In this document: piece by piece, positions 1-39,707 of the stretch | How the letters are laid out: each line of letters begins with the position of its first letter | Position numbering within the stretch: position 1 is the first letter of the stretch | Source: a virus | Direction: 5' to 3' (one strand) | Length of the DNA: 39,707 bases | UHGV virus genome: UHGV-0130034 | Position numbers and translations under genes: made by a program | Notes under the pieces: model-generated | Database searches by the model: none | What the model was told of the DNA's origin: nothing | The model's input: the letters and a program-made list of their open reading frames with translations, nothing else

Positions 1-6
1 AACCTA

Positions 7-69
7 ATGATGAATGACGGTAAGCAACAATCTACCTTTTTGTTTCACGATTACGCGCAACACCCCTGA
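7..69 (+). pseudogene. sbcB: Displaced native 5' end of sbcB (exonuclease I): codons 1-16 (MMNDGKQQSTFLFHDY), then reads into phage DNA and stops after 20 codons
   Basis: atgatgaatgacggtaagcaacaatctacctttttgtttcacgattac matches the recalled SbcB N-terminus; divergence from the attR-side continuation begins after position 55. Confidence 0.8.
32..55. repeat. attL core (direct repeat of attR core)
   Basis: ctacctttttgtttcacgattacg versus ctaccttcctctttcacgattacg at 39565-39588. Confidence 0.8.
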
Positions 70-109
70 GAGCCGCCATGAACAAGGGTTTCATAATTTG
101 TGATTTTGG

Positions 110-131
110 TTTGGTACGCAATTTGGTACAC
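110..131. repeat. Putative integrase arm-type binding sites (two direct copies of TTTGGTACRC)
   Basis: tttggtacgc (110-119) and tttggtacac (122-131); the same decamer recurs three times upstream of int at 39370-39413. Confidence 0.55.
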
Positions 132-457
132 AACACAATTTTCACTTCAGTGGGTAGTCATCAAACTCACCATAACGAGCATCGTTGATGATGTATGTGA
201 TCACCACAAATATCACATCTGGACTAGTTCCGTCTTCATGCGCAGGTATCTGTTCATGCCTACCTGTCTGCAAACCAGTAATAAGCTATTACAGTGTGAT
301 AGTGATGCATCAACTACGATAAATGCAGAGAAATGATGCAGTGGTGGGCGGACTGGATTGATAAAAAGGTGGAGTGAACGACATTATGAACAACAGGAGA
401 ACACACAAAACCTCGCAAAATTACAAAGATTTGTGTGTTAGTACTTATCATTGCGAT

Positions 458-2404
458 TTAAAGAATAATTCTTTCAACCTTCCAAGTTGCAGATCTACTT
501 CCTGAAATTCCAACTCCATTTGAATCTTTGAGAAGAATTCTAAATGATGTTTCTGTTACCAAATCATACGTTGCATTTATTGCTGCGCCATCTCCTATCG
601 ATATTGAGATAAAATCAGGCACAACTCCAAGTCCGTGAGTTATTATTTGTCCATTTGAATAAACCCCAGTTCCTATTTTAGTCGTTGCATACCCGGCATT
701 GTTTGCAAGGACAACATTAACCGAATTTGCTCCTAATTTAGCAATCTTCCTATCAGATGAAATCTCTGTAGATTGTATTGCATTATTTGAAATAACTGCA
801 TCTTTTATAGCCCTGAAATCTCCAGGTGTTCCTGATACAGCATTAACAAGTATTGCATACTGCATACTTCTATCACTTCTTTTATTGCCGAAAGCATTAC
901 CGCAAATTGTTGTCCCGGTAAATCCAGATGCTCCCGTGTTATCAAGAAGAATTCCGCACCTATATGTATTTGATGTATCAGAAGGCAAACCTATACCTCT
1001 TATGGAATTATTGGATACTATATTATTATCTGGCTTGACATTTGCATTATTGCAGTAAATGCGAATTCCAACATCACAAAATGCATCTAATACATTATCA
1101 GATATAACATTACCCGCTCCCCACACATCAATACCCATAAACGAATCAGCACCATCTCCAAAAAATTTATTTTGAGTAACTATTGTTCCGCTACCCCTAA
1201 TCAATATAGCAGGCCTTGGAATGCTTGAAGTCTTTTTGCTATCATTGTAGCCATGATTATCGTTTATATGAGATTCCCCCCCCGCACTATCTATGCAGCA
1301 ATTACACGAATCTATTATATTTTTATTTATCCTTACATAGACAGAATCGTGTTTTATACCTGTAATAAAATTTGATATGGAATTTGATACAAAACTAGTT
1401 GCCTTACATGGCAATGAAACGCCATGTATAGCGTCCTTAGACGCTCCTATGGCAACAAAATGTATCCCTGTAACAATTGCTGGGTTCTCATTAGATGATG
1501 TGTCACCTATGGTAATAGCAAAAGAATTCTCATCTTCAGGACCATCAATTGTTAATATCGTTTGTGGCGTATATCCTTGAGATATTTGCGATCCATTTCC
1601 TGAACCAAACCCTCTCATACTTACAAAAGATGGGATTCTTAGTTTTTCTGTTACTCTACAGTTGCCCCCCCAAAAAAATTCCTCTTTAACATGGGCAGCG
1701 GCCAGCATGATTGGAATTGTATCATCTTTAACTCCATCAAGCGTCGCTCCATAATTTCTAAGGTCATTGGTTTCATACCCATTTAAATAACCAATACATC
1801 TCCATCCTGTTGAGTTATATCTGGCAAATTTATCATCTGGGGGAACAGTAAAAGGAGGAACTGTCATTTCTCCTCCAGTTATTTCATTTTCATATACCCA
1901 AAACAACCCATCATAATCTTTGATTGCGCATCGGTTGTCACGAATGATATTTTGCTTGTCATAGTTCCCACAATATGAAAAACCAGTTGCTAATTTCTGT
2001 AAATTTGTTCCTGATGCTGAGTTTATTAATGATGCGCCATTTTCGCTAGTTAATACATTATTTAGAGGGTCAGGATCATACTTCAGCACATTAGGAAAAT
2101 AGAACTGCTGCGCACCGTACGCATCATAAACAGCCATAGAATGGCCTTGCACAGTTACGAACTTGGCAATCTGTCCGTTATATACCGGATATCCGGCAGC
2201 GTTAATGATTATTGGTTGCGAAACAGGAACGTGAGAACCGTCTTCGTTCTCTACATAAACCTGAATCTGGTTTTCAGGATTTACAGGGTCAGTGTCAATT
2301 TTACCGATATAAATTTTGCCATTGGCAACGGCTTTAAAAGAACGAGCCATAGTGAAGAGTTGCGAAGGCATCGATACGATCACATTGGCTGTAATGTCTG
2401 TCAT
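458..2404 (-). CDS. gp9: Tailspike protein: P22 gp9-like N-terminal head-binding domain fused to a divergent receptor-binding domain
   Basis: N-terminus MTDITANV...[34 protein letters not shown]...[12 protein letters not shown] matches recalled P22 tailspike residues ~1-110; remainder diverges. Confidence 0.9.
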
Positions 2405-2504
2405 TTAATTTGCTCCAGATGCAAGGAATCGCCGCAGCGTGGCTACGGTGAATTTTGGGCATAAAAAAACCCAGCCGAAGCTGGGTCGTTGCGTTGGTTA
2501 TCTG

Positions 2505-3407
2505 TCAGTAGTTATGTACTGAAGGAGGTAATTCTTTATTCTTAAGTCTCATCCATGCGGAAAGATTCGTTGGTCCGTCTGGCTCATTAATATCAACATC
2601 TCGTGTGTGGTTTATTAAAACGTCTCTCGCCATTCCGATAACATACGAGAACTCATGACCGTAGTCGTAGCATCTGCCGGAATAGTTCGATTGAATTTGT
2701 TTTAGCGCCGGATACAGTTCGCGGAATAATGCCTGTGAGCGGTTGGCATAATCCCATAACCATACAAGGCTGTTTGCTTCTTTTGCAGAAAGCTCGTTGG
2801 TTTTCTTCTCTTGTTTGCCAATGAACTCGCCTTCAAGCACTACCCTGTGGATGTACTCTACTGCTTGCGGTATCTGAGATGAATCAAGCTCTTCAATACT
2901 TTCCACGTTGAAACGCTGATGAATCATTGCATAAGCTTCTGGGTACATTAGATGCTTTTTGCTGACTAGCATATTTACAGCATCACGAAGCGGAGTCCTG
3001 TCATCAACAGATGTTTTCTTACGTGCATTTTCTGCCTTTCCCTTTGTCCAGTAGTCATGCAGTACAGTAAAGCATTCTTCCTGGTACTGAATCAGTTTAT
3101 CGCGGATGTCAGCTCGAACTTTCTCAGGGTTGATGCTGAACAGCCATCCATTTAACTTCTTCAAAGGAAGGCAGAGTAGCTTACGAAGCTTCCCATCAGC
3201 GGCAACCATATTCATATGAATACAGTTGAACTTATCTAGTTGTTTCATAAGTTTTTGTTGCTGAGTACCCCAACTCATTCCAAGGTTTTCAACGATTGGC
3301 TTCATCGCAACGTATGCAACTCCGGCAGCCATGGCGGTGATAATTTGCTGACCGTTGAATGGTACGTAAGAGGTGTTCACTGCTTCTAAAATTGCTATAC
3401 TATTCAT
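2505..3407 (-). CDS. ant: Antirepressor Ant (start placed at [11 protein letters not shown], internal to the longer ORF)
   Basis: Lies downstream of arc in the immI operon; N-terminal Ant-like sequence; the 22-codon upstream extension is rejected. Confidence 0.8.
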
Positions 3408-3475
3408 GTTGGTTTTTCTCCACGGATTTACTGACAACCGAAGCCCTGACTGTTCCCGCAGTTGGGGCTTCAACT

Positions 3476-3637
3476 TTACGCGCCAATGCGCCCTTCCTTC
3501 TTAAAGCTTTCCATTACTCTCTGATAAATCTCAGAGTTAACAGACCGACCATTCTCTTCCGCCACCTTGCGTACCAAATCTAATACTTCTTTAGGCCACC
3601 GCAAATTGAACTGCGGCATCTTGCTCATTCCTTTCAT
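3476..3637 (-). CDS. arc: Arc repressor (53 aa)
   Basis: [53 protein letters not shown] is near-identical to recalled P22 Arc; the ORF-track N-terminal extension overlaps the Arc operator and is rejected. Confidence 0.95.
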
Positions 3638-3652
3638 ATTCACCTCACAATA

Positions 3653-3671
3653 TAGGTCCACCGTGGACCTA
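3653..3671. promoter_or_regulatory. Mnt operator (perfect palindrome TAGGTCCACCGTGGACCTA)
   Basis: Perfect 19-bp palindrome between the divergent arc and mnt genes, as in the P22 immI region. Confidence 0.85.
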
Positions 3672-3679
3672 TTGAGAAT

Positions 3680-3700
3680 ATAGTAGAGTGCTTCTATCAT
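3680..3700. promoter_or_regulatory. Arc operator (ATAGTAGAGTGCTTCTATCAT) overlapping Pant
   Basis: 21-bp symmetric site matching the recalled P22 Arc operator, located upstream of arc. Confidence 0.85.
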
Positions 3701-3727
3701 GTCAATACACTAACTTGGAGTGATGGC

Positions 3728-3979
3728 ATGGCTAGAGATGATCCGCACTTTAACTTCCGTATGCCTATGGAAGTAAGGGAGAAATTAAAATTCAGGGCGG
3801 AGGCGAATGGGAGATCAATGAACTCCGAGTTGTTACAAATCGTCCAAGATGCTCTATCAAAACCATCGCCTGTGACTGGATATCGCGACGATGCAGAACG
3901 ACTCGCTGATGAGCAGTCAGAGCTTGTTAAGAAGATGGTGTTTGATACGCTGAAGGATTTGTACAAAAAACCCACCTGA
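3728..3979 (+). CDS. mnt: Mnt repressor
   Basis: MARDDPHFNFRMPMEVREKLKFRAEANGRSMNSELLQIVQDALSKPSPVTGYR... is near-identical to recalled P22 Mnt. Confidence 0.95.
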   Translation: MARDDPHFNFRMPMEVREKLKFRAEANGRSMNSELLQIVQDALSKPSPVTGYRDDAERLADEQSELVKKMVFDTLKDLYKKPT

Positions 3980-3994
3980 AGGTGGGTCCTATTT
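3964..3994. terminator. Bidirectional rho-independent terminator (hairpin cccacc-tgaa-ggtggg flanked by A-run and T-rich tract)
   Basis: Stem-loop 3971-3986 with aaaaaa upstream and tcctatttatt downstream; sits between the convergent mnt and lipoprotein genes. Confidence 0.7.
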
Positions 3995-3995
3995 A

Positions 3996-4427
3996 TTAGT
4001 CTTGCTTTGTTGATGGTATAAGAGATGCGTTTGCCTCTTTTGGCTTCAAGGTATACATCCCACCATTAAAAGGATCTACAGCAAGCCAACCAATTAACCC
4101 ACCAAACACAAGGTTTCCACCAATATACCAACCATTAGCATTGGCTTTGATTGGCAGGGTAACTGGTTCGTACCCATCCTTTTCCATAGTGATCTGGTAG
4201 CTCTTTTTGCCAAAATAACTACCATCTGACTTGGCAAGAGTTACTCCTTGTGGAGTCTTGCCTTGCGCAACAATTACGCCTGATTCATCTTTTACCTTAA
4301 AGCTCGCACCGGAAGGGTTGCTGTTCACTTGCACAAGTTGCGTTTCATCACCAACAATAGTTGCGCACCCAGATAACATCATAGCACCAGCAACGACGCC
4401 AATAATCCTCTTCATATCAATTTCCAT
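3996..4427 (-). CDS. Predicted lipoprotein, likely lysogenic-conversion moron (alternative start at 4415, MKRIIGVVAGAMMLSGC)
   Basis: Signal peptide with lipobox LSGC; occupies the position between gp16 and mnt where P22 carries sieA/hkc. Confidence 0.7.
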   Translation of the reverse strand: MEIDMKRIIGVVAGAMMLSGCATIVGDETQLVQVNSNPSGASFKVKDESGVIVAQGKTPQGVTLAKSDGSYFGKKSYQITMEKDGYEPVTLPIKANANGWYIGGNLVFGGLIGWLAVDPFNGGMYTLKPKEANASLIPSTKQD

Positions 4428-4532
4428 ATTTAAAAAACCGGAAACATCCTAATGACAAACCATTCAAATGTGAAGTAGGCAAAAGATGTTTACTTTTTTC
4501 ATGGTATCCTGCTCAAAACTAAGGAGGTTGGT

Positions 4533-4721
4533 GTGAAGAAAAAATTTGTAAACGTTGCAAAGTGCGCAATTTTTATATTTTTTATGACCTTTTACGGATT
4601 TAGTGCCGGAGAAGGTTTCGATCGTGATGCCAATGCATTCAGTTTCTTTTGTCTGTCTATAGTGGTCATAATTGTATGGGTGGAATTAAAGCAAACATTG
4701 TTTCATGTGCTAGGGAAATAA
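4533..4721 (+). CDS. Small hydrophobic protein (62 aa, two predicted TM segments), divergent from the lipoprotein gene
   Basis: GTG start preceded by strong SD AAGGAGG (4521-4527); two hydrophobic stretches; opposite strand to the flanking late genes. Confidence 0.5.
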   Translation: MKKKFVNVAKCAIFIFFMTFYGFSAGEGFDRDANAFSFFCLSIVVIIVWVELKQTLFHVLGK

Positions 4722-4738
4722 CCATCCATGGCATTTAG

Positions 4739-6580
4739 TCACTGCTGTGTTGCCTCAGTGGCAAGCAGCGGTCTGATGGCATTTGCAGCGTTACTTAATG
4801 CTCTTTCATAGGCTGGCGTTCCTGCTTTGGTGTTTGCCAGACGTAAGAGAGCATTCCTTGCTGCTTTGGACTCATACAAGCGCATCATTGCACCAAAACC
4901 AGCCTCAAGCCCCATTGATACGCCAAGGGTCGCAGTTGCGCCAATCGTCCTTATCCTGTTGGCTTGCGATTGCCCCGTCTGAGTTACTACATTTGCGGTG
5001 TCTGACCTTGCTGTTTGCTGTAGAACTTCATGAAGAGCATCAAGCTCTTTCATGTGCTTTCCAGAAAAAATAGTGTTGTAAATTTCACCGCCTGACTGAG
5101 ATTTCAGCTTATTAACTTCAGTGATGAACTTGGCTGGAGAGTCACCGGACTTTTCCGCTATTTTGCTGACGTAAGCTGCACGCATAGCATCTTTCCCTTT
5201 ATCATCCAATGCGCTCCAGATTCGTTTCACGTCAGATGGTTTTCTGCTTAATACAACGGTATTTATAAGTTCAGGACTGGCTTCACTGCTTGCCTTGTTG
5301 AGCTTGTTAGCAATGTTTTTATTAAGCACCTTATTATAAACGTTTGCATAATCGGAGTTTGCTTTAAGGTATTTTGCTGCGTCTGATGCACCGAGGTTTT
5401 TTGCAACTGCGTTACGAAGATCTTTTGACATTGCATTCTCTACCATATTGGTAGCTGCTTTTGCCTGGTTGGGGAAGACCATAGCATCTCCCTGAACATT
5501 AGATCTAAATGCTGTTCTGTGCTGACGCAAGAGATCAAACGTAACATCCAAATCAGTTGCAGGGTTTGCTAATTCTTCACGCAGGTTACGCAAGGATGTA
5601 AGCAGGCTTTGATTGGCTGAAGTCCCAAGCCGTTCCTGTCTTGCGATCGCTGTATTCAGAGCATTCATGGTATTTGTAGTATCAACTGCGGCATTACCCA
5701 TTTTATTGGTGACGTCATTGATAACAGCGCCAGCAGCATCCTTCCGCCCCCTTAACGTGGTGGTCAGAGATTTCACCACATCATCAGGGTTGTACTCACC
5801 AAAACGGTCAAAATAATTACTTACCAGCTTACTGCGCGTTGCATATTGCTCAGCTCGCTTTGATCCTGTCCCGAGCAAAGCCCCCTCAGCATCCTGAGTA
5901 AGGCCACGAGTGAAAGCATTTTTCGGCGGGATTACATCAGATGTCATAGGTGTCACGCCCATCGATTCTGATGTGGCAATTTTTTTCGCTACTTCTGGCG
6001 CAATATCGCCTTTTATAGCCGTTATTCCACGCCCTATTCCCTTTGCTGCTGCGGAAAGAACACCCTGCGCGGCAAGGTTAACCCCGGCATTTTTAGCTGC
6101 ATTTTGCGCGAAATCGCCTTTCTGGTTAGCGGCCTCTGCCAGTGATCCAATAGCCACGCTTCCTGCCGTTCCAACTCCAGGAACTAAATACCCACCAATT
6201 GTTTCTCCAGCTTGCGCATAAGGGTCTGTTGGTCGATCTACTGGACGATAGACATCGTCCAAAACCTTGGGGCCACCAAGCCCCTGGCTGATTGCATTAA
6301 TCAGACTTGCGCCACCCTGCAATACGTCAAATGGTATGTTTACCAGACCACGACCAGCCTGCTCTGCAATTTGCCCTGCACTTTGACCACCTGTGAGCCA
6401 ATCGCCAGCTTGTTGCATCAATGATGGTTCTTCACGTGCTGGTTCATTATTGGCCTGATTAACTGTTTGTTGCTGAACAGCCTGACCAGCAAAATACTCA
6501 TCAATAGCGGTGCCAATATCTTCGGTGCTCGTACCATCAGGGAAGGTAAATGTCTTACCGTTTGCAGTTACTTTCATCAT
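4739..6580 (-). CDS. gp16: Ejection (DNA transfer) protein gp16
   Basis: N-terminus [32 protein letters not shown] resembles recalled P22 gp16; length 613 aa; position after gp20. Confidence 0.85.
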
Positions 6581-7956
6581 TCCACCGTAAATTGAATGCC
6601 TGATTTTGACGTGTAGCTACCTCCTGCTGATTGCTGAGTAGGCGGCTGTTGCATTGATGATTTCTTCCCTCCATTACCGACATTAACGTTATATTGCTGG
6701 TTGTAATTGTCGGTATATTGCTTAATGTCGCGCATTGATTGTTGCAGTGCTTCAGGGCTTGAGAAATCAACCTGTGGCATACCTTGAAAATACATCTTTG
6801 CTTCTGCAACGGTGTTGATACCGGATGCCCCCATGTCTCTGGCTGCTGCAATGCCCTGATTCTGCATCTTTCCTTGGATTCGCTGTGCAGCGTTGTATAG
6901 TTTCCTCTGATCACCACCAGATGCACGGCTACGAATATCTGCACCAAGAGCAGGAGAACCTGAAGAGCCTGTAATGCCAGTCATGAAGCCAAGATCGTCA
7001 ATTGATGCACCAGAAATTGCATCAAGATCTTTCTTCATTGCGTAATTCTGCGCGCTTGCTGCCGATGTAGCCGGAGCGGCAATAGAGCCAGCAGGGACGC
7101 GAACCATATTCCCCTCGTTGTCGATACCTTCGTAGAACGCATTAGCCCCAGCGCCGTGAAGCTTCCCGCCTACCGTTACAGTTCTGCCATCTGCTAACTG
7201 AACTGTACGCTCATTATTCCCAACCGCCCCTTTCATTGATGCTCTCTGCATCGATAAATCCTGACCGCGCATCGTGATATTCTGACCACGCGCTGTTAGC
7301 GCCTCGCCAGCCTTATTGCTGCGGATTGTCTCTGCCAGCTGGCCTCGGTCAATCTCACGACCAACCATCTTATCCTGAACAGCAAACGCCTTTTCTGGTC
7401 CAAGCGCACCGAGAGACATAGTAGTCAGCATGTGTGATAGCTGCTCTGGATTCTGAATACCTGTCTGAATCATCCAGTCAGCATTCGCCCCCACGCGATT
7501 TAACCTGTCCTTGTTGTCAGTAATGAATTTACTGTAGGCTTCCGGTCCCTGAGAAAGAGCGACGTTAGCCCTCATGGCTAAATCGCCCATATCGTTGCGT
7601 TGCTGCTCATTAAGACCTGAAAACGCCTGTTGTGCCTGTGCAACAAACGCCGGATTTTCCTGGGCAAACTTAAATAGTCCCGATGGATCACCAGAAGCCC
7701 ATGCATCAGCATGAACCTTATTGAACGCACTAATCGCTTTCTGTTGCTGTTCCTGATTGTAAATATCAGCAACTCCAGCCAGACCACGTAACGCGGTCAG
7801 ACCAACGTTATTTGCACCTGAGCGAGCCAGTTCATTGTTTTCGCGGATCAGACCAAGCGTTGCGTTAATGTCGCTTGCCTTTGGCGCATTCTCATTTTGC
7901 GTACCGATGCCAGCCAGAAAACCACCAGAATTAATACCCTGTTGCCACGTAGCCAT
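6577..7956 (-). CDS. gp20: Ejection protein gp20
   Basis: Position and length (459 aa) match P22 gp20; overlaps gp16 start. Confidence 0.8.
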
Positions 7957-7966
7957 TGATTACCCC

Positions 7967-8659
7967 TTAAAACAACGAGCCAAGCAGACCAAGACCGCCG
8001 CCGATCGCAGCCCCCCACGGAGTTGATGAACCAATTAATTTCGCAAGTCCGGCCCCAGCAATAGCACCAGACGCACCTCCGCCAATAGCAGATTGCATTG
8101 CTGATGGTCTGTTGGCATTTGCCGCTGCAAGAGCCGCACTTTGCTGCGAAATCTGACTCATGTTGTTGGCATATGTCTGCCCGGCGTTTGCCTGACCTTG
8201 CAGTGCGCCAAGACCAATGTTTGCCAGATTCTGGTAGTTGTTCATCTGACCAGACAGCCACTGCTGACCAAGCGTTGGTGCGATTGTTGCTAACTGATTA
8301 CCGGTTGCAGTGGAACCCAATCCACCTGTTGCTTCCGCTGCCGCCAGACTCTGATAGCGAGCCTGACCAGCAAGATCTTTGTACTGCTGAGAGTTGTAAT
8401 ACTGGTTTAGCGCCTGACCTTGCCCCTCCAGAGACGATAAGTTCTCGAGGCTGCCGACATACTTATCAGCCAGAGGAGTAAACGGCTTCAGGTTATTCAT
8501 GATGGTGTTGAACTGCTGATTTTGCAGGTCTGCGGCATACTTCTGAGCTTCTGCTGCATACTTTGCGCTTTTATCAGAACTGCCACCTTTCCCGCCTTTT
8601 TCAGGGCAATAAGGTTCCTCGCCGCGCAGTTTTCTGCCCAGCTTAAATGCATATAACAT
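7967..8659 (-). CDS. gp7: Ejection protein gp7
   Basis: 230 aa, N-terminus MLYAFKLGRKLRGEEPY, Gly/Ala-rich C-terminus; position as in P22. Confidence 0.8.
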   Translation of the reverse strand: MLYAFKLGRKLRGEEPYCPEKGGKGGSSDKSAKYAAEAQKYAADLQNQQFNTIMNNLKPFTPLADKYVGSLENLSSLEGQGQALNQYYNSQQYKDLAGQARYQSLAAAEATGGLGSTATGNQLATIAPTLGQQWLSGQMNNYQNLANIGLGALQGQANAGQTYANNMSQISQQSAALAAANANRPSAMQSAIGGGASGAIAGAGLAKLIGSSTPWGAAIGGGLGLLGSLF

Positions 8660-8661
8660 GG

Positions 8662-9120
8662 CTATCTCCCGTGATTCAGGAAGTCGATTAGTTCTTCGCG
8701 TGTGGCGCTGTAAAACGTCACGTCATCCACGCCTTTGAAGTATTTCTTGATGGTTCCTACACGCTTAAGGCCAATCATTGCGCAGTACATCTGACCGTGG
8801 CGGAATTTGCGCGCAGCGAACGATGTGACGCACTGAACGGTGGTGTTAGTCAGAATGTATCGCCAGAACGCCAGCCCGATTTCCTTGCTGAAGCCGCGAA
8901 TCTCTGACAGGTACATGGCGTGGCAATCGAATGTAAGCGGCTGAATCTCCTGATAGTAAACAATGCCGCCGAACTGCCCGTGCACGTTCACCTCGAAGTA
9001 ACGGCATTCAGGCTTGTAGTCGTATCCATCACCGTTGTTGCTCCCGGCGATAATGTCAGGGTGATTTCCCACGGCTTCTATCAGGTCGATGTTTCGCGTT
9101 GGTTTGAACTGAATCATCAC
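8662..9120 (-). CDS. gp14: gp14-like ejection-protein assembly protein
   Basis: 152 aa ORF between gp26 and gp7, same order as P22. Confidence 0.7.
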
Positions 9121-10070
9121 TGCTCCGCGATTATCTTGATGGTTGTGGCAGTAAACGCCGCACCATTCGACTGAATGGTTAACGTACTGCCATTTGTGGC
9201 AAGAAAGCCGTCTTTATCCACGCTGAAGAACGTAGCTAACAGGATGTTATCGGTCGTTGTCGCCGAGTTGCGACTGCTTACCAGTGTGTCAGGAACAGAG
9301 CCGGAAAAGGTTAGCTGCATTGACCTGTTGGCGGTTCCGCTGGGCCACGTCCCGACGATCGACAGCTTGAAGAACAAGGTTTTGTTCTCGTTGAACACAA
9401 CCATCTTGTTGTTAACTGTGTCGAAGAATGGTGCCAACGAGCCGGATGACGGCGTGAGCGTTTTCAGCAGGCTAACAAGGTTGGTCGGCGCTGTCGGAAT
9501 TGTTACCGATACTCCTGAGTAAACAACCTCTGATTTCTTGCGCGTGGTGGCATACTCAAGCGCAGATATTCTTGTTGAGTGATCACCAACTGTGCTTTGT
9601 AGCGTCGAAATACTTCCTTCTGCCGCTGTGAGCCTGGTATCAAGTGCGTCGATATCGGTTGTATTCTGAGTTATGCGCGCATCATGGTTTGCTAACTCAG
9701 ATTCATTGGCAGCAATTCGCGTCTCGTGATCAGCCAGCTCTGTTTCAGCAGCCGTAATCCTTGTTTCATGATCTGCAAGAGTGCTTTCCGCTGCTGCAAT
9801 TCTATGTTCATGATTGATGAGAGTTGCTTCAGCAGCTTCAATTCTGGATTCATGGTCTGCAAGGGTGACATCCTGCTCATCGTTCCTGACCTGTGCATCA
9901 TAAGCGCCCTGTCCGGCCTCGTTGGCTTTGTTAGCCACGTTACCAACATCAGTGCCCTGTGCGATAACGTAAAGCAGATACGACTGCGAGAAGATATTGC
10001 GTGGAAGGACTGATGTGTCGAGTCGTGTAGCCTGAATGATTACCGGCTCATTGAGATTCGAATCAGCCAT
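9117..10070 (-). CDS. gp26: Tail needle gp26 with extended C-terminal domain (317 aa)
   Basis: N-terminus [35 protein letters not shown]...[24 protein letters not shown] matches recalled P22 gp26; heptad ADHETRI repeats; ~85 extra C-terminal residues. Confidence 0.9.
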
Positions 10071-11488
10071 TACTCAATCCTTATCTGGCAGCCAGACAGA
10101 GTGACAGGTGACTTCGTGATAACGCGCAATTTGAAGCCGACATTTTTCCTGATGCGCCCTACTTTCTTCCACAAAACGCGTTTGTCGTAAACGAACGGTT
10201 CATTCTGCTCAATCATCTGCTCACGCCCGTAATTGATGCCGTCAGTGGTTGCAGAGAGAAAAAGGCGGTCAGCATACTGCGCAACGCCAGTTGACGATTC
10301 AACCTCAAGGTCGAACACTCTGGCGTTATCCGCTTTGAACAGTGGAGTAAACAGCAGGTGTTCCTGTTGCTTGTCGTACTGGCTGCTGATGTCGAATTGC
10401 AATTTCCCGGTCACGGACTCCAGCTTATCGCCGCACGTTATCTGATTGCCTTCGTAAATGAAGTCGATAGCGCGGTACACATCGTCATACAGGCCTGTTT
10501 TCAACACACACCATTGCGGACCATTGGCGCTTGAAGATGCGTCGTAAACAAGAACATGGCGCGGCAGGTGAATAATCAGCAACTCATGCGCATCAAATCG
10601 CAGAGACTCCATCACGCCATCAGCCAGTTCATCAGCAGTGTAGGAGCGGAGGATTTTCTCAATGCTCGCGCTGGCGATTGGTGATACCTGACCGGAGCCG
10701 ATGATGTACACAGACGGCGCGCCTGTTGCCGGATTGCTGATGAACGCATACGAGTCAGCAAACGGCGTTTTGCAGTAGGTTCCGGCAATGCCTTTCTGCA
10801 CCATCAGTGATGGCTGGGCGACATACAAAGCAGCCCCAACAGTGGTTGCACCAGTCAGGGAGAAATATTCAATCGTCGACGAACCAAAGCAGACTATGAA
10901 GTCTCGCCATGTACCTATGCCGATGATGCCGTCAGGCTGCGACTCTGCACGATATTGTGCGCTGTATCGGTCAGGATGCGATTCGTCTTCAAGGTCAGTG
11001 ATAAACCATGAATCAGTTCCGTCTTTTGACCACGCATAACGCCCACGTAAGCGTGTAATGTCGCGGACTGAACCTAACTCATACTGAGTGAATCCGCTGT
11101 CTGTCGGCCAGTTTGAGACGGTTTTAACCGTGCCATCATAGCGATACTCGACCAGTTGACCATTAACGCCTACCGCCTGTGATGTCCGACCATGTGCCAT
11201 TGATACACGACCACTTCCGGCAACATCACCGACTTCGCTTTCGCCCTTATACAGCTTGCCCCCGCACACGCGATAAACAGCACTCTGCGCCATGTTGTAC
11301 TCGACGCCGCGAGATACGCCGTTCACATCAGAGCGTTTGGCAATGCCCGGGAATGAGCGAAGATATCCGCTGCTGTTGAGTATTTCTTTGGGTGTAGCCA
11401 GCATATTCACTGGCAGATAGTCGATATAGTCGGCGTTTCGGAAATCTTTGCCGACACCTTTCATAAGCGGAAGTTGCTGAATCGGCAT
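10070..11488 (-). CDS. gp10: Tail accessory protein gp10
   Basis: 472 aa, same length and position as P22 gp10. Confidence 0.85.
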
Positions 11489-22523: not shown

Positions 22524-23185
22524 GCGCCTTCTCCCTGTACCTGAATCAATGTGAGGTTTCCGCAGAACACTGCGCCGGTATCGATATACATCTGGTTGGA
22601 AAACTTGAGTGGTTTCACTGCTGGCGTATGACCAAAGATGAACGTGTCCGCGCCTTTGATTTCTTTCACGATCCCGTCTTGTGAGTTGCTGATTCGTTCG
22701 CGGTTCCAGATTACCTGCTGATGATCAACTGGCTTTCCAAACTCGTATTTATCACAAGGATAATCGGCGTGGCAGATGACATATTTTTTACCTTTGCTCA
22801 CCAGTTCGATGATTAACGGAAGTTCACCTGCTTTATGGGCAAGAGCTTTAGCCAGAATTTCTTTGTCGTAATCGAGATTAAAGAACCAGCCACCGCCATT
22901 AAGCAGCCAGTGATTGACGTTTCCACGCTCTGACAAGCCATCAATCATTATTTGCTCATGGTTTCCACGTACAGCTCTGAACCAGGGGAATGTGATTAAT
23001 TCCAGGCATTCGACGTTCTCTGTACCGCGATCAACCAAATCGCCAACCGAGATAAGCAGGTCTTTTTTGGTGTCGAATCCTATCGTCTCCAGTTTTTTCA
23101 TCAGGTTCGTGTAGCATCCGTGCAGATCGCCAACTACCCAAATATTTCGGTATTTGCTGCCATCAATTCTTTCGTAATAGCGCAT
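22514..23185 (-). CDS. ninI: Ser/Thr protein phosphatase NinI (start at MRYYERIDG)
   Basis: Metallophosphatase motifs GDLHG, GDLVDRG, GNHE; position as lambda ninI; GGAG RBS before the ATG at 23185. Confidence 0.9.
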
Positions 23186-23369
23186 CTCTTTCACTCCATC
23201 CGCGATGAACCATGAGAACGTCGTTGACGATGGCGTGCATTTTCCCGTCTTTATCATCAACGTATTTTCTGACCGTACCGCGACTACATTTCAGTCTGCG
23301 TGCTACTTCTGTCTGGTTTCCGTATGCTTCAACGAGCATGTCTGGAATGGTTTTTACTGAGAACGTCAT
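23163..23369 (-). CDS. ninH: NinH
   Basis: [68 protein letters not shown] matches recalled lambda NinH. Confidence 0.9.
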
Positions 23370-23977
23370 GCGGCCTCACTTCTGCTATTTCGCAGGTCTT
23401 TGAGTTTCTGTTGGTACTCTGCCTTGATCGCCTTGCACTCTTCGATAGTCCAGCGATGGCGGTTATGGTTTGATTCGATTTCGTCTACTGCTTCCTGCCC
23501 GATGCGGCTAATCAGTTCGACGCGATACGGAACGAGATTTCCGCTTTTGTGCTGGTTGCACACCACGCATTGCTTGTGAATATTGCGTTCATCAAATCGG
23601 AGTTGAGGTGCCGCAGCAGTTGTCCGGTAATGTCCGGCATCCCACTGAGCAGACGTGATCGTTCCGCACGAGATACATGGTAAGTCGCGGTCTCTTTCTC
23701 TGATGAAGGCGTTTACGGCTTGTTGGGATTGTTTAATCCAGTAACTGCGGGGCTTTAAGGCGAGTTTTCGAATCTTCAGTTTATCTTTCTGTTTCTGCTC
23801 CTCTCGTCGTCGTTTCTTCTCTGCTGCTTTTTCCGCTTTTTCGCGTTCTTTGCTTCGTCGTTCGAGTGCTATCTTGGTTCCACACTCTGGAGAGCACCAC
23901 CACTGATTAGCGAATGCAGGGTGAAACCATTCCCGGCATTCATCGTTTTTACATCGTCTTCGCGCTGGTTTAGCCAT
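23366..23977 (-). CDS. ninG: NinG (Rap-like recombination protein)
   Basis: Cys-rich, basic Lys/Arg/Glu tract; 203 aa; position as lambda ninG. Confidence 0.85.
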
Positions 23978-24246
23978 TATGGTTCGCTCCAGTAATTCTC
24001 AATTGCAGCAGCCATTCTCTGCATCCACTCAGCCAGCTTTAACGCGGCTTCTCTTTCAGAACCACATTTAGGGAAATCCTTCATTTCCATGCTGGCCTTA
24101 TATGTTCTGAATGCCAGGTCTCCGGTAATAACCAACTCCTGATCAAGCACCGAGCGTTTATTCCGGTGTTGAACGTAATAGACAGATTCAGTCCGCATTT
24201 CTTCTCTGTCTTTTTTGAAGGAAATAAGCTCAGAGAAATCACTCAT
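23977..24246 (-). CDS. Hypothetical nin-region protein (89 aa)
   Basis: ORF coupled to ninF (ATGAGTGA overlap) and ninG; no lambda counterpart recalled. Confidence 0.6.
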
Positions 24247-24409
24247 CGTCTTCTTCCTCGTACATTGAGCTATTCGGATCGCTCATCAGTTCTGCGCAGC
24301 AGTGCTCACATACGTGAACTTCCAGCACATGCAGCTTCTGACCGCAGTTAGCGCACGTTAAAGCTCGCTCGACGCTTTCTTGTTCGTAACTTCGATTTGG
24401 GTCAATCAC
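24239..24409 (-). CDS. ninF: NinF (56 aa, GTG start; absent from the ORF track)
   Basis: Manual translation [57 protein letters not shown] matches recalled lambda NinF. Confidence 0.8.
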
Positions 24410-24588
24410 CTTGTATTCCTCGCACGTTCTCTAAGCCACCGGATATCCCACAGGTGAGCCGTGTAATTGAGGGTTTTTACGTCAGATTCTTTTGGGACTG
24501 GCTTGCGTTTATTTCTGGAGCGTTTCGTTGGAAGGTATTTGCAGTTTTCGCAGATGATGTCGGTGATACTTCGTCGCTGTCGTCTCAT
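24406..24588 (-). CDS. ninE: NinE (start at [10 protein letters not shown])
   Basis: [56 protein letters not shown] matches recalled lambda NinE. Confidence 0.9.
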
Positions 24589-25112
24589 GCCGCCCTCCTG
24601 ACGCCCTGCCCGATCGCCATCAATGCCGCTTTGGATACGGTAGTAAACATCCGTCGAGGACTGATGAACGGTCGCCAAATCAGCAGCATGGAGCCTTTGC
24701 TGTTTCCCTTCTTCTCCAGCCCTGTCGATGGTTCGATAAAATTAATCCGTCCATCAGTGATAATCCGAACTTCGTCGACACTCTCCAGAGCCTTGCTGAA
24801 CCATCCGACTGACATATCCTCTGGCACAAGCATAACTACCGTCTGTCGCTGTTGTATGCACTGCTCAGCTGCTTTTTCCACCCACGGCCTGATATTGCTG
24901 TACGGTGGGTTATTCCAGATTGCACCGTGGCTTATCCACTCAGAATTGAGTGCGTCGTCGGCCTCAGTTAGCCAGTGAGCGCACAGAGCATTTTTGTCGC
25001 TCGCAGCTGAATCCAGCCAGAATCCAAACTCAATATCCAGCGCATCAAAAAGCCAAAGCGGCGTTTGCCAGCAGTCCTTGTCGTGTGCTGGCGTATTTGA
25101 TTTGATAGTCAT
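24585..25112 (-). CDS. Phage orphan DNA N6-adenine methyltransferase (Dam-like)
   Basis: NPPY motif ([10 protein letters not shown]); occupies the ninC/ninD position; ATGA start overlap with ninB stop. Confidence 0.75.
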
Positions 25113-25549
25113 GCAGCCCTGTCTCCCCATCTCGCTTTCCACTCCAGAGCCAGTCGCGCTTCGTCTGACCACTTAACGCCACGCTCTGTACCGAATGCCT
25201 GTATAAGCTCTAATAGCTCCGCAAATTCGCCTACACGCATCCTGCTGGTTGACTGGCCTATTACCACAAAGCCATTCCCGGCAAGGTTAGGAACAACATC
25301 CTGCTGCTTTAATGCTGCGGTAAACACACACTTCCAGCTTTCTGCATCCAGCCAGCGACCATGCCATTCAACCTGACGAGAGACGTCACCTAAGCAGGCC
25401 CATAGCTTCCTGTTTTGGTCTAAGCTGCGGTTGCGTTCCTGAATGGTTACTACGATTGGTTTGGTTGGGTCTGGAAGGATTTGCTGTACTGCGTGAATAG
25501 CGTTTTGCTGATGTGCTGGAGATCGAATTTCAAAGGTTAGTTTTTTCAT
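25109..25549 (-). CDS. ninB: NinB (Orf-like recombination mediator); start at MKKLTFEIRS
   Basis: MKKLTFEIRSPAHQQNAIHAVQQILPDPTKPIVVTIQERNRSLDQNRKLWACLGDVSRQVEWHGRWLD... matches recalled lambda NinB. Confidence 0.95.
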   Translation of the reverse strand: MKKLTFEIRSPAHQQNAIHAVQQILPDPTKPIVVTIQERNRSLDQNRKLWACLGDVSRQVEWHGRWLDAESWKCVFTAALKQQDVVPNLAGNGFVVIGQSTSRMRVGEFAELLELIQAFGTERGVKWSDEARLALEWKARWGDRAA

Positions 25550-25626
25550 GACTTCCCTCTCCCCCAAATAAAAAGGCCTGCGATTACCAGCAGGCCTGTT
25601 ATTAGCTCAGTGATGTAGATGGTCAT

Positions 25627-27507
25627 TTAATACTCCGTCACGTTTTCCTGTCGCCACGCCTCGTCATATTCAGATTTCGGCATATTGGCGATGTAGCTAT
25701 ATGGAGTTCCTGATTCAAGTTGCAGGAACTGGTGCGATTGCTCGTCAAGGAACAACGGGACACCACCTTCCCAACCTTCGCCGTTACGTTGTTTTTCAAG
25801 CATCAAAACAGATGCCGGAGATGCCAGTAGCTGTTCGTCCTTCTCTGACATTTTTTCACCACTCTGAACTCTCTGTAACGCTCTCTCGCGAGCCTTGTTA
25901 CGCCATATGATGAAAAGGTTGTCTGTCAGGTCTGTTATCGCTCCAGAGCCTTTTACGTCCATTTTCCCGGTTGGTTTTTCTTCGCTGTCTCCTTTTCGCG
26001 AGTGAGTAACGAGAATGACGTGGGAGTTTGTTTTGTTTTTGAAGTCGCAAATCGAGTCAACAAACGCCTTCTGCCCGTTATAGTCATCGTCGCCTATGCC
26101 ACATTTCATCAGGCTGTCGATGATGAATAACTGGATGCCGTATCGGCGGCGAGCGTAGTCGAATATTTCGATCAGCCTGTCGGCTTTCGCCGTTCCGGTC
26201 AGGCCAAACACCCAAAGTCTTTCGTCATAAAATTTAAATGCAGAGTCAATTTCCAGCACTGGCGGCATCTTGCAGCACGTCGCCTGACGGGTAAGGCGCT
26301 TAAGGAGAATACCAGGCTTCAGCTCAAGTGACGCGATGCACGTCTTCACACCCTGACGCATTGCCTCAAGTGCCATATGCCCGACAACCTCCGTTTTTCC
26401 GTGACCGTTCACACCATTGACCAGCGTCAACTCGGCCTCACGGAACTGGAATTTATCTGCCAGAGATTCCCACGGTGGATTAAACAGATACTGCTGCTTG
26501 CCGTAGAAAGCGTTGATAGTGTCCTGGTAAAACTCTCGTGCGCTGTAGAGTTCTTCAGGGTCGAAGTATGATGCCGTGCCGATGTACTGCCAGATTTCAT
26601 CCTCGGTAACACCGTTCATCAGGCATTCGTTGATGTCTTTGTACGGCAGAGTAACAAGACGGCAACGATGTTCACCGAGTCGGCTTGCGATTTCCCTTGC
26701 GGCTTCACGACCAACATCATCAACGTCCATCGAGATGAATATTTCCTCAAACCTGTCGAGGTTGTGATACTCAAACTCAATCCACTGTTGCTTAGCACCT
26801 TTCCCGCCACCAAACGGCACGGATAACGCCGAGATGCCGTATTGCGCATAGCTCATACAATCAATTTCGCCTTCGCAAAGTACAACCGCCCTCACGCCAG
26901 CGTCCAGAGCCTGCCATCCGAACAGACAAGGTTCGCAATCACCTTCTGCCATAATGACTTTCTTCCCGTCCGGGCGCTCAGTGCTGATTCGCTTGACCTG
27001 CAACAACTCACCATCGCGTTTGTACGGAAGCACCAGTGCATCAAGTTCTCGTTCTCCATTCCACACCTTGCCGCTGACAACCTCGTAGCGCTTTACGACT
27101 TCTGGCGATATGCCACGCGATTGCAAGTACTCAAGATGGGATTCTGTTCTGGTAACGTAGCGGGCGATTTTCTTGCGATCAGGTCTGGAGAATTTCTTCT
27201 CACGTTTGGCATCGAAATGGTGATCGTCATCCTTGATACCGAGAAATGCTTTCGCTTCCTGCATAGCCTGATGCAGGTTAATTCCACGACATGCCATCCA
27301 CAAATCAAGCATGTCACCGCCGTCTCCCTCAGCGAAATCAGCCCATTTTTTCTTGCCGCTAAGGTTGACCTTAAGGCTGTTTCCCTTGTCGCCGTTGACG
27401 TTACCGGCAACCCACTCATGCCCCTCTTTCTTGCCGTTTGGCAACAGGTGCGGAGCCACCCTGTCAACCTGCGCCCAAAGCAGGTCGCTGAGTTCACTTG
27501 GCGTCAT
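25627..27507 (-). CDS. Bifunctional replicative primase-helicase (Toprim-like central region plus P-loop helicase C-terminus)
   Basis: 626 aa; Walker A-like GVNGHGKT, acidic Toprim-like EGEID/DVDD motifs; directly downstream of the O-like initiator. Confidence 0.75.
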   Translation of the reverse strand: MTPSELSDLLWAQVDRVAPHLLPNGKKEGHEWVAGNVNGDKGNSLKVNLSGKKKWADFAEGDGGDMLDLWMACRGINLHQAMQEAKAFLGIKDDDHHFDAKREKKFSRPDRKKIARYVTRTESHLEYLQSRGISPEVVKRYEVVSGKVWNGERELDALVLPYKRDGELLQVKRISTERPDGKKVIMAEGDCEPCLFGWQALDAGVRAVVLCEGEIDCMSYAQYGISALSVPFGGGKGAKQQWIEFEYHNLDRFEEIFISMDVDDVGREAAREIASRLGEHRCRLVTLPYKDINECLMNGVTEDEIWQYIGTASYFDPEELYSAREFYQDTINAFYGKQQYLFNPPWESLADKFQFREAELTLVNGVNGHGKTEVVGHMALEAMRQGVKTCIASLELKPGILLKRLTRQATCCKMPPVLEIDSAFKFYDERLWVFGLTGTAKADRLIEIFDYARRRYGIQLFIIDSLMKCGIGDDDYNGQKAFVDSICDFKNKTNSHVILVTHSRKGDSEEKPTGKMDVKGSGAITDLTDNLFIIWRNKARERALQRVQSGEKMSEKDEQLLASPASVLMLEKQRNGEGWEGGVPLFLDEQSHQFLQLESGTPYSYIANMPKSEYDEAWRQENVTEY

Positions 27508-27614
27508 GATTCCCTCAGATTGAGATTTTTAAACCAGAAATCGACAAACGAAATACTTAACCAACCGTGGTTATAACCAGCGACCAGTAGCGATTTGATT
27601 TTTGATTTCATGGT

Positions 27615-28475
27615 TCACCTGTCGAAAAACACGTAGCCAGTTTTCGATACGGTGATTGCGGATGATGGTTTGGATTGTGGTTGAATAGTTTCTGGCTTCT
27701 CGTCGTTCCAGCGTTGACCGTTCAGGTAGCTCGATGGTAACAACCTGTCGAATCCGAACTGCTTACCATTCCTGCATGCGATGTCTTCTGCCAGCATCGT
27801 GGCAAACTCTCTTGCCGTACCCCTGGTAGTTTTACGCCATTCCCTGAACTGTGTTCTGAATGCCGAAGCTGCGTTTTTCTTCCCGGCTTTCCGCATGCCT
27901 GCACACCAGAATATTTCCTCGAATGCCTTGTCGGTTTCTTCGTGACGGTCATGTGATTTTTCACACTCCGTCCGAACACTTTCGGACATAGTGTTTTTAT
28001 TATTTCTTTTTTCTTTTGTAATAGTTTCTTTTGTGTGTCCCTGTTTTGGTGACAGCGCTGTCACCGTTTTGGTGACACTTTTTGTCACCAATGCAGTGAC
28101 ATTATCACCAGAGTAGTGACACCCTTCTATTTGCCATTCCTCGATGTTCTTGTTAGGCCCGATTTGCTGGCCTTCGCGAAGGATAACCTTCATCGCGATA
28201 AGCTCATTCTTGGCCTTGTTTACCTTCTGTCTTGGCAGCCTGGTAATTTGAGCTAACTGACTATCAGAGATGCGATCCATCTTTTTACCGTAGCCGTATG
28301 TTTTACGGCATATGGCGTGGGCAACCTTGCTCTGATTTTTCGTTAAATCTGCGCCGATAAGCTCTTCATACAGGGCATTTGCAAGACGGGTATAACCATC
28401 TTCAACTTCTGCCACACGACGCTCCACAGGCCGTTGTGAAGGCCTTAAATGTGTTACGGTTGCAAGATTACTCAT
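27615..28475 (-). CDS. O: Replication initiator O (lambda O-like N-terminal domain)
   Basis: DGY.RL.N.L.E...GADLTK.Q.KV...I.RKTYG..K.MDRI.DSQL..IT.LP...N.AK.EL..M.....G...GPNKNI.EW pattern shared with recalled lambda O; iterons inside the gene. Confidence 0.85.
27992..28124. promoter_or_regulatory. Replication origin inside the O gene: four inverted-repeat iterons (GGTGACA...TGTCACC type) next to an AT-rich tract
   Basis: ggtgacagcgctgtcacc (28048-28065), ggtgacactttttgtcacc (28071-28089), gcagtgacattatcacc (28093-28109), gtagtgacaccc (28113-28124); AT-rich 27992-28030. Confidence 0.75.
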
Positions 28476-28614
28476 GACCTTTCTCCTTCTGCATCAGCTT
28501 CACTTTTTCCAACTCAGCCCGGAATCGACCAGGCTGCTTGAAGCTGGACAGGAAGCGATCACGTAGTATGTGTTTGTGAATTTTGTCCTGGTAAGGACTG
28601 AGTTGTTTTGTCAT
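28468..28614 (-). CDS. Possible small ORF (48 aa) between cII and O
   Basis: GGAG 5 nt upstream of ATG at 28614; encodes [21 protein letters not shown]...; stop overlaps O start. Confidence 0.3.
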
Positions 28615-28646
28615 AATGACTCCTGTTGATAGATCCAGTAATGACC

Positions 28647-28940
28647 TCAGAACTCCATCTGGATTTGTTCAGAACGCTCGGTTGCCGCCGGGCGTTTTTT
28701 ATTGGTGAGAATCGAAGCAACTTGTCGTGCCAATCGAGCCATATCGTCGTCAACGACGCCCCATTCAAGAACAGCAAGCAGCATTGAGAACTTTGGAATC
28801 CAATCCCTCTTCCACCTGCTGATCTGCGACTTATCAACTCCCACAGCTTCCGCTGTCTTCTCAGTTCCAAGCATTGCGATTTTGTTAAGCAACGCACTCT
28901 CGATTCGTAGAGCCTCGTTGCGTTTGTTTGCACGAACCAT
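28647..28940 (-). CDS. cII: Transcriptional activator CII
   Basis: [96 protein letters not shown] is near-identical to recalled lambda CII. Confidence 0.95.
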
Positions 28941-29019
28941 ATGTCAGTATTTCCTTAGATAACAATTGATTGAAGGTATGCAAATAAATGCATACACCAT
29001 AGGTGTGGTTTAATTTGAT

Positions 29020-29051
29020 GCCCTTTTTCAGGGCTGGGATGTGTAAGAGCT
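29020..29051 (-). promoter_or_regulatory. nutR (boxA AGCTCTTACAC, boxB GCCCTGAAAAAGGGC)
   Basis: Minus strand reads AGCTCTTACACATCCCAGCCCTGAAAAAGGGCATC, matching recalled lambda nutR; lies between cro and cII. Confidence 0.85.
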
Positions 29052-29059
29052 GGAATGTC

Positions 29060-29275
29060 TTAAGCGGCTTTGTGTTCCGGCGGGAACACGTCATCAAGAC
29101 TGACTTTTGCGCCTAACTTGTTTAGGCACTCAACAAGAGCACGGCATGTTTTAAGGTCTGGGAAGCGACGACCAGATTCCCAATGTCCGATAGCTCCCTG
29201 TGTGCATCCAACTGCCTTAGCAAGTGTTGTTTGAGAGATATTCAGTGACTCTCGATATTTTCGTAGGTTGCTCAT
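29060..29275 (-). CDS. cro: Cro-like repressor (XRE-family HTH, 71 aa; start at MSNLRKYRES)
   Basis: HTH ISQTTLAKAVGCTQGAIGHWESG; divergent from cI across the OR region. Confidence 0.8.
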   Translation of the reverse strand: MSNLRKYRESLNISQTTLAKAVGCTQGAIGHWESGRRFPDLKTCRALVECLNKLGAKVSLDDVFPPEHKAA

Positions 29276-29386
29276 ATGCCCTCCATAGTAACCATGAAAC
29301 AATAATACGATATGTACTTTTAGAATGCAAACAAAAAATACATCTTGTGCATGGATGGTTTTAGTACAGAGCGTAATAATAAGGGT
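29276..29386. promoter_or_regulatory. OR/PR/PRM region between cro and cI
   Basis: Divergent intergenic region with partial repeats (aatacgatatgtact, aatacatcttgtgca) related to the OL palindrome AGTACAAATTGTACT. Confidence 0.6.
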
Positions 29387-30046
29387 ATGAAAATGAAATG
29401 GTATGAACTGGCTAGATCCAGAATGAAAGAGCTCGGCATAACTCAAGAGAAGTTAGCCGAAGAGCTTGGTATGACGCAGGGTGGAATTGGTCACTGGTTG
29501 CGCGGATCTCGTCATCCATCTCTTGACGAGATTGGTGTGGTGTTTAAATACCTTGGTATTGATAACGTCTCATTCAACCACGACGGTACATTTTCACCTG
29601 TTGGCGAATACTCATCTGCCCCCGTTAAAAAACAATATGAGTACCCTGTTTTTTCTCATGTTCAGGCCGGGATGTTCTCGCCTGAGCTTAGAACCTTTAC
29701 CAAAGGTGATGCGGAGAGATGGGTCAGCACAACCAAAAAAGCCAGTGATTGTGCGTTCTGGCTTGAAGTTGAAGGTAATTCCATGACCGCGCCAACAGGA
29801 TCCAAGCCAAGCTTTCCTGACGGGATGTTAATTCTCGTTGACCCTGAGCAGGCTGTTGAGCCAGGTGATTTCTGCATAGCCAGACTTGGTGGTGACGAGT
29901 TTACCTTCAAGAAACTGATCAGGGATAGCGGTCAGGTGTTCCTACAGCCACTAAACCCGCAATATCCAATGATTCCATGCAATGATAGCTGTTCCGTAGT
30001 AGGGAAAGTTATCGCCAGCCAGTGGCCTGAAGAGACATTTAGTTAA
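29387..30046 (+). CDS. cI: CI repressor: non-lambda N-terminal DNA-binding domain fused to a lambda-type C-terminal S24/LexA-like domain
   Basis: C-terminal ~140 aa ([53 protein letters not shown]...[11 protein letters not shown]) near-identical to recalled lambda CI; N-terminal HTH differs. Confidence 0.9.
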
Positions 30047-30078
30047 CAGCCTCACAACTCTAAAACACACAACAATAA

Positions 30079-30106
30079 CCCGACCTTAGCGTCGGGTTTT
30101 CTTTTT
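30079..30106 (+). terminator. Rho-independent terminator after cI
   Basis: Hairpin cccgac-cttagc-gtcggg followed by ttttcttttt. Confidence 0.7.
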
Positions 30107-30171
30107 CCAAAATATAAACCCATTAAATACAAAGCGTTATAAAAAACTAATTATATTTAGAACATTTTGTA

Positions 30172-30200
30172 TTGACTCGATAAAGTACAAATTGTACTAT
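30172..30200 (+). promoter_or_regulatory. PL promoter (-35 TTGACT, 17-bp spacer, -10 TACTAT) overlapped by operator palindrome AGTACAAATTGTACT
   Basis: -35 at 30172-30177, -10 at 30195-30200; perfect 15-bp palindrome at 30184-30198; upstream of nutL and N. Confidence 0.7.
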
Positions 30201-30239
30201 TTAGCCATCAGCAGGACGTACTAACCACCATGAAGGTGA

Positions 30240-30270
30240 CGCTCTTAAAAATTAAGCCCTGAAGAAGGGC
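30240..30270 (+). promoter_or_regulatory. nutL (boxA CGCTCTTA, boxB GCCCTGAAGAAGGGC)
   Basis: cgctcttaaaaattaagccctgaagaagggc matches recalled lambda nutL. Confidence 0.9.
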
Positions 30271-30380
30271 AGCATTCAAAGCAGAAGGCTTTGAGTAGCG
30301 CGAAATGCAGCTGCAAGACAGCAACCGTGGAGATAAGCATCACGGCGCGTTACTCAAAGCTAACTGACAGGAGAATCCAG

Positions 30381-30707
30381 ATGGATGCACAAACACGCCG
30401 CCGCGAACGTCGCGCAGAGAAACAGGCTCAATGGAAAGCAGCAAATCCCCTGTTGGTTGGGGTAAGCGCAAAGCCAGTTAACCGCCCTATTCTCTCGCTG
30501 AATCGCAAACCGAAATCACGAGTAGAAAGCGCACTGAATCCGATAGACCTTACGGTACTGGCTGAATACCACGAACAGATTGAAAGCAACCTGCAGCGTA
30601 TTGAGCGCAAGAATCAGCGCACATGGTACAGCAAGCCACGCAGTGAAATGGGTGTGACTTGTGTTGGTCGCCAGAAAATGAAATTAGGCAGCAAACCACT
30701 TATTTGA
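30381..30707 (+). CDS. N: Antiterminator N (start at MDAQTRRRERR)
   Basis: MDAQTRRRERRAEKQAQWKAANPLLVGVSAKPVNRPILSLNRKPKSRVESALNPIDLTVLAEYH.QIESNLQRIERKNQRTWYSKP matches recalled lambda N. Confidence 0.95.
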   Translation: MDAQTRRRERRAEKQAQWKAANPLLVGVSAKPVNRPILSLNRKPKSRVESALNPIDLTVLAEYHEQIESNLQRIERKNQRTWYSKPRSEMGVTCVGRQKMKLGSKPLI

Positions 30708-30715
30708 GGTGAGAT

Positions 30716-30967
30716 ATGGAATTTCATGAAAGTGCGATTTATGATTTTCGCGCTAACGCAAATTCAGTAAAACCACAGCCAATTGCAGTTCTTTTTAAAA
30801 CAATGGGGGCGTGGGCTGTTTTATGCTTCGCCTCTGATGACACTGACGCAAGAATGGCAATAGGCCAAGAGATGGAGATGGACCCGACAAACGATGAATT
30901 CATAATTTATGGCGCTCCATCTAATTACTTACTTGATACCTGCAGCATTTACAACAAGGCTGCCTGA
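30716..30967 (+). CDS. Hypothetical early protein (83 aa) in the ral-equivalent position
   Basis: ORF immediately after N on the pL transcript; no similarity recognised. Confidence 0.55.
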   Translation: MEFHESAIYDFRANANSVKPQPIAVLFKTMGAWAVLCFASDDTDARMAIGQEMEMDPTNDEFIIYGAPSNYLLDTCSIYNKAA

Positions 30968-31103
30968 TGGTGGCCTTTATTTTTGGCACAAACAACAGAA
31001 TAAACACTGCACTGTGTATTCATTCCAACGAGTGAATACACGGAGCAATGTCGCTCGTAACCAAACAGGAGCCGACTTGTTCTGATTATTGGAAATCTTC
31101 TTT

Positions 31104-31128
31104 GCCCTCCAGTGTGAGGGCCTTTTTA
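31104..31128 (+). terminator. Rho-independent terminator (tL1-like)
   Basis: Hairpin gccctc-cagtgt-gagggc followed by ctttttat. Confidence 0.65.
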
Positions 31129-31193
31129 TATGCATACCAATAACGCTTCACTCGAGGCGTTTTCGTTATGCAATCAAATATAAGGAGTTACCC

Positions 31194-31328
31194 ATGATGC
31201 ACTTTCAGCTCGCGGGTAGCGGCGTCATGTCCGCTTTCTACCCGCACGAATCTGAATTATCACGCCGAGTTAAACAATTAATCAGAGCAGCAAAGAAACA
31301 ACTGGAGGCGTTATGCGCAATGAAATAG
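31194..31328 (+). CDS. cIII: CIII-like protein (44 aa)
   Basis: AAGGAG RBS 6 nt upstream; M.HFQLAGSGVMSAFYPHESELSRRVKQL resembles recalled lambda CIII (AIAGWPVAGCPSESLLERITRKL). Confidence 0.55.
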   Translation: MMHFQLAGSGVMSAFYPHESELSRRVKQLIRAAKKQLEALCAMK

Positions 31329-31465
31329 CCATCAATCACCAGATGCTTCGTGCAGCACAAAACAAAGCAGTAATAGCCAGATTTATTGGTGATTCAAAAA
31401 TGTGGCTTGAAGCAAATAAAGCGATGAAATCAGCTATCAACCTTCCGTGGTATCGCAGGAAATGA
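31313..31465 (+). CDS. kil: Kil-like protein (50 aa)
   Basis: GGAGG RBS 5 nt upstream; AVIARFIGDSKMWLEANKAMKSAI resembles the recalled lambda Kil motif (IATFIGDEKMFREAV); overlaps cIII stop. Confidence 0.45.
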   Translation: MRNEIAINHQMLRAAQNKAVIARFIGDSKMWLEANKAMKSAINLPWYRRK

Positions 31466-31632
31466 GTTTTACAGATAACTGGTCAGACGAAGAATTCATT
31501 CGTCAGATGAAAGAATTAATCGGTAACGAAGGAGATATTCATGTCACTTGCAACCACAGTGAAGGAGAGCAAGTTACAGAGACGCATGTACACACAGCAG
31601 GCGTTAATGTATCGCCAGAAGGGAGATCGTGA
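31462..31632 (+). CDS. Possible small acidic protein (56 aa), ATGA-coupled to kil
   Basis: ATG overlaps the kil stop; overlaps the better-supported 31541-31711 ORF in another frame. Confidence 0.3.
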   Translation: MSFTDNWSDEEFIRQMKELIGNEGDIHVTCNHSEGEQVTETHVHTAGVNVSPEGRS

Positions 31633-31711
31633 AGGTGTTCGCGTATTTTTAAATGCGGCAAAGACTGAAGTATTAAATCAGCGTTATTTCCTTGGGCCAT
31701 GTCCATTCTGA
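31541..31711 (+). CDS. Arf-like small protein (56 aa) directly upstream of erf
   Basis: Strong SD GAAGGAG 6 nt upstream; position corresponds to P22 arf. Confidence 0.5.
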   Translation: MSLATTVKESKLQRRMYTQQALMYRQKGDREGVRVFLNAAKTEVLNQRYFLGPCPF

Positions 31712-31721
31712 GAACAAACAT

Positions 31722-32327
31722 ATGAGCAAAGAATTTTACGCAAGACTGGCAGCTATTCAGGAGAATCTGAACGCGCCAAAGAATCAGTACAACTCATTCG
31801 GCAAATATAAATACAGAAGCTGCGAAGACATTCTTGAAGGCGTTAAGCCGTTACTGAATGGTCTGTTTTTATCAATCAGCGATGAAGTTGTGTTGATTGG
31901 TGATCGGTATTACGTGAAAGCCACGGCAACTATTACCGATGGCGAAAACAGTCATACGGCAACCGCTCTTGCACGAGAGGAAGAAAGCAAGAAAGGAATG
32001 GATTCTGCACAAGTTACGGGAGCTACAAGCTCTTATGCACGCAAATATTGCCTCAATGGTTTGTTCGGCATTGATGATGCGAAAGATGCAGATACAGACG
32101 AGCATAAACATCAGCAGAACGCAGCAGCAAAGCAGTCAAAACCATCACCTACACCTGAACAGGTTCTAAAAGCATTCACTGACGCAGCATTGCAGAAAAA
32201 CACCGTGGAAGAGCTTAAACAGGCGTTCGCCAAAGCGTGGAAGATGCTCGAAGGCACACCGGAGCAGCACAAAGCGCAGGACGTTTACAACATCAGACGA
32301 GACGAATTAGAAGGAGCGGCTGCTTAA
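31722..32327 (+). CDS. erf: Erf single-strand annealing recombinase (start at MSKEFYARL)
   Basis: MSKEFYARLA.IQE.LNAPKNQYNSFGKYKYRSCEDILEGVKPLL.GLFLSISDE.VLIGDRYYVKATATITDGENSH matches recalled P22 Erf. Confidence 0.9.
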   Translation: MSKEFYARLAAIQENLNAPKNQYNSFGKYKYRSCEDILEGVKPLLNGLFLSISDEVVLIGDRYYVKATATITDGENSHTATALAREEESKKGMDSAQVTGATSSYARKYCLNGLFGIDDAKDADTDEHKHQQNAAAKQSKPSPTPEQVLKAFTDAALQKNTVEELKQAFAKAWKMLEGTPEQHKAQDVYNIRRDELEGAAA

Positions 32328-32710
32328 TGGCACATTCGATTACTGTAAGACTAAACAAGCCCGCAAGAGAGTTTCAGGCCGGGGAAAATATCGGATTCAA
32401 CATCCGTGCTGGCGTTCAGTATTACGATCGCCAGACAAAAAAGAAAGAATGGACAAACTACAGCGCCGTTGTATTTGCCAAGCAGGGATCGCAAGCGGAT
32501 TACTACCGTAGTGTTCTTGTTGAAGGTGGCATTGTGGAAATTACCGGAGAAAACATCAGGGTTGATGTTTATCAGGGGCAAAATGGTCAATCAATCACTC
32601 TTGAATTACTGAATGCAAAGATTGGATTTGCAACTTCAGGAAACAGCCAACAGCAACAAAGTAGCAATCATCAAAATCATCCTGAATACGACGATTCAAT
32701 TCCCTTCTAA
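32327..32710 (+). CDS. SSB-like protein with C-terminal acidic tail ending DDSIPF
   Basis: 127 aa; Gln-rich linker then EYDDSIPF, resembling the bacterial SSB C-terminal tip (DDDIPF); GGAG RBS; TAATG coupling with erf. Confidence 0.65.
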   Translation: MAHSITVRLNKPAREFQAGENIGFNIRAGVQYYDRQTKKKEWTNYSAVVFAKQGSQADYYRSVLVEGGIVEITGENIRVDVYQGQNGQSITLELLNAKIGFATSGNSQQQQSSNHQNHPEYDDSIPF

Positions 32711-32733
32711 ATTAGCAACATAAGGATTCCATT

Positions 32734-33030
32734 ATGCCTGCGCCTCTGTATGGTGCGGATGACCCGCGCCGCTGTTCCGGCAATTCCGTATCGGAGGTGC
32801 TGGATAAATTCAGAAAAAACTACGACCTGATAATGTCTCTACCGCAGGAAACGAAAGAGGAAAAGGAATTTCGCCACTGTATATGGCTTGCAGAGAAAGA
32901 AGAACGCGAGCGAATTTACCAGACATCAATCCGACCATTCCGCAAAGCCACATATACCCACTTCCCTGAATATATCGACCCGCGCCTGCGTAATTACCGC
33001 TCACGCTATGGCGCTATCAGTAATGACTGA
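32734..33030 (+). CDS. Hypothetical protein (98 aa) in the abc-gene position (possible anti-RecBCD Abc-like)
   Basis: Position after erf/ssb as P22 abc genes; sequence not confidently recognised. Confidence 0.5.
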   Translation: MPAPLYGADDPRRCSGNSVSEVLDKFRKNYDLIMSLPQETKEEKEFRHCIWLAEKEERERIYQTSIRPFRKATYTHFPEYIDPRLRNYRSRYGAISND

Positions 33031-33040
33031 GGAATTAACA

Positions 33041-33331
33041 ATGAAAACAATGAAGCTAAACATCGACCTCGGAAAATACGTTATTACCGGAACCAAACAC
33101 GATCTGATTCTTAGCGAAAGAGGAATTATCAAAGAAGGCGAGAATGCAGGGAAAGAAACACTAAGCCGTATCGGTTATTACAGCAAGTTTGAGCATCTGG
33201 TTAAAGAATTATGCAACCGTGAAATCCTGTTATCTCAGGCGCGGACGCTACAGGATATTCAGCAGCATATCGAAGCTTTAGGTATGTCACTTAGCATGGC
33301 TATTGACCAGTTCGTGGAGAGTAAATCATGA
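33041..33331 (+). CDS. Hypothetical protein (96 aa)
   Basis: GAGG RBS; start at [13 protein letters not shown]; coupled operon. Confidence 0.6.
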
Positions 33332-33492
33332 GAGGACTTGCATACAATCCCGGCATTCTTCCGGCAGAAATGATTATTCGCCAACGCGTAAAGCCAATGC
33401 CATCGAGAGAGGAATTACTTAAGAGAAATAGTTTCGGTTCTGTTAATGACAACAAATATCTGAATGCGATGTTGCGGAGTGGGAAGAAATGA
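33328..33492 (+). CDS. Hypothetical small protein (54 aa; absent from the ORF track)
   Basis: ATGA overlap with upstream and downstream genes; GGAGAG upstream; encodes [54 protein letters not shown]. Confidence 0.45.
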
Positions 33493-34070
33493 AACAAATG
33501 ACACTAATTGAGATGGATGGATTTCTGAAAGGTAAATGCATCCCCCGAGATTTAAAGGTTAACGAAACAAACGCTGAATATCTGGTGCGTAAGTTCGGTG
33601 AACTTGAATCAAAACTGGAAACGGCGTTGCGGGAGTGCCGTTCTGCTGGAATCACGATTGATAACCTTGAGGCCAAGTACGCGGCACTGGCAGCGGAGAA
33701 TGCGGGGCTGAAGTCTGGCGCTATGGACGAAATCAAGGTTATCAACCGTGGAGGGCAGGCATATTGCGTAAAAGATGGAGTGCAAGTTAATCCCATGTAT
33801 GCAAGAGGGTGGAATGACTATCGCGCAAAGTCTCTGCAATCAGACACCCCCGCCACCGACGCTTTCCTGGCTGAAGTACGAGCGCAGGGGGTGGATGCTG
33901 CTATAGAAGCTGCAAAAAATCTGGTGGCCCAAGAATATGAGTATAAGGATTTCAAAGCGGCGCAGAGTGATTGCTGTATGCGCCCTGGTTCAGACCTGGT
34001 AGGGAAGGTTGAAATGACTGAGTGGTTAGTTGACTTTGCTGCCCAGCTTCGCAAAGGAGGCAACCAGTGA
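33489..34070 (+). CDS. Hypothetical protein (193 aa)
   Basis: Coupled ORF; predicted coiled-coil region. Confidence 0.6.
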
Positions 34071-34711
34071 GTAACCGTTTTTACATGATGTGCTTGCGTG
34101 AAACTGTGGGTAATAACGCTTCATTCCATTGCCATAACGGCAATGGTTACAGTTCTGATATCGATCGCGCTCATGTTTACACGCTGGAAGAAGCCCAAAA
34201 AGCCTGGAATTGTGGTCGAGATATCGATCAGCCTGTTTGCGCTGATAGCGTGGATGCAATGGCTGTGTGGCACGTTGATTGCCAGTACATCCCTACAGAA
34301 AGCCTGATTGAGTCAGATTGCACTGCGTATGTGGCCTACAAAAAAGGTAGCTGGAACGGCAACGATGTTTACTGGCTTCAACACGGTGGATTGCCAACAG
34401 ATGACTTCAGTAAAGCAACCATCTTTAGCGTCGCCAACAAAAACGAACCAGGAATAGTTTGGTTGCCATTTTCCATTGCTGATGCAGCAAAGCGGCGGAC
34501 GTTCAATATCAATAATTTCAACCGCAGAACAATGGTTCAGATCGCAGGTTTAGTCATGCCTGACTGGTTGAAAAAGCAAAACAGAAGAAAGAAGTCACGA
34601 AGCGGGAAGGTGCGCTGGAATTGTCCGCATTGCGGAAAAATCACCTGGCAGTATAACCCATATGATTTTGAAGGCTGTTGTGATTACAACTGTGAGGGAT
34701 GGCGAGAATGA
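34067..34711 (+). CDS. Hypothetical protein with C-terminal Cys-rich zinc-finger-like motif (214 aa)
   Basis: CPHCG...CCDYNC cluster at the C-terminus; coupled ORF. Confidence 0.6.
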   Translation: MSNRFYMMCLRETVGNNASFHCHNGNGYSSDIDRAHVYTLEEAQKAWNCGRDIDQPVCADSVDAMAVWHVDCQYIPTESLIESDCTAYVAYKKGSWNGNDVYWLQHGGLPTDDFSKATIFSVANKNEPGIVWLPFSIADAAKRRTFNINNFNRRTMVQIAGLVMPDWLKKQNRRKKSRSGKVRWNCPHCGKITWQYNPYDFEGCCDYNCEGWRE

Positions 34712-35655
34712 AAATTGACTATCAGGCACTGCGTGAAAAGGCAGAGAAAGCAACGTGTGGTGTGTGGTCGCTCGAATATGGAGAGGGCCGATTTGATGGT
34801 GATGATGCACTAATTCATCGCGAGGCTGCTGGATATATTCCCATTTGCAGAATTGAAGGAGCGCATCCAGAAAGCGGTTTCGATGAAGATTTCCAAATGG
34901 AACAGCAGGCCAATGCTGAATTCATCGCCGCAGCCAGTCCAGCTACTGTGCTGGCACTGCTGGATGAACGGGAAAGAAACCAGCAATACATCAAACGCCG
35001 CGACCAGGAGAACGAGGAGATTGCGCTAACGGTAGGGAAGCTGAGAGTTGAGCTTGAGGAAGCAAAATCAAAACTCAACGAGCAGCGTGAGTATTACGAA
35101 GGTGTTATCTCGGATGGAAGTAAGTGCATAGCAGAACTGGAAAAACAATGCGCTGAATGGGAGCGAAAAGCATTAAGCAACTTTGAAGAGTGTGCTGCGA
35201 TGGCTGAACGCATCGAAGAGTTGCAGACAAAATCTGCACCAGATTCGTTTGGCATCATCGGTGAAAATATTCGAACACAGGATAATCGAATAACGTCAGA
35301 CCCTATGTTTTGTGTGTATCAAAAGCGCGAAATCGTTGTTGATGCTGATTATGACTATGACCGGATTGTCTGGGTTGATGAAGATGGTAATGAAGCCAAT
35401 AAACGCCAAAGTCGTCGTCTCGAACTACTTCACGAAAACTTTCGAGAGCCACCAGAAAAATGGCGGCGCGTTGCTGTGAAAGATATTGATGAATTCGTTA
35501 CCTGCTGTTTCACCGAACAGGGTTGTAAAGACTACCTGGCAGCCAATGGTCACAATCTTCGCTTGCCATTTATATATGTAAAAAGCGGTTTCAGGAACGC
35601 TGAATATATCGGCATCAGAAACTGGCTTGCTGGCATTCGCATCAAAGGAGAGTGA
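34699..35655 (+). CDS. Hypothetical protein with central coiled coil (about 316 aa; start 34699 or 34708)
   Basis: ATGA overlap with upstream gene at 34708; heptad-rich region LEEAKSKLNEQREYYEG. Confidence 0.6.
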   Translation: MARMKIDYQALREKAEKATCGVWSLEYGEGRFDGDDALIHREAAGYIPICRIEGAHPESGFDEDFQMEQQANAEFIAAASPATVLALLDERERNQQYIKRRDQENEEIALTVGKLRVELEEAKSKLNEQREYYEGVISDGSKCIAELEKQCAEWERKALSNFEECAAMAERIEELQTKSAPDSFGIIGENIRTQDNRITSDPMFCVYQKREIVVDADYDYDRIVWVDEDGNEANKRQSRRLELLHENFREPPEKWRRVAVKDIDEFVTCCFTEQGCKDYLAANGHNLRLPFIYVKSGFRNAEYIGIRNWLAGIRIKGE

Positions 35656-35656
35656 T

Positions 35657-35866
35657 ATGGCTATCGCTGCAAGTTACACCATGCATCTCTATTGTGACTG
35701 CCTCCAGTGTACAGATGGCAAATATAAGTCGCCAGACTTCGGTGAGTATATCGGTACGTCATGGACTGGCTGTGCAAAAGAGGCCCGTAAAGACGGGTGG
35801 CGAATAAGTAAAGACAAAACGCGTGCTTTTGCGCCCGGGCATAAAGTTTTGAGGGTTAACAAATGA
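35657..35866 (+). CDS. Hypothetical Cys-rich small protein (69 aa)
   Basis: AAAGGAG RBS; CDCLQC motif. Confidence 0.55.
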   Translation: MAIAASYTMHLYCDCLQCTDGKYKSPDFGEYIGTSWTGCAKEARKDGWRISKDKTRAFAPGHKVLRVNK

Positions 35867-37212
35867 CCACTATTACCAGAGAACAAGCTCTGAAAATTAT
35901 TGAGGCAGCCGATGAGGTTATTAGTGCGCTTGCCGGAACTAACGAGGATGTTCACCCTGGTAGCGATAACATGCTACGCCTGTGGGATGACCTGAATGAC
36001 CGTTACGCTCCCCCGGAAGTAGTGCGTGAGCTGGCACGAATTGCTCTGGCATCGCTGGAAGCAAAACCAATAGGTGCATTCCACATTGCAGAACAGCAAG
36101 TTGACGGCACAAGTGACTACCTCAAGGATGGAGAATGGCCTATTGATAATGGAATTATTGAGGTCTACGCCGCTCCCCCCGTTCCAGTAGTACCTGAAGA
36201 AAAACCAATGCCTAACGCTCTAAGCATGCTTGAAAGAGAGATCACACAACTGATTGGTGATGCGCAGGAAGCCACTGTTACTGGCTATGAGTTAATCGCT
36301 GAAGCTTGGCGTTTGATGGATGGACAAGACCCTAAAACCAGCGATTGGCATAGCAAGGCTTCGAAGTATTTAAATTCCAATATTGTAGAAAAAGTTTATG
36401 ATGACCGTATTGAGGCTGTTAAGGCTGTTTTGCGTAGACTGGCTGGCAACTCTCCGGTAATTCCAGGTGAGGTGCTGTCAGCAATTATGAAGGTTGCCAG
36501 GGTTCGTGCCGATTTCGATGATTTTGACGGTGACAGGCGAGGTATCGGTGATTGTCTGGATGAGGCTGAGCAAGAGCTTATCGTTACCATTAACAAATAT
36601 GCCAGTCAGTTGGCAGCAGAACCGATAGCGACTAATGACGTTCGAGAGCAGCAGACAGCCGTTCCGCCAGTTCCGGAAATACAGGCTGATGTCGCGCAAG
36701 CAATTGAAAATCTCAAGCAGAAGTTAGTGGAATGCAATCGCTATAACTACTGCGCAGATGCAGTTAAGGGCGTAGAGGATGCCTGCCACGCTGCCATGCT
36801 TCAGGGTATCCAACCTGTAAGCCAAACTTACAACTTGCCAGAATTAATCGAAGGGATGGAAGTTTCCATTGATGTAAGCACTTGTGATGCTGATTTAGGT
36901 AATCGCTATTTCGGCACCGTCACCGAGGCGTTAGAACTTGATACAGCCAAGAATGGTTACATCCTCCTGGTTCAGGACGCAGAGCCAAACTTCGATGTAA
37001 ATAGCAACTCTCCGGTAACTCCGGATGGTTGGATAAGCTGTAGTGAGCGAATGCCAAACGAAGAAGATGTTTTGGTTTATTGTTCAGACACAAAAGAGCA
37101 GATGGTAGGGTTTCACAAAGGTAAAGGGTTATTTCAATTCTTTTACATGAACGGTGTTGAGGGGGTATGTGAGCCGTCACACTGGATGCCGCTACCAGAG
37201 CCTCCACTTTGA
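35863..37212 (+). CDS. Hypothetical protein with DUF551-like C-terminus (449 aa)
   Basis: C-terminal ...HWMPLPEPP, as recalled for DUF551 proteins of lambdoid early regions. Confidence 0.6.
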   Translation: MTTITREQALKIIEAADEVISALAGTNEDVHPGSDNMLRLWDDLNDRYAPPEVVRELARIALASLEAKPIGAFHIAEQQVDGTSDYLKDGEWPIDNGIIEVYAAPPVPVVPEEKPMPNALSMLEREITQLIGDAQEATVTGYELIAEAWRLMDGQDPKTSDWHSKASKYLNSNIVEKVYDDRIEAVKAVLRRLAGNSPVIPGEVLSAIMKVARVRADFDDFDGDRRGIGDCLDEAEQELIVTINKYASQLAAEPIATNDVREQQTAVPPVPEIQADVAQAIENLKQKLVECNRYNYCADAVKGVEDACHAAMLQGIQPVSQTYNLPELIEGMEVSIDVSTCDADLGNRYFGTVTEALELDTAKNGYILLVQDAEPNFDVNSNSPVTPDGWISCSERMPNEEDVLVYCSDTKEQMVGFHKGKGLFQFFYMNGVEGVCEPSHWMPLPEPPL

Positions 37213-37308
37213 AAGCGAAGCTTATACATATCTTTTACATCAGCAATCTATTGTTAATCTCCAATCAATGTTACGTTGTCATCTCACTCATGCTTTGGAG
37301 GTAGTGAT

Positions 37309-37488
37309 ATGTCTTGTCCAAAATGCGGTTCTGGAAATATTGCAAAAGAAAAAACAATGCGTGGATGGTCTGGAGATTATGTGTGCTGCGATTGCGGATA
37401 CAACGACTCTAAAGACGCATTTGGTGAGCGTGGTAAAAACGAGTTTGTTAAAATTAATAAAGAAAGCGAAGGCAACGAAAAAAGCTAA
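37309..37488 (+). CDS. Small zinc-ribbon protein (59 aa)
   Basis: GGAGG RBS; CPKCG...CCDCG motif. Confidence 0.55.
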   Translation: MSCPKCGSGNIAKEKTMRGWSGDYVCCDCGYNDSKDAFGERGKNEFVKINKESEGNEKS

Positions 37489-37552
37489 TTTATTTATTCA
37501 TATATGAAAACAATGTAACCAATATTCGAATTGAAGAACTGAAAGAACACCA

Positions 37553-37576
37553 AACCGCCTGATGGCGGTTTTTTAT
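37553..37576 (+). terminator. Rho-independent terminator-like hairpin with T-run
   Basis: aaccgcc-tgat-ggcggtt followed by tttttt. Confidence 0.6.
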
Positions 37577-37588
37577 TGGAGACAAGAA

Positions 37589-37933
37589 ATGTCAGATTTG
37601 GCTATGAAGATTTTGAAATGGCAATCGACTGGCGATGTCGGCATCAGTAGCGCAACTCTTGCCTCAATCGCATGTGGACTGAAAAAGAATATCTATGGTC
37701 ATCACTTCGGCGCTCCACATGACGCAGCCGATTTCCGACGATGCGTTGCACTTGTTGAGCAGATTCCAGAAATCAGAGATTCATTCGACAAGGTTGCAAA
37801 GCGCGTTCCGGCATTCAAAGGCATCCTCAACGAATGGGATTCTCTCGCTGCTCTGTTGAACTCTGAAATGAAGATACACGGAAACAAAGCACCAGAGACT
37901 TACAGAAGAATCAGCGAGCTACGCAAGGACTAA
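37589..37933 (+). CDS. Hypothetical protein (114 aa)
   Basis: GGAGA RBS; start at MSDLAMKILKW. Confidence 0.55.
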   Translation: MSDLAMKILKWQSTGDVGISSATLASIACGLKKNIYGHHFGAPHDAADFRRCVALVEQIPEIRDSFDKVAKRVPAFKGILNEWDSLAALLNSEMKIHGNKAPETYRRISELRKD

Positions 37934-37934
37934 C

Positions 37935-37995
37935 GCCTCACACTCGATGAGGCCTGTACATATCTGATAGAGCCGCTATATGGCGGTTTCTTTTT
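37935..37995 (+). terminator. Tandem hairpins with T-run (terminator region upstream of xis)
   Basis: gcctc-acactcgat-gaggc then ccgc-tatatg-gcgg followed by tttctttttg. Confidence 0.55.
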
Positions 37996-38010
37996 GCCTG
38001 GAGAATTAAG

Positions 38011-38202
38011 ATGACCGATACCAGCCTGATTCCTGAGAAAGAAGTGATGAACAAGCTCGGTGTTTCATCACGTCAGACAATCTGGAACTATACCAAACGG
38101 CACGGATTTCCGAAGCCAGTCAGAACCCACCCCAAATCATACCTTCGTGAAGCTGTTGAAGGGTGGATTCTTAACGGTGGCGTTAATCAGAAATGCTCCT
38201 GA
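38011..38202 (+). CDS. xis: Excisionase / AlpA-family DNA-binding protein
   Basis: 63 aa; HTH-like LGVSSRQTIWNYTKRHGFPKPV typical of AlpA/Xis; GGAGA RBS; adjacent to int. Confidence 0.7.
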   Translation: MTDTSLIPEKEVMNKLGVSSRQTIWNYTKRHGFPKPVRTHPKSYLREAVEGWILNGGVNQKCS

Positions 38203-39361
38203 TGTGCCAGAACAATTTATCAGCGTGAAGCTCATACGCTTTGCGCTGAGCCTCTATCCAGTCGTGTTTATTGTACACGGACATTATCCCGCCAAGTTCA
38301 TGACCGAGCATTCTCTCAGTAACATGAGGCTCGACATTCATCTCGGACAGACGTGTAACAAGCGTTCTTCTGAAATCATGTGTTCGCCAGTAACCTATAT
38401 CCATCCCTCCCCTTATTCTATTTACGAATCGGTTGGCTGCAGCGATGCTGATCGGTTTGTTTATGTCTTCTCCAGGGAAAAGAACATCATTGTACGTTGT
38501 CATGGCCTTATCGAGGAAAGGCTTAATTTGTTCGAAGATTGGACGGCGGATAACATTACCCATCTTGCTATGCTCTTTCGGTACGGTCCATACGTTTTCC
38601 AGCAGGTCAAATTCTGTCTTTTTTGCCAGCCTAAGCTCTGAGAGCCTCGCCCCCCACAGCATAAGCATCTGATGAAGTAGCTTATTTGACGTAGACGCAC
38701 GGCTTCTTTCAATAGCAAGCCAAATCTTAGCCAGTTCGTGATACGACAGTACCCGATCCCCTACCTCAGCGCGGGAGCCGAAGTCCCTTGGTTGGATGCT
38801 CATAATTGCGCAACTATCTATCAACTGACGCCGCATGCACCAACTAATTGCTGATCTTAGTTGACTTAGCACCTGCCTTGCTCGGCGTGGATTATCTTTT
38901 TCTTCTTCGGTAAGCAGGTCAACCCATTGCTTAACCGTGATAGAAGATGCCGGACGATTAGGGAAGGCGTCATGCATGCGCTTCATAACCGTTGATCGGT
39001 AAAGTGCCTGGGTCTTTTCTCTGAGAGTTGTAGAGACGTAGTTGTCGAACCAGTAGTCGAGACACTGGGCAACCGTCATGGAGTTCTCCACCTTCTCTTC
39101 AAAATAAGTGCGTGGATCCGTTCCTGAGAAATAGAGCTTTCGTAAGTCAGCAGTGATCTGTCTGGCATCCTTCAAAGACAGGGATGGGTATCGACCAAGC
39201 CCAAGTCGATTAGGCTTGCCATGCCAGCGATAGCGGTACTGGAACTGGATGACCCCCTTCGGTGAAATTCGTACGCTGAGGCCATCGGCATCAGCCACTT
39301 CTTGTGGGCCCGAATATGGTTTACCATAAATAGTACGCAGTTTTGTGTCGCTTATAGCCAT
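38183..39361 (-). CDS. int: Tyrosine integrase (P4-like family; start at MAISDTKLRT)
   Basis: N-terminal arm-binding-like domain, HDFRRT (H-x-x-R) motif and C-terminal Tyr (MSVYNKHDW); adjacent to attR. Confidence 0.9.
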   Translation of the reverse strand: MAISDTKLRTIYGKPYSGPQEVADADGLSVRISPKGVIQFQYRYRWHGKPNRLGLGRYPSLSLKDARQITADLRKLYFSGTDPRTYFEEKVENSMTVAQCLDYWFDNYVSTTLREKTQALYRSTVMKRMHDAFPNRPASSITVKQWVDLLTEEEKDNPRRARQVLSQLRSAISWCMRRQLIDSCAIMSIQPRDFGSRAEVGDRVLSYHELAKIWLAIERSRASTSNKLLHQMLMLWGARLSELRLAKKTEFDLLENVWTVPKEHSKMGNVIRRPIFEQIKPFLDKAMTTYNDVLFPGEDINKPISIAAANRFVNRIRGGMDIGYWRTHDFRRTLVTRLSEMNVEPHVTERMLGHELGGIMSVYNKHDWIEAQRKAYELHADKLFWHIRSISD

Positions 39362-39369
39362 AAATAATA

Positions 39370-39413
39370 TTTGGTACGCTAAGAAATAATGGTTTGGTAC
39401 ACATCTGGTACAC
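39370..39413. repeat. Putative integrase arm-type sites between the int start and attR core (three copies)
   Basis: tttggtacgc (39370-39379), tttggtacac (39393-39402), tctggtacac (39405-39413); same decamer as at 110-131. Confidence 0.55.
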
Positions 39414-39542
39414 AATATCACATGGACAACAGCGCACAGTAAACAACTATATTTGACGTTCGTAGACATACTCAGGTGAAAAAATGGTTGTTTTTCGAGT
39501 TATAACAGACAGTTAATTAACTACAGTGGACAATGCTAGACA

Positions 39543-39707
39543 ATGACAGACACAGATAAACAACCTACCTTCCTCTTTCACGATTACGAAACCTTTGGAA
39601 CGCACCCCGCGTTAGATCGCCCTGCACAGTTCGCAGCCATTCGCACTGATAACGAATTCAATGTCATCGGCGAACCCGAAGTCTTTTACTGCAAGCCCGC
39701 GGATGAC
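39543..39707 (+). CDS. sbcB: Exonuclease I (sbcB), 5' partial: hybrid gene whose first ~11 codons are phage-derived (MTDTDKQPTFLFHDYETFGTHPALDRP...); continues past the window end
   Basis: In-frame ATG at 39543 inside phage DNA reads through the att core into host sbcB (FHDYETFGTHPALDRPAQFAAIRTD...). Confidence 0.8.
   Translation, partial: MTDTDKQPTFLFHDYETFGTHPALDRPAQFAAIRTDNEFNVIGEPEVFYCKPADD
39565..39588. repeat. attR core
   Basis: ctaccttcctctttcacgattacg, 21/24 identical to 32-55. Confidence 0.8.

Follow-up and report, generated by a model that had tools for sequence, protein, structure and literature searches.

Does the pair of small divergent genes that occupies the sieA site of a P22-like phage form a single superinfection-exclusion or conversion cassette, and what would its products do for a lysogen? 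Such a cassette had been proposed in a first-pass annotation of virus genome UHGV-0130034, the whole 39,707-nucleotide stretch of which is the window analysed here, for a lipoprotein and a small membrane protein encoded between gp16 and mnt. Both open reading frames are real (3996-4427, minus strand, 143 aa; 4533-4721, plus strand, 62 aa, GTG start), and their placement at the P22 sieA site is an exact match that includes a 33-nt leader and the GTG. We find that this is a P22-like E. coli phage whose hypervariable slot holds two mutually independent morons (accessory genes), with the following layout.

2505-3473, minus strand: ant, in the immunity-I region
about 3476-3640, minus strand: arc, in the immunity-I region together with mnt and ant
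3672-3705: Pant/Pmnt-like divergent promoters, from the promoter scan
3728-3979, plus strand: mnt (Mnt repressor, 83 aa; 98% nucleotide identity to P22 mnt), the left boundary of the slot
3965-3990 (stem 3970-3987), both strands: bidirectional intrinsic terminator hairpin, common to the convergent mnt and lipoprotein genes
3996-4415, minus strand: lipoprotein gene with its probable length of 139 aa, from the ORF call, PHROG 6823 and PGAP lengths in relatives
4368-4415, minus strand: predicted lipoprotein signal peptide, with the lipobox Cys codon at 4365-4367 and Ala at +2
4446-4474, minus strand: sigma-70-like candidate promoter of the lipoprotein gene (TTCACA, 17 nt, TAGGAT; 9/12 in the scan)
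4502-4535, plus strand: sieA-type expression socket TGGTATCCTGCTCAAAACTAAGGAGGTTGGTGTG, with an extended -10-like element TGGTATCCT, the SD at 4521-4527 and the GTG at 4533-4535
4533-4721, plus strand: gene for a small membrane protein of 62 aa, from the ORF call and PHROG 21338 (E 4e-45, function unknown)
4739-6580, minus strand: gene 16 homologue (DNA-ejection protein, 613 aa), the right boundary of the slot

The gene 16 homologue is 73-82% identical to P22 and Salmonella gp16, PF26808 (Phage_P22_gp16) is found in the gene 16 products of relatives, and the tailspike gene lies further left than mnt. A moron, in the sense reportedly used by Juhala in 2000 and Cumby in 2012, is an accessory unit in a phage operon that is independently transcribed. 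The cargo between gene 16 and mnt or the tailspike differs among P22, epsilon34, UPF_BP1, phiv205-1, Gally, E. coli prophages and BTP1, with genes present, absent or replaced among syntenic relatives. The literature knows this hypervariable slot of P22-like phages as the "ant moron" and counts ten types among sixteen genomes (PMC2629481), and sieA is carried by only 22 of 66 P22-like phages (PMC10883804). The slot of the present genome is an ordinary accessory-gene hotspot, and both of its genes belong to an already known kind.

The lipoprotein had been annotated with 143 aa and a lipobox LSGC; the lipobox stands, and the length probably does not. The 143-aa form begins at an in-frame ATG upstream, at 4427, and the second ATG, at 4415, is more likely the true start, giving 139 aa, because residue 5 of the longer form is where the alignment to the PHROG 6823 profile begins and the genes that PGAP predicts in relatives are 420 nt long. 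The lipobox L-S-G-C is part of the signal peptide MKRIIGVVAGAMMLSGC; read as MKRIIGVVAGAMMLSG before the Cys, which A-T follows, this peptide conforms to the lipobox rule [LVI][ASTVI][GAS]C, with no Asp at +2. Under the Lol sorting rule, a lipobox lipoprotein lacking Asp at +2 goes to the outer membrane, and the Ala at this position thus predicts outer-membrane sorting here. Both acylation and location are predictions from the sequence, and across 34 homologues the lipobox Cys and the ATIVG that follows it are invariant or nearly so. The mature protein has a transthyretin/PEGA-like beta-sandwich fold, followed by an invariant Gly-rich stretch, NGWYIGGNxxFGGLIGWLxVDPFNGGMYTLxP. In the AF2 model the pLDDT exceeds 90 in the sandwich and drops under 50 at residues 96-118, and structure comparison of the model returned generic fold matches only. 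In Pfam, PEGA (PF08308) scores below the gathering threshold for this protein (17.5 bits, cutoff 20.8), and ten of the 34 family members match it at E <= 1 (best, 1.2e-5). The protein matches PHROG 6823, a family of unknown function, with an E value of 9e-86, and equals epsilon34 gp15 and Gally GALLYPH_14 (97.8-98.6% amino-acid identity); GC content dips locally at its gene.

The family to which this lipoprotein belongs comprises 5,352 representative clusters and occurs in 294 species genomes, mostly on chromosomes. Members from Halomonas, Pasteurellaceae and beta-, zeta- and delta-proteobacteria are still 51-60% identical and usually lie outside phage contexts, and the best explanation for the phage gene is capture from this very large proteobacterial chromosomal lipoprotein family. 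All-against-all ORF clustering of 80 species-representative loci revealed only lineage-specific housekeeping neighbours and no conserved partner gene. Siphovirus prophages carry copies of 55-77% identity at four or more tail-module junctions, among them T/tape measure (the HK97 gp15 slot), tape measure/M, K/I and I/J. That the family is deeply conserved in non-phage chromosomes speaks for a general role in the envelope and not a phage-specific one. The family alignment has 27 invariant columns, and since all of them are kept in the phage copies, the protein looks like one with a housekeeping envelope function, in contrast to the fast-evolving SieA. Ten long family members were examined; one is fused to an OmpA-type barrel, an indirect hint at an outer-membrane location, and the others have Pro/Ala-rich tails resembling periplasmic linkers.

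The lipoprotein gene is flanked by expression signals of its own. Its candidate promoter at 4446-4474 probably acts as such, as the hexamers and spacing are conserved across three diverged contexts: the corresponding Gally promoter, read off the alignment, is TTCACG-17-TAAGAT, and two siphovirus-prophage copies (L015 and L017) have TTGAAC-17-TAGGAT, with downstream GTTTCCGnTTTTTTAAA in common. At the other end, the minus-strand fold of the terminator has a free energy of -14.5 kcal/mol (z -2.9) and is followed by TTTTTTG; the same element is also a plus-strand scan hit, and the epsilon34 record annotates a Rho-independent terminator there. A GC hairpin and T-run lie just 3' of the stop codon in every phage-borne copy, and the gene thus has the promoter and terminator of a moron.

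The first-pass annotation had also considered expression in the lysogen likely, and for the lipoprotein this is borne out by published strand-resolved RNA-seq of the LF82 lysogen, which carries the 98.6%-identical Gally copy. Expressed as log2(fpkm+5), this copy reaches 6.2/4.8 in LB, 9.8-10.5 in DMEM and 11.0 in macrophages at 1 h, with DMEM and macrophage values together spanning 9.4-11.0; in the same data the C2 repressor lies at 8.9-12.0 and the adjacent ejection gene at a background of 3.6-4.2. The copy is thus weakly transcribed in LB and comes close to the repressor in DMEM and macrophages. Transcription from a repressed prophage is therefore observed for the lipoprotein only, by way of its Gally orthologue, and these results support the view that the gene is an independently transcribed promoter-gene-terminator unit. 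As it is co-oriented with the late operon, it is presumably expressed by late read-through as well.

The plus-strand gene is built differently. The strong SD AAGGAGG and GTG start reported earlier are both present, with five nucleotides between them, and the 33 nt that end with the GTG match the P22 sieA leader at every position. This socket is invariant in P22 (at the sieA start, with PsieA annotated), epsilon34 (at the start of gp14/hkcB) and phiv205-1, and the sequences of its carriers part ways immediately after the GTG. The promoter scan found no consensus sigma-70 promoter before the 62-aa ORF on the plus strand, and scan and fold check predicted no terminator after it; what this gene has of its own expression signals is thus partial, namely the shared sieA leader region. 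Without a consensus promoter, the case for its expression rests on homology to the P22 PsieA region, and we infer that a plus-strand promoter lies within the socket. The argument that orientation against the flanking late genes implies an independent promoter accordingly holds for the 62-aa ORF and fails for the lipoprotein gene, which is co-directional with the late operon.

The 62-aa protein has hydrophobic segments at residues 11-25 and 35-50 and an N-terminal charge of +4, and AlphaFold places helices at residues 2-24 and 32-59 (mean pLDDT 69), which suggests an inner-membrane hairpin of two helices with both termini inside the cell. Invariant residues concentrate in the predicted periplasmic loop, YGFSxGEGFxRD. 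Homologues that their sources name as Salmonella and Serratia are 79-82% identical, and further close homologues come without a species name. The protein is exactly 62 aa long and free of indels in E. coli, Salmonella and Serratia; across these three genera the nucleotide identity is 87-89% and replacements are conservative. Estimates of dN/dS are 0.14-0.34, and among some 29 substitutions the synonymous ones are in excess (P about 6e-4). Even behind unrelated upstream DNA the ORF retains an SD and a start codon, GTG or ATG, and no competing ORF lies opposite. Judged by these patterns of substitution, the ORF is a real gene under purifying selection and more than a chance reading frame.

Only 15 homologue clusters of the 62-aa ORF were found. 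Three phage records contain it, none of which annotates it, and annotation is likewise missing from most of 89 E. coli genomes. In every case no further plus-strand gene follows it, and 17 nt separate its stop from that of the convergent gene 16. The gene before it encodes a 161-aa lipoprotein in Salmonella and a Rap1a homologue in Serratia; it is also found with a toxin-antitoxin pair or a P63C-domain gene. The Salmonella 161-aa gene was considered as a SieA and rejected, being a second, unrelated lipoprotein equal to Gally GALLYPH_13. The ORF forms one inherited block with the 3' end of gene 16 in phiv205-1 and JEP4. A tie to one particular gene 16 C-terminal allele was rejected, as the adjoining alleles are diverse, and no co-adaptation with the ORF is visible for the same reason.

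These distributions tell against the cassette that had been proposed: the genes are two independent mosaic modules, mostly found apart. That they form one two-component system with a shared divergent control region is an idea to which we give almost no credence. It could draw on the 105-bp region across which the divergent genes adjoin, which is 97-100% conserved in nine E. coli genomes, and on the predicted pairing of an outer-membrane with an inner-membrane partner. However, those nine are the only ones among about 308 lipoprotein-bearing E. coli genomes in which the 62-aa ORF is adjacent; elsewhere this intergenic region serves hkcB-like or 122-aa genes instead, the ORF is mostly without this lipoprotein beside it in its 89 genomes and is found as well with a different lipoprotein, Rap1a, a toxin-antitoxin pair or a P63C-domain gene, and the lipoprotein stands alone in siphovirus prophages and chromosomes. 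The distribution has already largely refuted the two-component reading.

What, then, might two independent genes contribute? As the best explanation of the whole, and one we advance tentatively, we propose that they are two separate morons that both change the envelope of the lysogen. The lipoprotein would be transcribed from the repressed prophage in a condition-dependent manner, as its Gally orthologue is, and would be generally protective at the level of the outer membrane or periplasm, either hindering the passage of a phage conduit or tape measure or hardening the cell against host stresses. The 62-aa gene would have replaced sieA exactly at the start codon, an exact replacement by which it would inherit the sieA leader and ribosome-binding site; by analogy, its product is probably made in the lysogen as SieA is. 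This protein may then exclude superinfecting phages at the inner-membrane step of DNA delivery, as SieA, HK97 gp15 and T4 Imm do, with its invariant periplasmic loop contacting the incoming gp20/gp16 conduit. Our best guess is envelope protection by prophage-expressed proteins; of the two, the 62-aa protein is the more plausible agent of exclusion at DNA delivery, and the lipoprotein may contribute to fitness in the manner of Bor instead.

Profile searches agree with the earlier statement that neither protein matches a recognised function: across Pfam, NCBIfam, PHROGs and PADLOC, the only matches are to PHROGs of unknown function and to PEGA below threshold. Neither protein matches an exclusion family in Pfam or NCBIfam or, at E <= 1, a defence model in PADLOC-DB 2.0, and no Pfam family matches the 62-aa protein. 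Literature searches by accession and by PEGA/prophage topic returned nothing on either protein. The 62-aa protein was also considered as a class II holin or pinholin and rejected, since it has no Pfam or PHROG holin match and is encoded outside the lysis region, opposite to the late strand.

A bolder version of the proposal, which we regard as unlikely, makes the lipoprotein a new and widespread outer-membrane class that impedes phage delivery machinery in the periplasm and the 62-aa protein a minimal replacement of SieA, so that independent modules would build a layered block with one barrier per membrane, outer and inner. An impeding lipoprotein, if real, would explain why phages of two morphotypes repeatedly captured this gene beside ejection, tape-measure and tail-tip genes. 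That same repeated insertion beside DNA-delivery and tail-tip genes, which includes both characterised exclusion-gene slots, weighs against the somewhat unlikely alternative of a Bor/Lom-type conversion factor, in which the lipoprotein would serve host fitness or virulence and have no anti-phage role. Such a factor would make the envelope robust in serum, macrophages or stress; for E. coli and Salmonella the prophage would simply be the source of a lipoprotein that is chromosomally encoded in other Proteobacteria. The deep conservation of the family and all its invariant residues in chromosomal, non-phage contexts fits this account, as does the expression of the Gally copy, which in LB is only about three times background and is induced about 16-30-fold in DMEM and macrophages, a pattern that the authors note for Bor. 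The lipoprotein also has no defence-model match, and tail-module morons include non-defence genes, with porins in the same siphovirus prophages. On the other hand, the LF82 authors found no phenotype, the lipoprotein gene lying outside their study, and fitness and exclusion are not mutually exclusive: Cor blocks FhuA and thereby both excludes phages and protects against colicin M (PMC3594210).

For the plus-strand unit, it is quite improbable that the product is an RNA, antisense into the 3' end of gene 16, that silences gene 16 of incoming phages, with the 62-codon ORF being secondary or the transcript having a dual function. The model for this is STnc6030 of BTP1, a plus-strand transcript in the same slot that confers complete immunity to BTP1; changes that allow escape from it lie at the 3' end of BTP1's gene 16 homologue (PMC7067206). 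The convergence of the ORF with gene 16 across a 17-nt gap that has no predicted terminator, and the inheritance of both as one block in phiv205-1 and JEP4, would suit an antisense RNA. But selection on the ORF itself is purifying, its frame and length are constant, and it retains SD and start in unrelated contexts; it also lies beside unrelated gene 16 3' ends, for example in Serratia, which a sequence-specific antisense would not tolerate. The BTP1 escape changes, moreover, are all non-synonymous (PMC7067206), which fits a block at the protein level equally well. Less credible again is a chance open frame in young spacer DNA between sieA-type cargo and gene 16, which we consider very improbable. 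PGAP and depositors left the frame unannotated in the three phage records and most of the 89 E. coli genomes, its homologue clusters are few (15), and the selection test rests on about 29 substitutions. Yet a chance frame is at odds with exactly 62 codons in three genera at 87-89% nucleotide identity, with conservative replacements, a significant synonymous excess (P about 6e-4), and a strong SD that is correctly spaced everywhere while the start switches between GTG and ATG. Nor is there a competing ORF on the opposite strand; the predicted hydrophobic hairpin has positive-inside charge and an invariant loop, and a PHROG family (21338) exists for it.

On our preferred reading of two separate envelope-modifying morons, the locus bears on several wider questions. 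Two thirds of sequenced P22-like phages do not carry sieA, and the question of what the slot does is narrowed here to two concrete candidates. One of them, the 62-aa protein, is plugged into the sieA socket and missing from almost all annotations; the other, whose family exceeds 5,000 sequence clusters, connects the P22 sieA slot with the HK97 gp15 slot. A block of DNA delivery by either protein would represent a new exclusion mechanism and, in the case of the lipoprotein, the first function for this large family. Should the lipoprotein instead help the bacteria to survive in macrophages, then Gally, the prophage of Crohn's-associated LF82 that was reported in the LF82 study as carrying no morons, would have a conversion factor that had been overlooked. 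Either outcome would have consequences for how phages are selected and engineered for use against lysogens of E. coli and Salmonella.

Comparison with known systems places the lipoprotein closest to epsilon34 gene 15, GALLYPH_14 and PHROG 6823, which represent the same protein in the same slot beside mnt, with the same terminator; its plus-strand neighbour differs, being hkcB-like in epsilon34 and the 161-aa lipoprotein in Gally. HK97 gp15 is a small inner-membrane exclusion moron that derives from bacterial YebO and has a diverged C-terminus (Cumby et al. 2012, PMC3594210). The lipoprotein resembles it in being derived from a chromosomal envelope-protein family; unlike gp15, it is not an inner-membrane protein and retains every invariant residue of the chromosomal family. 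Llp of T5 is a small phage outer-membrane lipoprotein that blocks FhuA and excludes phages at entry. Cor of phi80, N15 and HK022, encoded in or beside tail genes, is likewise a small outer-membrane lipoprotein that acts at entry via FhuA (PMC3594210). The present protein is similar to both as a small, phage-encoded, predicted outer-membrane lipoprotein, but it has no homology to either, P22-like phages use O-antigen and not FhuA, and its family is widespread in chromosomes. Assignment to Cor was rejected, as PHROG 1119 covers residues 5-24 only, which is the signal peptide (E 0.004), and NCBIfam NF047972 scores 12.5 bits against a 31-bit cutoff.

For the 62-aa protein, the relevant systems are those that act on delivery or on gene 16. 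SieA, HK97 gp15 and T4 Imm are small or multi-pass proteins of the inner membrane that stop DNA delivery, and phages overcome them through altered ejection or tape-measure proteins (PMC10883804, PMC3594210, bioRxiv 10.64898/2026.03.06.709160). T4 Imm, small, helical and seated in the inner membrane, binds the tape measure and uses a periplasm-facing loop to block genome translocation (bioRxiv 10.64898/2026.03.06.709160). The 62-aa protein is likewise small and, by prediction, helical, and the same mechanism is proposed for it; Imm, however, has 83-94 aa and four helices, comes from a lytic myovirus and has no sequence relationship to it, and Imm membership was rejected for both of our proteins. 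BTP1 STnc6030, reported as a non-coding antisense RNA exclusion factor (Owen et al. 2020, PMC7067206), is similar to the 62-aa unit in its plus-strand position in the gene 16-tailspike slot and in running towards the 3' end of gene 16, and is expressed from the prophage; BTP1 has neither a homologue of the 62-aa ORF nor an immunity-I region. [quoted passage not shown] With 62 aa, two helices, no such motif on inspection and no BLASTP match to P22 SieA, the 62-aa protein departs from the family's length of about 160 aa, its 3-4 transmembrane segments, its motif and its sequence, and membership in the SieA family was rejected. What it shares with P22 SieA is positional equivalence only, extending over position (between genes 16 and 9), strand (opposite to the late operon), 33-nt leader, ribosome-binding site and GTG: both are membrane proteins, by prediction in the case of the 62-aa protein, encoded beside gene 16, and the C-terminal region of gp16 is one SieA target (PMC10883804).

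The window represents a mosaic E. coli phage or prophage of P22-like (Lederbergvirus-type) organisation. Closest to it among phage records are APC_JM3.2 and IME10, which align over 56% of the first 25 kb with ~94% identity. The gene order at its left end is the layout of P22, in which sieA lies between gene 16 and mnt:

458-2404, minus strand, tailspike gene
left of mnt, minus strand, arc and ant
3728-3979, plus strand, mnt
3996-4415, minus strand, lipoprotein gene
4533-4721, plus strand, 62-aa gene
4739-6580, minus (late) strand, gene 16 homologue
6577-7956, minus (late) strand, gene 20 homologue
7967-8659, minus (late) strand, gene 7 homologue

The slot between gene 16 and mnt was named the "ant moron" in the epsilon34 genome paper, which described ten different gene sets in sixteen genomes (PMC2629481). 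Elsewhere at this end, divergent Pant/Pmnt-like promoters are predicted at 3672-3705, and the mechanical ORF calls for arc (3476-3700, minus strand, 74 aa) and ant (2505-3473, minus strand, 322 aa, TTG start) exceed the known protein lengths; judged by the epsilon34 and P22 annotations, the real starts probably lie inside the called ORFs. The receptor-binding part of the tailspike (458-2100, minus strand) has a GC content of 0.35-0.39, compared with 0.44-0.52 in neighbouring late genes, which fits a recently exchanged receptor-binding domain.

The first-pass annotation had described two ORFs in the slot, both of which are present as described, and comparative evidence indicates that the smaller is a genuine gene. 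Its GTG start lies five nucleotides downstream of AAGGAGG, and its homologues in Salmonella and Serratia P22-like prophages are exactly 62 aa long at 79-82% identity, with zero indels and conservative replacements across the three lineages. In a selection test based on roughly 29 substitutions, dN/dS was 0.14-0.34 and synonymous changes reached ~2x the neutral expectation (P ~6e-4). Even in genomes with unrelated upstream DNA, the ORF retains an SD and either GTG or ATG as its start codon. Sequence analysis of the product revealed two hydrophobic segments, an N-terminus of +4 and an acidic loop, and the protein is predicted to be envelope-targeted; AlphaFold models it as two helices with moderate confidence, and its invariant residues concentrate in and around the inter-helix loop YGFSxGEGFxRD. 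None of the three phage records with this ORF annotates it, and it is likewise missing from the annotation of most of the 89 complete E. coli genomes in which it occurs.

A 33-nt leader, TGGTATCCTGC(T/A)CAAAACTAAGGAGGTTGGTGTG, with the start codon at its end, is invariant in the window, P22, epsilon34 and phiv205-1. It precedes sieA in P22, overlapping the annotated sieA promoter region, and an hkcB-like gene 14 in epsilon34; a different gene, of 122 aa, is driven by this intergenic region in E. coli prophages. Similarity ends directly after the GTG in every case, so this is a conserved expression unit whose cargo has been swapped from the start codon onward. The small gene uses the sieA translation start. 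It is always the final gene on the plus strand and ends 17 nt away from the stop codon of gene 16, and the adjoining gene 16 alleles are diverse, with an unrelated C-terminus in Serratia. Upstream of it lie an unrelated 161-aa lipoprotein gene in Salmonella (the GALLYPH_13 of Gally, a prophage of E. coli LF82), a Rap1a-family gene in Serratia, and a Panacea-domain toxin-antitoxin pair or a P63C-domain gene in some E. coli prophages.

We also recorded these neighbours in their own right. The Rap1a-family gene (~4643-4999, plus strand, in the Serratia P22-like prophages L025-L027), directly upstream of the 62-aa gene, matches PF18602 above the cutoff (E 6.7e-16). Rap1a is the immunity protein against a type VI peptidoglycan amidase effector, and an orphan T6SS immunity gene on a prophage would shield the lysogen from neighbouring bacteria, not phages. 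The 161-aa lipoprotein (MKKSLLIIPLLLAGC...; 4483-4968, plus strand, in loci L021-L024 and 4640-5155, plus strand, in Gally) is unrelated to the window lipoprotein and common in the slot in Salmonella and E. coli P22-like prophages; a Pfam search returned no match, and lysogen transcription is recorded for the Gally copy as well (log2 6.0-6.3 in LB, 10.3 in macrophages). The Panacea-domain gene (SocA-like antitoxin, PF13274; 1791-2657, minus strand, in phiv205-1 and 2869-3318 in locus L110) belongs to the ant moron cargo of a subset of E. coli P22-like phages, flanked by the immunity-I genes on one side and the 62-aa gene on the other; in phiv205-1 it is accompanied by a 160-aa partner gene. 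The 122-aa protein WP_001334102 (4575-4943, plus strand, in loci L004 and L006; 4310-4678 in L110) starts at the shared GTG and, among E. coli prophages, is the plus-strand partner most often found with the window lipoprotein. It is beta-rich, probably carries a signal peptide and had no match in a Pfam search.

The earlier proposal that the lipoprotein and small genes form a two-gene cassette did not survive this comparison, as the two are adjacent in 9 of the ~308 complete E. coli genomes with the lipoprotein, and each is found in contexts without the other. On this distribution they are independent mobile modules that abut by chance here.

The lipoprotein gene is a self-contained moron. A scan found the promoter-like TTCACA-17-TAGGAT immediately 5' of it; the Gally counterpart (TTCACG-17-TAAGAT) keeps the hexamers and 17-nt spacing in an otherwise diverged intergenic region, and the siphovirus-prophage copies have TTGAAC-17-TAGGAT with a downstream GTTTCCGnTTTTTTAAA in common. 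A GC hairpin and T-run lie directly 3' of every phage-borne copy, and in the window this terminator is common to the convergent mnt; GC content dips to 0.37-0.40 around 4350-4800. Of two in-frame ATGs, the second (4415) gives 139 aa, agreeing with the PHROG profile and RefSeq calls in relatives. The product shares 97.8-98.6% amino-acid identity with epsilon34 gene 15 and Gally GALLYPH_14. Its N-terminus, MKRIIGVVAGAMMLSG followed by CAT, is a standard lipoprotein signal and by sequence targets the protein to the envelope; because the residue at +2, here Ala, determines sorting under the Lol rule, an outer-membrane location is predicted.

Published strand-resolved RNA-seq of E. coli LF82 bears out the expectation of lysogen expression for the Gally copy (LF82_139). 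In log2(fpkm+5), its values were 6.2 / 4.8 in LB stationary phase, 9.8-10.5 in DMEM, and 11.0 and 9.4-9.5 after 1 h and 6 h in macrophages, under conditions in which the C2 repressor stood at 8.9-12.0 and the ejection gene next to it at a steady 3.6-4.2. LF82_139 is therefore transcribed while the prophage is repressed; its transcription does not depend on the late operon and varies with the condition. Gally was reported to be without morons by the LF82 authors because LF82_139 in LB, at ~3x the prophage background, fell under their 5-fold cut-off.

The lipoprotein family comprised 726 clusters in a word-indexed search and 5,352 representative clusters (E <= 1e-3) in an exhaustive one, with relatives in 294 species-representative genomes and 51-60% identity in Halomonas, Pasteurellaceae and beta-, zeta- and delta-proteobacteria. 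Most copies are chromosomal, beside unrelated lineage-specific genes, and no conserved partner was found among these neighbours; phage copies retain 27 of 27 invariant positions. In Enterobacterales, lambdoid siphovirus prophages harbour many copies, oriented like the tail genes, at the junctions T (tail chaperone)/tape measure (E. coli, Proteus), tape measure/M, K/I and I/J. At the first of these junctions HK97 has its gene 15 moron, which is characterised as an exclusion gene (PMC3594210). E. coli siphovirus tail modules with the lipoprotein contain several morons: L007, L009 and L010, prophages in which the T/tape measure junction holds the lipoprotein, have a porin gene (Porin_1/Porin_4; ~10261-11424, plus strand) between M and L, and L008 has a ClpP-Arc-antirepressor block after L. 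In the structure model a transthyretin/PEGA-like sandwich is predicted with confidence, and after it come a Gly-rich segment of low confidence and two terminal strands; all structure searches returned generic sandwiches only, and the Pfam PEGA match was under threshold. Longer relatives bear Pro/Ala-rich tails, with an OmpA-type barrel fused to one of them; both features would fit an outer-membrane or periplasmic location.

The small protein would be made in the lysogen and act at the inner membrane. We favour exclusion of incoming P22-like DNA as its role because it replaces sieA exactly, because sieA is carried by only 22 of 66 P22-like phages (PMC10883804), and because there are precedents in SieA (PMC10883804), HK97 gp15 (PMC3594210) and T4 Imm (bioRxiv 10.64898/2026.03.06.709160), membrane proteins that block conduit or tape-measure function. 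Exclusion by at least one of the two proteins is a tentative reading, to which we would give somewhat less than an even chance. For the lipoprotein the evidence is divided. That it has been placed again and again next to DNA-delivery genes, in two slots known for exclusion genes, suggests an entry block. Its deep chromosomal conservation, its intact invariant residues and a Bor-like induction in DMEM and macrophages suggest a general envelope function benefiting the host; we rate a purely host-fitness role as less likely than not.

A rival also exists for the plus-strand unit, which could act as RNA antisense to the gene 16 3' end, as proposed for STnc6030, the BTP1 slot transcript that confers immunity (PMC7067206); the unit is convergent with gene 16, and scanning and folding predicted no terminator. 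However, a protein product is favoured by the purifying selection that the ORF shows and by its occurrence next to unrelated gene 16 ends. In BTP1 itself (NC_042346), a 23-codon hydrophobic ORF (MERDLLNFVFLIFGLVVGKLLFA; 14011-14082, minus strand) lies inside the region of STnc6030, an exclusion RNA reported as non-coding, and shares 12 nt with the end of the gene 16 homologue (12055-14022). Since this ORF is present and the BTP1 escape mutations cluster at the 3' end of that homologue and are all non-synonymous (PMC7067206), as are SieA escape mutations in gene 16 (PMC10883804), STnc6030 may merit re-examination for a small-protein or protein-level mechanism.

Profile and sequence searches ruled out membership of the SieA, Cor/Llp, Imm and holin families for both proteins, and neither matched a PADLOC family. 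The slot, the moron concept and the lipoprotein gene, as hypothetical, are already in the literature (PMC2629481). What is new here is that the 62-aa gene is recognised and seen to replace sieA precisely at the start codon, that the size of the lipoprotein family is established, that existing RNA-seq is read as showing the lipoprotein gene to be a condition-dependent moron, and that one lipoprotein family links the P22 sieA slot with siphovirus tail-module slots.

What the first reader, a model, noticed from the sequence alone, without database searches (positions are those of the whole stretch)
24585..25112. Orphan Dam-like N6-adenine methyltransferase replacing ninC/ninD in a lambda-type nin region
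An ORF with an NPPY catalytic motif is start/stop-coupled to ninB and ninE. It has no cognate restriction enzyme in the window, suggesting self-protection against host restriction or epigenetic control of phage or host genes.
Basis: partly seen in the sequence, partly recalled or inferred. Interest (0 to 1): 0.45.

Follow-up and report, generated by a model that had tools for sequence, protein, structure and literature searches.

The report
Known lambdoid phage GATC adenine methyltransferase
The ORF is real and is a DNA adenine methyltransferase, but it is an ordinary, already characterised gene: it differs by one residue from M.EcoVT2Dam of Shiga-toxin phage VT2-Sakai and sits in the same ninB–ninE slot in about 29% of complete E. 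coli genomes.

Summary
Window 24585-25112, minus strand, encodes a 175-aa protein with NPPY at residues 68-71. ATGA start/stop overlaps join it to ninB upstream and ninE downstream.

The protein matches Pfam PF05869 (8e-65) and the NCBIfam equivalog TIGR01712 "phage N-6-adenine-methyltransferase" (264 bits, cutoff 97). It is 174/175 identical to VT2-Sakai orf32, which is M.EcoVT2Dam and is reported to methylate GATC. It is 100% identical to the phage Nil2 protein.

The same ninB-MTase-ninE cassette occurs in phages 434, mEp043, HK140, Sf101 and the Stx phages, and the gene is found in 1566 of 5426 complete E. coli genomes.

Homology to lambda stops at the last base of ninB and resumes 7 nt into ninE. 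The "replaces ninC/ninD" description is therefore literally correct, but this is a common mosaic alternative.

No restriction-enzyme family was found among the other ORFs scanned, so the gene is an orphan.

"Dam-like" holds for the target only. There is no sequence similarity to E. coli Dam (PF02086), and the predicted fold is closest to PCIF1/CAPAM and then to gamma-class adenine MTases such as M.TaqI.

The most likely role is to top up GATC methylation of fast-replicating phage DNA during lytic growth.

Novelty: already known. Interest: low.

The parts
24585..25112 (-). Orphan phage N6-adenine DNA methyltransferase CDS (175 aa, ATG 25112, TGA 24587..24585). PF05869 / TIGR01712. 174/175 identical to VT2-Sakai orf32 (M.EcoVT2Dam).
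24900..24911 (-). Codons for N68-P69-P70-Y71, the catalytic motif IV. It follows predicted strand 63-66.
   Evidence: Sequence read. Invariant in the alignments. Secondary structure.
24999..25022 (-). Codons for residues 31-38 (FWLDSAAS). This is predicted strand beta-1 plus a loop with invariant L33 and D34, and is the inferred AdoMet-binding (motif I-like) segment, N-terminal to NPPY.
25109..25112 (-). ATGA overlap: ninB stop and MTase start (translational coupling).
24585..24588 (-). ATGA overlap: MTase stop and ninE start.
25109..25549 (-). ninB/orf recombination mediator (146 aa). 99.6% DNA identity to lambda up to its last base.
24406..24588 (-). ninE (60 aa). Lambda homology resumes 7 nt into this gene.
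25574..25597 (-). Intrinsic-terminator-like hairpin (AGGCCTGC-loop-GCAGGCCT followed by TTTTATTT) between the primase-helicase gene and ninB. It is equivalent to lambda 40596-40619, the position I recall for tR2. It makes expression of the MTase dependent on N antitermination (inferred).
   Evidence: Coordinates mapped. Identity with tR2 rests on my own knowledge.
30291..30707 (+). N-type antiterminator ORF (Pfam N36 domain). Inferred to be needed for read-through into the nin region.
   Evidence: The role is inferred from lambda biology.

Best explanation
The ORF encodes a small, single-domain, orphan N6-adenine DNA methyltransferase of the HP1 Dam / T1 Dam / M.EcoVT2Dam family (PF05869, TIGR01712). 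It uses S-adenosylmethionine to methylate the adenine of GATC.

It is a delayed-early gene of the PR operon. It is translationally coupled between ninB and ninE and lies downstream of a tR2-position terminator, so it is made mainly during lytic growth after N antitermination and not in the repressed prophage.

Its most likely job (inferred) is to supplement the limiting host Dam, so that rapidly replicating phage DNA is packaged fully GATC-methylated. That would protect progeny DNA from methylation-sensitive GATC-directed nucleases (DpnII/MboI type) in the next host. It would also avoid the consequences of un- or hemi-methylated GATC, namely MutH nicking and SeqA binding.

Shown here: family membership, intact catalytic motif, near-identity to the characterised enzyme, gene context, and no restriction-enzyme family among the ORFs scanned.

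Inferred: GATC specificity of this exact copy, timing of expression, and the biological benefit.
For: - Family: PF05869 8.3e-65; TIGR01712 equivalog 264 bits against cutoff 97; PHROG 111 'DNA methyltransferase' 8.6e-88.
- Identity: 174/175 to VT2-Sakai orf32 NP_050531 and 100% to phage Nil2.
- Specificity: M.EcoVT2Dam is stated to target GATC, citing Radlinska & Bujnicki 2001 (PMC6602927).
- The single difference, I60V, falls in a variable column of the family alignment.
- Conservation: 35% and 32% identity to HP1 Dam and T1 Dam, with D34, N68-P69-P70-Y71-S72 and other columns invariant.
- Orphan status: no REase family in Pfam, PHROG or PADLOC scans of the other window ORFs scanned. The flanks are always ninB and ninE in the listed E. 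coli genome hits.
- Expression context: terminator-like hairpin at 25597..25574 upstream of ninB and an N homologue at 30291-30707.
- Need for a top-up: P22 and lambda virion DNA is reported to be under-methylated by host Dam, possibly because replication outstrips modification (PMC8022706).
- Protective effect in a related setting: the lactococcal phage enzyme M.Phi93DAM, described as carrying only an NPPY motif, gives G6mATC and DpnII resistance (PMC4190342). A 936-group phage methylase at the same genome position is 30.6% identical to the query (H90).
Against: - Nothing here measures activity.
- GATC specificity rests on a secondary citation; the primary 2001 paper was not available.
- In a dam+ host the mark is redundant in kind, so the selective benefit is not obvious, and no phenotype of a deletion is known to me.
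- GATC is itself about two-fold depleted in this genome: 88 observed against 168 (shuffles), 192 (Markov) or 154 (base composition) expected. This reduces how much there is to protect.
- A phi24B copy of the gene was detected in lysogen cultures (PMC3342100), so strictly lytic expression is not proven.
- About nine window ORFs have no assigned function, so an unrecognised nuclease partner cannot be formally excluded.
Confidence: 0.85

Rival explanations
1. Epigenetic regulator in the lysogen. The prophage-encoded enzyme is expressed during lysogeny and methylates GATC sites in host or prophage regulatory regions. This would stabilise lysogeny or change host gene expression.
For: - The identical-class gene of phage phi24B (clone CM2, 100% identical to VT2-Sakai NP_050531) was recovered in a screen for proteins expressed in lysogen cultures. 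The authors suggest it may supplement host Dam (PMC3342100).
- Host Dam is reported to be required for stable 933W lysogeny (Murphy et al. 2008, as cited).
Against: - The gene sits in the cI-repressed PR operon behind a terminator-like hairpin.
- Lysogen cultures always contain spontaneously induced cells, and CM2 expression changed significantly on induction.
- GATC sites in STEC lysogens are already 99.9% methylated (PMC6602927), so an extra GATC enzyme adds no information.
- A prophage-encoded Dam homologue in E. coli EC958 was judged inactive by RT-PCR (PMC4659465). I did not verify that it belongs to the same family.
Confidence: 0.1
2. Anti-restriction enzyme with a specificity other than GATC. 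It would give the phage a mark the host does not supply.
For: - Small changes in target-recognition regions can change MTase specificity (a general point made in PMC6602927).
- The family has no solved structure, so the specificity determinants are unknown.
Against: - The protein is 174/175 identical to an enzyme reported as GATC-specific, and the one difference (I60V) is conservative and lies in a variable column.
- More distant family members carry the name Dam: HP1 Dam and T1 Dam from the records and my own knowledge. M.Phi93DAM, whose family membership I did not test, gave G6mATC.
Confidence: 0.03
3. Inactive remnant carried along by nin-region mosaicism.
For: The nin region is dispensable in lambda (PMC8022706), so there is no essential role.
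Against: - The full-length ORF retains every family-invariant residue.
- It is tightly coupled translationally.
- It is conserved at 95% DNA identity or more in 1566 genomes, and at 60-86% protein identity across Enterobacterales genera, named by NCBI as the same equivalog.
Confidence: 0.02

Closest known systems
M.EcoVT2Dam (orf32, NP_050531, of Stx2 phage VT2-Sakai), with identical or near-identical copies in phi24B, Nil2, Lahn2/3, 434, mEp043, HK140 and Sf101 (HK97 per the table in PMC3342100)
   Same: - 174/175 residues identical and the same 175-aa length.
- The same position between ninB and ninE, with the same overlapping stop/start codons.
- Reported GATC m6A specificity.
   Different: - One conservative substitution (I60 here, V60 in VT2-Sakai).
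- The flanking ninB allele differs: VT2-Sakai DNA homology covers only 25120..24401, whereas this window's ninB is the lambda allele.
- The host phage here is a P22-like podovirus (Lederbergvirus-like) and not an Stx phage.
HP1 Dam (Haemophilus phage HP1 orf13) and T1 Dam (coliphage T1 gp20), founding members of PF05869
   Same: - Same Pfam family.
- 35% and 32% identity, with the NPPYS motif and about 38 invariant columns.
- Small orphan enzymes of phage early/replication regions.
   Different: - Much more divergent.
- T1 Dam has a 36-residue N-terminal extension plus two internal insertions (9 and 14 residues).
- The genomic context differs: a P2-like phage and a virulent T1-like phage, not a nin region.
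E. coli Dam / T4 Dam / DpnM (alpha-class, Pfam PF02086, D12 class)
   Same: - Same chemistry (N6-adenine, AdoMet) and, by inference, the same GATC target.
- Orphan status.
   Different: - No detectable sequence similarity (BLASTP E = 7.5) and a different Pfam family.
- About 100 residues shorter, with no inserted target-recognition domain.
- The structural neighbours with higher scores are PCIF1/CAPAM and gamma-class enzymes (M.TaqI, M.BseCI, type I M subunits).
Lambda ninC (PAPS-reductase-like, 290 aa) plus ninD
   Same: They occupy the same slot between ninB and ninE, with the same ATGA-type packing.
   Different: No homology. This is a positional alternative (mosaic cassette) and not a functional equivalent.

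Membership tests
Phage N-6-adenine-methyltransferase (Pfam PF05869 'Dam'; NCBIfam TIGR01712 equivalog) | Full-length match to the family profile above the curated cutoff | tested here: met
   PF05869 scores 218 bits against a cutoff of 28.1, covering profile positions 1-167 of 169. TIGR01712 scores 264.2 bits against a cutoff of 97.05, covering 1-165 of 165.
Phage N-6-adenine-methyltransferase (Pfam PF05869 'Dam'; NCBIfam TIGR01712 equivalog) | Catalytic (D/N)PP(Y/F) motif IV intact, together with the other family-invariant residues | tested here: met
   N68-P69-P70-Y71-S72, D34, W15, T17 and P18 are invariant with HP1 and T1 Dam; of these, D34, T17, P18 and N68-S72 are also invariant among 34 homologues and W15 is nearly invariant there.
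Phage N-6-adenine-methyltransferase (Pfam PF05869 'Dam'; NCBIfam TIGR01712 equivalog) | Small single-domain enzyme (about 170-180 aa; T1 Dam is 237 aa) without a separate target-recognition domain | tested here: met
Phage N-6-adenine-methyltransferase (Pfam PF05869 'Dam'; NCBIfam TIGR01712 equivalog) | Methylates adenine in GATC | not testable with these tools
   Inferred from 99.4% identity to M.EcoVT2Dam, which PMC6602927 reports as GATC-specific. The primary paper is not held.
Orphan (solitary) methyltransferase | No cognate restriction endonuclease gene adjacent or elsewhere in the element | tested here: met
   The immediate neighbours are NinB and NinE. Pfam, PHROG and PADLOC scans of the other ORFs scanned gave no REase family. 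Caveat: about nine ORFs have no assigned function.
E. coli Dam / T4 Dam / DpnM family (alpha-class, Pfam PF02086) | Sequence membership in the D12-class family | tested here: not met
   E. coli K-12 Dam hits PF02086 at 5e-81, whereas the window protein gives no PF02086 hit even at E <= 10. BLASTP between the two gives E = 7.5.
E. coli Dam / T4 Dam / DpnM family (alpha-class, Pfam PF02086) | Alpha-class architecture: AdoMet-binding region, then an inserted target-recognition domain, then the catalytic DPPY | tested here: not met
Type II restriction-modification system | MTase paired with a REase of the same specificity | tested here: not met
   No REase was detected. PADLOC's best models for the protein are 'oMTase' (orphan) at 4.8e-19, against 'MTase_II' at 4.8e-07.

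The most novel reading that the evidence does not exclude
The phage GATC methyltransferase may not be merely redundant with host Dam. It could have a specific regulatory or counter-defence role that has never been demonstrated for lambdoid or P22-like phages. Examples would be setting the methylation state of particular GATC sites in phage control, replication or packaging regions, or defeating a host system that senses un- or hemi-methylated GATC on incoming or replicating phage DNA. The strong GATC depletion of the genome (88 sites against about 155-190 expected) together with retention of a dedicated GATC methylase is at least compatible with such a conflict.
Probability: 0.12. Interest if true: 0.45.

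Novelty: already known. Interest (0 to 1): 0.08.

Why it matters
It matters little as a discovery. The gene, its family, its reported specificity and its position in the nin region are already in the literature and in routine annotation ("phage N-6-adenine-methyltransferase").

What remains open is general to the family and not specific to this window: why a phage of a dam+ host carries its own GATC methylase. As far as I could find, nobody has shown a fitness effect for the lambdoid copy.

The practical lesson for the scan is that "orphan MTase in a nin region" should be treated as a standard mosaic alternative to ninC/ninD.

Tried and rejected
- **PDB sequence search.** Only chance-level hits (SdiA, E = 0.18). 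No solved relative exists.
- **Primary and review papers.** I tried to read Murphy et al. 2008 (PMC2223730), Murphy et al. 2013 (PMC3837797) and Cheng et al. 1995 (PMC1206672). None is held. Statements about them are second-hand or from my own knowledge. Radlinska & Bujnicki 2001 was seen only as a citation.
- **Longer 195-aa GTG-start reading (25172), as annotated in Sf101.** Considered and rejected. The family profiles and the large homologue clusters begin at the ATG.
- **The 193-aa plus-strand ORF 24397..24978 antisense to the gene.** Considered and rejected. It is a shadow ORF of well-supported minus-strand genes.
- **Clustering of GATC sites that might point to a regulated promoter.** Checked: only scattered close pairs (31-63 nt apart), mostly inside structural genes. 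Nothing was convincing and I did not pursue it.
- **Restriction partner.** Looked for among all ORFs without an obvious phage function. None found.

Full report
**1. What is at the coordinates**

The ORF lies on the minus strand. ATG is at 25112..25110 and the TGA stop at 24587..24585, giving 175 aa. The protein reads [20 protein letters not shown]...[10 protein letters not shown]...

- NPPY is residues 68-71, nt 24911..24900.
- The upstream ninB ORF ends with TGA at 25111..25109, so ninB stop and MTase start form an ATGA overlap.
- The MTase stop and the ninE start (ATG 24588..24586) form a second ATGA overlap.
- A purine-rich GGGGAGA...CAGGG stretch precedes the ATG.

A mechanically longer ORF from GTG 25172 (195 aa) exists and is what the Sf101 record annotates. 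The family profiles start at residues 2-4 of the 175-aa form, and the large homologue clusters are 175 aa, so ATG 25112 is preferred.

**2. What it is**

- Pfam gives PF05869 "DNA N-6-adenine-methyltransferase (Dam)" at 8.3e-65 over the whole profile.
- NCBIfam gives the equivalog TIGR01712 "phage N-6-adenine-methyltransferase" at 264 bits against a cutoff of 97.
- PHROGs gives phrog_111 "DNA methyltransferase" at 8.6e-88.
- The neighbours are NinB, NinE, NinF, NinG, NinH, a lambda-type Ser/Thr phosphatase and a Q antiterminator. Upstream lies a 626-aa Toprim/DnaB-like primase-helicase.
- The window as a whole is a P22-like temperate podophage with a lambdoid early region. The structural half matches Louie, IME10, APC_JM3.2 and others, and the early half matches Sf101, HK544 and mEp043.

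**3. It is an already characterised protein**

- The protein is 174/175 identical (I60V) to orf32 of VT2-Sakai (NP_050531), which sits between that phage's ninB and ninE. It is 100% identical to the phage Nil2 product.
- The VT2 enzyme is M.EcoVT2Dam. PMC6602927 states that it is "known to target 5'-GATC-3'", citing Radlinska & Bujnicki 2001.
- The same gene of phage phi24B (clone CM2, 100% identical to NP_050531) is listed with 98-100% identical copies in HK97, Lahn2, Lahn3, Nil2, Min27, CP-933V and others (PMC3342100).
- At the DNA level, the ninB-MTase-ninE block matches 414 phage records. These include phage 434, mEp043, HK140 and many environmental "Lambda_ev" isolates at 97-98%.
- The MTase gene alone is found at 95% identity or more in 1566 of 5426 complete E. 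coli genomes, with up to five places per genome. The listed hits are annotated "phage N-6-adenine-methyltransferase" with NinB and NinE under the match.
- By tblastn, 1901 phage records carry a family member.
- The large protein database shows 60-86% identical orthologues in Pectobacterium, Serratia, Edwardsiella, Yersinia, Providencia, Photorhabdus and others, all named the same way.

**4. "Replacing ninC/ninD"**

Lambda has ninB-ninC-ninD-ninE. BLASTN of the window against lambda shows 99.6% identity from window 25626 to 25109, which is lambda 40567-41084 and ends at the last base of ninB. Homology resumes at window 24581, which is lambda 42097, 7 nt into ninE.

A 1012-bp ninC+ninD segment is thus replaced by a 527-bp MTase segment, with junctions at the gene boundaries. 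VT2-Sakai homology covers only 25120..24401 (MTase plus ninE) and not ninB, so the cassette recombines independently of its neighbours.

This is classical lambdoid mosaicism. The ATGA packing is a known general property of nin regions (PMC8022706). The description is correct, but the arrangement is common.

**5. Orphan status**

Pfam, PHROG and PADLOC scans of the window ORFs without an obvious structural role gave Erf, SSB-like, Abc2, Ead/Ea22, DUF551, P22 antirepressor, N, O, integrase, a tail needle knob, an Acb2/Tad1-like protein and several families of unknown function. No restriction endonuclease family appeared.

PADLOC's best hits for the MTase itself are its "orphan methyltransferase" models, at 4.8e-19 and 4.5e-17. 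About nine ORFs remain without assigned function, so the exclusion is strong but not absolute.

**6. "Dam-like": function, not family**

E. coli K-12 Dam belongs to PF02086 (5e-81). The window protein has no PF02086 hit even at E <= 10, and BLASTP between the two gives E = 7.5. HP1 Dam and T1 Dam are in PF05869 with it and share 35% and 32% identity, including D34 and NPPYS.

No family member has a solved structure. An AlphaFold model from a 34-sequence alignment (pLDDT 76.9, pTM 0.77; weakest at residues 36-70) is a single alpha/beta domain. It has strand 32-35 (FWLD, followed by SAAS) and strand 63-66 leading into NPPY.

- Foldseek finds only weak matches. The best are the cap-adenosine MTase PCIF1/CAPAM, TrmM, METTL4 and CamA.

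The enzyme is thus a minimal Rossmann-fold N6-adenine MTase. The AdoMet-binding strand precedes NPPY, as in gamma-class enzymes, and there is no discrete target-recognition domain. How it reads GATC cannot be said from these data.

**7. How it most likely works in the phage**

The gene lies in the rightward early operon, in the order cro - cII - O - primase/helicase - [hairpin] - ninB - MTase - ninE... - Q, all on the minus strand.

A terminator-like hairpin with a T-run lies at 25597..25574. It falls in sequence 99.6% identical to lambda 40596-40619, immediately upstream of ninB, which is where I recall lambda tR2 to be (own knowledge). An N homologue is present at 30291-30707.

Expression should therefore be N-dependent and delayed-early, repressed by cI in the lysogen, and translationally coupled to ninB. 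This is inferred.

[quoted passage not shown] A phage-encoded GATC methylase made during replication would close that gap.

A protective consequence has been shown experimentally in lactococcal phage Phi93. Its small Dam-type MTase, described as carrying only an NPPY motif, produces G6mATC and DpnII resistance (PMC4190342). A 936-group phage methylase at the same genome position is 30.6% identical to the query (H90). I did not test Phi93's own sequence.

Avoiding MutH nicking or SeqA binding at hemimethylated sites is a further plausible benefit (own knowledge, untested).

**8. GATC content**

The window has 88 GATC sites. Expected values are 167.5 ± 12.6 from dinucleotide-preserving shuffles, 192 from a maximal-order Markov model and 154 from base composition.

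GATC is the second most depleted 4-nt palindrome after CTAG (12 against 44). The sites are spread fairly evenly, with no striking cluster. GATC avoidance in enterobacterial phages and prophages is a known phenomenon (Henaut et al. 1996, as cited in PMC6602927). It means there is less to methylate, but it does not contradict the model.

**9. Rivals**

- **Epigenetic role in the lysogen.** This has been suggested for phi24B because the protein was picked up in lysogen cultures (PMC3342100). However, those cultures contain induced cells, expression changed on induction, and lysogen GATC sites are already 99.9% methylated.
- **Novel specificity.** Very unlikely at 174/175 identity.
- **Dead gene.** Contradicted by conservation.

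**10. Verdict**

It needs correcting on family, on novelty and on the proposed refutation test, which would fail in a dam+ host because the mark coincides with host Dam's. The feature is already known and routinely annotated, so interest is low.

The only open question is why lambdoid phages of dam+ hosts keep a GATC methylase. That question is general to the family and is not raised specifically by this window.

Noticed in passing
window 19625..19909 (-): A 94-aa ORF between the lysis genes and the terminase genes matches Pfam PF24729 (Acb2/Tad1 hairpin domain) at 3.5e-18. This suggests an anti-CBASS/anti-Thoeris cyclic-nucleotide sponge.
   Followed up: no
window 23977..24246 (-): An extra 89-aa ORF sits between ninF and ninG (PHROG 1258, unknown function, no Pfam hit). 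Lambda lacks it: lambda homology jumps from window 24244 to 23980. Its ATG also overlaps the ninG side tightly.
   Followed up: partly
window 25627..27507 (-) and 27615..28475 (-): The replication module is a lambda O-like initiator plus a 626-aa Toprim/DnaB-like primase-helicase in place of lambda P. The same is seen in Sf101 and mEp043.
   Followed up: no
whole window: GATC is about two-fold depleted (88 against 154-192 expected) and CTAG nearly four-fold (12 against 44). GGCC is also low (64 against 119).
   Followed up: partly
window 21998..22027 (-): The strongest sigma-70-like match in the 21.5-30.5 kb region (TTGACA-18-CATAAT, 11 of 12) overlaps the 3' end of the Q gene (stop at 22005). 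This is where a late promoter PR' would be expected. The Q allele (PF06530 plus DUF1133) is not the lambda one, as lambda homology ends at 22521.
   Followed up: no
window 35863..37212 (+): A 449-aa early-left ORF has a C-terminal DUF551 and an N-terminal region stitched from several unknown-function PHROGs (60, 14306, 20174). It looks like a mosaic fusion.
   Followed up: no
window 2505..3979: A P22-type immI region lies next to the tailspike gene. It has an antirepressor with P22_AR N- and C-terminal domains (2505..3473, minus strand) and small divergent ORFs at 3697..3979 that could be arc/mnt-like.
   Followed up: no
window 24397..24978 (+): A 193-aa plus-strand ORF runs antisense to ninE and the MTase gene. 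It is a shadow ORF with no support.
   Followed up: partly
literature: The PF05869 accession is cited in papers on fungal DIRS/Ngaro retrotransposons and on Phytophthora 6mA methyltransferases, so the family may not be confined to phages. I read only the titles and abstracts.
   Followed up: no

Follow-up and report, generated by a model that had tools for sequence, protein, structure and literature searches.

Does the immunity region at positions 29060-30270 of the virus genome UHGV-0130034 carry an immunity specificity of its own, or does it belong to a type that is already known? The window, that is, the whole stretch of DNA that was analysed, comprises 39,707 nucleotides. A sequence-only reading of it had described a mosaic: a Cro, a CI DNA-binding domain and operators of non-lambda type, set among N/nutL, nutR/cII and a CI C-terminal domain of lambda type. 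From this it had implied a distinct specificity. The region is an ordinary mosaic prophage switch of a type already known from Shiga-toxin (Stx) phages such as VT2-Sakai. Judging from its sequence, it very probably serves a P22-like E. coli prophage as its primary immunity (immC) module, in which VT2-Sakai-type specificity has been recombined between lambda-type modules. Sequence identities, domain content, operator positions, motif enrichment and conservation were established directly.

Lambda-type segments and mosaic junctions

The segments that align with the lambda reference (NC_001416) by blastn are the following:

28607-29053: rutA/nutR through cII, 97.8% identical to lambda
29636-30040: the 3' two-thirds of cI, 93.8%
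30069-30104: a hairpin placed after rexB in lambda, 88.9% to lambda 35799-35834
30206-30293: PL +1 through nutL, 97.7%
30355-30682: N, 93.0%

Lambda homology detectable by blastn is absent from 29060-29635 (cro, OR and the cI N-terminal domain) and 30105-30205 (OL/PL), and the sliding identity to lambda in these two stretches is 23-60%. One junction lies by nutR at about 29053-29059 and another, at the DNA level, inside cI at about 29630-29640. The mosaic junctions coincide with functional boundaries: they fall past the cro stop codon beside nutR boxA, in the CI inter-domain linker, after cI and at the PL transcription start. The mosaic that had been described is therefore borne out by blastn and sliding identity, and each of the elements listed with it was found at or near its proposed place. 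The lambda-type elements flanking the switch are:

28647-28940, minus strand: cII, 97 aa, lambda type (Pfam Phage_CII, E 1.7e-48), 96/97 identical to lambda CII
28918-28931, plus strand: CII-binding repeat of PRE, TTGCGTTTGTTTGC, inside cII and pointing toward cI
29020-29051, minus strand: nutR by lambda alignment, boxB at 29020-29034 and boxA at 29044-29051
30240-30270, plus strand: nutL, boxA CGCTCTTA at 30240-30247 and boxB GCCCTGAAGAAGGGC at 30256-30270, both identical to lambda
30381-30707, plus strand: N, 108 aa, lambda type (Pfam N36, E 1.5e-26), 98/107 identical to lambda N

The boxB of nutR, GCCCTGAAAAAGGGC, is identical to that of lambda, and its boxA, AGCTCTTA, agrees with the lambda boxA CGCTCTTA at seven of eight positions. 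The lambda N/nut antitermination set is complete, with the arginine-rich motif in N and boxA/boxB in both early transcripts. N, nutL, nutR, cII, PRE and the oop terminator hardly differ from their lambda counterparts, and the layout of divergent PR/PRM with three OR sites and of PL with three OL sites is also that of lambda. Unlike lambda, however, the region lacks rexAB, its OR-OL distance is about 0.85 kb and its N leader is partly replaced. An Rfam search of 28000-31500 at E<=0.1 gave no match.

CI, Cro and the predicted operators

The genes between the lambda-type flanks, with the hairpin that follows cI, are:

29060-29275, minus strand: cro, 71 aa, HTH_3/XRE type (Pfam HTH_3, E 1.4e-12)
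29393-30046, plus strand: cI, 217 aa; the alternative ATG at 29387 gives 219 aa
30077-30098, plus strand: terminator-like intrinsic hairpin 3' of cI (terminator scan), kin to the lambda post-rexB sequence

CI contains the Pfam domains HTH_3 (E 8.3e-11) and Peptidase_S24 (E 8.7e-29). Residues 1-81 constitute an HTH domain of the VT2-Sakai type, and residues 82-217 a lambda-type linker and Peptidase_S24 domain in which 133 of 136 amino acids are identical to lambda CI. The protein matches the lambda repressor in the PDB (3bdn) with E 2.2e-96, residues 1-81 match the lambda N-terminal domain marginally (E 0.0036), and the N-terminal arm of lambda CI is missing here. The cleavage site and the catalytic dyad are intact, Ala92-Gly93, Ser130 and Lys173 corresponding to lambda Ala112-Gly113, Ser150 and Lys193 (numbering with Met1), and from the near-identity of the C-terminal domain to that of lambda we infer RecA-stimulated autocleavage. 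Compared with the Stx1-phage CI, 210 of 217 residues are identical, including 78 of the first 81; the recognition helices are identical, and the three differences in the N-terminal domain lie elsewhere.

Cro is identical to the Cro of the Stx1 phage and of VT2-Sakai at 70 of 71 positions, but to lambda Cro at 18 of 60 in a global alignment. Its Pfam match is HTH_3 and not the lambda Cro family, that is, it is an all-helical HTH_3 protein whose fold is not that of lambda Cro. The recognition-helix motifs of the two regulators are parallel, TQGAIGHW in Cro and TQGGIGHW in CI. Smith et al. 2012 (PMC3430580) have described this repressor, with its lambda C-terminus and non-lambda N-terminus, as "CI2c", with "Cro4" as its partner; the same observation is credited to Fattah et al. 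2000. Outside the VT2-Sakai type, the nearest kin of the CI N-terminal domain are found in the Salmonella P22-like phages epsilon34, g341c, SPN9CC and L, whose repressors likewise reside in P22-like genomes. With only 52-54% identity over this domain, their specificity should differ from the one described here; for phage L, hetero-immunity with P22 is known (PMC8022706).

The promoters and the predicted operators, the latter given without strand and with mismatches counted against the degenerate pattern ARTACA-N3-TGTAYT, are:

29302-29331, minus strand: PR, TTTGCA-18-TATTAT or TTGCAT-17-TATTAT (promoter scan), driving cro, cII and the replication genes
29304-29318: OR1, AATACGATATGTACT, over the PR -10/spacer, 1 mismatch, 15/17 to the published VT2-Sakai OR1
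29337-29351: OR2, AATACATCTTGTGCA, just upstream of the PR -35, 2 mismatches, 15/17 to VT2-Sakai OR2
29352-29380, plus strand: putative PRM, TGGATG-17-AATAAT, read from the sequence, start predicted at about ATG 29387
29363-29377: OR3, AGTACAGAGCGTAAT, over the putative PRM spacer/-10, 16/17 to VT2-Sakai OR3
30126-30140: OL3, AATACAAAGCGTTAT, 3 mismatches and weak on the window alone, 16/17 to VT2-Sakai OL3
30159-30173: OL2, AGAACATTTTGTATT, abutting the PL -35, 1 mismatch, 15/17 to VT2-Sakai OL2
30172-30200, plus strand: PL, TTGACT-17-TACTAT (promoter scan)
30184-30198: OL1, AGTACAAATTGTACT, a perfect 15-bp palindrome (7+1+7) over the PL spacer/-10, 15/17 to VT2-Sakai OL1

The palindrome that had been proposed as an operator is thus present exactly, over the spacer and -10 of PL, as OL1. 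Homology, position and conservation point to all six sites as operators. The record of the Stx1-converting phage (AP005153) annotates six putative operators and putative promoters at homologous positions: PR corresponds to its 'putative major rightward promoter', the position of PRM to its 'putative maintenance promoter for CI', and OR2, centred about 43 bp before the ATG of cI at 29387, to one of its operators. PRM, with its weak -35, was not picked up by the consensus promoter scan. OR3 is invariant among the window, Dewey and the Stx1 phage, and the PL transcript starts inside the block CATCAGCAGGACG (30206-30218), which a three-way alignment shows to be common to lambda and the Stx phages.

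The half-site A(G/A)TACA differs from that of lambda, TATCACCGC, which does not occur with at most one mismatch in 27321-34238; a cryptic imm-lambda was rejected because the immunity region is without lambda operator half-sites. The centre-to-centre distances are 33 bp for OR1-OR2, 26 bp for OR2-OR3, 25 bp for OL1-OL2 and 33 bp for OL2-OL3, as against 24 and 23 bp in lambda, and pairwise cooperativity of the lambda kind is therefore an assumption.

Immunity type and alternative readings

Cro, the CI N-terminal domain and the operators belong to the immunity type of VT2-Sakai, the Stx1-converting phage, Stx2 phage II, Nil2, 1717 and 2851. The cro-OR-cI DNA is 93% identical to that of VT2-Sakai, the Stx1-converting phage, Stx2 phage II and Nil2, and each of the six operators shares 15-16 of 17 positions with the published oligonucleotide of the corresponding VT2-Sakai operator. 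Together with the agreement of Cro and of the CI N-terminal domain noted above, this contradicts the novelty implied by the sequence-only reading; in essence the type is already characterised, in the sense of sequenced, annotated and discussed. The searchable literature yielded no biochemical or genetic data, footprinting and EMSA included, for the cognate CI or Cro on these operators, and no functional data on Nil2 and phage 2851. The domain-level recombination that had been invoked is real, but it is ancestral to a large and widespread family rather than peculiar to this phage, because the hybrid CI, Cro and operators are common to the VT2-Sakai immunity type.

Identity with the classical 434 or P22 immunities was rejected: a PDB sequence search gave no match to the 434 repressor or 434 Cro, and the matches of Cro to P22 C2 were marginal (E about 0.006). 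The match to HK620 cI spans only 33 residues at 60%.

The region has in common with the VT2-Sakai type the PR/PRM/PL layout and a hybrid CI made of its own N-terminal domain and the lambda C-terminal domain. It differs in its flanks, which here are lambda-type N/nutL and nutR/cII, whereas the Stx phages carry an HK97-like N and an HK022-like CII that are 35% identical to those described here. Moreover, in the Stx phages additional ORFs, about 1.5 kb in all, separate cI from OL, while here OL directly follows cI; OL1 is a perfect palindrome here and not in VT2-Sakai; and the virion is P22-like and not of the Stx-phage type. The RefSeq VT2-Sakai cI has a stop codon within the recognition helix. 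Lambda CI bound VT2-Sakai operator oligonucleotides with apparent KDs of 3.7-6.4 uM (Sedhom & Solomon 2023), values that overlap lambda CI's weakest site, OR3 (3.07 uM).

That the palindrome and the degenerate copies arose by chance in intergenic DNA rich in AT, the true operators being elsewhere, is hardly credible. When three mismatches are allowed, the count is marginal (four found, 0.99 expected, reached by 3 of 100 shuffles), and OL3 itself is three mismatches away from the degenerate pattern. Nevertheless, the only sites with at most one mismatch in the 39.7 kb are OL1, OL2 and OR1, all within OR or OL, against 0.39 expected in shuffles, and five of the eight with at most two mismatches lie inside the two operator regions of about 75 bp each. 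Furthermore, the sites overlap the -10/spacer of PR and PL and correspond to the published VT2-Sakai operators, and homologous positions are conserved in phages with diverged flanking DNA: the OL half-sites, and OL3 among them, are conserved within DNA only 77% identical to the Stx phages. The same divergence, together with the 80-90% identity of the OR intergenic DNA (the most diverged part), might instead indicate an allele fully or partly hetero-immune to the Stx-phage version and hence a new immunity type. One or two of 17 positions differ per operator, OL1 is palindromic here alone of the two, and the proteins carry the substitutions D45S, E46D and V59I in CI and E49A in Cro. This is nonetheless very improbable: CI and Cro have the same recognition helices as in the Stx phages, the substituted CI residues come after helix 3, and the operator changes mostly concern the central spacer or half-site position 6, a position that varies within the six sites of a single phage anyway.

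Cross-immunity with lambda despite the different operators, which would make the specificity not truly 'distinct', is somewhat less improbable but still unlikely. It could arise by residual recognition through related helices (Q-x-G-x-G), for which the weak alignment of the N-terminal domains speaks, or by mixed oligomers through C-terminal domains that are near-identical to each other. A finding of cross-immunity between VT2-Sakai and lambda is attributed to Fattah et al. 2000 by Sedhom & Solomon 2023, and if that is right, the claim of a 'distinct' specificity has to be qualified; the micromolar KDs of lambda CI point the same way. Those KDs are, however, up to about 25-fold weaker than those of lambda CI on OR1 and OL1 (0.2-0.35 uM), OR and OL here are without the lambda half-site, and the stop codon in the RefSeq VT2-Sakai cI complicates the cross-immunity report. 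Because the C-terminal domain is nearly that of lambda while the DNA-binding domain reads different operators, CI could conceivably, though we consider it doubtful, assemble in polylysogens with imm-lambda repressors into mixed dimers, tetramers or octamers. Such oligomers would account for the second-hand cross-immunity report, and if they form, prophages that are formally hetero-immune would be partly cross-immune or have their induction coupled. In this reading the OL-OR loop of CI itself would be only about 0.85 kb long, with operator spacings of 33/26 bp, which are unusual.

Proposed regulation and distribution

A VT2-Sakai-type specificity between lambda-type modules most likely operates in the manner of the lambda CI/Cro switch; its binding, cooperativity, PRM activation, cleavage and Ant sensitivity are deduced. 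CI dimers would read the 15-17-bp operators A(G/A)TACA-N3-TGTA(C/T)T by means of the N-terminal helix-turn-helix and, on OR1/OR2 and OL1/OL2, would block PR and PL. At OR2, about 43 bp upstream of ATG 29387, the predicted PRM start, CI probably activates PRM, and at OR3 it probably shuts it off. The lambda-type C-terminal domain would provide dimerisation and pairwise cooperativity as well as RecA-stimulated self-cleavage, in which Ser130/Lys173 would cut at Ala92-Gly93. Cro, having the same TQGxIGHW recognition helix, would bind the operators of CI and bring about lytic commitment. Lambda-type N would act on nutL/nutR and lambda-type CII on PRE, neither depending on operator specificity.

A P22-type immI, reported by the sequence-only reading as a second regulatory circuit, is present at 2505-3976, as its Pfam domains confirm:

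2505-3473, minus strand: ant, Pfam P22_AR_N and P22_AR_C
3479-3637, minus strand: arc, Pfam Arc
3728-3976, plus strand: mnt, Pfam Repressor_Mnt

Comparison with the P22 proteins by tblastn gave identities of 98% for Arc and 97.6% for Mnt. Two sites between the divergent genes, a palindrome at 3653-3671 and a second one at 3680-3700, resemble Omnt and Oarc, respectively. The locus resembles P22 immI in having mnt, arc, ant and the Omnt-/Oarc-like sites, Ant with both P22_AR domains, but unlike in P22 it is paired with a VT2-Sakai-type CI in place of C2. Mnt, Arc and Ant may form a second, unlinked layer, in which the antirepressor could inactivate CI.

Of 5,426 complete E. coli genomes, 776 (about 1/7; 14%) carry the specificity core. 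The whole lambda-flanked arrangement is present in 81 genomes and four or five sequenced phages. The CI N-terminal domain is found at an identity of at least 95% in 63 phage records, and in none between 80 and 95%.

The value of the region as a discovery is small. The module represents textbook lambdoid mosaicism, and Stx phages have already been catalogued with its immunity type. In practice it helps annotation, by placing the phage in the VT2-Sakai (cI2c/cro4) immunity group. Homo-immunity with many Stx1/Stx2 prophages of E. coli O157 is then to be expected, which could influence superinfection and the acquisition of Stx phages by lysogens.

A mosaic early region with lambda-like flanks

The window is a P22-like mosaic E. 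coli phage or prophage, whose genes for portal, coat, gp10 and the tailspike head-binding part are of P22 type. The orientation of its early region is opposite to the standard lambda map, and the features concerned are the following:

2505-3976: P22-type immI (ant, arc, mnt)
28647-28940, minus strand: cII
29020-29051: nutR
29060-29275, minus strand: cro
29302-29380: OR, with PR (TTTGCA-18-TATTAT, minus strand) and putative PRM (TGGATG-17-AATAAT, 29352-29380)
29304-29318: OR1, overlapping PR -10 and spacer
29337-29351: OR2, immediately upstream of PR -35
29363-29377: OR3, overlapping putative PRM spacer and -10
29393-30046, plus strand: cI
30077-30098: terminator hairpin after cI, 88.9% identical to the sequence following lambda rexB
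30126-30200: OL, with PL (TTGACT-17-TACTAT)
30126-30140: OL3, upstream of OL2
30159-30173: OL2, abutting PL -35
30184-30198: OL1, overlapping PL spacer and -10
30240-30270: nutL
30381-30707, plus strand: N

By blastn, lambda is matched at 28607-29053 (nutR and cII, 97.8%), 29636-30040 (the 3' two-thirds of cI, 93.8%), 30206-30293 (PL +1 to nutL, 97.7%) and 30355-30682 (N, 93.0%), and no lambda match was obtained for cro, OR, the first 81 cI codons and OL/PL. Within cI, identity to lambda jumps from about 30-60% to 97% at about 29630-29656 (60-nt sliding comparison), and CI residues 82-217 are identical to lambda CI at 133 of 136 positions. The cII and N proteins are identical to those of lambda at 96/97 and 98/107 positions, respectively, with Phage_CII and the N36 arginine-rich peptide found by Pfam; boxA and boxB of nutL and boxB of nutR are unchanged. 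Pfam finds HTH_3 plus Peptidase_S24 in CI and only HTH_3 in Cro, so the latter is not a lambda-fold Cro. The sequence-only reading, a hybrid of lambda-like cII, N, nutL, nutR and CI C-terminal part with non-lambda Cro, CI N-terminal domain and operators, is thus accurate, and every element of the observation is borne out. The solved structure closest to Cro is PDB 28tn_A, an 82-aa "lambda repressor-like protein" (E 2.4e-16).

The mosaic junctions sit at module boundaries. The PL crossover coincides with a block common to lambda, Stx phages and the window, the 13-nt CATCAGCAGGACG at the PL transcription start (30206-30218), which is identical in the window, lambda and the Stx1-converting phage AP005153 and has unrelated flanks on at least one side in each pair, and is a plausible short-homology crossover point. 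The boxA of nutR (29044-29051, AGCTCTTA, 7/8 of lambda CGCTCTTA) sits at a recombination junction, adjoining the cro stop codon. The oop terminator hairpin of lambda is conserved at 28671-28698, as is the CII-binding repeat of PRE, TTGCGTTTGTTTGC, at 28918-28931, although the PRE -10 is CAGTAT instead of AAGTAT. The stretch from nutL to the ribosome-binding site of N (30294-30354) has 61 non-lambda nt where lambda has 109 nt, so that the PL-to-N leader is about 175 nt instead of about 222 nt; the part of the lambda leader with the RNase III-sensitive structure is not conserved. An 83-aa ORF without a Pfam match lies directly 3' of N (30716-30967). Since 30655-31131 is 97% identical to the DNA downstream of N in the Stx1 phage and VT2-Sakai, homology returns from lambda-like to Stx-phage-like near the N 3' end.

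The gap between cI and OL (30046-30126) contains neither rexA/rexB nor any other gene, the lambda-like hairpin alone being left. Because of the absence of the rex genes, the distance from OR to OL is short, about 0.85 kb, compared with about 2.3 kb in lambda and VT2-Sakai. The replication module (25627-28475), common to Sf101, mEp043 and HK544, encodes an O-like initiator (Phage_rep_O, 286 aa) and then a 626-aa Toprim/DnaB-like primase-helicase in the place of the lambda P gene.

Operators and the proposed switch

The palindrome AGTACAAATTGTACT, claimed to overlap the PL spacer and -10 with degenerate copies in OR, is exact at OL1, and all six sites, OR1, OR2 and OR3 included, fit A(G/A)TACA-N3-TGTA(C/T)T. 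In the 39.7-kb window, only OL1, OL2 and OR1 come within one mismatch of this pattern (n=3; 0.39 expected in shuffles), and 5/8 of the sites within two mismatches fall in the two operator regions. Half-site positions 4-5 (A, C) are invariant in 12/12 half-sites. The centre-to-centre spacings (OR, 33 and 26 bp; OL, 25 and 33 bp) differ from those of lambda (24 and 23 bp), so lambda-like pairwise cooperativity is an assumption only.

We infer all binding and regulatory steps of the switch. By homology with lambda, CI dimers on OR1/OR2 and OL1/OL2 would occlude PR and PL, and CI at OR2 would be placed for activation, and at OR3 for repression, of PRM, whose transcription would start at about ATG 29387. 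The lambda-type CI C-terminal domain should give dimerisation, cooperativity and RecA-stimulated self-cleavage because it keeps Ala92-Gly93, Ser130 and Lys173, and Cro should compete for the same operators through the TQGxIGHW helix common to both proteins. N/nut would act on RNA and CII/PRE on a promoter outside the operators; acting there, they would be compatible with any operator specificity, which explains why such mosaics are viable. The second circuit that had been proposed, immI, is present, with Omnt-like and Oarc-like sites between its divergent genes, and would add an antirepressor layer; P22 Ant reportedly inactivates several lambdoid repressors. Phage Dewey (23273-28023) has the same immC (cI/cro module) at 99.5%, with nothing annotated between tailspike and the genes for DNA transfer, so the pairing of immC with immI is not universal.

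Identity with the VT2-Sakai immunity type

The mosaic reading was right, but the distinct specificity drawn from it is no novelty and belongs to the VT2-Sakai (cI2c/cro4) immunity type. The cro-OR-cI segment (29060-30046) is 93% identical to AP005153, Stx2 phage II, Nil2, 2851, PA-series Stx2 phages and VT2-Sakai; Cro is identical to Stx-phage Cro at 70/71 positions and CI to Stx-phage CI at 210/217, with only three substitutions in the N-terminal domain and none in the recognition helix. The annotation of AP005153 has putative operators, three each in OR and OL, and putative PR, PRM and PL, all at exactly homologous positions. OL is merely 77% identical overall to the Stx phage, yet its half-sites are conserved, the pattern expected of real binding sites. 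The VT2-Sakai operators given by Sedhom & Solomon 2023 (PMC10742460, Table S1) agree with the six sites at 15-16/17 positions each. The repressor class, cI2c, was named in VT2-Sa, Stx2 phage II, YYZ-2008 and 1717, with lambda CI being 100% identical to it at the carboxy terminus but having a unique amino terminus, and with cro4 as the partner common to the same phages (Smith et al. 2012, PMC3430580); the observation on the termini is also credited to Fattah et al. 2000, as cited by Sedhom & Solomon (PMC10742460). Consequently, neither the "hybrid" repressor nor its operators are new to the literature. In the VT2-Sakai reference (NC_000902, 5901-6600), an in-frame TAG replaces the recognition-helix Gln codon (MT*GG), as already remarked by Smith et al. 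2012 (PMC3430580), whereas cI is intact in the window.

There is a low probability that this module and lambda do not differ completely in specificity, or that cross-talk occurs through the shared CI C-terminal domain, since cross-immunity between VT2-Sakai and lambda is reported second-hand from Fattah et al. 2000 and lambda CI binds VT2-Sakai operators in EMSA, at 3.7-6.4 uM compared with 0.2-0.35 uM on its own OR1/OL1 (Sedhom & Solomon, PMC10742460). The literature searches gave no footprinting, EMSA or genetic work on the cognate CI, and no CI-DNA structure exists for VT2-Sakai (PMC9803871).

Distribution of the type and of its arrangement

The CI N-terminal domain occurs at at least 95% identity in 63 phage records, and in none between 80 and 95%. 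Outside the type, the full-length relatives that come closest are repressors of Salmonella P22-like phages (epsilon34, g341c, SPN9CC, L; 52-54%). Among the classical immunities compared (L, HK620, 434, P22 C2 and lambda), L and HK620 gave nothing above about 61% to the CI N-terminal domain, and 434, P22 C2 and lambda gave no match or marginal ones in PDB searches. Of 5,426 complete E. coli genomes, 776 contain the specificity core (29060-29635: cro, OR and the N-terminal domain of cI) at 90% identity or more; the type is among the commonest in E. coli. Four sequenced phages, vB_EcoP-683R2, vB_EcoP-720R6, Dewey and Louie, have the region 29060-30270 at 99.3-99.6% identity, and phi458 has it at 97.6%. 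The whole lambda-flanked arrangement (28600-30720) is itself already in dozens of sequenced genomes (81 at at least 80% coverage, the best 99.9% identical).

Follow-up and report, generated by a model that had tools for sequence, protein, structure and literature searches.

The left early region of the virus genome UHGV-0130034 carries an erf gene followed by two short open reading frames (ORFs), encoding proteins of 127 and 98 amino acids (aa), and the question raised by this locus is what kind of protein the first of these is and what it does beside an annealing protein. The whole stretch of DNA that was analysed, 39,707 nucleotides in length, is referred to here as the window. The features of the locus are as follows.

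31722 to 32327, + strand: erf, single-strand annealing protein, 201 aa (PF04404, phrog_155, likeness to P22 Erf)
Erf residues ~1-143: ERF core (PF04404 match over residues 5-143)
~32150 to 32324, + strand: C-terminal three-helix domain of Erf, residues ~145-201 (AF2 model)
32325 to 32329, + strand: TAATG stop/start overlap of erf and ssb (read from the sequence)
32327 to 32710, + strand: ssb, predicted single-strand DNA-binding protein of the 'SSB-1b' or HK97 gp40 type, 127 aa (phrog_44, AF2, Foldseek, hhalign, conservation of the tip)
Predicted parts of the ssb protein: OB domain, residues ~1-104; disordered Q/N/S-rich linker, ~105-120; acidic tip YDDSIPF, 121-127
32734 to 33030, + strand: abc2, anti-RecBCD protein 2, 98 aa (PF11043, phrog_656, identity to P22 Abc2)
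32200 to 32738, + strand: mosaic cassette relative to P22, comprising the erf 3' end (C-terminal domain) and ssb (sliding-window DNA identity)

The + strand corresponds to the early-left (PL) direction of a lambdoid phage. Upstream of erf the window encodes a cI-like repressor (29345-30046) and a near-identical counterpart of lambda N, and a kil-like gene and small ORFs sit before erf. P22 Arf was compared with the small ORFs 5' of erf and found to be unrelated to them. Erf itself matched PF04404 (E 2e-44 over residues 5-143) as well as phrog_155, and shares 75% identity with P22 Erf, from which it diverges mostly in the last ~60 residues. The TAA stop codon of erf (32325-32327) shares its last base with the ATG of ssb, which starts at 32327 and is preceded by an AGGAG Shine-Dalgarno sequence at 32312-32316, 10 nt 5' of the ATG. 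The TAATG overlap through which the original prediction had coupled translation of ssb to that of erf is therefore present in the sequence. The 127-aa protein begins MAHSITVRLN and ends GFATSGNSQQQQSSNHQNHPEYDDSIPF.

The 98-aa ORF gave a full-length family match to PF11043 (residues 1-98, E 4.4e-63), matched phrog_656 with an E value of 1e-56, and is 94% identical to P22 Abc2; on sequence comparison its identification as Abc2 is beyond doubt. The suggestion that an Abc-like ORF follows the 127-aa gene thus held in that the ORF is an anti-RecBCD gene, abc2, but not in the slot assigned to it, since the position held by abc1 in P22 is occupied by ssb and not by the 98-aa ORF. The Pfam and PHROG matches also bear out the placing of the 127-aa gene inside a recombination module, in which ssb directly adjoins both erf and abc2. 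A scan of six ORFs beginning with erf (31722-34067) detected no nuclease family. Contiguity of erf, ssb and abc2 without a nuclease corresponds to the HK75 functional module type, as given in Table 1 of PMC12315714. The 1.8-kb region is 97-98% identical to that of phages HK446, HK022, mEp213/mEp043, HK544, HK633 and PhiR12, of several Stx phages and of Sf101, and elsewhere the window combines P22-like structural genes with lambdoid early genes in a mosaic. Among distant relatives of ssb, the neighbouring genes still encode Erf, Rad52-like proteins or exonucleases. The window most likely comes from a mosaic P22-like/lambdoid temperate phage of E. coli/Shigella, in whose three-gene PL recombination module, erf-ssb-abc2, the 127-aa gene stands in the middle.

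Sequence models of bacterial-type SSBs did not recognize the 127-aa protein. A Pfam scan gave no match to PF00436, a search with PF00436 against 41 members of the protein's family matched only one of them (E 0.095), and TIGR00621 scored 14.5 bits against a cut-off of 53.95 bits, so that the protein falls outside both models. A phmmer search of the PDB likewise returned sub-threshold hits only, with an E value of 0.014 to the S. aureus-type SSB 7d8j, and a search of PDB sequences with a profile also stayed below threshold. Because the curated SSB models miss this family, most database copies are named 'hypothetical protein'. The 127-aa protein did match PHROG 44, annotated as single-strand DNA-binding protein, with an E value of 2.5e-28, and an hhalign comparison using the 41-sequence family alignment as the query aligned it with E. 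coli SSB at a probability of 81% (E 1e-5).

Structure prediction gave the same assignment. The AF2 model of the 127-aa protein (mean pLDDT 84.8) is a beta-barrel with strands within residues 3-52 and 69-103 and a helix at 55-63, followed by a disordered stretch at residues 107-121 (pLDDT <50). When this model was searched against the PDB with Foldseek, each of the top 40 matches was either PriB or an SSB of bacterial, mitochondrial or apicoplast origin (E 6e-5 to 1e-3, probability 1.00). The OB fold put forward in the original prediction was thus obtained, and AF2, Foldseek and hhalign agree that it is of the SSB type. In E. coli SSB the residues W40, W54, F60 and W88 stack on bases. The corresponding hhalign columns of the 127-aa protein hold Y32, W42, F50 and Y82, so that an aromatic residue is found at all four positions; in the family alignment Y32 and F50 are invariant, W42 is near-invariant, and only Y or F occurs at position 82. 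In the alignment Thr43 stands opposite His55, a residue important to the tetramer of E. coli SSB, and the tetramer interface may differ for this reason. From the model and the alignments, the 127-aa protein is most likely a compact, highly diverged SSB of the bacterial type, with one OB domain, a short linker and a host-like tip.

The C-terminal tail was surveyed in the best 120 of 307 homologues of the 127-aa protein. In this set the tail ended in PF in 86 homologues and in IPF in 66, and nearly all of those ending in PF had two to three acidic residues at positions -8 to -4. Between the OB domain and the tip, the linker of the same 120 homologues measured 18 to 63 residues and also varied in composition. 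Homologues without a PF end comprised fragments, copies with frameshifts, a few variants with point changes in the tip (such as ILF and IPY), and sequences, mostly from metagenomes, whose tails are rich in Q and P (NFxQPQR, for example). An SSB protein-interaction tail is recognized by just this pairing of a conserved tip with a variable linker, and the window protein has both elements, namely a disordered linker (residues 107-121) and an acidic tip, YDDSIPF, of the kind ending in (I/P)PF. The original prediction of a host-SSB-type acidic tip therefore extends to the homologues, and their conservation of the tail indicates that it is not a chance feature. YDDSIPF differs from the FDDDIPF of E. 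coli SSB by two conservative changes, and DDSIPF from DDDIPF by a single residue, while the copies in Yersinia and Leminorella prophages end in MDFDDDIPF. Since the tip is near-identical to the DDDIPF of the host, the idea in the original prediction that the tail could compete with host SSB for partners such as ExoI, RecQ or chi is plausible; we would speculate that the YDDSIPF tip probably engages them as well.

The SSB-1b classification of this protein type is already published, as a prediction, and the 127-aa gene is a near-identical copy of the type found in HK97 and HK022. In the available text of a survey of 325 lambdoid phages (Casjens, Smith and co-workers, Genome Res 2025; PMC12315714), HK97 gp40 is named 'SSB-1b' on the basis of an AlphaFold3 fold like those of bacterial SSBs, at an identity of <=15%. 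The same text places SSB-1b within Rec modules, including a type with an anti-RecBCD protein, an SSB and an annealing protein and no nuclease (27 phages, prototype HK75), and describes the SSBs of lambdoid Rec modules as recognized by sequence or fold, without experimental study so far. A literature search for the SSB-1b protein type found no experimental paper, and neither the C-terminal tip nor the C-terminal domain of Erf is discussed in the text of PMC12315714 that was available for searching. The 127-aa protein is 92-98% identical in amino acid sequence to the copies in mEp043, HK544, HK106 and PhiR12, a likeness that assigns it to the gp40 type of HK97, HK022 and HK446. The HK446 copy, gp31, is annotated as similar to HK97 gp40, and the record of HK022_40 bears the note 'likely analog of P22 Abc1'. 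The copy in HF4s, annotated 'ssb protein', is frameshifted, and ssb can therefore be lost.

Comparison with P22 located the boundaries of the exchanged DNA. In a sliding window, DNA identity to P22 was ~80% in the erf core, fell to background at ~32200-32738, and rose to 97-100% from abc2 (32739 onward). The swapped unit consists of the last ~55 codons of erf together with ssb, which replace the 3' end of P22 erf and abc1, and the mosaic joint lies inside erf, at the boundary of the C-terminal domain. Homology of the 127-aa protein to P22 Abc1 was also considered, and BLASTP gave no alignment at E <= 100. In 64 of 71 viral contigs containing abc1, the annealing protein encoded upstream has a Rad52_Rad22 core (PF04098) and not an ERF core; these proteins nevertheless keep a C-terminal domain of the P22 type, 77% identical to residues 135-205 of P22 Erf.

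The C-terminal domain of Erf is predicted to be a three-helix bundle (AF2, pLDDT 82.5). Among 23 diverse, non-redundant SSB-1b loci in which the annealing protein carries a homologous domain, ssb lies directly 3' of the annealing-protein gene, and in 22 of them the junction has no intergenic gap; the exception is L091, in which the annealing-protein gene is disrupted. These loci were drawn from genomes and viral contigs, and all encode SSB-1b of the enterobacterial type (125-156 aa). Longer and more distant SSB-1b loci had no detectable copy of the Erf C-terminal domain, and recombination genes still adjoin ssb there. The domain was found on two kinds of ERF core, on a Rad52_Rad22 core (Yersinia) and on an AAA_24/Sak4-like core (Leminorella). 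This diversity of cores came from the fetched loci, searches of large protein collections with the 65-aa domain alone having returned mostly fragments and close relatives. SSB-1b was present at all 80 loci with window-type Erf, and in the loci compared there was no mixed arrangement, that is, no window-type domain with abc1 and no P22-type domain with SSB-1b.

In the 23 loci, the class of the domain also varied with that of the tail. All 10 domains ending in ELELP(A/I/V) were accompanied by Trp-containing tails (W-D/S-D/E-x-PPF or DDWDIPF), compared with none of the other 13. Since the genes adjoin one another and the classes track clades, this co-variation was not taken to show contact. Nor is the domain specific to SSB-1b, since a homologous domain occurs in P22-type modules with Abc1 and no phage SSB. 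Co-inheritance of the Erf domain and ssb may stem from the linkage of adjacent DNA alone; the pattern is circumstantial evidence, and it fits a partner-docking module that travels with the gene of its partner. In Red-beta, a C-terminal three-helix bundle is the binding site for the last nine residues of E. coli SSB (Caldwell et al. 2019, PMC6393309), and compatibility with RecT is set by the last seven residues of SSB (bioRxiv 10.1101/2020.04.14.041095). We tentatively suggest, while leaning somewhat against it, that the ~55-residue domain of Erf could be a portable partner-specificity cassette, carried on at least three cores (ERF, Rad52-like and Sak4/AAA_24) and exchanged as a unit with ssb or abc1, which would dock the SSB tail in the window phage and Abc1 and/or the tail of host SSB in P22. 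If true, this would account for the need for the Erf C-terminal domain in vivo and would give Abc1 a role. That need reportedly emerged from Poteete's work on Erf fragments.

A mechanism for the module can be proposed in three steps. P22 Abc2 binds RecC, and the RecBCD enzyme altered by it supports phage recombination; in the model put forward, loading of Erf is favoured over that of RecA (PMC9836394). In the window phage, Abc2 on RecC would likewise reprogram RecBCD, as is established for P22 Abc2, and phage ends would be resected to single-stranded DNA (ssDNA) without Chi or RecA loading. The phage SSB, which would be made stoichiometrically with Erf through the TAATG coupling, would then coat this ssDNA, as its fold and conserved aromatic residues suggest. 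Finally, the YDDSIPF tip would bring Erf onto the SSB-coated ssDNA for annealing, probably by way of the three-helix domain of Erf. We infer this last step from the HK620 SSB/Sak4 pair, from the binding of the host SSB tail by Red-beta, and from the joint inheritance of the domain and ssb. That the 127-aa protein aids annealing by Erf is likewise suggested by analogy with HK620 SSB-Sak4 (PMC5928155) and with Red-beta and the host SSB tail (PMC6393309). Taken as a whole, the explanation in which a diverged SSB, encoded in the middle of erf-ssb-abc2, coats the ssDNA produced under the influence of Abc2 and recruits Erf to it is in our judgement probably correct.

Three other roles were weighed against that of a cofactor for Erf. 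Occupation of the exact abc1 slot between erf and abc2, and the note in the HK022_40 record, would fit a functional analogue of P22 Abc1 that acts with Abc2 on RecBCD and not with Erf, and functional overlap is conceivable given that the role of Abc1 itself is yet to be established (PMC9836394). Several observations make this quite improbable: BLASTP finds no similarity to Abc1, the predicted fold is that of an SSB/OB protein with an SSB-type tail, distant relatives of ssb occur without Abc2, and for the HK620 protein in the same slot it is the SSB that acts in recombineering, Abc2 having no effect (PMC5928155). A role in replication, in which the protein would coat lagging-strand or rolling-circle ssDNA and adjoin erf by mosaic accident, appears the least probable of all and indeed very unlikely. 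Many phage SSBs do function in replication, and the two roles cannot be distinguished from the fold alone, but the gene lies within the PL recombination block, outside the PR replication module, ssb overlaps the stop codon of annealing-protein genes of three core types, and even its distant relatives have recombination genes as neighbours.

Somewhat less improbable, though still unlikely as the main function, is that the tail would serve as a decoy in host takeover, mainly competing with host SSB for ExoI, RecQ, RecJ, PriA, RecO and chi, so that host repair on phage ssDNA would be diverted or blocked. The two conservative changes separating YDDSIPF from FDDDIPF are in keeping with such a role, as is the way in which the tip tracks the host type across host clades, for example the MDFDDDIPF of Yersinia and Leminorella. 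The same conservation would, however, be expected if the tail were read only by the phage annealing protein, which must itself operate with host SSB as well, and the close coupling of ssb to the annealing-protein gene speaks for a recombination cofactor. The roles of decoy and recombination cofactor are compatible, and the former is possible as a secondary function. We thus retain the reading of the 127-aa protein as an SSB that works with Erf.

The finding is largely confirmatory, in that the module type is known from predicted folds, as set out in the available text of PMC12315714, and the likely mechanism follows precedents; the only new and testable addition is that the C-terminal domain of Erf may serve in docking. 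In the phage records and prophage proteins retrieved, ssb is mostly a 'hypothetical protein', and the evidence for an SSB fold and a host-type tail helps its annotation. Cognate pairs of annealing protein and SSB also have practical weight, since the SSB tail governs the portability of recombineering.

Among known systems, the P22 erf-abc1-abc2 module has the same gene order and the same stop/start coupling as that of the window phage. The two differ in the middle gene, which in P22 is abc1, encoding an unrelated protein of 94 aa, and in the C-terminal domain of Erf, of which P22 has a diverged variant with 34% identity to that of the window. E. coli SSB shares with the 127-aa protein the OB fold, aromatic residues at the four stacking positions, and a linker with an acidic tip ending in IPF. 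It is longer, however, at 178 aa, compared with 127 aa including a 17-residue linker; identity between the two is ~15-19%, below curated thresholds, and where E. coli SSB has His55 and DDDIPF, the window protein does not conserve the histidine and ends in DDSIPF. Red-beta of lambda is an annealing protein which, like Erf, ends in a small three-helix bundle, and provides the precedent for docking of an SSB tail; the Erf and Red-beta domains have no sequence similarity, and a structure search with the Erf domain recovered no specific match.

The proteins HK97 gp40, HK022 gp40 and HK446 gp31 are the same protein as that of the window, in the same erf-ssb-abc2 order and with the same predicted SSB-like fold, and nothing substantive differs between them. 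HK620 SSB (HkaK, 'SSB-2') shares the slot between an annealing-protein gene and abc2. It is a protein of 195 aa with the SSB-like tip NDYPPF, and its partner is Sak4. Homology of the 127-aa protein to HK620 SSB-2 was tried and rejected (hhalign probability 0.3%). HK620 Sak4 is without the C-terminal three-helix domain, yet it uses the SSB tail. [quoted passage not shown] Removal of the six C-terminal residues NDYPPF cut recombineering 10-fold and abolished the binding of Sak4 to SSB-coated ssDNA (PMC5928155), and of the systems compared here HK620 SSB is the best functional precedent for the 127-aa protein.

The annealing proteins with ERF, Rad52_Rad22 or AAA_24 (Sak4-like) cores were found to have in common a C-terminal three-helix domain of about 55 aa, for which there was no Pfam family:

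32150-32324, in the window, 3' end of erf
L105:2310-2498, L095:2810-2998 and L097:1371-1556, further copies at fetched loci

This domain is co-inherited with the downstream gene, which is SSB-1b, the HK97 gp40 type of phage SSB, at some loci and Abc1 at others. Loci L093-L094 and L171-L178 were compared with L089-L092 and L179-L184 for domain ending and SSB tail. Every domain with the ending ELELP(A/I/V) partners an SSB tail that contains Trp (W-D/S-D/E-x-PPF or DDWDIPF); domains with the ending ELEG... partner (F/Y)DDSIPF tails. At two loci, L174 and L177, the domain ending and the tail both appear hybrid.

The SSB-1b gene of phage HF4s (L002:2228-2626) contains a frameshift after about 38 codons, and its annotation gives two separate ORFs, one of 94 aa called "ssb protein" and one of 36 aa. 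Since similar breaks occur in several database homologues (e.g. P0047, P0056 and P0088), this gene is sometimes lost.

Two overlapping small ORFs lie immediately 5' of erf, at the position of P22 arf:

31447-31632, + strand, 61 aa, phrog_2123, loosely labelled "recombinase"
31541-31711, + strand, 56 aa, phrog_1723, loosely labelled "recombinase"

Despite this position they are unrelated to P22 Arf, which was rejected as their identity. The 56-aa product ends in LGPCPF, and its positional counterparts at other loci in GPAPF or GKEPF; as sequences, these ends are reminiscent of the SSB-type ...PF tip.

Two further genes are:

30378-30707, + strand, antiterminator
33041-33331, + strand, 96-aa ORF after abc2, DUF5405, phrog_154

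For a small protein of the PL operon, the "replication initiation protein" label carried by phrog_154 seems questionable. The antiterminator is a near-identical counterpart of lambda N, the structural genes of the window are P22-like, and its Rec module (erf, ssb and abc2) is of the HK97/HK022 type, a combination that is a typical lambdoid mosaic.

Follow-up and report, generated by a model that had tools for sequence, protein, structure and literature searches.

The nine genes at 33041-37933 of the window analysed here, the whole 39,707-nucleotide stretch of the virus genome UHGV-0130034, make up the distal part of a pL operon of lambda type, which begins at about 30172 and is antiterminated through N and nutL. 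We establish here the gene structure, coupling, N/nut context and family memberships of this locus, and its hypervariability beside conserved anchors. The locus is a new mosaic of the known, rapidly shuffled P22 'ea' / lambda exo-xis type. As a whole it is probably best explained as a distal pL accessory ('ea'/exo-xis) segment carrying shuffled host-directed effectors, among them a putative OLD inhibitor and an Ea22 protein. The phage itself is a temperate coliphage; its immI region is of P22 type and its early-left arm of HK446/HK97 type.

Layout, coupling and early-left context

The locus and its flanks contain the following features:
30172-30200, + strand: pL-like promoter TTGACT-17-TACTAT (consensus scan), just 3' of the CI-like repressor gene
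30240-30270, + strand: nutL of lambda type, boxA CGCTCTTA and boxB GCCCTGAAGAAGGGC (0 chance matches expected)
30381-30707: N-like gene (Pfam N36)
31462-31632, + strand: gp33-like gene, 56 aa, 95% identity to HK446 gp33
31722-32327, + strand: erf, ssDNA-annealing protein, 99.5% identity to HK446 Erf (Pfam ERF)
32327-32710, + strand: gp31-like gene of the recombination module, 127 aa, 98% identity to HK446 gp31
32734-33030, + strand: abc2, anti-RecBCD (Pfam Anti-RecBCD_p2, 4.4e-63; phrog_656)
33041-33331, + strand: ORF A, 96 aa, DUF5405 / phrog_154 (Pfam 25.1 bits, cutoff 21.6)
33328-33492, + strand: ORF B, 54 aa, DUF2737 (Pfam 4.9e-31)
33489-34070, + strand: ORF C, 193 aa, coiled-coil protein of the EaE/Oad2 family (homology to HK446 gp27, Oad2)
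34067-34711, + strand: ORF D, 214 aa, GTG start, equivalent of P7 Upf87.6 / phrog_2457
34708-35655, + strand: ORF E, 315 aa, Ea22/EaD (Pfam Ead_Ea22, PF13935, 1.1e-36)
35657-35866, + strand: ORF F, 69 aa, Cys-rich, phrog_926 (3.9e-36), 88% identity to P27 gp09
35863-37212, + strand: ORF G, 449 aa, EaA-like, three modules with Pro-rich linkers and a C-terminal DUF551
37213-37308, + strand: spacer before eaG, 96 nt, non-coding, conserved with eaG as one module
37309-37488, + strand: ORF H, 59 aa, EaG zinc ribbon, 100% identity to HK620 HkaD and 93% to P22 EaG
37552-37579, + strand: terminator-like hairpin 1, intrinsic type, AAACCGCC-TGAT-GGCGGTTT and a T-run
37589-37933, + strand: ORF I, 114 aa, phrog_1229 (3.3e-51, alignment begins at the ATG at 37589), mostly Escherichia
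37970-37998, + strand: terminator-like hairpin 2, intrinsic type, 5' of xis
38011-38202, + strand: xis, AlpA-type excisionase (weak Pfam Phage_AlpA/HTH_17 matches, position), last gene on this strand
38183-39361, - strand: tyrosine integrase (Arm-DNA-bind_3 and Phage_integrase; gene called on identical contigs)

ORFs A-I are an uninterrupted run of nine same-strand genes between the end of abc2 (33030) and the start of xis (38011), on the pL strand. In 33041-37212, 100% of the sequence is covered by same-strand ORFs of 50 aa or more, compared with a mean of 35% and a maximum of 65% in 300 first-order Markov simulations, and the longest ORF (449 aa) exceeds the simulated maximum of 192 aa. This tiling is far above chance. 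Within the same interval, ORFs A-G are joined by ATGA or GTGA overlaps or a 1-nt gap, as read from the sequence. After a gap of 10 nt behind abc2, the junctions are ATGA at 33328 (A to B) and 33489 (B to C), GTGA at 34067 (C to D), ATGA at 34708 (D to E), TGAtATG at 35653-35659 (E to F) and ATGA at 35863 (F to G). A GGAG/GAGG-like Shine-Dalgarno sequence lies 5-10 nt 5' of every start codon; given these motifs and the overlapping or 1-nt junctions, A-G are tightly coupled. The preliminary description had proposed a translationally coupled operon of all nine genes. The overlapping stop and start codons that it listed (ATGA at 33328, 33489 and 34708, and TGATATG) are indeed present and the coupling stands for A-G, but H and I are not translationally coupled, because spacers of 96 nt (G to H) and 100 nt (H to I) and terminator-like hairpins set them apart. 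In the terminator scan the hairpins are placed at 37552-37571 and 37970-37989. The first of them lies inside the H-I spacer and abuts the ribosome-binding site of I; another 77 nt separate I from xis.

The run is also not a separate operon, since A-I continue the longer pL operon that begins at about 30172 and whose nutL is of exact lambda type. A search for sigma-70-like promoters on the + strand within 33041-38010 returned none except one 9/12 match inside G. It appears that A-I are transcribed solely from pL; internal promoters may exist, for example within the conserved spacer before eaG, which is almost 100% identical to the P22 and HK620 spacers. The pL-distal placement given earlier is borne out, with the region standing directly 3' of abc2, a conserved gene, 98% identical to its HK446 counterpart, that anchors the accessory region on the left. 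At the other end the integrase gene is convergent with xis and overlaps it by 20 nt. During infection or induction, RNA polymerase from pL would be modified by N at nutL, and because the modified polymerase would pass the internal terminators, the nine genes would be made as delayed-early products. Expression of A-G would proceed by translational coupling straight after gp33-erf-gp31-abc2, and that of H and I would need read-through of the terminator-like hairpins.

Gene families and a shuffled mosaic

All signature families of the P22-type region are present: DUF2737/Orf56, EaE, Ead/Ea22, DUF551/EaA and EaG. The P22 'ea' and HK620 hkaI-hkaD regions resemble A-I in their position between abc2 and xis, in strand and in family order (DUF2737, EaE-like, Ea22/EaD, small protein, DUF551/EaA, EaG); the P22 order is abc2-orf56-eaE-...-eaD-eaI-eaA-eaG-...-xis and its full ea set orf56-eaE-orf45-eaF-eaD-eaI-eaA-eaG-eaC. 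HK620 hkaJ-hkaD, HK446 gp33-gp27 and the P27 exo-xis region share this layout, and a DUF551 protein lies downstream in P27 as well as here. Compared with P22 and HK620, however, A (DUF5405), D, F and I are extra here and eaF, orf45 and eaC are missing, the integrase is of another type and on the opposite strand, and C, E and G have only some modules in common with their P22 counterparts. Its erf/abc2 genes stand in place of the lambda/Stx recombination module exo/bet/gam. Another relative is the Upf87.6-Upf88.3-Upf89.0-Upf89.5 block of P7/P1-type phage-plasmids, in which Ea22-like and G-like genes follow Upf87.6 in the order seen here, with about 95% nucleotide identity across parts. This block belongs to an unrelated phage type and is governed by a C1-controlled operator instead of pL/N control, and it has another small gene and another Ea22 C-terminal domain.

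Several proteins can be traced to named relatives. ORF A corresponds to HK446 gp29 (97% identity) and Sf6 gene 24, and ORF B to P22 Orf56 (75% identity), HK446 gp28 (98%) and HK620 HkaI. Each module of ORF G has its own PHROG match; its DUF551 domain (PF04448, residues 389-448) scores 2.1e-18 and 67.4 bits against a cutoff of 22, so that the DUF551-type protein named in the preliminary description is confirmed. In the last third ORF G is 66% identical to HK620 HkaE; its identity is 49% to P7 Upf89.5 across 345 aa and 41% to its P22 counterpart within DUF551. For ORF I, phage vB_EcoP-720R6 encodes a hypothetical protein with 96% identity, and P27 gp03 is 93% identical to the first 56 residues of ORF I. 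Two small Cys-rich or zinc-ribbon proteins had been noticed before, and these are F and H, with a further ribbon in D; no Pfam match to zf-dskA_traR (the lambda Orf73 type) was found for F and H at E <= 0.01, nor for F at E <= 1.

ORF E belongs to the Ea22 family, its N-terminal Ead_Ea22 domain reaching 126.9 bits against a cutoff of 27. Over its full length it is 81% identical to Ea22 of phage vB_EcoS_P27 ('Ea22 V3'), which has the same length of 315 aa. The identity is 97-98% from residue 66 on, and residues 1-65 are an N-terminal variant other than that of P27. The C-terminal domain ('V3', P27 type) recurs with 98% identity in 85 Stx/HK022-type phage records, and the identity to P22 EaD is 73% across 44 residues. 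From its sequence the protein is predicted to consist of the Ead_Ea22 N-terminal region, a coiled coil and a separate C-terminal domain; the AF2 model of the C-terminal part is poor (pLDDT 56). The coiled-coil protein mentioned earlier is present, in both C and E. The earlier statement that none of the proteins matches a characterised one has to be given up, given that E is an Ea22 and C a member of the EaE/Oad2 family.

Gene content varies widely between related loci. The genes were counted in 32 loci whose abc2 is at least 98% identical and whose downstream sequence runs to 4.5 kb or more: 2 loci have D, 3 have F, 5 have H, 9 have I and 10 have A, and ORF B, a near-constant member of the accessory region, is in 31-32. 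After DUF2737, 57 distinct proteins are found in 75 loci; 35 of these proteins combine a common MKQM...VRKF head with differing bodies, and none of the phage or E. coli records covers more than 52% of the A-I interval. Such variation in gene content beside a near-identical abc2 is as expected of an arms-race accessory region.

ORF C, ORF D and counter-defence

The idea that the region carries counter-defence cargo has homology on its side for one gene, ORF C. In BLASTP, ORF C matches HK446 gp27 (Oad2) at 6e-57, with 52% identity overall and about 96% over residues 1-77, and it keeps a 14-residue motif and QLRKGGNQ, both invariant in a six-sequence alignment. Both genes occupy the same slot, straight after DUF2737, and both loci lie 3' of a near-identical gp33-erf-gp31-abc2-gp29-gp28 block in the same gene order. 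ORF C differs from Oad2 by two internal segments unrelated in sequence and by 18 additional residues; to P22 EaE, to which Oad2 is related according to the preprint that describes it (bioRxiv 10.64898/2026.07.10.737580, July 2026), it is 39% identical across 75 residues. In that work P2 OLD is an abortive-infection tRNase/nuclease reported to be triggered by HK446/HK75 Gp33, and Oad2 binds it, blocks tRNA cleavage by the OLD tetramer, rescues OLD toxicity and abolishes OLD defence (bioRxiv 10.64898/2026.07.10.737580). The Oad2 evidence comes from this one preprint. In the present locus the trigger gene gp33 is encoded nearby, in the recombination locus upstream of ORF C. ORF C is a candidate inhibitor of an OLD-type nuclease. 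One cannot take it for granted that it acts on any particular OLD, since its 52% identity is close to the 54% of an HK75 homologue that is reported not to inhibit P2 OLD (bioRxiv 10.64898/2026.07.10.737580). ORF C would bind an OLD-type ABC-ATPase/TOPRIM abortive-infection nuclease and hold it inactive; without ORF C, RecBCD-manipulating proteins of the phage itself (Gp33, Abc2) would trigger this nuclease. The variable segments (about 78-118 and 133-185) would set the nuclease allele that is recognised.

For A, B, D, F, G, H and I a counter-defence role is conceivable, the one argument for it being their location. Together they would act as further accessory effectors; the products of A-I would be dispensable, modular and fast-shuffling and would target host processes rather than phage replication or assembly. 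The lambda pL genes beyond N score as non-essential (PMC10695390). As a tetrameric coiled-coil Ea22, ORF E would tilt the outcome to lysogeny and host survival.

ORF D combines an alpha/beta domain, a basic helix and a C-terminal Cys4 zinc ribbon (CxxC...C...C), and with this helix and ribbon it probably binds nucleic acid. Its fold is confidently predicted and has no match among solved structures. The family is large (911 cluster representatives at 50% identity) and found in P22-like, P1-like, Vibrio, Pseudomonas and Burkholderia phages. The record of P7 Upf87.6, which is 97% identical, notes a protein tyrosine phosphatase, and residues 20-32 (FHCHNGNGYSSDI) do fit a loose PROSITE-style pattern for such enzymes. 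We nevertheless reject this assignment as almost certainly wrong: family members have Arg or Gly in place of Cys22, which is not a conserved column in a 41-sequence alignment, an Arg at +6 and with it the CX5R motif is missing, no Pfam phosphatase family matches even at E = 1, and the model matched no phosphatase fold. A more ambitious reading, which we consider rather unlikely, joins D and C: the D family would be a new counter-defence or host-takeover effector, and EaE/Oad2 a cassette system with a new target. Then D could be the founder of an early-gene family that is widespread and joins a zinc ribbon to a fold not seen before, EaE/Oad2 proteins could pair a constant N-terminal head with interchangeable recognition segments, and the ORF C allele could be aimed not at P2 Old but at another nuclease, of the OLD family or a related ABC-ATPase type.

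Alternative roles of the region

The cluster might instead serve mainly to tune host physiology (replication, cell cycle, stress response) and the choice between lysis and lysogeny, not to counter immunity, a serious possibility that falls somewhat short of an even chance. Ea22 would then favour lysogeny and the other products would shift induction timing or host survival, as in the exo-xis regions of lambda and Phi24B. The close match of ORF E to P27 Ea22 is in line with such a role: Ea22 phenotypes are pro-lysogenic (PMC7093339, PMC10834534), and deletion of ea22 lowers host survival and alters lysogen frequency (PMC7093339). A plasmid-borne exo-xis region impairs lysogenisation (PMC3824215), and the DUF551 protein YfdS belongs to a group of prophage genes whose overexpression inhibits DnaA-dependent initiation (PMC4776307). 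Published phenotypes for lambda/Stx exo-xis concern the lysis-lysogeny decision, lysogenisation and induction, and none concerns defence. However, tuning leaves the extreme diversity of alleles and content beside near-identical flanks unexplained, Oad2, the one relative in the region that is defined biochemically, inhibits an immune system, and lambda orf60a, orf61, orf63, orf73 and ea8.5 have no homologue in this locus. Tuning and counter-defence are not mutually exclusive.

That A-I are prophage cargo guarding the lysogen by superinfection exclusion or defence, rather than counter-defence genes, is distinctly improbable. ORF I is flanked on both sides by terminator-like hairpins, as is often seen with morons, and in Salmonella prophages the same region can hold GmrSD-type (DUF262) defence genes beside Ead_Ea22 and DUF551 genes (PMC12373910). 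Against this, PADLOC-DB 2.0 gave no match for the nine ORFs but a spurious coiled-coil one (E = 0.0065), A-I are expected to be repressed in a lysogen because they are on the pL strand and no separate promoter of theirs is convincing, and the hairpin abutting the ribosome-binding site of I leaves no room for one there. Improbable, too, is a Lar/RalR-type role of ORF H, as restriction-alleviation factor or small DNase toxin. Pfam Lar_restr_allev (PF14354) matches at E = 8.7e-5, K-12 RalR is 30% identical over 54 residues in a single BLASTP comparison (E = 5e-4), and RalR of the Rac prophage occupies an analogous slot between recT and xis; yet the 23.1 bits of the Lar match stay below the curated cutoff of 28.6 and come essentially from the pair of CxxC knuckles, archaeal zinc-ribbon families reach similar scores, and pairwise alignment with K-12 RalR shows that EaG lacks the C-terminal WNKR (WNxR) motif of that protein.

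Gene layout and operon context

The locus between the anti-RecBCD gene abc2 and xis is the ea/exo-xis accessory region of lambdoid and P22-like phages, present here in a new mosaic combination. Even in the temperate phages that have been studied best, this region is among the parts least understood. Sequence reading places nine ORFs, designated A to I, on the + strand from 33041 to 37933, with a GGAG/GAGG-type ribosome-binding site upstream of every start codon.

Signals, junctions and spacers of the early-left arm
29020-29034, - strand: exact lambda-type boxB of nutR (a boxA is noted for nutL only)
30172-30200: pL-like promoter
30240-30270, + strand: exact lambda nutL, boxA CGCTCTTA and boxB GCCCTGAAGAAGGGC; none expected by chance
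abc2 to A: 10-nt gap
33328, + strand: A to B junction, ATGA (sequence read)
33489, + strand: B to C junction, ATGA (sequence read)
34067, + strand: C to D junction, GTGA (sequence read)
34708, + strand: D to E junction, ATGA (sequence read)
35653-35659, + strand: E to F junction, TGA-t-ATG (sequence read)
35863, + strand: F to G junction, ATGA (sequence read)
37213-37308: non-coding spacer of 96 nt 5' of eaG (ORF H), almost 100% identical in P22, HK620 and the window
37552-37571: intrinsic-terminator-like hairpin between H and I
37970-37989: intrinsic-terminator-like hairpin between I and xis

Homologues at other loci keep both the GTG at which D starts and the ATG at 34708 that opens E. Beyond G the genes are spaced by 96 nt (to H), 100 nt (to I) and 77 nt (I to xis). 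A-G are covered to 100% by same-strand ORFs of 50 aa or longer, compared with 35 ± 10% and a maximum of 65% in 300 Markov-1 simulations; the longest ORF reaches 449 aa, where the simulations gave none above 192 aa. The coding signal in A-G is beyond chance, and protein-level homologues were found for each of the nine ORFs. Based on junctions, spacers, ORF statistics and homologues, the nine-gene translationally coupled operon of the preliminary description holds for the seven genes A-G, linked by overlaps or a 1-nt junction, and is overstated for H and I, which lie behind gaps of 96 and 100 nt and a hairpin; its pL-distal, lambdoid placement was reasonable.

A CI-like repressor gene lies upstream of the pL-like promoter, and nutL is followed by an N-like gene, cIII, kil, gp33, erf, gp31 and abc2. 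Because of this upstream pL/nutL/N arrangement and the abc2 and xis flanks, A-I are best regarded as the distal part of an N-antiterminated pL operon and not as a separate operon. The exact lambda-type boxB at both nutR and nutL argues for antitermination of the lambda N type in this phage. Upon infection or induction, N-modified polymerase starting at pL would read past the hairpins and A-I would be made as delayed-early genes. This scheme is suggested by the pL/nutL/N set, by all nine genes lying on one strand, by the coupling and by the absence of a convincing promoter inside the block.

ORF C and the OLD nuclease

According to a July 2026 preprint, OLD, the abortive-infection nuclease of P2, is triggered by Gp33 from HK75 and from HK446. 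Oad2 (HK446 gp27) was reported there to relieve the toxicity of OLD and to abolish the defence that OLD provides; it binds the nuclease and inhibits the cleavage of tRNA by its tetramer (bioRxiv 10.64898/2026.07.10.737580). P22 EaE is related to Oad2, which is sometimes fused to EaD/Ea22 (bioRxiv 10.64898/2026.07.10.737580). C (193 aa) is without Pfam domain and belongs to the EaE family, with 62% identity to "EaE" of phage 720R6, 53% to HK620 HkaH and 39% across 75 residues to P22 EaE. The early-left arm of HK446 is nearly that of the window (gp33 95%, erf 99.5%, gp31 98%, abc2 98%, gp29 to A 97% and gp28 to B 98% identical), and gp27 occupies the position of C. Both proteins are 52% identical overall (6e-57) and about 96% identical over residues 1-77. 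C retains the 14-residue motif and QLRKGGNQ of gp27, whereas two internal segments (~78-118 and ~133-185) are unrelated.

Homology and context together point to neutralization of an OLD-type nuclease by C, to which we give slightly less than an even chance. C would then most likely block an OLD-type nuclease that otherwise senses the action of the phage's own Gp33/Abc2 on RecBCD. An Oad2-type gene two genes past abc2 and downstream of the OLD trigger gp33 fits trigger and antidote in one operon. A 54%-identical HK75 homologue of Oad2 does not inhibit P2 OLD (bioRxiv 10.64898/2026.07.10.737580), and thus the target allele of a protein cannot be read from its membership of the EaE/Oad2 family.

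Immediately 5' of erf, at 31462-31711, are two 56-aa ORFs that overlap. The one at 31462-31632 corresponds to HK446 gp33; the other, 31541-31711, lies in a different frame and encodes a protein that is 100% conserved in HK446, where it is unannotated. In identical contigs gene callers choose the gp33 ORF, the 31541-31711 ORF, or both.

ORF D and the remaining genes

D (214 aa, phrog_2457) is without Pfam domain. Its length is constant across 141 close homologues, which come from Enterobacterales, Yersinia, Acinetobacter and other groups; a profile search recovers 911 cluster representatives. Relatives occur in P1/P7-type phage-plasmids (97% identity to P7 Upf87.6), in IME10 and in Vibrio, Pseudomonas and Burkholderia phages. 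The AF2 model is confident (pLDDT 92.4, pTM 0.76) and predicts a mixed alpha/beta region, a basic helix at 166-177 and a C-terminal ribbon, of whose cysteines C186, C189 and C204 are invariant and C209 is found in at least 90% of sequences. D71, Q73, N99 and D100 are likewise invariant. Judged by the modelled basic helix and zinc ribbon, D likely binds nucleic acid. D is a clean target for structural and functional work: its length is constant, its distribution is wide, its model is confident and it has no structural neighbour. The "putative tyrosine phosphatase" note in P7 is a pattern match only and was rejected, since the cysteine of the pattern is not conserved. Four longer homologues, inspected for hints from domain fusions, contain no Pfam domains. 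In Vibrio phages 252E42.2 and douglas 12A4, distant homologues (36-45% identical) lie in early operons of hypothetical genes and adjoin orphan DNA methyltransferases, a weak association with anti-restriction.

E (315 aa) matches Ead_Ea22 at 1.1e-36; Ea22 of Stx phage P27 has the same length, is 81% identical and near-identical from residue 66 on. The C-terminal domain of E gave a poor AF2 model (pLDDT 55.8) because only close homologues were aligned (a shallow alignment of the closest 120 of 881 matches, all at least 75% identical), and was therefore left out of the fold search. A (96 aa) reaches DUF5405 just over threshold and is 97% identical to HK446 gp29; we found no support for its PHROG label "replication initiation protein". 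B (54 aa, DUF2737) corresponds to P22 Orf56 (75% identical), HK620 HkaI and HK446 gp28. The Cys-rich F (69 aa, phrog_926) is 88% identical to P27 gp09, and searches up to E = 5 gave no relative of it from P22, HK620, lambda or Rac. G (449 aa) is a chain of modules with Pro-rich linkers and a terminal DUF551; its last third is 66% identical to HK620 HkaE and 41% to P22 EaA, its first 338 residues 49% to P7 Upf89.5.

H (59 aa) is EaG, 100% identical to HK620 HkaD and 93% to P22 EaG; membership in the Lar/RalR family was rejected by Pfam profile and RalR comparison. The eaG spacer is conserved although the neighbouring DUF551 genes differ. As no promoter or terminator is predicted at 37213-37308, it may be an unrecognized regulatory element or a recombination joint. 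I (114 aa, phrog_1229) is found mainly in Escherichia and Cronobacter. Many of its relatives are deletion chimeras with fragments of Kil, Erf, a MazZ-type dATP/dGTP pyrophosphohydrolase or Ea22, indicating frequent rearrangement of the region and deletions that fuse distant early-left genes in E. coli prophages.

Searches of the PDB by sequence gave nothing significant for A and C to I, PADLOC found nothing among the nine ORFs, and Pfam relaxed to E <= 1 gave nothing usable for C, D, the C-terminal domain of E, F, I and the N-terminal part of G. NCBIfam produced only sub-threshold zinc-ribbon matches for H. The sequences of B, D and H are absent from the supplements of the accessory-gene screen of Silas et al. 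(PMC12373910).

Turnover, exchange and ends of the region

Gene turnover was judged from 80 viral contigs with abc2 98-100% identical to that of the window, 32 of them with at least 4.5 kb downstream. Among these 32 loci B is present in 31-32 and some Ea22 or DUF551 module in 25; A occurs in 10, I in nine, H in five, F in three and D in two, while a full-length E or G with at least 80% identity is confined to the contig identical to the window. The gene following DUF2737 is represented by 57 distinct sequences in 75 loci. Thirty-five of the 57, proteins of 123-301 aa, share an MKQM...VRKF head followed by wholly different bodies, including fusions to the Ea22 coiled coil, to Ea22-V3 (the P27-type C-terminal domain) and to DUF551 tails. 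In the gene next to DUF2737, the MKQM(S/T)... head has the appearance of a fixed module or a hotspot of recombination. If the alleles behind this head match different OLD-family nucleases, they would form a natural library of inhibitor specificities.

A modular accessory region caught up in an arms race would be expected to turn over in this way, which is compatible with counter-defence without proving it. That the cluster is anti-defence or host-takeover cargo, as had been suspected, gains homology-based support for one gene, the Oad2-family member C; the seven besides C and E are accessory genes. The claim that nothing matched a characterized protein was inaccurate, as E is an Ea22 and C an Oad2-family protein. 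Rival readings are that the region only tunes development between lysis and lysogeny, or that it is lysogen-protective cargo. By analogy, E would act like Ea22 of lambda, Phi24B and P27, which is made early, forms a tetrameric coiled coil and shifts the outcome towards host survival and lysogeny (PMC7093339, PMC10834534). The interest of the locus is moderate and lies in the new Oad2-family allele and the orphan fold of D, not in the whole cluster; the rest is an ordinary accessory region.

The phage-plasmids P7 (87.4-90.8 kb), P1 and SJ46 have a D/Ea22-like/G-like block in common with window positions 34067-37212, at about 95% nucleotide identity in parts, located 3' of the C1-controlled operator Op(hea). 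Its presence in P22-like phages and in P1/P7/SJ46 indicates that accessory cassettes are swapped between unrelated temperate phage types. The window itself, about 39 kb long, comprises an entire temperate phage or prophage.

Features outside the A-I block
3408-3475, + strand: sar antisense RNA (Rfam RF00262), 95.6 bits
38011-38202: AlpA-type xis, after the A-I block
38183-39361, - strand: integrase of the Arm-DNA-bind_3 type, on the strand opposite to pL, convergent with xis, 20-nt overlap

The sar RNA is the sole Rfam match in the window, with no RNA family inside A-I; because it marks a P22-type immI (ant/arc/mnt), a P22-like late/immI arm appears to be joined to an HK446/HK97-like early-left arm. 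In lambda, P22 and HK620 int and xis are co-directional, whereas here they converge. Of the 32 loci anchored on abc2 and followed far enough downstream, only one has the window-type xis. The layout described here for the window, from the pL signals to the integrase, recurs unchanged on 37-40 kb metagenome and IMG-VR contigs. No more than 52% of the A-I interval is spanned by any one phage record or complete E. coli genome, while its pieces are found in thousands.

Follow-up and report, generated by a model that had tools for sequence, protein, structure and literature searches.

A probable type 2851 recombination module, with inverted int and convergent xis, in a P22-like prophage at sbcB

In phage lambda, int and xis are transcribed together toward att, and int is under the control of pI and of sib retroregulation. 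In the phage genome described here (UHGV-0130034, 39,707 nucleotides, the whole of which we refer to as the window), xis and pL are on one strand whereas int is on the other and is read away from att, so neither pI- nor sib-type control is possible. This raises the questions of how an int gene in this orientation is transcribed, whether Int acts upon its own gene, and whether a 3' overlap with a convergent xis contributes to the ratio of the two proteins. The explanation that we favor, and in which we have considerable confidence, is that the region is the recombination module of the 'type 2851' lambdoid phages that integrate into sbcB, carried here by a P22-like prophage, with int being transcribed from its own promoter, excision being switched by Xis supplied from pL, and int transcription probably being damped by Int.

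The int-xis-att region at the sbcB junction

The genes and attachment sites of the region are as follows.

29345-30046, plus strand: cI
30291-30707, plus strand: N-like gene
37970..37997, plus strand: intrinsic-terminator-like hairpin and T-run, 21 nt 5' of xis
38000..38003, plus strand: Shine-Dalgarno sequence GGAG, 7 nt 5' of the xis ATG, from direct reading of the sequence
38011..38202, plus strand: xis, coding for a 63-aa winged-helix-type recombination directionality factor (RDF), the last gene of the pL operon
38183..38202, no strand assigned: tail-to-tail 3' overlap of int and xis, 20 bp, including both stop codons
38183..39361, minus strand: int, coding for a 392-aa P4-like tyrosine integrase, with its ATG start at 39361
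39543..39707, plus strand: sbcB fusion, with the phage start codon and first 9 codons (MTDTDKQPT) and the att-homology codons FLFHDY in frame with host sbcB
39576..39588, no strand assigned: attR core, an exact copy of the 13-bp TTTCACGATTACG, with imperfect homology extending out to 39559
43..55, no strand assigned: attL core, the same 13-mer TTTCACGATTACG, where the native 5' fragment of sbcB ends

The attachment features of the type 2851 phages are all present, with the 13-bp core CGTAATCGTGAAA, insertion in the 5' end of sbcB, and sbcB sequences on the flanks. The 13-mer is identical to the attP published for 2851 and for Sf101, and it lies inside a 30-bp repeat (87% similar) at 26-55 and 39559-39588. 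In a lysogen, the PGAP annotation has an intact 474-aa sbcB starting at the phage-supplied ATG. The window contains no tRNA genes, and this is therefore not a tRNA-targeting element; a scan of 37300-39707 against Rfam returned one chance-level match only (E 0.59), and a search of the reconstructed attP for the IHF consensus (WATCAANNNNTTR, together with looser forms) found none.

The int-xis-att region has 98-99% nucleotide identity to those of phages 2851, 1717, HK544, mEp234, HK140, and Sf101, and the annotations of these phages (integrase, AlpA-family protein, attP) agree with the window. The module is essentially the same in all of them and the remainder of the phage is mosaic; Sf101 is the best whole-phage match, yet it covers just 50% of the 14800-39600 segment. 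The same int-xis-attR-sbcB junction is present in 528 of 5,426 complete E. coli genomes, and this is the ordinary integration/excision cassette of a common E. coli prophage sitting in sbcB. The published accounts of the type 2851 phages that were consulted give the 13-bp core only and name neither arm sites nor the overlap, and a literature search for arm sites of phage 2851 found nothing specific.

An earlier note on this DNA, made from the sequence, had assigned int to the minus strand, pointing away from att (the opposite of lambda), with its start about 200 bp from the attR core. The coordinates agree with this: the distance from the ATG is 214 nt to the exact core and 197 nt to the extended homology. 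The mechanical ORF spans 38183-39469 on the minus strand, and we rejected a 428-aa product initiating at the ATG at 39469 since conservation starts at the ATG at 39361, where the family-conserved start MA[IL]SDTKLR is found, and the upstream extension is not conserved. An analogous long int ORF was disproved for Φ24B by Fogg et al. (PMC3064807). Direct reading of the sequence upstream of 39361 revealed no Shine-Dalgarno sequence comparable to the GGAG of xis. Int is predicted to contain both of the domains of a P4-like tyrosine integrase, an N-terminal arm-binding domain in residues 4-85 (Pfam Arm-DNA-bind_3, PF13356; E 8.1e-18, 64.8 bits relative to a cut-off of 27) and a C-terminal catalytic domain (Phage_integrase, PF00589; E 1.3e-16), and it matches the PHROG 1 integrase with an E value of 5e-74. 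Residues R239, K266, H328, R331, H354, and Y363 are invariant in a six-member alignment (A2), and from the motif context we take these to be the catalytic R-K-H-x-x-R-H-Y residues.

The earlier note had also placed xis last in the pL operon, on the plus strand, and this is borne out by cI, the N-like gene, and all of the major intervening ORFs, which share that strand. Its product is identified as Xis because it is 47% identical to the experimentally validated Xis of Φ24B (E 4e-19) and matches PHROG 66, 'excisionase and transcriptional regulator' (E 1.9e-8). The description of xis as AlpA-type thus stands as regards Xis identity, but the AlpA label itself is weak: the match to Pfam Phage_AlpA (PF05930) scores 17.8 bits, under the gathering score of 21, and only two of seven members of the Xis family match it at E < 0.01, with three of the seven matching HTH_17. 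A profile match to the AlpA-family PDB chain 8c3t has an E value of 0.012, and sequence searches of PDB with Xis gave marginal matches only. Xis probably resembles an AlpA/TorI-type RDF in its action, and strict Pfam AlpA membership falls below the threshold. The RefSeq name of the xis product in mEp234 and HK140 is 'AlpA family regulatory protein'.

The hairpin preceding xis would make xis expression depend on N antitermination. Only four of 55 relatives have a comparable hairpin, and we therefore rejected it as a feature of the family; the predicted terminator is confined to the 2851-type module of E. coli. Its equivalent in HK140 is annotated as a rho-independent terminator.

Arm-type repeats and a putative int promoter

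In the prophage, the P arm of attP remains beside int as attR, and three arm-type sites are located 9-52 nt 5' of the int ATG. The repeats and the candidate int promoter are as follows.

39370..39379, plus strand: arm-type site 1, TTTGGTACGC, 9-18 nt 5' of the int ATG, in the int 5' leader
39393..39402, plus strand: arm-type site 2, TTTGGTACAC, with a core-to-core distance of 23 nt to site 1
39404..39413, plus strand: arm-type site 3, TCTGGTACAC, with one mismatch to TTTGGTACRC, 11 nt from site 2
110..131, plus strand: P'-arm sites TTTGGTACGC and TTTGGTACAC, 54-75 nt from the core
39414..39443, minus strand: best pInt candidate of the subgroup to which the window belongs, with a putative -35 TTTACT (39443-39438), an 18-nt spacer, and a putative extended -10 TGtGATATT (39422-39414)

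Three repeats upstream of int and two at the attL arm had been described in the earlier note, and we find all five in the same orientation, the third (39404-39413) being the one with a mismatch. Exact copies of TTTGGTACRC are at 110-119, 122-131, 39370-39379, and 39393-39402, all on the plus strand; a lone extra match at 3569-3578 on the minus strand is far from att and is probably there by chance. The five exact copies observed in the window compare with 0.12 expected, and none of 100 shuffles reached five.

A triple of GTAC-core repeats at fixed spacing is present just 5' of int in 58 of 79 species-level relatives, with spacings of 11 nt and then 20-25 nt, and with the proximal core usually positioned 14-17 nt from the int start. 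The 11-nt spacing (site 3 to site 2) is found in 57 of these 58, a GTCC version of the triple is present at 12 Vibrionaceae loci among the 79 relatives, and only two of 1,661 control windows contain such a triple. A pair of P'-arm sites occupies the corresponding position when attP is intact, as in mEp234, HK140, Klebsiella P12620-1, Hafnia yong2, and Pantoea AH07, and the layout of three plus two arm sites is kept in the intact attP of divergent phages. Because the fixed-spacing triples are conserved across the relatives, the repeats appear to be true arm-type Int sites.

A strict sigma-70 consensus scan of 37400-39707 yielded no promoter, and a lenient scan upstream of int gave weaker candidates only. 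Most of the 25 closest relatives retain a block at the candidate pInt, caTGnNATATTg; the predicted start of pInt is near 39407, within arm site 3. Every candidate int promoter either overlaps or immediately abuts the arm sites, with the TGn-extended -10 abutting site 3. A Φ24B-type promoter-like consensus (TTGCCA-N18-CAtAAT) spans arm sites 3 and 2; the aligned -10 position reads CCAAAC in the window, and the position of pInt in the subgroup to which the window belongs is therefore a guess. By the sequence mapping made in this analysis, the published int start of Φ24B is about 29 nt 5' of its TTG start codon.

Extrapolating from Φ24B, we propose that int has a weak promoter of its own within the att arm, which would be independent of CI, and that int would therefore be expressed in a lysogen. 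Xis would be made only when pL fires, and excision would therefore be switched by the supply of Xis, as opposed to the co-induction of int and xis in lambda. Int bound at the three sites would cover the promoter or the initial transcribed region and would probably damp its own transcription, as suggested by the geometry and by the KplE1 and P4 precedents.

Repression by Int of its own transcription is plausible by analogy with intS, intC, intF, and intL, which have the same geometry and of which all four tested are repressed 4- to 28-fold (PMC2951348). In Φ24B, the int mRNA levels in single, double, and triple lysogens are in the ratio 1 : 2.6 : 7.5 (PMC3064807), and this rise, which is more than linear with copy number, argues against tight negative autoregulation. 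The same observation is consistent with an alternative explanation in which the repeats are solely architectural, contributing to intasome assembly, and compaction of the module has incidentally brought them close to the int start, with no meaningful autoregulation by Int. The geometry of attP is conserved as a whole, with the int-proximal sites and the P' sites about 235-250 nt away, and recombination alone could thus explain why the sites are conserved. However, all of the plausible promoters overlap or abut the sites, and in the subgroup of Φ24B a well conserved, promoter-like consensus has sites 3 and 2 between its -35 and -10 elements; the repression of the four int genes with the same geometry also argues against a purely architectural role. 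We regard such a role as a possibility to be taken seriously, if somewhat doubtful.

The int/xis overlap and convergent transcription

The 20-bp overlap of the convergent int and xis genes at 38183-38202 is as the earlier note had described it. The TAA that ends int is complementary to a TTA within the xis codons GTT-AAT, which in the Xis alignment encode the Val-Asn of a conserved GG[VI]N motif. Among the 55 relatives with a detectable Xis, 50 have an int/xis overlap and five loci lack one; the overlap is most commonly 20 nt (22 loci), 17 nt (13), 23 nt (8), or 14 nt (3), and more rarely 4 nt (2 loci), 11 nt (1), or 54 nt (1). Those of 11, 14, 17, 20, and 23 nt share one relative reading frame and differ only in the length of the poorly conserved C-terminal tail of Xis. 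The overlap is retained down to about 45% Int identity, and the arrangement spans Enterobacterales, Orbales, and some Vibrionaceae. The overlap is an inherited trait of the family, since the int stop lies within the GG[VI]N codons of Xis. Other relatives have gaps of 2-25 nt or have 0.8-1 kb between the two genes, and in the phage record Kp4875-4 a 280-aa ORF occupies the int-xis space, so a tight overlap is not obligatory.

As a consequence of the overlap, antiterminated pL transcripts would have to pass antisense through int, and the earlier note proposed that convergent transcription across these 20 bp sets the ratio of Int to Xis. Antiterminated pL transcripts would either collide with transcription from pInt or pair with the int mRNA, thereby lowering Int upon induction, and read-through from pInt, antisense to xis, would damp leaky expression of Xis in a lysogen. 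There is no strong intrinsic terminator after xis on the plus strand or after int on the minus strand, and folding of the int 3' trailer (37940-38200, minus strand) gave no convincing terminator (z = -1.76). From lambda biology, N-modified polymerase would pass weak terminators, and any such terminators here would thus be ignored. The presence of the tail-to-tail overlap in most of the relatives, including those with divergent integrases, also favors this proposal; together, the supporting facts (no strong terminator and a conserved overlap) are purely anatomical. Nonetheless, the location of the int stop within conserved Xis codons accounts for the overlap without regulation, relatives with gaps or wide spacing, including Kp4875-4, are found, and there is no obvious benefit to silencing int at induction because Int is needed for excision. 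A literature search found no report of convergent interference for any int/xis pair of the Φ24B/2851 family, and we consider it unlikely that the Int:Xis ratio is set in this manner.

A simpler interpretation is that the overlap and the inverted orientation reflect neutral inheritance of a compact mobile cassette and play no regulatory part themselves, with control being exerted entirely through the supply of Xis from pL and through protein stability. The single reading frame shared by overlaps that differ only in a poorly conserved tail is consistent with this, as is the tolerance of exceptions such as the gapped relatives and Kp4875-4, and the Φ24B study accounts for the phenotypes without invoking the overlap (PMC3064807). 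However, the arrangement persists across the broad range of hosts noted above, and sequence alone cannot separate neutrality from weak selection; we judge the prospects of neutral inheritance to be evenly balanced. At the other extreme, the overlap could be a selected device, in which reciprocal antisense or collision control replaces the pI and sib controls of lambda across the Φ24B/2851 integrase family. N-antiterminated transcription from pL would then traverse int in the antisense direction and, within a prophage, continue into sbcB, and read-through from pInt would be antisense to xis. We view such selection as improbable.

If the regulatory ideas are confirmed, then the KplE1/Φ24B picture, in which int is constitutive and possibly self-limited and Xis alone switches excision, would be extended to a module present in about 10% of complete E. 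coli genomes, the carriers of which include Stx1-, Stx2a-, and Stx2c-converting phages. The relevance, if true, would be to Stx-prophage stability, multiple lysogeny, and rates of excision. The comparison also provides targets for mutagenesis, in the three fixed-spacing arm sites (the core of which co-varies with the integrase) and in the frame-locked int/xis overlap.

Comparison with known systems

The closest studied relative is Φ24B (vB_EcoP_24B; Fogg et al. 2011, Nucleic Acids Res 39:2116), the Int of which is 56% identical to that of the window (E 6e-170) and the Xis 47%. Its int is inverted and has a 5'-RACE-mapped pInt that is not repressed by CI, its xis is under pL, and its Xis is required for excision (PMC3064807). 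In both phages int is beside att and inverted relative to lambda, xis is convergent and tail-to-tail with it at a pL-controlled position, and three GTAC-core repeats precede the int start. The Φ24B genes (int at 236..1405, xis at 1389..1571 on the complement) overlap by 17 bp rather than the 20 bp in the window, and there are additional differences. The att of Φ24B has an argW-like sequence adjoining int, its arm motif is TGTACAnnA compared with TTTGGTACRC and the arm-site flanks differ, its int starts with TTG rather than ATG, and the window does not retain its promoter consensus TTGCTA-N18-CAGAAT. Moreover, pInt, its CI-independence, and the function of Xis are experimental findings in Φ24B, whereas the 2851-type module is known here from its sequence. 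The earlier note had implied that the layout is new, although an inverted, self-promoted int with a convergent, pL-coupled xis was already published for Φ24B (PMC3064807).

The same is so for the implied novelty of arm sites that overlap the int promoter with autoregulation, which was already published for IntS/TorI of KplE1 (CPS-53) (Panis et al. 2010, PLoS Genet, PMC2951348). There, int is likewise read away from att, from a dedicated promoter within the att arm that is overlapped by arm-type sites, and repression by both Int and the RDF is demonstrated; int and the RDF gene are transcriptionally uncoupled, with the supply of RDF controlling excision, and the arm motif contains TAAA by the description in that paper (PMC2951348). 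We rejected IntS as a close homologue, and the KplE1 precedent is one of analogy rather than close homology, because IntS is only 21% identical to the Int of the window. On the K-12 map, torI is presumably at the opposite end of the KplE1 prophage and does not converge on intS.

For satellite phage P4, work by Piazzolla et al. (2006, J Gen Virol), discussed in PMC2951348, reportedly places Pint beside attP, under negative regulation by Int and by the RDF, Vis. P4 Int belongs to the same integrase superfamily as the Int of the window, with an Arm-DNA-bind_3 N-terminus, and P4 vis is not known to converge on int. HK225 has a xis annotated as phi80-like, and its int likewise points away from attP, with xis converging on it over a 4-bp overlap; the HK225 Int is only 31% identical to that of the window. 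Lambda shares five arm-type sites split three and two around the core, as well as a xis expressed from N-antiterminated pL. The arrangement is already known, and the understanding of such modules is unchanged.

Organization of the module and its insertion in sbcB

The window holds a lambdoid, P22-like prophage some 39.5 kb long, inserted at the 5' end of the host gene sbcB, with the following landmarks.

43–55 and 39576–39588, att core TTTCACGATTACG, exact over 13 bp and common to both junctions
458–2404, minus strand, tailspike gene
29345–30046, plus strand, cI
minus strand, cro-like gene
30291–30707, plus strand, N-like antiterminator gene
38011–38202, plus strand, xis, 63 aa
38183–39361, minus strand, int, 392 aa, start set by the conserved N-terminus MA[IL]SDTKLR

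As the earlier note had it, int is read away from att, unlike in lambda. Its ATG is 214 nt from the exact core at attR. The mechanical int ORF extends to an ATG at 39469, adding 36 open codons (39362–39469, minus strand) upstream of the true start; this candidate was rejected, the conserved N-terminus beginning at 39361. An analogous over-extended int start has been documented in Φ24B by Fogg et al. (PMC3064807), and gene callers may over-extend int. Direct reading of the sequence revealed no Shine-Dalgarno sequence before int; a GGAG precedes xis.

All major ORFs from the N-like gene to xis are on the plus strand, placing xis at the end of the pL operon as had been proposed. The description in the earlier note is confirmed, with the caveat that the label 'AlpA-type' is weak, the match scoring 17.8 bits against a Pfam threshold of 21. 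A terminator-like hairpin (37970–37989) with a T-run after it, 21 nt upstream of xis and annotated as a terminator in HK140, would render Xis reliant on antitermination by N. This hairpin belongs specifically to the 2851-type module of E. coli and is not conserved in the family (4/55 loci). A second terminator-like hairpin, apparently bidirectional, is located in the distal pL operon (37552–37571).

The native sbcB start (window 1–55) is found in 5,415 of 5,426 complete E. coli genomes, and the 13 bp core is embedded in a 30 bp repeat that is 87% similar. Replacement of the sbcB 5' end by the prophage reduces the native start to a 20-codon stub, MMNDGKQQSTFLFHDYAQHP* (window 1–69). From 39543 to the window end at 39707, a phage-supplied start codon is in frame with the remainder of sbcB; the new ATG and the codons MTDTDKQPTFLFHDY are phage-derived, the HDYETFG stretch is kept, and in a lysogen sbcB is annotated by PGAP as intact, at 474 aa. 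Because the 5' end is replaced, the promoter and translation signals of sbcB must be phage-supplied too. In the gap between the divergent int and sbcB, the plus-strand sequence that best resembles a sigma-70 site (39423–39453; TGGACA, 19-nt spacer, TATATT; 10 of 12) points toward sbcB, back-to-back with a candidate int promoter, and may be a phage-borne sbcB promoter, in which case arm-bound Int or Xis could influence sbcB as well. Short direct repeats near the core in the int-proximal arm (39505–39552; two copies of GACAATG 10 bp apart, at 39529 and 39539, and two of ACAGACA, at 39505 and 39546) overlap the new sbcB start codon, and could be binding sites for Xis, the recombination directionality factor (RDF).

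Arm-type repeats and a candidate int promoter

The repeats proposed as arm-type sites are present both at the attL arm and upstream of int.

110, 122, 39370 and 39393, plus strand, exact copies of TTTGGTACRC
39404, plus strand, copy with one mismatch

Exact copies number five in the window, with 0.12 expected. The fifth, TTTGGTACGC (3569–3578, minus strand), lies in the structural-gene region far from att and is probably a chance occurrence.

An Int alignment scan with one genome per species gave 80 loci at 41–99% identity; one, whose match began only at residue 52, was dropped to leave 79. Three GTAC-core repeats are positioned within 110 nt upstream of int in 58 of these, spaced 11 nt and then 20–25 nt apart, usually with 14–17 nt between the proximal core and the int start codon, and 12 Vibrionaceae loci have a GTCC core with spacings of 12 nt and then 20–22 nt. 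A comparable triple was seen in only 2 of 1,661 control windows of the same loci. The intact attP sites of mEp234, HK140, Klebsiella P12620-1, Hafnia yong2 and Pantoea AH07 have two extra copies about 235–250 nt off on the other arm, as does the window. The motif varies with the integrase (TTTGGTACRC in the window, yTGTACTyA in Klebsiella, TGTACnCA in the Φ24B group) while the positions are constant, and since a drifting motif at fixed positions is the pattern expected of arm-type Int sites, we accept the window repeats as such; the assignment now has comparative support.

In loci L068–L083, from Vibrionaceae and a contig labelled Psychrobacter, Int relatives 45–48% identical are accompanied by a GTCC triple, tgtGTCCaaa, at near-identical spacing, and most of the loci give no match with the Xis profile. 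Co-evolution of arm motif and Int has taken place here, and another protein may serve as the RDF. A conserved block just before the third upstream repeat (39421–39427 and aligned loci L022, L033–L037, L065 and L086) is GTCCATG in the window; several relatives have GTACATG at this place, and the Φ24B group has GTTCAC. The block may represent a fourth, degenerate site of the arm type, instead of or besides a promoter element.

A strict scan found no sigma-70 site upstream of int. The Φ24B subgroup has the consensus TTGCCA-N18-CAtAAT upstream of int, with the counterparts of window arm sites 3 (39404–39413) and 2 (39393–39402) falling within the spacer and -10. The published Φ24B start site, 46 bp downstream of a discredited start codon (PMC3064807), would by our mapping lie just past this -10, some 29 nt before the TTG start. 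The aligned -10 in the window is CCAAAC, so a promoter of the Φ24B type is probably not used there. The window's own subgroup conserves caTGnNATATTg immediately upstream of arm site 3, and a candidate promoter, pInt, can be proposed.

39443–39438, minus strand, -35 TTTACT
39422–39414, minus strand, extended -10 TGtGATATT, after an 18-nt spacer

Transcription from pInt would begin within arm site 3, and on either promoter reading, Int bound at all three sites would cover the promoter or the transcript's first 50 nt.

Negative autoregulation of 4- to 28-fold from this geometry is known for intS, intC, intF and intL, and its wide occurrence was predicted (Panis et al., PMC2951348). None of the four is in the family of the window Int, to which KplE1 IntS is only 21% identical. 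In Φ24B, int mRNA rose in the ratio 1 : 2.6 : 7.5 from single through double to triple lysogens (PMC3064807), a result that points the other way, being unexpected under tight self-repression. Int autoregulation, as the earlier note suggested, is plausible for this module, at about an even chance.

The int/xis overlap and convergent transcription

The two genes share 20 bp at their 3' ends (38183–38202), as described earlier. In all 55 relatives with a detectable Xis homologue, its gene follows int on the other strand, with overlaps of 20 nt (22 loci), 17 nt (13), 23 nt (8), 14 nt (3), 11 nt (1), 4 nt (2) and 54 nt (1). Five loci have none, three with gaps of 2–25 nt and two with 0.8–1.1 kb between int and xis. 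All overlaps of 11 to 23 nt have one relative reading frame, because the int stop TAA is the complement of TTA inside the Val/Ile-Asn codons of an invariant GG[VI]N motif in Xis, and length varies only in the Xis tail beyond it. The overlap is thus an old, frame-locked family trait for which a regulatory explanation is unneeded. Loci L019 and L058 have about 0.8–1.1 kb between the two genes. Klebsiella phage Kp4875-4, too, tolerates an additional gene between int and xis; the usual overlap is lost there, and the extra gene may be a moron or have a role in defence.

2503–3345 of the Kp4875-4 locus (L012), int strand, 280-aa ORF

No strong terminator was found past xis on the plus strand or past int on the minus strand, and antiterminated pL transcripts must therefore traverse int antisense. 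Convergent interference, the other mechanism proposed, is anatomically permitted by this reading; a literature search found no paper on such interference between int and xis. In the integrated state, the same transcripts would run beyond xis through int, cross attR and enter sbcB in sense orientation (38203–39707, plus strand), so that sbcB might be transiently induced at prophage induction.

Relationship to known modules

At 98–99% identity, the 1.8-kb xis-int-att stretch matches Stx phages 2851 and 1717, many other Stx1/Stx2 phages, mEp234, HK544, HK140 and Sf101; their records list an integrase, a protein of the AlpA family and a 'type 2851' attP. The same 13 bp attP and insertion in the sbcB 5' end are described in the Sf101 paper, and the int-xis-attR-sbcB junction is present in 528 of 5,426 complete E. 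coli genomes. The module is of an already described kind and has itself been sequenced and annotated.

By sequence, its closest characterised relative is the Φ24B module, with Int 56% identical (E 6e-170) and Xis 47% identical (E 4e-19), and a 17 bp overlap in the record (int 236..1405, xis 1389..1571 complement). Φ24B int is inverted relative to lambda, has its own 5'-RACE-mapped promoter and is expressed in lysogens without repression by CI, and the small convergent ORF is an excisionase coupled to pL (Fogg et al., PMC3064807). HK225, with a xis annotated as phi80-like, has the order attP, int, convergent xis with a 4 bp overlap. The layout is correctly called unlike lambda, yet it is a known alternative. 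Int autoregulation and convergent interference are hypotheses of modest novelty, and studies of Φ24B and KplE1 had already anticipated the regulatory logic of the module.

What the first reader, a model, noticed from the sequence alone, without database searches (positions are those of the whole stretch)
39543..39707. Integration inside the sbcB coding sequence with in-frame phage-encoded replacement of the SbcB N-terminus
The native sbcB start at the left end (7-55, MMNDGKQQSTFLFHDY) is cut at the att core and terminates after 20 codons. At attR, phage DNA supplies an ATG (39543) and 11 codons (MTDTDKQPTFL) that run in frame through the core into the host sbcB body. The similarity between the phage and host segments extends beyond the 13-bp perfect core with indels, so the phage carries a diverged pseudo-5' end of sbcB. 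The lysogen therefore expresses a chimeric exonuclease I from a phage promoter and RBS, possibly under altered regulation. I recall that Shigella phage Sf101 was reported to use an sbcB attachment site, but I cannot verify that here.
Basis: partly seen in the sequence, partly recalled or inferred. Interest (0 to 1): 0.65.

Follow-up and report, generated by a model that had tools for sequence, protein, structure and literature searches.

The report
Prophage in sbcB that rebuilds the gene
A P22-like prophage sits inside the start of the E. coli exonuclease I gene (sbcB) and carries its own start codon and first 11 codons, so the gene stays whole; the insertion site is long known and common, so the finding is real but ordinary.

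Summary
A 13-bp direct repeat (TTTCACGATTACG) lies at window 43-55 and 39576-39588. An unoccupied E. coli sbcB locus places this core inside sbcB codons 13-17. Free phage genomes (HK140, mEp234, HK544, Sf101) carry the same ATG plus MTDTDKQPTFL directly before the core. Integration therefore leaves a 20-codon native stub at attL and a full-length 474-aa chimeric exonuclease I at attR, which RefSeq annotates as sbcB. Only residues 1-9 change, and the catalytic FHDYE motif is kept.

This is the published "type 2851" attachment site (Stx2c phage 2851, Sf101). The junction is present in 582 of 5426 complete E. coli genomes.

I add one thing. Related integrases (99% down to 40% identity) in 26 species genomes from Enterobacterales to Photobacterium all sit about 180 nt from an intact sbcB. 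All 32 distinct element-side 5' segments, pooled from genome and viral loci, keep an in-frame start (ATG, TTG or GTG) and a conserved peptide encoded by varying synonymous codons. Gene restoration is therefore a selected design of this integrase family.

The claim that a phage promoter drives the gene is logically required if the gene is expressed, but no promoter was identified. Novelty: already known. Interest is low.

The parts
7..69 (+). Stub of native sbcB left at attL: native start codon and 16 native codons, running into 4 phage codons and a stop (MMNDGKQQSTFLFHDYAQHP*).
   Evidence: ORF list and translation. Positions 1-55 are 100% identical to unoccupied sbcB loci, and the identity ends at 55.
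43..55 (+). attL copy of the 13-bp core TTTCACGATTACG.
   Evidence: Exact-match search. It is identical to the published attP core of phages 2851 and Sf101, written there as its reverse complement CGTAATCGTGAAA (PMC4159516).
56..140 (+). P' arm of the attachment site, with two arm-type integrase-binding repeats TGGTACRC at 112-119 and 124-131.
   Evidence: The motif occurs 6 times in the window against 1.36 expected, and 5 of the 6 lie in the two att arms. The same sequence follows the core in free phage HK140.
38011..38202 (+). 63-aa excisionase / AlpA-like DNA-binding protein, convergent with int and overlapping its 3' end.
   Evidence: PHROG phrog_66 'excisionase and transcriptional regulator', E = 1.9e-8. 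Annotated as an AlpA family protein in related phages.
38183..39361 (-). Tyrosine integrase of 392 aa, type 2851.
   Evidence: Pfam Arm-DNA-bind_3 and Phage_integrase, both above their cut-offs. The int-attP stretch is 98.6-99.1% identical in nucleotides to phages 2851, Sf101, HK140, HK544, mEp234 and Stx2c phage 1717.
39362..39542 (+). 181-bp P arm, the spacer between int and sbcB'. It holds three arm-type repeats (39372-39379, 39395-39402, 39406-39413) and must contain whatever promoter and translation-initiation signals serve the chimeric sbcB.
   Evidence: Motif search. Identical sequence in free phage HK140. The spacing is conserved at 171-181 nt in most of the 26 related genomic loci. 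No promoter was called.
39543..39575 (+). Phage-borne start codon and 11 codons (MTDTDKQPTFL), a diverged copy of the sbcB 5' end.
   Evidence: Translation. The same sequence is present in free phage genomes. Alignment to native sbcB.
39576..39588 (+). attR copy of the 13-bp core. It encodes F-H-D-Y and the first base of E, part of the FHDYE segment that I recall as the ExoI catalytic motif.
   Evidence: The RNase_T exonuclease domain starts at residue 12.
39589..39707 (+). Host sbcB body, continuing beyond the window end.
   Evidence: 90-99% identical to sbcB in 5423 of 5426 E. coli genomes. Matches solved exonuclease I structures 1FXX and 4JRP at E = 1.8e-29.

Best explanation
A 39.5-kb P22-like temperate phage is integrated by its tyrosine integrase at the published 'type 2851' attachment site, a 13-bp core inside codons 13-17 of sbcB (exonuclease I).

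The phage attP carries, immediately before the core, a diverged copy of the sbcB start codon and first codons. Recombination therefore does two things. It leaves the native promoter, start and 16 codons as a dead 20-codon stub at attL. It also fuses the phage ATG plus 11 codons in frame to the rest of sbcB at attR.

The product is a 474-aa exonuclease I that differs from the native 475-aa protein only in residues 1-9 and keeps T-F-L-F-H-D-Y-E. The gene is rebuilt rather than inactivated, and excision restores the native allele.

All upstream control DNA of the rebuilt gene is now the 181-bp phage P arm, which is shared with the divergent int gene. Any transcription of sbcB in the lysogen must therefore start in phage DNA.

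Shown here: junctions, reading frame, phage origin of the 5' end, and family-wide conservation. Inferred: that the chimeric protein is active, and that it is expressed from a promoter in the P arm.
For: Junction and origin:
- Core positions and reading frames.
- The empty site places the core inside the ORF, with dacD upstream.
- Free phage genomes carry ATG + MTDTDKQPTFL + core followed by unrelated sequence and a stop.
- The integrase has an arm-binding domain and a catalytic domain, and arm-type repeats cluster in both arms.

Integrity of the rebuilt gene:
- PGAP annotates a 1425-nt sbcB (WP_000132553.1) next to int in strain E2863, whose attR is 100% identical to the window.
- That protein scores 814.7 bits against the exonuclease I equivalog model, cut-off 260.

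Selection for restoration:
- In 26 of 35 genomic loci with related integrases (99% to 40% identity), int lies divergent from sbcB. The hosts span Escherichia, Buttiauxella, Erwinia, Pantoea, Serratia, Tatumella, Rahnella, Orbaceae, Photobacterium and Parendozoicomonas. tblastn aligns sbcB essentially end to end in one piece in all but three loci: two poor assemblies (L034, L035) and Parendozoicomonas, which aligns over residues 6-433.
- The start codon sits 171-181 nt from the int ATG in most of these loci.
- All 32 distinct element-side 5' segments have an in-frame start and no stop. The peptide Q-P-T-F-(L/Y)-F-H is conserved while its codons vary synonymously: four Thr codons, CAA/CAG, TTC/TTT, CTC/CTT/CTA.
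- A diverged attP (integrase 72% identical) carries its own version, GTG-KNESNQPTFLFHDYET, followed by unrelated sequence.

Literature: phage 2851 and Sf101 integrate at this 13-bp core in the 5' end of sbcB (PMC4159516).
Against: - No promoter was found in the 181-bp spacer, and there is no recognisable Shine-Dalgarno sequence. Expression is therefore unproven. Both negatives apply equally to native sbcB.
- Half of the related elements use TTG or GTG starts, which could mean reduced rather than preserved expression.
- The bases just left of the core (CCTACCTTC) are conserved at DNA level across the family. Part of the apparent coding conservation could therefore reflect an integrase core-binding site.
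- No activity or transcript data were available.
Confidence: 0.85

Rival explanations
1. Cosmetic restoration with functional knock-down. The ORF is rebuilt, but cutting sbcB off from its own promoter leaves it silent or strongly reduced in the lysogen. Conservation of the phage-borne codons would then mainly reflect integrase and accessory-protein binding sites in attP.
For: - No sigma-70 promoter and no Shine-Dalgarno sequence in the spacer.
- 16 of 32 element-side starts are TTG or GTG.
- The spacer is densely packed with recombination signals: arm-type repeats, an IHF-like WATCAANNNNTTR match in relatives, and repeated GGACA/GAACA motifs that run into the coding part.
- DNA-level conservation of CCTACCTTC next to the core.
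Against: - Synonymous codon variation under a conserved peptide, and an in-frame start at a fixed position in 32 of 32 segments, are what protein-level selection predicts. Binding-site constraint alone does not predict them.
- Native sbcB shows the same lack of promoter and Shine-Dalgarno calls.
- sbcB aligns end to end without frameshift next to int in all but three of 26 loci: two poor assemblies (L034, L035) and Parendozoicomonas, which aligns over residues 6-433.
Confidence: 0.12
2. One-off capture. The phage once picked up a piece of a host sbcB by imprecise excision, and the in-frame fusion is a historical accident with no selection on it.
For: The phage segment looks like a diverged sbcB 5' end. 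In some relatives it shares the upstream motif ACGGAWWTAA with the native E. coli leader.
Against: The feature is kept at the same distance from int in integrase lineages as far apart as 40-75% identity and in distant host families. Each lineage has its own sequence version and none is broken. An unselected relic would have decayed. Two copies at non-sbcB sites (L016, L025) do show the changes or decay expected once the constraint is lost.
Confidence: 0.02
3. Chance repeat or mis-assembly. The two 13-mers would be coincidental, and the window would not be a real prophage junction.
For: About a dozen repeated 13-mer pairs are expected by chance somewhere in 39.7 kb (my own arithmetic).
Against: - Identity with empty sites breaks exactly at the core on both sides.
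- 582 genomes carry the attR junction and 529 the attL junction.
- Free phages carry the matching attP.
- The site has been verified by PCR and sequencing in the literature (PMC4159516).
Confidence: 0.01

Closest known systems
Type 2851 integration module: Stx2c phage 2851, Stx2 phage 1717, Shigella phage Sf101, and coliphages HK140, HK544 and mEp234
   Same: Same integrase and attP, 98.6-99.1% nucleotide identity over int plus the P arm. Same 13-bp core and same target, the 5' end of sbcB (PMC4159516). GenBank records already annotate 'attP (type 2851)' and 'duplication due to insertion'.
   Different: The rest of the phage differs. The window is a P22-like podovirus closest to APC_JM3.2 and IME10, with no stx genes. 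The accessible papers describe the site as 'integration into' or 'disruption of' sbcB and do not state that the N-terminus is replaced in frame. The original 2851 paper could not be read.
[quoted passage not shown]
   Same: Site-specific integration at the 5' end of a protein gene, with the prophage changing the N-terminal amino acids of the host protein (PMC6379469).
   Different: Different target gene. Relatedness of the integrases, and family-wide conservation of the supplied start codon, were not examined for Rac here.
e14 and phage 21 in icd (isocitrate dehydrogenase)
   Same: The att core lies inside a coding sequence. The element carries a diverged duplicate of the displaced gene end, so the gene stays intact, and a pseudo-fragment is left at the other junction (PMC6379469 and PMC13626634).
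   Different: There the 3' end is replaced, so the host promoter and start stay in control. Here the 5' end is replaced, so the promoter region, start codon and first codons all become phage DNA.
Integration into tRNA genes by arm-binding (P4-like) tyrosine integrases
   Same: Same integrase architecture and the same logic: target a conserved sequence and rebuild the gene from an attP-borne copy. Relatives of this integrase at 50-55% identity do sit next to tRNA-Arg(CCU).
   Different: As I recall from Williams (2002, not checked here), tRNA-integrating elements restore the 3' part of the gene. In this family the target's 5' end faces int.
Disruptive integration or 'active lysogeny', for example Stx1 phages in yehV/mlrA and Listeria phage in comK (from memory)
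   Same: The prophage lies inside a host gene, and excision restores the native allele.
   Different: In those cases the gene is inactivated while the prophage is in place. Here a complete ORF is rebuilt.

Membership tests
Type 2851 sbcB-integrating phage module | Integrase nearly identical to that of phage 2851 | tested here: met
   98.7% nucleotide identity to phage 2851 (FM180578) over 1589 nt covering int, the excisionase-like gene and the P arm.
Type 2851 sbcB-integrating phage module | 13-bp core CGTAATCGTGAAA, as published | tested here: met
   Its reverse complement TTTCACGATTACG lies at 43-55 and 39576-39588. The published sequence is in PMC4159516.
Type 2851 sbcB-integrating phage module | Insertion at the 5' end of sbcB, flanked by the core as a direct repeat | tested here: met
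   Comparison with the empty site. dacD lies upstream of native sbcB. In the occupied locus of strain E2863, tsuB lies downstream of sbcB.
Tyrosine recombinase with arm-type binding (lambda/P4-like integrases) | N-terminal arm-DNA-binding domain plus C-terminal catalytic domain | tested here: met
   Pfam PF13356 at 64.8 bits and PF00589 at 61.3 bits, both above their cut-offs.
Tyrosine recombinase with arm-type binding (lambda/P4-like integrases) | Repeated arm-type sites in both attP arms | tested here: met
   TGGTACRC occurs three times in the P arm and twice in the P' arm, all on one strand. There are 6 in the window against 1.36 expected, and no shuffle reached 6. Binding itself was not tested.
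Gene-restoring (non-disruptive) integration into a coding sequence | Core inside the ORF, and an element-borne replacement segment in frame | tested here: met
Gene-restoring (non-disruptive) integration into a coding sequence | The rebuilt protein keeps the family's full-length signature | tested here: met
   The 474-aa chimera matches the exonuclease I equivalog NF008746 over residues 4-473 at 814.7 bits. The FHDYE motif is retained.
Gene-restoring (non-disruptive) integration into a coding sequence | The rebuilt gene is transcribed, translated and active in the lysogen | not testable with these tools
   Only indirect support is available: family-wide purifying selection on the supplied codons. 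The promoter scan was uninformative.
Disruptive integration / active lysogeny | The target gene is inactivated while the prophage is present | tested here: not met
   The ORF is complete and annotated as sbcB. Loss of expression cannot be excluded.

The most novel reading that the evidence does not exclude
This integrase family may be a dedicated replacer of gene 5' ends, one that takes over control of its target gene rather than merely sparing it.

Evidence for the geometry: in all sbcB-linked relatives the element supplies the promoter region, the start codon (often the weak TTG or GTG) and the first codons. A sister clade does the same to a DJ-1/PfpI gene, and further relatives sit at the 5' side of tRNA-Arg(CCU), all at the same distance of about 180-200 nt from int.

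Possible benefit to the phage: exonuclease I destroys 3' single-stranded DNA ends, which phage annealing proteins use, and this prophage encodes an Erf-like annealing protein. Exonuclease I also restrains at least one cDNA-based defence system (DRT10, bioRxiv 10.64898/2026.04.29.721553). The phage-supplied control region could therefore tune exonuclease I in lysogens or on induction. This is a speculation that my evidence does not exclude.
Probability: 0.15. Interest if true: 0.6.

Novelty: already known. Interest (0 to 1): 0.22.

Why it matters
For genome annotation and STEC typing, an "occupied" or "disrupted" sbcB should not be read as an sbcB knockout. About one in ten complete E. coli genomes carries a rebuilt, slightly altered exonuclease I whose control region is phage DNA.

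If that control region changes exonuclease I levels, several things could be affected in a large set of clinical and laboratory lysogens: recombination, frameshift mutation rates, recombineering efficiency and exonuclease-dependent phage defence.

The family-wide conservation shown here is a clean natural example of selection on a phage to keep its target gene intact. It rests on 32 independent sequence versions, all in frame. It also suggests why the site was chosen: the core encodes FHDYE, which I recall (not checked here) to be the catalytic motif of this exonuclease. The motif is kept in nearly all hosts examined (variants occur in Photobacterium and Parendozoicomonas), which gives the integrase a broad host range.

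Tried and rejected
1. Promoter and terminator scans of both junctions found nothing useful. The control scan on a native sbcB locus also found no promoter in front of the gene, so I drew no conclusion. Candidates seen by eye were too weak or not conserved to report as findings: TGGACA-19-TATATT in the P arm, and TTGATA-17-AATAAC upstream of native sbcB.
2. Shine-Dalgarno pairing energies and local mRNA folding show no difference between the native and chimeric contexts. Both are at the level of shuffled sequence.
3. The original phage 2851 paper (Strauch et al. 2008) could not be fetched by DOI or PMC id. Whether it already describes the N-terminal replacement is unknown.
4. Searches for papers stating that sbcB is restored in frame found none.
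5. I first assumed the window came from strain E2863, which has a 100% identical attR. That strain's prophage differs, for example by an IS1203 insertion and tRNA genes, so only the integration module is shared.
6. O157 Sakai was checked as a possible well-studied lysogen. It has native sbcB next to dacD.
7. Two further viral-contig scans, with Serratia and Pantoea integrases, aimed to find more diverged attP sites. They returned essentially the same contigs. Only one clearly diverged free attP (L066) was obtained.
8. Loci L034 and L035 show broken sbcB next to a truncated int. Their implausibly low identities (38-79% within Shigella/E. coli) point to poor assemblies, so I did not use them as evidence of decay.
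9. Structure prediction of the chimeric protein was not possible. The window holds only 55 residues, and foreign sequences are not accepted by the tool.

Full report
**1. Checking the observation**

The left end of the window holds an ORF at 7..69 that reads MMNDGKQQSTFLFHDYAQHP and then stops. At the right end an ATG at 39543 opens MTDTDKQPTFLFHDYETFGTHPALDRPAQFAAIRTDNEFNVIGEPEVFYCKPADD, which is still open at the last base. An in-frame TAG two codons upstream means no earlier start is possible.

The 13-mer TTTCACGATTACG occurs exactly twice in the window, at 43-55 and 39576-39588. The neighbouring bases differ on both sides.

**2. Which side is host and which is phage**

An unoccupied K-12-like locus has dacD, a 208-bp spacer, and then sbcB starting ATGATGAATGACGGTAAGCAACAATCTACCTTTTTGTTTCACGATTACGAAACC. 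The core therefore lies at codons 13-17 (F H D Y E) of the native gene.

Thousands of E. coli genomes without the prophage match window 1-55 at 100% and stop there. They match the right end only from 39559 or 39576 onward.

Free phage genomes carry the complementary arrangement. HK140 has int, a 181-bp spacer, ATG ACA GAC ACA GAT AAA CAA CCT ACC TTC CTC, the core, and then CGCAAT... with a stop four codons later. The same is seen in Sf101, HK544, mEp234 and several IMG/VR phage contigs.

So the MTDTDKQPTFL segment is phage DNA and the MMNDGKQQSTFL segment is host DNA. The distance between the two cores, and hence the phage genome length, is 39,533 bp.

**3. The phage segment is a diverged sbcB 5' end**

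Aligned by codon, the two versions are:
- Native: M M N D G K Q Q S T F L
- Phage: M T D T D K Q - P T F L

There are synonymous differences at K (AAG/AAA), F (TTT/TTC) and L (TTG/CTC), and the phage version is one codon shorter. Only 18 of 2000 shuffles reach the nucleotide alignment score of the 45 nt left of the core. The right side is weaker, with 78 of 2000 reaching it.

**4. The product**

In E. coli E2863, whose attR is 100% identical to the window, PGAP annotates a 1425-nt sbcB (WP_000132553.1) divergent from the integrase. That 474-aa protein scores 814.7 bits against the NCBIfam exonuclease I equivalog over residues 4-473, with a cut-off of 260.

The 55 residues in the window match the solved exonuclease I structures 1FXX and 4JRP (E = 1.8e-29). 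The Pfam exonuclease domain begins at residue 12.

From memory, and not checked here, D15 and E17 of native ExoI are catalytic metal ligands. They are encoded in and just after the core and are unchanged. Only residues 1-9 differ.

**5. The machinery**

- Integrase: window 38183..39361 (-) has an arm-DNA-binding domain and a tyrosine-recombinase catalytic domain.
- Excisionase-like protein: a 63-aa ORF lies convergent with int at 38011..38202.
- Arm-type repeats: the octamer TGGTACRC occurs six times in the window against 1.36 expected. Five of these lie in the att arms, all on one strand: two at 112-131 and three at 39372-39413.
- Phage type: the rest of the element is a P22-like podovirus closest to APC_JM3.2 and IME10. 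It encodes an Ant anti-repressor and an Erf-like annealing protein and has no tRNA genes.

**6. What is already known**

The int-attP stretch is 98.6-99.1% identical to Stx2c phage 2851, Stx2 phage 1717, Sf101, HK140, HK544 and mEp234. GenBank records already label the site 'attP (type 2851)'.

The Sf101 paper gives the same 13-bp core. [quoted passage not shown]

sbcB occupancy is a routine typing marker in O157:H7 (PMC3519850, PMC8309913). The junction is present in 582 (attR) and 529 (attL) of 5426 complete E. coli genomes.

The accessible papers speak of integration into, or 'disruption' of, sbcB and do not mention the in-frame replacement. The original 2851 paper could not be read.

The general principle is established for e14 in icd (3' end) and for Rac in ttcA (5' end, with N-terminal variation): an element inside a gene carries a copy of the displaced end (PMC6379469, PMC13626634).

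**7. New comparative evidence**

A scan of one genome per species with the integrase gave 35 loci. In 26 of them the integrase lies divergent from an sbcB homologue. These integrases range from 99% down to 40% identity. Their hosts span Escherichia, Buttiauxella, Erwinia, Pantoea, Chimaeribacter, Serratia, Rosenbergiella, Tatumella, Rahnella, Klebsiella, Orbaceae, Gilliamella, Photobacterium and Parendozoicomonas. tblastn aligns sbcB essentially end to end in one piece in all but three loci: two evidently poor assemblies, and Parendozoicomonas, which aligns over residues 6-433.

The start codon sits 171-181 nt from the int ATG in most of these loci, and the DYETFG motif about 206-217 nt away.

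Pooling genome and viral loci gives 32 distinct element-side 5' segments:
- Every one has an in-frame start: 16 ATG, 10 TTG, 6 GTG.
- None contains a stop.
- The peptide Q-P-T-F-(L/Y)-F-H is conserved while codons vary synonymously. Thr is encoded by ACC, ACT, ACG or ACA, Gln by CAA or CAG, Phe by TTC or TTT, and Leu by CTC, CTT or CTA.

One diverged free attP (L066, integrase 72% identical, mid-contig) reads GTG-KNESNQPTFLFHDYET followed by unrelated sequence and a stop. This shows that the feature is phage-borne there too.

This pattern is what purifying selection on the encoded protein predicts. It argues that the phages are selected to keep sbcB intact.

A caveat applies. The bases next to the core (CCTACCTTC) are also conserved at DNA level, so an integrase core-binding site probably overlaps the coding function.

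**8. Expression, the unproven part**

After integration the native promoter faces only the 20-codon stub and then reads antisense into the tailspike gene. No terminator was called there. Everything upstream of the rebuilt gene is the 181-bp P arm, shared with the divergent int.

The consensus scan finds no sigma-70 promoter there. It also finds none in front of native sbcB, so the negative result carries no weight.

Pairing with the 16S rRNA 3' end is -3.3 kcal/mol for the native context and -3.0 kcal/mol for the chimeric one. Both are at the level of shuffled sequence, and both start regions are unstructured. The phage-supplied initiation region thus resembles the native one.

Some relatives even share the native leader motif ACGGAWWTAA.

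That a phage promoter drives the gene is a necessary inference if the gene is expressed at all. Altered regulation remains possible but is untested.

**9. Verdict**

The structural interpretation is supported: integration inside the ORF, and in-frame phage-encoded replacement of the N-terminus. The regulatory interpretation is inferred.

The site and module are published and common, and the mechanism is a known kind, so novelty is 'already known' and interest is low. The added value is twofold. First, restoration is a conserved and selected design of a whole integrase family. Second, 'occupied sbcB' should not be equated with loss of exonuclease I.

Noticed in passing
L092, L096, L118 (IMG/VR loci; integrase about 61-62% identical to the window's): A sister clade applies the same design to a different gene. 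At the same distance from int, a GTG plus (M)QSPHLAEDY runs in frame into a host DJ-1/PfpI-family gene (Pfam PF01965, 135.8 bits). L092 is the matching attP and diverges right after ...GAAGATTAC. That site contains the same 11-mer GATTACGAAAC as the sbcB site (there the last 7 bases of the core plus the next 4 host bases), so a switch of target gene appears to have followed a similar core sequence.
   Followed up: partly
L020 (Xenorhabdus), L022 (Proteus penneri), L024 (gammaproteobacterial MAG), positions about 2732-2807: Relatives at 50-55% integrase identity lie divergent from a complete tRNA-Arg(CCU) gene. The tRNA's 5' end faces int, 194 nt away. As I recall, tRNA-integrating elements normally restore the 3' part of the gene, so a 5'-side geometry would be unusual. 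The other junction was not available to map the core.
   Followed up: partly
L016 (Yersinia pekkanenii) and L025 (second copy in Rosenbergiella nectarea), about 170-230 nt upstream of int: An sbcB-like pseudo-5' end sits next to int but is joined to unrelated DNA. L016 reads (M)KDKPIHKTFYIGDY and then other sequence. L025 has a decayed version (MKKD*) with core AGCGATTACG. These look like integrations at secondary sites, where the coding constraint is lost.
   Followed up: no
window 39415-39575, and the same region of L004-L033; L028 about 35-110 nt from the int ATG: The P arm is studded with GGACA / GAACA / AGACA-type short repeats that continue into the phage-borne codons (ATGACAGACACAGATAAACAAC). 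In a Klebsiella sp. element the motif is amplified into a tandem (CAGTGAA)n array. A WATCAANNNNTTR (IHF-like) match lies about 35-45 nt upstream of the start codon in several relatives. These are probably accessory-protein binding sites. They were seen by eye and not tested statistically.
   Followed up: no
L120 (E. coli E2863, NZ_AP018802.1 2502120-2544200) compared with the window: The attR end is 100% identical to the window, but the prophage behind it is different. It has an IS1203 insertion in the gp4-like gene, tRNA-Thr and tRNA-Asn genes, and lambda Red genes (Gam, Bet, Exo) where the window has an Erf-like gene. The same int-attP module is thus shuffled among P22-like, lambda-like and Stx phages.
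   Followed up: partly
E. coli genome searches: About 50 more genomes carry the attR junction (582) than the attL junction (529). This suggests prophage remnants that have lost their left end and can no longer excise, leaving the chimeric sbcB fixed. Such lineages would be the natural place to look for decay or maintenance of the rebuilt gene.
   Followed up: no
L035 (E. coli ECMA0423) and L034 (Shigella flexneri SFBU1023): int is truncated to 107 residues. L035 encodes a hybrid N-terminus, MTDTDKQSTFL, which is the phage type but has the host's Ser in place of Pro. Both assemblies give implausibly low sbcB identities and frameshifts, so assembly quality is suspect.
   Followed up: no
window 31692-32327 (+): The prophage encodes an Erf-like single-strand annealing protein (phrog_155, E = 5e-58). 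Such proteins work on 3' single-stranded DNA, the substrate of exonuclease I, whose gene this prophage rebuilds under phage-supplied control. The link is speculative.
   Followed up: no
window 1-460: After integration the native sbcB promoter (outside the window) faces the 20-codon stub and then reads antisense into the 3' end of the tailspike gene (458..2404, minus strand). No terminator was predicted in between.
   Followed up: partly
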